From: Candidatus Aminicenantales bacterium
GTDB taxonomy: Bacteria > Acidobacteriota > Aminicenantia > Aminicenantales > Saccharicenantaceae
DNA: 20,000 nucleotides
Direction of reading: 5' to 3'
NCBI GenBank assembly: GCA_049512315.1
Contig: JBEKXF010000030.1
Coordinates: 52,555-72,554, forward strand
Shown: piece by piece, positions 1 through 20,000 of the stretch
How positions within the stretch are numbered: position 1 is the first letter of the stretch
Layout: each line of letters begins with the position of its first letter
Position numbers and translations under genes: made by a program
The notes under the pieces: model-generated
Told to the model about the DNA's origin: nothing
The model's input: only the letters and a program-made list of their open reading frames with translations
Database searches by the model: none

Positions 1-1185
1 CTGTCGGACGCCCTGACCTACCAGCTTAGGGAGACGACGCTCAACGTTTTCCCCTACTTTGATGCCGAGATCACTTTCCAGGAGCGGGACGATTTCACCT
101 CTCAGACAGAGGAATCCAAGATCAGCATCCCCTTCATCATCGAATATGGCATCCGCCGGATGCAGCCCAACCCCATCCTCAAGGCGTTCCTGGCCCGGCA
201 GGTCCCGTTCCTGAAGCGGAAGTCCTTCGCCTACCTTCTGACCGTGGACGAAAAGGAGATCCTGGACAAGATCACGGGCGTCGACCCGGCCGAAGCCATC
301 CTCCAGACCCTGACCTCGCCGCCGGATTTCTTCTGGAAGAGCCTCTACCTGTTCTACTGCCTGGACCTCGTGGACGTGAAAAAGGAAGAAGGCGCGCAGG
401 CCGCGGCGGCCGCCGGCGCGGCGGAAACGGCGTCCCGCGGGACCGGAATGACCCCGGAAATCTCTGAAGTCCTCGCCTTCCGCGAGGCCGTAGCCCAGAA
501 GAATTTTTATCAGATCCTCGAGGTCGCCAAGACGGCCTCGGAGGAAGAGATCAAGAAGGCCTATTTCCAGATGGCCCGCCGCTTCCACCCCGACCGGTTC
601 GAGCGGAAGGCGGCCGCGGAGTACAAAAACCAGATCGACGAAGTCTTCGACGCCATCACGAACGCCTACCGGCTCCTCAGCAACGAGGACAAGCGGAAGG
701 ACTATGACTCGGGCATCGCGACGGGCGTCCAAGAAGAGGCCCAGGACTCCGTCAAGAAGGCCGAGATCAAGTTCCGGCAGGGAAAGACTTTGTTCGACAT
801 GGACCGGTTCGACGACGCCGTCTCCTATCTCGAGGAAGCGGTCCGCCTGAGACGGGACAAGGCCGATTATTACCTGCTCCTGGCCATGGCCGAATCCAAG
901 ATCCAGAGCTATCTCCGGAAAGCCGAATCGGATTTCCTCAAAGCGATCAGCCTCGAGGCCTGGAACCCGGAAGGCTATGTCGGCCTCGGGGTCCTCTACA
1001 GGACCGAAGGGCTCCAGACCAAAGCCATCCGGCAGTTCAAGAAAGCCCTGGAGGCCGATCCCGAGCACGCCAAGGCCCGCCAGGAGCTTGCAGACATGGG
1101 CCTGGGGCCGAAAAAGAAGAAGGGGCTCGAAGGCCTCTTTTCCCTGGACTTTCTCGGGTCCAAGGGCAAGCAGAAAAAAAAGTAG
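1..1185 (+). CDS. J-domain (DnaJ) + TPR protein, 5'-truncated by the window edge; possible DUF4388-like N-terminal region
   Basis: Frame is open from base 1 (LSDALTYQLRETTLNVFPYF...IIEYGIRRM). J-domain NFYQILEV...EEIKKAYFQMARRFHPD with HPD motif, followed by TPR-like repeats. Confidence 0.85.
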   Translation: MSDALTYQLRETTLNVFPYFDAEITFQERDDFTSQTEESKISIPFIIEYGIRRMQPNPILKAFLARQVPFLKRKSFAYLLTVDEKEILDKITGVDPAEAILQTLTSPPDFFWKSLYLFYCLDLVDVKKEEGAQAAAAAGAAETASRGTGMTPEISEVLAFREAVAQKNFYQILEVAKTASEEEIKKAYFQMARRFHPDRFERKAAAEYKNQIDEVFDAITNAYRLLSNEDKRKDYDSGIATGVQEEAQDSVKKAEIKFRQGKTLFDMDRFDDAVSYLEEAVRLRRDKADYYLLLAMAESKIQSYLRKAESDFLKAISLEAWNPEGYVGLGVLYRTEGLQTKAIRQFKKALEADPEHAKARQELADMGLGPKKKKGLEGLFSLDFLGSKGKQKKK

Positions 1186-3207
<2,022 letters not shown>

Positions 3208-3219
3208 CTATCAGAGAGT

Positions 3220-3257
3220 CCTCATCGCCGACCCTCGCGGGGCGGGGGGCGACGAGG
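3220..3257 (-). other. Intercistronic GC-rich hairpin with GNRA loop
   Basis: Minus strand CCTCGTCGCC...CCC-GCGA-GGG..GGCGATGAGG: 10-bp lower stem with one G-U pair, GCGA tetraloop, no U tract. Confidence 0.55.
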
Positions 3258-3283
3258 TTCGAACGCGCCTCCGGCGGGCCCCT

Positions 3284-4435
3284 TTAGCGCCCGAGCTTCG
3301 CCCTGACCTGGGCGACGAGCTGGTTGAACTTGTCGATGACGCCCTTCTGCTGGGACTTGATCTGCTCGATGGCCTGTTTCTCGGACTCGATGGCGTTGTT
3401 CAGCTTCTTCATGGAGACCTTTTCGGGGCCCGTGAGGTCGTCGTCGCTTTTGCTCCCGTACTTGTCGTTGTAGGTCTTGGTCATCTCAGCGATGTTCTTG
3501 TTGTGCTCTTCGATCTGGGTGTTGATCGCGGCCAGGTCCGGGCTGTCGCTGATATAGAGGTTCAGGGCCGCTTGATGAAGGTTCTTCTGCTGGGCGGCGT
3601 TCAGGAGGCCGGCTTCGATGAGGGCGTTGATGGCTTCGGGCTTGAGGGAGGGCTTGGTCTTGGCCTCTTTGTTCAGGATGACCGCGATATTGAGGGCGAG
3701 GTTGGCGGTCTTCTTTTTGGCGTAGGCTTCCCTGTAGATCGCCAGGGCCTCGTCGACCTTGCCTTCCTTGTAGAGGGTCTGGGCCAGGAGGGAGGCACTT
3801 TCGGAACCTTGGTCGGCGGCATAGAACTCCCGGAAGACCTTTTCGGCTTCGACGTACTTCTGGCTCTTGTAGAGGGTCGAGGCGAGGTTGTTGAGCTGTT
3901 TCGTGATGCTCGGGTCCTTCAGGATGCCGTAGGCCGTGATATAGGATGCGGCCGCGGCGCCGTAGTCGCCGGACTTCTCGGCGAACTGGCCGAGGAGAAC
4001 GTGGCCGGAAGCCTGGAGTTGGGCCGCCGTCTTAGGGTCGGCGCTGGCCTTACCCTTGTCGATGATCCGTTGGACGGATGCTTTCGCCTTGTCCATTTGT
4101 CCCATTCCCGCGTAAAGGGAAGGGATGCTGAAAGTGATCTGGAGCTTGACGGTCTCGTCGATCCCGCTCATGGCCAGGGCCTTTTCGCCGCAGTCGATGG
4201 CCTTCTGGGCGTTCTTGGTCGCGCAGGGGGTCAGGCAGTAATAGGCGTAAGCGTAAGCGTCGTACTGGCCGCCTTTCCCCGCGTATTGAGTGATATAGGC
4301 ATCGAGGGCCTGGATTTGCTGGCACTTGTCGGAGAGCTGCATGGCCTTGAGGTATTGCTCGTCGGCGCTCTGGGCGGCCAGAAGGCCCGTCAGCAGGAAA
4401 ACCAAGGTCACGGTGGTCCAAAGTGTCTTTTTCAT
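3284..4435 (-). CDS. Secreted TPR-like / coiled-coil protein of unknown function
   Basis: Start re-called at ATG 4435 (MKKTLWTTVTLVFLLTGLLAAQ, signal peptide; GAGG upstream). TPR-like helices and a C-terminal heptad-rich region. Confidence 0.8.
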   Translation of the reverse strand: MKKTLWTTVTLVFLLTGLLAAQSADEQYLKAMQLSDKCQQIQALDAYITQYAGKGGQYDAYAYAYYCLTPCATKNAQKAIDCGEKALAMSGIDETVKLQITFSIPSLYAGMGQMDKAKASVQRIIDKGKASADPKTAAQLQASGHVLLGQFAEKSGDYGAAAASYITAYGILKDPSITKQLNNLASTLYKSQKYVEAEKVFREFYAADQGSESASLLAQTLYKEGKVDEALAIYREAYAKKKTANLALNIAVILNKEAKTKPSLKPEAINALIEAGLLNAAQQKNLHQAALNLYISDSPDLAAINTQIEEHNKNIAEMTKTYNDKYGSKSDDDLTGPEKVSMKKLNNAIESEKQAIEQIKSQQKGVIDKFNQLVAQVRAKLGR

Positions 4436-4462
4436 TCGAAACCTCGCATCAAAATTTGTAGA

Positions 4463-4491
4463 ATCATAGCCCGCATCCCGGCAATTGTCAA
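4463..4491 (-). promoter_or_regulatory. Sigma70-type promoter of the TPR protein gene
   Basis: TTGACA-17 bp-TATGAT on the minus strand. Confidence 0.75.
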
Positions 4492-4517
4492 TATGTTGCC
4501 GCACACCCATAAAATAT

Positions 4518-4534
4518 AGCAATTCTCATGCCAA
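4518..4534 (-). promoter_or_regulatory. Putative sigma54 (-24/-12) promoter
   Basis: TTGGCATGAGAATTGCT versus consensus YTGGCACG-N4-TTGCW, with exact GG-N10-GC spacing. Confidence 0.5.
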
Positions 4535-4650
4535 TAATGAAAAACGGGGACATCGGCATGCCCTATCGAGCGTTTCCTCTGACGGGCGCCCTGATCCGGC
4601 ACGCGGCGGCCGGGAGGACCGTCTCTCAAATTGGACACCCCCTCCTTTGT

Positions 4651-4680
4651 TTTACTTCACCGGCGGCAATGCAATATAAT
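4651..4680 (+). promoter_or_regulatory. Sigma70-type promoter of murB
   Basis: Perfect TATAAT at 4675-4680 with TTTACT/TTACTT 17-18 bp upstream. Confidence 0.6.
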
Positions 4681-4687
4681 ACCCGAG

Positions 4688-5626
4688 ATGAAAACAGCCC
4701 AGGACTTCGGAAGCGTTTTCCTTGAAGCGACAGGCCTGCCGCTCCGGGAAAAGGTCGGGCTCGACCCGTTCTCAAGCTTCAAGATCGGCGGCCCGGCCGA
4801 CCTTTTTTTCGAGGCCCAGACGGAGGATGACCTCAAGCAGGCCGTGGCGGTCGCCGCCCGTGAGAGATTTCCTTTCTACGTCATCGGGGGGGGCACCAAC
4901 ATCCTTTTCGACGACGAGGGGTACCATGGCCTGATCATCCGGAACAGGGCGGGAGGCCTGGCCGATTGCGAAGGCTTGGTGACCGTCGCTTCGGGGACCG
5001 GCCTGTCGTCCCTGCTCCAATACAGCTTGACCAGGGGGCTCGTCGGCCTGGAATTCACGGCCGGGATCCCGGGCACGGTGGGCGGCGCGCTCGCCGGTAA
5101 CGCCGGGGCCTTCGGCCGGAGCATCGGGGATCTCCTCGAGGAGGCCGTTCTCGTCGACCCGGCCGGCGGAGAGCGGAGGCTCGCCCGGCAGGATCTCGGC
5201 TTCGGCTACAGGACGTCCTCCCTCCAGAAAAGCCATGCCGTCGTCCTCCGGGCCGTCATCGAGGCCGCGCCAGGCGACCGCAAAATCTCGGAAGCCAGGA
5301 TCAAGGATTACCTGGAGAAGAGGCGGACGAAACATCCCCCCTGGGGGACCGCCTGCGCCGGGAGCTACTTCAAGAACCCGTGTTCGCCGGCGGGGGAGAA
5401 GGTCGCGGCCGGACGGCTCCTTGAGCAGGCCGGCGCGAAGGGCCTGGCGGTCGGCGGCGCGGCCGTTTATGAAGGGCACTGCAATTTCATCGTGAACACG
5501 GGGAGCGCCCGGGCCAGGGACGTCCTTCAGCTGGCGGAGGAGATGAAGAAGCGCGTCTTCGGGATGTCCGGCATCCGACTGGAGGAGGAAGTCATTCACG
5601 TTCCAGCAACCGCTTCAATGCTCTGA
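4688..5626 (+). CDS. murB: UDP-N-acetylenolpyruvoylglucosamine reductase
   Basis: SFKIGGPAD, GGGTNILF, GLEF.AGIPGTVGGA..GNAGAFG, FGYR.S, AGSYFKNP, H.NFIVN, LEEEV motifs. Start re-called at ATG 4688. Confidence 0.96.
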   Translation: MKTAQDFGSVFLEATGLPLREKVGLDPFSSFKIGGPADLFFEAQTEDDLKQAVAVAARERFPFYVIGGGTNILFDDEGYHGLIIRNRAGGLADCEGLVTVASGTGLSSLLQYSLTRGLVGLEFTAGIPGTVGGALAGNAGAFGRSIGDLLEEAVLVDPAGGERRLARQDLGFGYRTSSLQKSHAVVLRAVIEAAPGDRKISEARIKDYLEKRRTKHPPWGTACAGSYFKNPCSPAGEKVAAGRLLEQAGAKGLAVGGAAVYEGHCNFIVNTGSARARDVLQLAEEMKKRVFGMSGIRLEEEVIHVPATASML

Positions 5627-6458
5627 CCTTCCGGTTCGGCAGGGATCGACCCGCGATCAGTCCCAAGGCCTGTTTTCCCAAGGTCTTATATGTCTTTTCC
5701 TCGCGAGGGCGGCTCTTCAGGGCCTCGAGATGTCTGCGGACGGTCTCGACATCCCCCCGGGCGACCGGGCCCGTGAACGCTTTTTCCCAGCCAAATTTTT
5801 TTACGTTCTGTAAAGTTCCTTGGACGAGAGGCAGCAGGACGGCGATGGCCGTTTTTTGGCGGACTCCCGCCTCGCGGAGAAGTGCTGCGGCGGACGCCTC
5901 GAGCGAAACCAGCCCGTTCGAGGCCAGGCTGCAGGCGGCATGGTAGAGAGGCTTATCATTTTCCCGCAGGACCAGCGCCCGCCCGCCGAGCGTCCTGACC
6001 ACGTCCCGCCCGGCCCTGACCGCGTCCGCGTCCCCCTCTAGCCCCCAGAAGATCCCGCGGAAGAAACGGACGGACGCGCCCTTTTCAGGGAAGGACTGGA
6101 CGGGATGCATGGACGCCGCCCGGGCGCCCTTTTTCCGGAGGGGGTTGAGGACAGCCGCGGGATGAAGCCCGCTCGTGTGAAAGACGAAGCGGCCGGCCCA
6201 GCTCGACCCCGGCCGGGCCAGCTTTTTCGCTACGACCTTTAGCGTATCGTCCGGGACGCAGATGAACACGACTCGGGCCCCGCGCGCCGCCTTCCCGATG
6301 TCCGACGTCGCCGTCCCCCGGCCGATGATTTTCCGGGCCTCCCGGGCTGCGGCCGGGTCCCGGTCGGCGATGACTTTGAGATCCCAGCCTTTTTTCGTCA
6401 GGGCGGCGCCGAGCGACGTGCCGAGCCGTCCCGCACCGACGATGGAGAATGTCGTCAT
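5592..6458 (-). CDS. Rossmann-like + DUF2520 oxidoreductase (PanG-like)
   Basis: IVGAGRLG nucleotide-binding motif, VPDD, HTSG, HPVQSF, YHAA....SN, TGPVARGD..TV..HL. ATG 6458 overlaps the upstream stop (ATGA). Confidence 0.88.
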   Translation of the reverse strand: MTTFSIVGAGRLGTSLGAALTKKGWDLKVIADRDPAAAREARKIIGRGTATSDIGKAARGARVVFICVPDDTLKVVAKKLARPGSSWAGRFVFHTSGLHPAAVLNPLRKKGARAASMHPVQSFPEKGASVRFFRGIFWGLEGDADAVRAGRDVVRTLGGRALVLRENDKPLYHAACSLASNGLVSLEASAAALLREAGVRQKTAIAVLLPLVQGTLQNVKKFGWEKAFTGPVARGDVETVRRHLEALKSRPREEKTYKTLGKQALGLIAGRSLPNRKVRALKRLLERE

Positions 6459-6931
6459 GGCTTGGACTTGAAGACCTCGTCCCAGAGGTTGACTTCGAGC
6501 GGCGACGGGGCTTCGACCCGCTTCTCCATCTCCTTCTGCTTTTTCCGTTCCTTCAGGGCGGTCTTGAGCTCCCGGGCGAAGACCTCCGACGTCACCGCGG
6601 TCACGCCGTTCGCCTTGGCGCATTCCCGGATGGCCCGGTCCGAGCTGACGACGAAGAACCGCCTCCGGTCCGTCAGCCGGAGGATGACGTCCTCGATGAC
6701 GTCGTCGGCACTCTGCCCTTCCCCAGGATAGAGGATCGTGAACTTGGGGTTGACGGCGACCGCCGTCCGCTCTCGCTCGGGGTTGCCGTCGAAGACGAGG
6801 TGGATCCGGCTATGGGTGACCTTCTGGAAGCCCAGCAGCCGGCCGACGAGCCCCTCCCGGCCGGACCTCTCCTTGAGCTCGTGGGGGGCGATGCGGCCGA
6901 GGAGGTTGTTCCCGTCGATCAAGTAGGCCAT
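6455..6931 (-). CDS. NYN/PIN-like domain protein (YacP/Rae1-like putative RNase)
   Basis: YLIDGNN, LVFDG, SADDVI and VVSSDR acidic motifs. Confidence 0.85.
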   Translation of the reverse strand: MAYLIDGNNLLGRIAPHELKERSGREGLVGRLLGFQKVTHSRIHLVFDGNPERERTAVAVNPKFTILYPGEGQSADDVIEDVILRLTDRRRFFVVSSDRAIRECAKANGVTAVTSEVFARELKTALKERKKQKEMEKRVEAPSPLEVNLWDEVFKSKP

Positions 6932-6956
6932 GGCGTGTTGCGTTCCGCGCCGCCGG

Positions 6957-7301
6957 TCATCCCGGAGGCCACTTCATCCGGCGGCCGCCGAGGAGGTGGA
7001 AATGGATGTGAAAGACTTCCTGGCCGGAGTCCCTGGCCGTATTGAGGACGATCCGGTAGCCGGTTGTCCCGATCCCTTTCTCCCAGGCGATCTCCCGGGC
7101 CCGGAAGAGGATCTCGCCGAGCAGACCCTCGGCCCCTTCCGGGGCGTCGTTGAGCGAGGCGAAATGCGTCTTGGGAATGAGCAGGAGATGGACGGGCGCC
7201 TGGGGGCGGATGTCCTCGAACACGAGAAATTTCTCGTCCTCGTAGACGATCTTCGCCGGGATCTCCTTTTTGGCGATCCGGCAGAAAAGACAGGTGTCCA
7301 T
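6957..7301 (-). CDS. hinT: Histidine triad nucleotide-binding protein
   Basis: CLFCRI, DIRPQAPVHLLLIPK.H, GQEVFHIHFHLLGGR...WPPG. Confidence 0.95.
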   Translation of the reverse strand: MDTCLFCRIAKKEIPAKIVYEDEKFLVFEDIRPQAPVHLLLIPKTHFASLNDAPEGAEGLLGEILFRAREIAWEKGIGTTGYRIVLNTARDSGQEVFHIHFHLLGGRRMKWPPG

Positions 7302-7312
7302 GGACCCTCCTC

Positions 7313-8575
7313 TCAGGACGTGAATCTTTCGATCGAAGCGCCTAGGCCGCGGAGCTTCTCCTCGATCCTCTCGTAGCCCCGGTCGAGGTGCTCGATCTCG
7401 CTGAGGATGGTTTCGCCGCCGGCGATGAGCCCGGCCAGGATGAGGCAGGCCGAGGCCCGGAGGTCGGTGGCCGTGACCTCGGCGCCGGAGAGGGGCGTCA
7501 CGCCCTTGACGATGGCCTTGTCTCCCTGGACCTCGATCGACGCCCCGAGCCGGACGAGCTCGTTGACGTGGGCGAACCGGCGGTCGAAGATCGTCTCCGT
7601 GATGATGGACGTCCCCTCGGCCTGGGTCATGAGGGTGATGAACTGGGCCTGCATGTCCGTGGGGAAGCCGGGGTAGGGGGAGGTCGTGATATCCTGGGCC
7701 TTAATGTCGCGGTTGCCGAAAACGCGGAGGCCCCTCCGTCCTTCCGGATCGATCACCGCCCCGGAATAGCGGAGCTTCTCGATGACCGTCCGGACGTGGC
7801 CCGGCTCGACGCCCATGAGGAGGACGTCCCCGCCGGTCAGCGCGCCGGCGACGAGGAACGTCCCGGTCTCGATCCGGTCGGGGATGATGTCGTGGCTGGC
7901 GCCGTGGAGCTCCTGGACGCCCAGGATGTGGGCCGTGTCGTCGCCGCGCCATTCGATCCTGGCCCCCATCTTGTTCAGGAGGACGGCCAGGTCGGTCACT
8001 TCGGGTTCGACGGCGCAGTTCTTCAGGATGGTCTCGCCTTCGGCCAGGGCCGCGGCCATGAGGAGGTTCTCCGTGCCCGTAACCGTCTTTCTCTCGAACT
8101 CAATGACGGCGCCGCGGAGCCGGTCGGCCTGGGCCTGGATATAGCCGTGCTCGAGCGAGATCTTCGCCCCGAGCTTCTGCAGGCCGCCGATGTGGAGGTC
8201 GACCGGGCGCGAACCGATGGCGCAGCCGCCGGGCAGGGCGACGGCCGCTTTGCCGAAGCGGGCCAGGAGTGGTCCGAGGACGAGGATGGACGCCCGCATG
8301 GCCCGGACGAGCTCGTAAGAGGCCTCGTCGGACGTGATCCGCTCGACGCGCACGGAGACGGAATTCTCCTGGAGCGAACATTTTCCGCCCAGCTCGTTGA
8401 CCAAAGTCAGAATAGTGTGGACGTCCTTAACCCGCGGGACGTTGCCGAGGCGGACCTCGTCGCCCGTCAGCAGGCCGGCCGCGATCGCGGGCAGGACGGC
8501 GTTCTTGGCCCCGCTGATGCGGACTTTCCCTTTCAGCTGGAGGTCGGGGCCGCCGAGGATACGGATTTTTTCCAC
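7313..8575 (-). CDS. murA: UDP-N-acetylglucosamine 1-carboxyvinyltransferase
   Basis: SGAKNA, MRAS..VLGPLLAR, LPGGCAIGSRPVDLH (catalytic Cys retained), DRIETGT, PGFPTDMQ, TDLRA, LDRGYE. GTG start. Confidence 0.98.
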   Translation of the reverse strand: MEKIRILGGPDLQLKGKVRISGAKNAVLPAIAAGLLTGDEVRLGNVPRVKDVHTILTLVNELGGKCSLQENSVSVRVERITSDEASYELVRAMRASILVLGPLLARFGKAAVALPGGCAIGSRPVDLHIGGLQKLGAKISLEHGYIQAQADRLRGAVIEFERKTVTGTENLLMAAALAEGETILKNCAVEPEVTDLAVLLNKMGARIEWRGDDTAHILGVQELHGASHDIIPDRIETGTFLVAGALTGGDVLLMGVEPGHVRTVIEKLRYSGAVIDPEGRRGLRVFGNRDIKAQDITTSPYPGFPTDMQAQFITLMTQAEGTSIITETIFDRRFAHVNELVRLGASIEVQGDKAIVKGVTPLSGAEVTATDLRASACLILAGLIAGGETILSEIEHLDRGYERIEEKLRGLGASIERFTS

Positions 8576-8606
8576 GGCTCGATTCTAAAGGAAGTTATCG
8601 CCGAAT

Positions 8607-10547
8607 TCAACCGGCCGGGACGATGCCCTGGCGAGACCAGCCCCAGGCGTCGTAGTAGGCGTCGAGGACGGAGCTGTATAATGCCTCGTCGACGGCCCGG
8701 CCCTGGTGGGCGCCCCGGGTCATCGGGACCTTGAGCTTGGCTGGGACGAAAGCGTCGTAGGTCCGGTCGCGGCCTTGGATGTTGTTCATCCGGCGCTCGA
8801 GGGCATAGATCCGGCGGCCGCACTCCTTGAGCGAATCGGCCGTGTATTCGATCCCGGTCAGGGCGCGGTAGAGGGAGAGGAACGGCTCCGCGGTGATGTC
8901 GCCGGTGAAGAAATCGCACAGGCCGAGGGAATCGACGAGGGCCTTGCCGGCCTGGCCCTCCGCGACGTAGGCCGCCAGGTCCCGGGCGTCCTTGAGCCCA
9001 CCCTCCTCGGCCTGGATCGTCCAGGCGTAGGTGTGGTCGCCCCGGCCGCGGTTCGAGGTCCCGTAGGCCGTGAACATCCCCGGGAAGACCTTGGGGTTGA
9101 TCCCGGCGTAGCCGAGGCCGCCGTAGGCCGTCGTCGCGCAATAGGCGATGTCGGCGAGCGCGCCCGCGGCCGAGCGGCCCGCCAGTTCGGCGACGACACG
9201 GTCGGTGTAGTGGCCGAGGAGCCGGCCCAAATCGCTCGCGCCGTAGGCGATGTCCTTCAGCGCCTGGATCATTTCGGCGGCGTCCCCGAACCGGAGGCGG
9301 CTGCCGAAGCCCGTGAAGAAGCCCTTCTCGGAAAGCTCCATGGCCCCGGCCATGATGCTGCCGAAGGTCATCGTATCGACGCCCAGCTCGTTGCAGAGAT
9401 AATTCATGTGGAAGATGGCGTCACGGTCGAGGATGCAGCAGTTGATCCAGAGGGCGATCGTCTCGAACTCGGGGCGGACGCCGGCGCCGGCGTAAGGCCC
9501 CGAGTCGACCTTGGCCGACCGGGTGCAGAAAATGTGACGGCACTTGTTGCAGACGTTGTGCTTGCCGGAGATCTCAAGGAAGGCGTCCGTCGAGACGCGG
9601 GCGTAGTCGCCGGGGTCGAAGGACCCCTCGTCGAAATTGTGCCAGGGGAGGTATCCGCCCTTGACGCCCAGGTAGCGGCCGTTGAAAGCCCGGTCGAGCC
9701 ACCAGGTCGTCCCCGTCGTCGGCCGGAACGAGGCCGTCCGGTTGGGGTCCTCGACGCTGGCCTTGACGATCCGGTCGAGCTCCGGCCCGAGCTTCCTGAA
9801 TTCCTCGGCGTCCGCATAGGACACCGGGTTTTTTCCGAGCGCCGTGACGGCGACGAGGTTCTTGGAGCCGAAGACGGCCCCGGCCCCGCCGCGGCCGAAG
9901 TTCCGGTGATAATCGGCCGTGAGGCAGGCGAAGTCCACGAGGTTCCAGCCCGCCGGCCCCACGCAGACCGTGGAGGACCCCTTGATCTTCCGGGAGAGTT
10001 CGTCCGTAATCTCCGAGGCCGGCCGGGGCACGGAGCGGCCGCCGACCTTCTGGAAGAGGCTCTCTTCTGCGTCGACGACGCGGACGGCTCCCTCAATGAC
10101 CTCGATGCGAACGGGGCGGTCGGCCCGGCCGTCGATGATGAGCTGGTCGATGCCGGCCCGCTTGAGCATGTTGTGGAAGAGGCCGCCGGCGCTCGAGTGC
10201 GTGATCATGCCGTAGATGGGCCTATGTCCCGGCACCCAGGCCCCGCTTTCGGGCGACCGGGTCATGGTCCCGATGAAGGAGCAGGAGCCCCGACCCGCGG
10301 TCGGGATGACGGTATCGTTCGCGGCGGCGCTGCCGATGACGATCCTGTTCCCGGGGCCGAGGGGGTCCTTGAGCGGAGCTCCGGCCTGGAGCTTTTCGGA
10401 GAGGAGCTGGGCCTGGAGCCCGCGGCCGCCGACGTAATCGCGGCAGAGAGTGGGGTCGGCCGGCTCGACCCGGACCGATCGGTCCGTCAGGTCGACCCAG
10501 GCCCACGTTCCCCGGTATCCGGACAATGTTGATCTTTTTTCAGGCAT
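8607..10547 (-). CDS. Aldehyde:ferredoxin oxidoreductase family (W/Mo-pterin, Fe-S) enzyme
   Basis: YVGGRGL, DPLGPGN, GRGGAGAVFGSKNL, CNKCRHIFC, PEFET, CNELGVDTM, SNRGRGDH, DSLGLC, YY..WGW...G.VP. Start 10547 follows GAGGAG; 10574 is an alternative. Confidence 0.9.
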   Translation of the reverse strand: MPEKRSTLSGYRGTWAWVDLTDRSVRVEPADPTLCRDYVGGRGLQAQLLSEKLQAGAPLKDPLGPGNRIVIGSAAANDTVIPTAGRGSCSFIGTMTRSPESGAWVPGHRPIYGMITHSSAGGLFHNMLKRAGIDQLIIDGRADRPVRIEVIEGAVRVVDAEESLFQKVGGRSVPRPASEITDELSRKIKGSSTVCVGPAGWNLVDFACLTADYHRNFGRGGAGAVFGSKNLVAVTALGKNPVSYADAEEFRKLGPELDRIVKASVEDPNRTASFRPTTGTTWWLDRAFNGRYLGVKGGYLPWHNFDEGSFDPGDYARVSTDAFLEISGKHNVCNKCRHIFCTRSAKVDSGPYAGAGVRPEFETIALWINCCILDRDAIFHMNYLCNELGVDTMTFGSIMAGAMELSEKGFFTGFGSRLRFGDAAEMIQALKDIAYGASDLGRLLGHYTDRVVAELAGRSAAGALADIAYCATTAYGGLGYAGINPKVFPGMFTAYGTSNRGRGDHTYAWTIQAEEGGLKDARDLAAYVAEGQAGKALVDSLGLCDFFTGDITAEPFLSLYRALTGIEYTADSLKECGRRIYALERRMNNIQGRDRTYDAFVPAKLKVPMTRGAHQGRAVDEALYSSVLDAYYDAWGWSRQGIVPAG

Positions 10548-10618
10548 CTCGGGCTCTCCTCTTTTCTTCATCAATGGTCATGGCAGGCGTCGCTCATCAC
10601 CAGCCCGAGGCGTCCGGA

Positions 10619-12028
10619 TCATTTGATGGACTTGAGCGCCTGGTCGAGGTCGGCGATGACATCGTCCGGGTGCTCGCCGCCGACGCAGAGCCGGATGAGC
10701 TGGGGCGGGATATCGGCCATGCGCCGTGCCTCCTCGCCCTGCTGCTGGTGCGTCGAGATCGCCGGGATCGTGGCGACGCTCTTGATCCGGCCGAGGTCGG
10801 TGGCCCGGTGGATCATCTTGAAGTGATCGAAAACTTTCCTGGCGTTGTCCGGCGGGCCGTCGACCCGGAAGCTCATCAGGTGGCCGTAGCGGTTGACCTC
10901 GTTTCCGGTCCCGTCATCGGAATCGACGAGCTTCATGTATTGCTTGGCCACGGCGTGAAGGGGGTGACGGGGCAGGCCCAGGAAATCGACCTGGTAGACC
11001 TTGGGATGGGTCGAGAGGAATTCCGCCACCTTCTGGCAGTTCCGGCTGACGAGGTCCATTTTGGAGCTGAGGGTCCGGAGATCGTTGAGGGCGAAGAGGG
11101 CGTTGACGGGCGACGCCGACGGCCCGTTGTCCCGGTAGGGCCAGAACTTGACGTATTCCGCGAAGCTCTCCTTGAACATGGGATCGTCGTTCCGGACCTT
11201 GGTGACGATGGGTTTGCGGCTGATGAGCGCCCCGCCGATGGCCAGCCCGCCTGAGGTGATGGATTTCGTCAGAGAGTGAACGACGACGTCCGCGCCGTGG
11301 GCGATGGGCCGCATCAGGGCCGGCGTGGCGCAGGTGGCATCGATGATCACGGGGATTTCCCGGGAATGGGCGAGGTCCGCGAGAGCCTTGATGTCGGTGA
11401 AGGACTGCTGAGGATTGGAGGGCATTTCCATGTACAGGAAACGCGTGTCCTCGTCGATCTTCGATTTCCATTCCTGCATGTCGTGGGGATGAAGGACCCA
11501 GCGGACCTCGATGCCGCGCTCCTTCATCTTCCGGACCGAGAAATGCTGGTAGGTGCCGCCGTAAAGCTGGATGGAGGAGACGAAGTTGATCCTCTCCGGG
11601 CCGTCCTTTTGTTTGATGAGGAAGGGGTCCACCGCGGCCATGATGGCGGACATCCCGGACGCCGTCACGAGACAGGATGTGTCGAAGCCCGTCTTGTAGC
11701 CCTCGAGCAGGGCCAGGACCCATTCCAGGTAATAGGTCGTCGGGTTGGCGATCCTGGTGTAGCACCAGGTGGGGACGAGGTAGGACAGGGCCGCCTCGAG
11801 CTCGTCGGCATCGGCATACCCTTGGGAGGCCGAAAGGTAGAGGGGTTCGATCACGGCCCCCTGGTTCCGTTCGAGGGACTCCTCGAGCGTGTAGAGGCCG
11901 TGGACGGCGATCGTGTCGAACTTCATCGCCTTCATCCGGGCTAGGGCGGCCTGGCGCTGGGCGAGGAGCTTCTGGGAAGCGTCGATGTACTTTTGTACTC
12001 CCGGCCGATGGGGCTGGGTGGGACTCAT
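10619..12028 (-). CDS. Cys/Met metabolism PLP-dependent enzyme (O-acylhomoserine sulfhydrylase MetY/MetZ-like)
   Basis: FDTIAVHG, YTRIANPT, SGMSAI, LYGGT, E.PSNP, DAT.ATP, HSLTK (PLP lysine), IRLCVG.E...D.IADL.QAL. GGAGG RBS. Confidence 0.88.
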   Translation of the reverse strand: MSPTQPHRPGVQKYIDASQKLLAQRQAALARMKAMKFDTIAVHGLYTLEESLERNQGAVIEPLYLSASQGYADADELEAALSYLVPTWCYTRIANPTTYYLEWVLALLEGYKTGFDTSCLVTASGMSAIMAAVDPFLIKQKDGPERINFVSSIQLYGGTYQHFSVRKMKERGIEVRWVLHPHDMQEWKSKIDEDTRFLYMEMPSNPQQSFTDIKALADLAHSREIPVIIDATCATPALMRPIAHGADVVVHSLTKSITSGGLAIGGALISRKPIVTKVRNDDPMFKESFAEYVKFWPYRDNGPSASPVNALFALNDLRTLSSKMDLVSRNCQKVAEFLSTHPKVYQVDFLGLPRHPLHAVAKQYMKLVDSDDGTGNEVNRYGHLMSFRVDGPPDNARKVFDHFKMIHRATDLGRIKSVATIPAISTHQQQGEEARRMADIPPQLIRLCVGGEHPDDVIADLDQALKSIK

Positions 12029-12102
12029 GATTCCTCCGATCCGAAATGGATAGATTTCTCGGGGCTGAATGGCGCAGGAAAAAATGTTAAGAAAAACCGC
12101 AT
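12025..12102 (-). CDS. Possible 25-aa Phe-rich upstream ORF (MRFFLTFFPAPFSPEKSIHFGSEES)
   Basis: ATG at 12102, TGA overlapping the downstream ATG (ATGA). RBS is weak and distant. Confidence 0.2.
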   Translation of the reverse strand: MRFFLTFFPAPFSPEKSIHFGSEES

Positions 12103-12122
12103 GACACGGTCTACGAGTCCTT

Positions 12123-12152
12123 AGGATATAAAGAAACAGGGCCGGGAGTCAA
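12123..12152 (-). promoter_or_regulatory. Putative internal sigma70 promoter for the metY-like gene
   Basis: TTGACT-18 bp-TATCCT directly after the hom stop codon. Confidence 0.45.
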
Positions 12153-12155
12153 GGC

Positions 12156-13199
12156 CTAGCGGCAGCGGTGGATGGCCAGCAGGTCCGAGAGGATGGAGAA
12201 CCCCGTCTCGGTCTTTCCAGCGCCCGCGCCCTGGATCGTGACCTTGCCCATGAGGTCCGTTTCGAAGCTCAACGCGTTCTGGGCGCCCATGACGCCGGCC
12301 AGGGGGTCGGAAAGCGGCAGCTTCTGGGGGGAGACGCTGGCGGCGACGCCGCCCGCCTCCTTTTTCGCCTGGGCGATGAGCTTGAACCGGAAGCCCTCCT
12401 TCTTGGCGGCCGCGACGTCGGCCTTGCTGATGGCCGAGATGCCCTTCCGCGGGACGTCCGAGGTCTTGAGCGACCCGCCCATGAGGACGTTCGACAGGAT
12501 GACGATCTTGGCCAGGGCGTCGAAGCCTTCGACGTCGGCCGTGGGGTCGGCCTCGGCATAACCGAGTTTTTGGGCGAGCTTCAGGGCGTCGGCGTAGTCC
12601 ATCCCCTCGGTCTCCATCTTCGTCAGGATGAAGTTCGTCGTCCCGTTGAGGATCCCCTTGACCTCCCGGATGTCGTTTCCGGGGAGGCCGCTCTCGGCGA
12701 GATGGAACACCGGCGTCCCGCTCATGACCGTGCCCTCGATCCGGAACTGGAGCCCGTTCTTGCGGGCCAGGTCCTGGAGCTCGCGGTAGTGGAGCGCCGC
12801 CGGGCCCTTGTTGGAGGTGACGACGTGTTTCCCCGACCGCAGGGCCTTCTTAATGTAGCTCGTGGCCGGCTCGCCGGTCTCAATGTTCGTGTAGGTGAGC
12901 TCGGCGATGACATCGGCATCGGTCTTCTCGATCATGTCCAGGGGGTCGAGCGGCTCGGCCTGGCCGGGGACCGCCTTCGGGTAATCGGCGAGGCTCCCGC
13001 CGCGGCCGAGGAGCTCGAGGACGGCCGGGATATCGATGCCCTCGGGGACCAGGAGCGTTCCCTTGATCTTGTCCGATATGGCGACGACCTTGGCTTCAAA
13101 GCCGTACTTGTCCCGGAGGAATTCCTTTTTTCTGTCCAGGATCTCCAGAAGTCCCTGCCCGACCGTGCCGCAGCCGATGAGGCCGATGCGATATTCCAT
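12156..13199 (-). CDS. hom: Homoserine dehydrogenase (short form, no ACT domain)
   Basis: IGLIGCGTVG, HVVTSNKGP, EGTVMSGTP, GILNGTTNFIL, GYAEADPTADVEGFDA..K, GAGAG..ET. ATG 13199 follows GGAGGAG. Confidence 0.95.
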   Translation of the reverse strand: MEYRIGLIGCGTVGQGLLEILDRKKEFLRDKYGFEAKVVAISDKIKGTLLVPEGIDIPAVLELLGRGGSLADYPKAVPGQAEPLDPLDMIEKTDADVIAELTYTNIETGEPATSYIKKALRSGKHVVTSNKGPAALHYRELQDLARKNGLQFRIEGTVMSGTPVFHLAESGLPGNDIREVKGILNGTTNFILTKMETEGMDYADALKLAQKLGYAEADPTADVEGFDALAKIVILSNVLMGGSLKTSDVPRKGISAISKADVAAAKKEGFRFKLIAQAKKEAGGVAASVSPQKLPLSDPLAGVMGAQNALSFETDLMGKVTIQGAGAGKTETGFSILSDLLAIHRCR

Positions 13200-13455
13200 G
13201 GTGGGTTCTCCTCCCGCTCGTTTTTCGAATAACCAATATAGCACAATCGGCAGCTCGACGGAACCGGACCGTCCGACGAATGATGAATGGGGTCGGACCA
13301 CAATAACTAATTGAATATAAAATAGCTAAGTACATTTTTAGCCGGCTTTTCGGCTTTAAATCGCTGTTTTCAGGCCTGAAAACGAGGACTTAAGGCATCG
13401 GGCATCCCGCAAGTTATCCAGCGAAATTCGGAAATGAGTATTGTCTCCTCAAATG

Positions 13456-13496
13456 AAAAAAAAGGGCCGCCGTCCTTGCGGACGGGCGGCCCTTTT
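13456..13496 (-). terminator. Rho-independent terminator after citrate synthase (could act in both directions)
   Basis: Minus strand AAAA-GGGCCGCCCGTCC-GCAA-GGACGGCGGCCC-T8. Confidence 0.9.
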
Positions 13497-13515
13497 GGCT
13501 TCCGAAAAAGAAGAC

Positions 13516-14838
13516 TTACTTCGCGGCCGGGGGATGCTCCTTGATGAAATTCTCCAGCCACTCCGTGGTGACGGACTTCGGCCGCTCGATGGGCAGGCCG
13601 AGGGCGCGGTCCCAGATGAGCTGGGCCAGGACACCGAGGGCGCGCGACACGCCGAAGAACACCGTGTAGAAGTCGTACTCGATGGCGCCGTAGTAATAGA
13701 GAAGGACGCCGGAGTGGGCGTCGACGTTCGGCCAGGGGTTCTTGGTCTTGCCGTGCTTGGTCAGGACGTCGGGCGCAACCTCGTAGACCATGCTGACGAC
13801 TTTGAAGAGGTCATAGTCCGGCATGTGCTTGAGGGCGAACTCCCTCTGGGCGACGTAGCGGGGATCGGTTTTCCGGAGGACGGCGTGGCCGTAGCCCGGG
13901 ATGACCCGTCCGCCGTTCAGCGTGTCCCACATGTACTTCTCGAGCTGTTCCTTGGTCGGGACGCCGCCGAGGTCCTTGACGAGGCCCTGGATCCAGGCGA
14001 GCACTTCCTGGTTGGCCAGCCCGTGGAGCGGCCCGGCGAGGCCGTCCATGCCGGCGGACAGGGAGTAGTAGGCATCGGACAACGCCGAGCCGACGAGATG
14101 GGTCGTATGGGCCGACACATTGCCGCCCTCGTGGTCGCTGTGGATGCAGAGGTAGAGCCGCATGAGTTCCTTGAAGGCGGGGTCGTCGCTTACGCCCAGC
14201 ATGTGGGCCATGTTTCCGCCCCAATCGAGCTTCAGGTTGGGGGCGATGTGCTTGCCGCCCTTGTAGGTCCGGCGGTAGATGTAGGCGGCGATGTTCGGGA
14301 GCTTGGCGACGAGGTTCATCGCGTCCTCGAACATCGCGTCCCAGTACTGCGACTTGGGCATTTTCTCTTTGTAGCGCTGAGCGAACACCGACTCCCTCTG
14401 GAGCTGGAGGATGGCCAGCGAGAACTGGGTCATCGGGTGAGTGTCCTTCGGGACGGCGTTCATCGTGTCGAGGAGATACTGGGGCAGGACGCCGCGCTTC
14501 TGCCATTCTTCGGTGAGGGCCGCGCAGTCCTCATAGGTCGGGATCTCGCCGAGGAGAAGGAGATAAAAGATGCCCTCGGGCAGGGGCTCGGTGCCGCCGG
14601 GGGCCTTGGGGAGCTTGTCCCGGAGCTCAGGGATGGAAAAGCCGCGGAAGCGGATGCCCTCGAACTTGTCGAGGAGCGAGACGTCCCAGAGCATGGAGAT
14701 GATGTCCCGGGCGCCGCCGACGACCTGGCCGATGCTGACGCTGGAGACATTGACCTCTCCGTGCTCTTTGCTGAGCTTCTGGACGCGTTCCTTCATCGGG
14801 CCGATTTTGGCCGCGAATTTCTCTTTAAGTGTAGCCAT
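13516..14838 (-). CDS. gltA: Citrate (Si)-synthase, eukaryote/mitochondrial-like type
   Basis: EGIRFRG.SIPE, HPMTQFS, SDHEGGNVSAHTTHLVGSALSD, GPLHGLANQEV, PGYGHAVLRKTDPRY, NPWPNVDAHSG, IERPKS. ATG 14838 follows AAGGAGGT. Confidence 0.96.
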   Translation of the reverse strand: MATLKEKFAAKIGPMKERVQKLSKEHGEVNVSSVSIGQVVGGARDIISMLWDVSLLDKFEGIRFRGFSIPELRDKLPKAPGGTEPLPEGIFYLLLLGEIPTYEDCAALTEEWQKRGVLPQYLLDTMNAVPKDTHPMTQFSLAILQLQRESVFAQRYKEKMPKSQYWDAMFEDAMNLVAKLPNIAAYIYRRTYKGGKHIAPNLKLDWGGNMAHMLGVSDDPAFKELMRLYLCIHSDHEGGNVSAHTTHLVGSALSDAYYSLSAGMDGLAGPLHGLANQEVLAWIQGLVKDLGGVPTKEQLEKYMWDTLNGGRVIPGYGHAVLRKTDPRYVAQREFALKHMPDYDLFKVVSMVYEVAPDVLTKHGKTKNPWPNVDAHSGVLLYYYGAIEYDFYTVFFGVSRALGVLAQLIWDRALGLPIERPKSVTTEWLENFIKEHPPAAK

Positions 14839-14898
14839 GAAACGCAACCTCCTTTAGGGTGCCGAGATATATGAATTTCCCCCTTCCGGGGGTGTATT

Positions 14899-14927
14899 AT
14901 CTTAACACGCGGTCAGGAGGGTGTCAA
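14899..14927 (-). promoter_or_regulatory. Sigma70 promoter of citrate synthase
   Basis: TTGACA-17 bp-TAAGAT. Confidence 0.8.
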
Positions 14928-15013
14928 TCAAGAAATGCCCACTTTTCCCCTTATTTCAACGGTTTGCGGAGGGTCCGGGCGCCGCTCGCGACGGCCTGGG
15001 GGTTTTCCCATCC

Positions 15014-15042
15014 TTGACATCGCCCCCGGGCTGCTTTATTTT
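15014..15042 (+). promoter_or_regulatory. Sigma70 promoter for the plus-strand unit
   Basis: TTGACA-17 bp-TATTTT. Confidence 0.55.
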
Positions 15043-15050
15043 CTATCGTG

Positions 15051-15113
15051 ATGGTCGGCGCCGTCTCCCGGCTGAAAGAGGCGATCGCGGGCTTGGCCAA
15101 AGAGCAGTCCTAA
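15051..15113 (+). CDS. Possible 20-aa small ORF (MVGAVSRLKEAIAGLAKEQS)
   Basis: ATG lies 8 nt after the putative -10; 17 of the 19 codons after ATG end in G/C. Confidence 0.3.
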   Translation: MVGAVSRLKEAIAGLAKEQS

Positions 15114-15133
15114 CGTTCCCGAAGGGGGTCTCC

Positions 15134-15913
15134 ATGAATCGTTTATCTCATCGGCTTTTTTGTTCGGGGTTGGTCATCGCGCTTATCCTGCAACTCGTTC
15201 CGTCGGGCGTCGCCCGGGCGCAGCAAGCGGCGGCGCTTTCGGACGATCAGGTGAAAGAACGCCTGGGCTATATCGAGAATGCGCTGCGTTCGGCCCAGCC
15301 CCGGGCCGAGACGTGGTACTCCGGCTGGCTGGCCGCATATTACGTCGGGGCCCTCGCCGGGGGCATGCTGGCCGGCTCCCACTGGACCGACACGAAGATA
15401 GAGACCGGCGAGACGGTTCCGGACAGGGAATTCGCCGAGGGCATGCTCGTGGGCGGGGCGACGTTTGTCCTGGGAGTCGGCGCCCTTCTCATCGACCCCT
15501 TCACGCCGGTCACCGCCCCCAAGGAACTCGGACGGCTGCCGGGAGGCACGGCGGAGGAACGGCAGGCGAAGCTCGAAAAAGCAGAAGAGCTCCTGCGGAA
15601 ATGTGCCCAACGGGAAGCGTCGGGACGAAGCTGGACGACCCACTTGCTGAATATCGGCGCCAACGCCGCAGGCGCGATCGTGACCAAGGCCGCATTCAAG
15701 CAGTCCTGGGGCAGCGCGCTCATCACATTCGCGAGCGGCGAGGCCGTCTCCCTTCTCAATATCTTCACCCAGCCGATGCGGGCGACCCGCGACCTAAAGG
15801 AATATGAAGGGAAATACCTGGGGAAGAACGGGGGCTCCATGCCGGCCCGGCCGGAGCGCAACTGGACATTGAGCGTCTGGCCGGGTGGCCTCACCTTCCG
15901 GCTCGAGTTCTAG
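15134..15913 (+). CDS. Hypothetical exported/membrane protein
   Basis: Start re-called at ATG 15134 after AAGGGGG. Signal peptide ending VARA-QQ, Gly/Ala-rich hydrophobic segments, C-terminus GLTFRLEF. Confidence 0.7.
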   Translation: MNRLSHRLFCSGLVIALILQLVPSGVARAQQAAALSDDQVKERLGYIENALRSAQPRAETWYSGWLAAYYVGALAGGMLAGSHWTDTKIETGETVPDREFAEGMLVGGATFVLGVGALLIDPFTPVTAPKELGRLPGGTAEERQAKLEKAEELLRKCAQREASGRSWTTHLLNIGANAAGAIVTKAAFKQSWGSALITFASGEAVSLLNIFTQPMRATRDLKEYEGKYLGKNGGSMPARPERNWTLSVWPGGLTFRLEF

Positions 15914-15926
15914 GAAAGGGGGCACA

Positions 15927-17501
15927 ATGATCACTGGCAAAAAGCTTCCCATCGGAATAGCTTGCCTAGCCCTGCTCTGGATCGGGCTCGCGCCCGCCAT
16001 ATCCGCGGAGGTCAAGCTCCCCGCCGTCATCGGCGACCACATGGTCATCCAGCAGGACAAGCCCGTCTCGATCTGGGGCTGGGCCGCAGAGAACGAGCAG
16101 GTCACGGTCAGGCTCGGCGGCCAGGAAATGAAAGTCCGGGCTTCGACCGATGGAAAATGGCGGGCCACGTTCGACCCTCTCAAGGCCGGGGGCGCCGCCT
16201 TCGAAATGACTGTCCGGGGCGAGAAGGGCCCGGACATCCTCGTCAAGGATATCCTCGTGGGCGAAGTCTGGCTTTGCTCGGGCCAGTCGAACATGGAATG
16301 GCCCCTCTCCTCCGTCGCCAGCCCCACTCCCGAGATCCTGAGGGCCGACCACCCCAACCTCAGGCTCTTTCAGGTTCCGAAACGCACCGCCGACCGGCCG
16401 AAAGACGACGTGGAGGCCAAATGGGCGGCCTGCACGCCGGAAACGGTCCGTCCGTTCTCAGCCATCGCTTATTATTACGGCCTGGAGCTTCACGAGAAGC
16501 TGGGAGTGCCCGTCGGCCTGATCGAATCGGCCTGGGGCGGGACGGACATTGAGCCTTGGACCCCTCCCGCCGGCTTCGCCGCCGTTCCTGAGACAAAACC
16601 TCTCCTGGACAAGCAGCTCGCCAAGTACGAGGACTATCGGAAAGACCTCGAGAAGGCGCTCCCGGCCTGGGACGCGTGGCTCCACGAAACCCAAAAGGCG
16701 CTCAAGGCAAAATCCGAAATCCCGGTCGAGCCCGCGAACGGCGACTTCCCCGGAAATCCTTATGACAGCCCTCAGGCCCCGACGACGCTTTTCAACGGAA
16801 TGATCCACGCGCTTACGCCTTTTGCCATCCGCGGCGCCATCTGGTACCAGGGCGAGAACAACAGGAACGATGGCCTGTTCTACGAAAAGAAAATGGAGGC
16901 CCTGATCAAGGGCTGGCGCGAGGTCTGGAAGCTCGGCGATTTTCCTTTTTATTACGTCCAGATCGCGCCCTTCAACTACGGCTATGACCGGAACATGAAA
17001 GGCAGTCCGATCCCCGACCTCGTGCGCCTGCCGCTCCTCTGGGAAGCTCAGACGAACGCGCTGCGCCTGCTCAACACCGGAATGGCCGTCGTGACCGACA
17101 TCACCGACCTCGGCGACATTCACCCCCGGAACAAGAAAGACGTCGGGGGGCGCCTCGCTCTCTGGGCCCGGGCGAAAATCTACGGCGAGAAGGAGCTTGT
17201 TTACTCAGGCCCGATGTACAAGTCGATGGCGGTCGAGGGAGATCAAGCGAAGATCACGTTCGACCATGTCGGCGGCGGGTTAATGACGAACGACGGTCAG
17301 CCGCCCACCTGGTTCGAGATCGCCGGCGACGATCACATCTTCTACCGGGCCGAAGCGGAGATTTCCGGCGATAGGGTCATGGTCAAGAGCCCGCGCGTCG
17401 CGGTGCCGAAAGCAGTCCGGTTCGGGTGGAGCCAGCTCGCAATCCCAAACCTGGCCAACAAGGAGGGCTTGCCGGCGTCACCGTTCCGGACTGACCGTTA
17501 A
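15927..17501 (+). CDS. Sialate O-acetylesterase-family (SGNH/SASA) carbohydrate esterase, exported
   Basis: Signal peptide, LP.VIGDHMVIQQ, GEVWLCSGQSNME, WGGT.IE.W, IRGAIWYQGE.N, DIHPRNKKDVG.RLA, GLPASPFRTD. Confidence 0.92.
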   Translation: MITGKKLPIGIACLALLWIGLAPAISAEVKLPAVIGDHMVIQQDKPVSIWGWAAENEQVTVRLGGQEMKVRASTDGKWRATFDPLKAGGAAFEMTVRGEKGPDILVKDILVGEVWLCSGQSNMEWPLSSVASPTPEILRADHPNLRLFQVPKRTADRPKDDVEAKWAACTPETVRPFSAIAYYYGLELHEKLGVPVGLIESAWGGTDIEPWTPPAGFAAVPETKPLLDKQLAKYEDYRKDLEKALPAWDAWLHETQKALKAKSEIPVEPANGDFPGNPYDSPQAPTTLFNGMIHALTPFAIRGAIWYQGENNRNDGLFYEKKMEALIKGWREVWKLGDFPFYYVQIAPFNYGYDRNMKGSPIPDLVRLPLLWEAQTNALRLLNTGMAVVTDITDLGDIHPRNKKDVGGRLALWARAKIYGEKELVYSGPMYKSMAVEGDQAKITFDHVGGGLMTNDGQPPTWFEIAGDDHIFYRAEAEISGDRVMVKSPRVAVPKAVRFGWSQLAIPNLANKEGLPASPFRTDR

Positions 17502-17609
17502 CGGCTTGATGCTTGTCGAGAACTTCCACTGAGTCGTAAAGAGGTCCCCTTTCAAGGCGCAAAACGGCAGACTCTTAGCCTTGCCCTAGTCCGGCGGCCG
17601 TTTCTCCTC

Positions 17610-17638
17610 TTGATTTTTCGGCACCTTGCCCGTATCCT
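17610..17638 (+). promoter_or_regulatory. Putative sigma70 promoter of lemA-htpX
   Basis: TTGATT-17 bp-TATCCT. Confidence 0.5.
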
Positions 17639-17674
17639 TATGGTTGAATTCCTCCGGCAATCAAGGAGAAACAC

Positions 17675-18229
17675 ATGGGAACTCTCGTCGTTTTCTTAAT
17701 CATCATCGCGGCCATCGCCATCATGGCCGTCGGCATGTACAACAGCCTGGTCACCCTGCGGAACCGCTGCGACAACGCCTGGTCCCAGGTGGACGTCCAG
17801 CTCCGCCGCCGCTATGACCTCATCCCCAACCTAGTGGAGACGGTCAAAGGTTACGCCAAGCACGAAAGCGGGGTCTTCGAGCGCGTGACGCAGGCCCGGG
17901 CCGCGGCCGTCAACGCTCAGACCGTCAAGGACCAGGGCCAGGCCGAGAACGTGCTGACCGGGGCCCTGAAGTCACTCTTCGCCGTCGCCGAGAACTACCC
18001 CGACCTCAAGGCCAACCAGAACTTCCTGATGCTCCAGGAAGAGCTCGCCGGGACGGAGGGCAAGGTCGCTTACGCCCGGCAGTTCTACAACGATAATGTC
18101 ATGAAATTCAACATGCGGCAGCAAGTCTTCCCCTCGAACATCATCGCCAACATGTTCGGCTTCAAGACCAAGGAATACTTCCAGATCGAAGAGGAAGTGG
18201 CCAAGGGTCCGGTCAAAGTCAGCTTCTGA
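17675..18229 (+). CDS. lemA: LemA family protein
   Basis: N-terminal TM helix, [60 protein letters not shown]. Confidence 0.96.
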
Positions 18230-18281
18230 GCTGGCTGGGGCGCTTTATCGAGTTCGGCGGGCCTTTTTGGGCCGTCATCCG

Positions 18282-19181
18282 ATGTATGAGCAGATCAGCC
18301 GCAACAAGTGGAAATCCGCCGCCCTCATCCTCTTCTTCATGGCTTTCATCTTCCTCCTGACCTGGTTCTTCGAGTACGTGACGGGCTGGGGAAAGGGCGG
18401 GCTGGTCCTGGCCGTCGTCGTCTCGATGGGCATGGCCGCTGCCGGATATTACTCGAGCGACAAGGTCGTCCTGGCCATCAGCCGGGCCCGCCCCGTGACG
18501 AAGGACGAACACCCGTATCTCTATAACGTCGTAGAGGGGCTGGCGATCGCTGCCGGCGTGCCAACGCCTCGCTGCTACGTCATCGACGATACGGCCCCCA
18601 ACGCGTTCGCCACCGGCCGGAACCCGCAGAACGCCGTCATCTGCGTCACGACCGGGATCCTTGAAAAGCTGAACCGCGTCGAGCTCGAGGGCGTCATCGC
18701 CCACGAGATGTCCCACATCAAGAACTACGATATCCGGCTCCAGACTCTGGTCGTGGTCATGGCAGGCGTCGTGGCCCTTCTCAGCGACTGGATCCTGCGG
18801 AGCTTTTTCTGGGGCGGGGGAAGGAGACGGGGCGGGCGGGACGGCCGCGGCGGAGGCGGTGCAGGGGCCATCCTGATCGTCGTCGGCCTGGCTCTGGCCG
18901 CGCTATCGCCGTTCATCGCCACGATCATCCAGCTCGCCATCTCGCGGAAGCGGGAATTCCTGGCCGACGCGAGCGGGGCCATGCTGACGCGCTACCCCGC
19001 GGGGCTGGCCTCGGCACTCCGGAAGATCTCGGCGGACACGGAGCCCCTCGAGGCGGCTAATAAGGCCACAGCCCACCTCTACATCGTCAACCCGCTCAAG
19101 AACATCAAGGGAACGGTCAACAGGCTCTTCAGCACGCACCCCCCCGTCGAAGAGCGGATCGCGGCCCTCGAGAAGATGTAA
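18282..19181 (+). CDS. htpX: HtpX-like M48 zinc metalloprotease
   Basis: PNAFATGRNP, ELEGVIAHEMSH (HExxH), SRKREFLAD, STHPP..ERI. Typical position downstream of lemA. Confidence 0.93.
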   Translation: MYEQISRNKWKSAALILFFMAFIFLLTWFFEYVTGWGKGGLVLAVVVSMGMAAAGYYSSDKVVLAISRARPVTKDEHPYLYNVVEGLAIAAGVPTPRCYVIDDTAPNAFATGRNPQNAVICVTTGILEKLNRVELEGVIAHEMSHIKNYDIRLQTLVVVMAGVVALLSDWILRSFFWGGGRRRGGRDGRGGGGAGAILIVVGLALAALSPFIATIIQLAISRKREFLADASGAMLTRYPAGLASALRKISADTEPLEAANKATAHLYIVNPLKNIKGTVNRLFSTHPPVEERIAALEKM

Positions 19182-19187
19182 CGTGCC

Positions 19188-19484
19188 TCAGGTCAGGCTT
19201 TTGTAGGCGTCCTTTATAGACTTCTTGAGGTCTTTGACCGAGCGCTTGATGGTCTTTTTCATGTCTCCGGCGAGCTCCTGCCCGGTCTTCGTCCATTCCT
19301 CGAGCCGGGTTTTGAGGTCCGCCTGCGTCTTTTCGAGGGTGTCGAGCGTTTTGTCGTACTCAACCTTCGCTTCCAGTTTGACCTCATTGGCCTTGGCCCT
19401 GAGCTCGATGAGCCTGGCCTTGAGGTGATCCATCTCGATCCCGATCTTCGCCTGGAATTTCTCTTGTTTTGTAAGTTTGGCCAT
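19188..19484 (-). CDS. Small Lys/Glu-rich coiled-coil hypothetical protein (98 aa)
   Basis: ATG 19484 after GAGGAGGGAG, heptad pattern, and its own promoter upstream. Confidence 0.75.
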   Translation of the reverse strand: MAKLTKQEKFQAKIGIEMDHLKARLIELRAKANEVKLEAKVEYDKTLDTLEKTQADLKTRLEEWTKTGQELAGDMKKTIKRSVKDLKKSIKDAYKSLT

Positions 19485-19530
19485 GATCTCCCTCCTCTTC
19501 GATCGAATGAAGTGCGGTCCCTTATTAATT

Positions 19531-19559
19531 AGTATAGGCTTTCTGGCTGCTTGAGGCAA
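19531..19559 (-). promoter_or_regulatory. Sigma70 promoter of the coiled-coil gene
   Basis: TTGCCT-17 bp-TATACT. Confidence 0.6.
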
Positions 19560-19664
19560 TCCAGGTCGGAGAGCGAAATAGACACGGTGCGTAATTAATT
19601 AGCAGCAGGATATCACTGGCTGTAAGCATCATCGGCCGGCCGGTTACGCTCCGAGACTTCGGCC

Positions 19665-19693
19665 TTGAAAGTCCCGGCCCATTTCTCTATAAT
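19665..19693 (+). promoter_or_regulatory. Sigma70 promoter of tRNA-Asp
   Basis: TTGAAA-17 bp-TATAAT, followed by a GC-rich discriminator. Confidence 0.85.
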
Positions 19694-19707
19694 AGCGGAG
19701 CCCTCGC

Positions 19708-19784
19708 GGGGTCGTAGTTCAGCTGGTTAGAACGCCGGCCTGTCACGCCGGAGGTCGCGAGTTCGAGTCTCGTCGGCCCCGCCA
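19708..19784 (+). tRNA. tRNA-Asp(GTC)
   Basis: 77 nt cloverleaf: acceptor GGGGTCG/CGGCCCC, D-loop TAGTTCAGCTGGTTAGA, anticodon arm CCGGC-CTGTCAC-GCCGG, T-arm GCGAG-TTCGAGT-CTCGT, encoded CCA. Confidence 0.98.
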
Positions 19785-19835
19785 CCTGTTACCCTGGTTT
19801 TCCCCTGATAATCGAGCGTTTTCCTTCTTTCTTCT

Positions 19836-19873
19836 TTTAGGCACCTTTAGTCCGAATTGGGCGAGTTTAGGCA
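19836..19873. repeat. Phased direct repeats TTTAGGCA / TTTAGTCC / TTTAGGCA
   Basis: Copies start at 19836, 19846 and 19866. Confidence 0.5.
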
Positions 19874-19903
19874 AAATCTGTGACATTATCCTATGTCAAT
19901 ATT

Positions 19904-19999
19904 TTAGTTGACAGCCTCCTTTCGGCAATAAGATTCCTTATTCTTGAGCATGTAGTAGATGATCTTGATGAGCTGCCGGGAGAGGGCATTCATGGCTTG
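19904..19999 (-). mobile_element. C-terminal fragment of a probable IS110-family transposase/recombinase (continues beyond the window)
   Basis: Minus-strand translation QAMNALSRQLIKIIYYMLKNKESYCRKEAVN* resembles the IS110 C-terminal helix pattern A..A.ARKL..I.Y.ML.....Y. Only 31 aa are visible. Confidence 0.6.
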
Positions 20000-20000
20000 C

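Follow-up and report, generated by a model that had tools for sequence, protein, structure and literature searches.

An IS110-group element that probably targets a twin repeat near tRNA attachment cores in an Aminicenantales genome

The only solved relatives of the recombinase described here are IS621 and ISCro4 (E 1e-9 to 1e-10), and the accessible portions of PMC11208160 and PMC11208158 present a design that our element shares with them, namely a RuvC-like DEDD domain together with a serine domain, a long left end and a short right end, and a -35/-10 pair formed at the circle junction. Target and donor loops, the guides LTG, RTG, LDG and RDG in the same order, the handshake positions, and a core with a strict second and a variable first base are likewise common to them, as far as these portions go. 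By the same sources, the present element differs from both in its distant 389-aa protein, a TG or CG rather than a CT core, right guides of 7 nt, and the conserved 5' stem-loop, which is not predicted here. In IS621 the core is part of all four guide pairings according to the available part of PMC11208160, whereas the left-guide core positions of our element do not copy the core; its target is, moreover, probably the attachment arm of an integrated island and not a REP sequence.

In the available part of PMC11187229, the IS1111-attC group (ISKpn4, ISPst6) hits integron attC sites and IS4321/IS5075 hit the terminal repeats of Tn21, and our element resembles them in being an RNA-guided IS110-family member directed to sites at which other mobile elements recombine or end. 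Unlike these elements of the IS1111 group, which have a 3' non-coding region and long sub-terminal repeats, it is of the IS110-group type with a 5' non-coding region, and its likely target is a direct-repeat pair at the arms of tRNA-integrated tyrosine-integrase elements. ISEc21, covered by the same part of that paper, shares the IS110 group, the upstream non-coding region, the circle promoter and a target within other mobile elements, but its target is the DDE codons of IS3-family transposase genes, and thus coding DNA. Within the literature covered (listings and the beginnings of abstracts), no IS110 elements in integrase arm sites were found; ISfinder, TnPedia, subscription journals and bioRxiv supplements lie outside this scope and may describe the clade. 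The readable parts of the PMC11208160 supplements contain neither the donor motif nor the terms integrase and Aminicenantes, those of PMC11187229 do not contain the twin repeat, and the accessible parts of PMC3469429 and PMC13604230 hold nothing on integrase arms as a target. The machine is known; the attachment-arm target class is probably undescribed and comes with a small mechanistic departure from IS621. Island attachment arms would join REP sequences, attC sites, transposon ends and transposase genes among the known natural targets of bridge RNAs.

We hold with good confidence that the window, the whole stretch of 20,000 nucleotides that was analysed, ends in the right end of a 1.38-kb IS110-group bridge-recombinase element that targets a twin repeat near tRNA attachment cores, most likely an arm-type site pair, and for which a neutral ride is the most likely pay-off (Table 1). 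The window's last base is the end of its contig, C30, and its final 122 bp recur without a difference where contig C11 ends and where C56 starts in the assembly of this genome (G000); because 122 bp is the usual overlap length in this assembly and is common to the three contigs, the assembly graph forks at the window end. An earlier note on this DNA had described a minus-strand frame, QAMNALSRQLIKIIYYMLKNKESYCRKEAVN, closed by a stop codon at 19904-19906, a TTGACA hexamer at 19899-19894, four nt beyond the stop, and the lack of a -10 at a spacing of 16-18 bp while the element is integrated. All of this we could confirm; the promoter scan lists no site with this hexamer. By themselves the frame and the hexamer are weak, given that 31-codon open frames are common, TTGACA occurs five times in the window and the 31-aa tail has no Pfam match. 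What lends them significance is that these 122 bp also close C11, behind PF01548 and PF02371, and that TTGACA has this very position in 36 of 37 junctions of related elements. C30 stops, and the continuation is legible only via the overlap with C11, which carries the remainder of the element with both Pfam domains, the DEDD and Ser residues and the 5' non-coding end. The proposal of an IS110-group right end is therefore supported, PF01548 and PF02371 both lying on the C11 continuation.

Table 1. Features at the right-hand end of the window
Feature	Window position	Strand	Evidence
IS110 recombinase gene 3' end, last 31 codons + stop	19904..20000	-	identical to C11:96050-96146; C-terminal helix conserved in homologues
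Right non-coding end, 18 bp	19886..19903	-	common to three contigs, which diverge past the target bases; conserved in relatives up to the core
-35 hexamer TTGACA, circle-junction promoter	19894..19899	-	17 bp from TACTTT, upstream TG, on joining the ends
Left donor sequence, read by left donor guide	19886..19893	-	same 8 letters in donor loop C11:94954-94961
Core dinucleotide TG	19884..19885	-	TG also at left junction C11:94836-94837; element removal rebuilds twin-repeat sites
Core-proximal TGTGACA heptamer of the probable attachment arm = core + right target	19879..19885		complement of right target guide C11:94910-94916
Four TTTAG(G/T)C-like units, 10-bp period	19836..19873	+	78-87% identical copies beside tRNA pieces on C24, C26, C27, C34, C39
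tRNA-Asp(GTC), attachment core of an integrated element	19708..19784	+	ARAGORN; IS core 100 bp away

On C11, PF01548, the N-terminal DEDD RuvC-like domain, was found at C11:95113-95463 (E 4e-14) and PF02371 at C11:95763-96017 (E 5e-22), with the G--P---SG serine motif present as GVSPVVWQSG. The residues D19, E65, D106, D109 and S308, invariant in 46 aligned homologues, are all retained in the C11 copy, and the protein P0002 scores 181 bits against NF033542 (NCBIfam IS110; cut-off 140). A protein search gave 144 relatives, the best of them 92-94% identical and 367-401 aa long, some named as IS110 transposases of Candidatus Aminicenantes; no relative of the element was found in the viral contigs searched, and no named close relative in the plasmids searched, where the best match was about 30%. 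The layout is that of the IS110 group, with a left end of about 187 bp of non-coding DNA upstream of the gene and a right end of 18 bp, and long sub-terminal repeats are absent, the only inverted match being imperfect, 7 bp long and seen by eye. Taken together, the domains, layout, predicted promoter and putative guides place the element in the IS110 group.

Scans for related elements returned 57 metagenome and 13 genome loci; counting the G000 copy as well, 54 had a usable left end (49 distinct). Of the rest, L055 and L079 were excluded as truncated and L068 as mis-anchored, and the others had no anchor. In the related elements, conservation stops on either side at a dinucleotide that is TG or CG, and this comparison of copies and empty sites, which the earlier note had proposed for defining the ends, also yielded the TG core, the rebuilt sites resembling empty ones on C27 and C66. 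The element end that the note had put near 19880 has to be moved, since the end is at 19886, the core at 19885-19884, and 19883-19879 is target DNA. Joined in silico, the ends give TTGACA, 17 bp and TACTTT, with an upstream TG, so the -10 predicted to arise on joining does appear at the junction. TAnnnT is present in 35 of the 37 junctions, and both hexamers in 34/37; as the TA of the -10 was in the anchor pattern, only its last T (35/37) is an unbiased count. Left and right cores differ in 9/37, in the first base in eight of these (an off-by-one call accounts for L037); the core of the right donor guide is identical to the right core in 36/37. This pattern agrees with cleavage of the top strand after the core and a tolerant first base, both of which the accessible part of PMC11208158 gives for IS621. 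A joint of right end to left end, as expected of circles, was not found in the contigs of four sequencing runs, contigs being prone to drop rare forms.

Two further observations concern the left end. A second extended -10, TGnTAnAAT, lies at C11:94857-94865 (L008:1546-1554) and is present in 40 of the 49 left ends. It follows the junction -10 by 6-12 nt and precedes the target hairpin by about 7 nt, and the bridge RNA could start from it, even while the element is integrated. In addition, orphan left ends without a recombinase gene occur in other genomes, on G002:C38 (L009/L171) and G056:C36 (L010), one being a nearly whole bridge-RNA region in an attachment arm and one a short stub.

In 28 of 34 distinct two-sided loci, a twin TGTNAC repeat is rebuilt when the element is removed, with 5/6 letters or more matching in each unit and a period of 10 or 11 bp; the other six lack it. 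L022, L045 and L048 are retargeted to other sequences. The right flank opens with a TGTNAC unit in 37/43. At the window copy, the twin of the heptamer at 19879..19885 has ended up beyond the other end of the element, and empty analogues have the two units 11 bp apart. A tRNA piece was found within 250 bp in 18/67 proximal flank windows versus 5/282 distal ones, mostly 76-114 bp off and of many isotypes. G000 itself holds 16 strict empty twin repeats, 11 of them no more than 250 bp from a detected tRNA piece, a zone that makes up 1.4% of the genome, and three further empty ones beside decayed tRNA-Arg pieces. In its integrases on C36 and C66 the repeat lies about 70 bp before the stop codon, between the catalytic end and a tRNA piece. 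An integrase search matched 47 of 121 genomes of the order, and among the best 30 loci (28 with enough flank) the twin repeat follows the catalytic Tyr within 250 bp in 15/28, versus 0/127 gene-body windows; the remaining 13/28 are without the pattern as defined. The commonest integrase-side version is the target of the larger subclade, L067 is inserted at exactly that spot, and L014 is an independent insertion into a tRNA-Asp arm resembling the window's. With a detector limited to G000 tRNAs, a T-arm pattern and G000 integrases, a tRNA piece or an integrase was found at 21 of 47 element loci (an integrase in the available flank at 2/47) and neither at 26/47.

Arm-type sites of tyrosine integrases of the lambda type are direct repeats on both sides of the attachment core. 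The twin repeats are direct repeats that flank the attachment core near an integrase gene, and because of this position and geometry they are candidate arm-type site pairs; their presence in the rebuilt sites and behind tyrosine-integrase genes makes it probable that they are the integrase arm-type sites of tRNA-integrated islands. Since the arm is missing behind the orthologous tRNA-Asp in 6/6 genus relatives, it is island-borne; the array at 19836..19873 is equally absent in the six relatives having this tRNA, and is probably island-borne arm DNA, possibly made up of excisionase sites. The tRNA itself was rejected as the target, insertion being 100 bp away and beside many different tRNAs or pieces. 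As such, the element does sit beside tRNA-Asp as had been claimed, at that distance, but what it probably targets is the island attachment arm and not the tRNA gene; arm targeting would explain elements about 100 bp from tRNA genes without tRNA targeting. Four 3' pieces of tRNA-Asp occur elsewhere in the genome (C4, C6, C28 and C32). Many tRNA-Arg(CCG) pieces on C24, C26, C27, C34, C39, C66 and C14, each with the same arm 5' or 3', form a large tandem array of putative small integrated elements.

By the model of IS621, the element would excise as a circle, the junction promoter would drive the bridge RNA, a recombinase tetramer would pair target and donor loops with DNA, and the conserved serine would cut the top strands after the core, followed by handshake-paired exchange and resolution of the junction. 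The target loop would read TGTNAC-N5-TGTNAC, with the left guide covering the first unit and the spacer and the right guide the second unit, and insertion would take place at the TG of the second unit of a repeat that is separated from tRNA attachment cores by some 75-125 bp and in many cases marks the 3' end of a tyrosine-integrase gene. The donor core would regenerate the interrupted unit, the core-proximal unit staying in place and its twin being moved 1.38 kb away. Insertions of the clade are found in both orientations; the palindromic units make the pair a twin whichever strand is read. Such a landing site would be multi-copy, intergenic, horizontally moving and inside island boundaries, and the pay-off is most likely neutral, that is, a harmless lodging and a ride between genomes, which we rank above a lock on excision. 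Weaker island excision is nevertheless a likely side effect because the arm pair is pulled 1.38 kb apart. Here we speculate further, while considering it unlikely, that the clade is a reversible RNA-guided island lock, in which insertion between the arms blocks excision of the island and scarless excision releases it, the guides drift with the arm variants of different integrases, and an unrelated IS1111-type element of the same genome was independently reprogrammed to the same arm; attachment arms would then be a niche that bridge recombinases have occupied more than once. The system also allows a direct test of whether a mobile element can gate the movement of another.

The function of the repeat within the island could differ from the one preferred here, with targeting exactly as described, if it bound an excisionase or a host factor instead of the integrase. 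Excisionase sites are likewise short direct repeats at the helical period. The C36 integrase frame (L104:596-2074, G000) is continuous with an upstream excisionase-like HTH_17 domain, and many relatives align over the same length. The twin repeat, however, occurs on both sides of attachment cores, as arm-type sites do, and a separate 10-bp TTTAGGCA array that is one-sided only offers the better excisionase fit, which leaves this reading a rather slim chance. A host origin of the repeat, as a REP-like or tRNA-associated element, would make this a case of host-repeat targeting as in IS621. It would agree with the multi-copy, intergenic occurrence of the repeat, its palindromic units and the 16 strict copies in G000, but is very improbable, given that the repeat is absent behind the orthologous tRNA-Asp of the genus relatives, keeps a constant offset at the 3' ends of integrase genes and stands next to pieces of tRNAs as well as full ones. 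An integrase arm-type pair remains the preferred identity of the repeat.

Compared with relatives, which have intact 389-aa frames, the C11 copy is short of 48 letters where the gene starts and carries two additional ones near C11:95630, and its recombinase frame is not intact. The 48 letters are present in the contigs of all four peat runs (X1-X4), and the gap thus looks specific to the assembly. Otherwise, X1 and X2 match C11 without difference or gap and X3 does so up to position 2645 of the compared locus, so that the 2-nt frameshift is real in these three runs; X4 breaks at the place of the frameshift and is perhaps a mixture. A programmed frameshift was rejected, as relatives are without the two letters and the site is no slippery heptamer. 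The frameshifted G000 copy is probably non-autonomous and would need an intact relative to move. Element and flank depths were 21 versus 9-12 (X1), 43 versus 18-22 (X2) and 27 versus 13-14 (X3), although depth is not equal to copy number, and a 1202-nt contig of X1 shares the left junction and then runs into other DNA. G000 probably has two copies of the element. By analogy with L014, we infer that the left flank missing from the bin is that of the window copy, whose guide is assumed to be that of C11, its own left end and left flank being absent from the assembly. Alternatively, the window junction might be an assembly artefact, with a single copy and a false branch at the right end. The C11 assembly does have at least one defect, the 48 missing letters, and the bin contains no second left flank; yet the roughly twofold depth of the element contigs over their flanks in X1-X3 (again, not a copy number), the X1 contig that leaves the left junction into other DNA, and the window flank, which is a perfect right target, make an artefact extremely unlikely.

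The fold of the left end consists of two hairpins that contain internal loops (z -2.97, 0/200 shuffles), two-sided changes occur in 14 of 34 consensus pairs (24 sequences), and an Rfam search of the left end gave no family. Across the clade, the left target guide matches its own flank at 270/376 non-core letters, versus 48% after shuffling flanks, and the right target guide at 154/175, versus 70%, neither level being reached in 20000 shuffles (0/20000 each); the donor guides are likewise above all 20000 shuffles, and the A/T at the last position of the left donor sequence covaries across relatives. Because shuffles ignore kinship, a tree from the coding DNA of 34 elements was used to draw 17 pairs sharing no branch, in which the own guide was better in 13, worse in none and tied in 4 (p 1e-4). 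Handshake letters match in 69/72 versus 54 and in 60/94 versus 39. This two-loop RNA, with guides that match flanks and ends, is a putative bridge RNA, and with about 50 guide-target pairs the clade would amount to naturally reprogrammed TG-core bridge recombinases. The core is included in the right guides; the left target guide has TT over the TG core in 47/49 target loops, its second core base matched in 0/47, and the left donor guide has AG over the TG core in 47/49 donor loops, its first core base matched in 0/37, so the IS621-like presence of the core in all four pairings was not found, a departure that bears on both mechanism and tool design.

As to the suggestion that the non-coding end would carry loops matching the flanks, the C11 left end has loops complementary to 19879-19885, and for the window copy the statement is limited to this borrowed left end, its own being missing. 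Between the C11 left guide and its flank only 6/8 letters match, and contigs of three runs have three differences in the stretch containing this guide. The predicted 15-mer target of C11 has no perfect site in G000 and five two-mismatch sites, three of them away from any detected tRNA piece. In L016, L018, L045 and L053, where the spacer is shorter, a one-base slip improves the match of left flank and left guide, and the T-run of the guide may permit such a slip in the left pairing. That a TGTNAC preference of the protein itself sets the site, the RNA matches being an inherited coincidence, accords with the one consensus common to most targets and with kin sharing sequences, but is hardly credible, because the guide departs along with the flank wherever the latter leaves the consensus (L018, L022, L045, L048, L053) and the independent guide-flank pairs stand at 13 to 0.

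Apart from this RNA-guided element of the IS110 group, the genome holds an IS1111-type element, at C50:142-1441 (L107) and C14:7445-8693 (G000), with both Pfam domains, sub-terminal inverted repeats, a 177-nt 3' non-coding region, a GG core and a TTGCGT-17-TAACAT junction. Its insertion site is an arm of the same kind, inside the 10-bp TTTAGGCA array, and its RNA matches the left flank at 10-11/11 letters. Its arm targeting appears to be a lineage-specific retargeting, because the 72-80% relatives target other sequences. Family-wide arm targeting was unsupported, as 0/8 loci with at least 70% identity and a readable right flank had the pattern; these eight include G000's own copy, with its degenerate units, and by eye no relative lies in such an arm.

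Further observations were made around the tRNA gene of the window. A near-consensus promoter, TTGAAA-17-TATAAT, lies directly upstream of tRNA-Asp (window 19665-19693), and a lemA-htpX(M48) pair occupies window 17675-19181. Between the two, at 19188-19559, the minus strand encodes a 123-aa coiled-coil-like protein without a Pfam match, which is kept upstream of tRNA-Asp in genus relatives. In addition, repeated hairpin-like units with C and G runs directly follow tRNA-Asp or its pieces in the genus relatives L085, L090-L092, L100 and L101.
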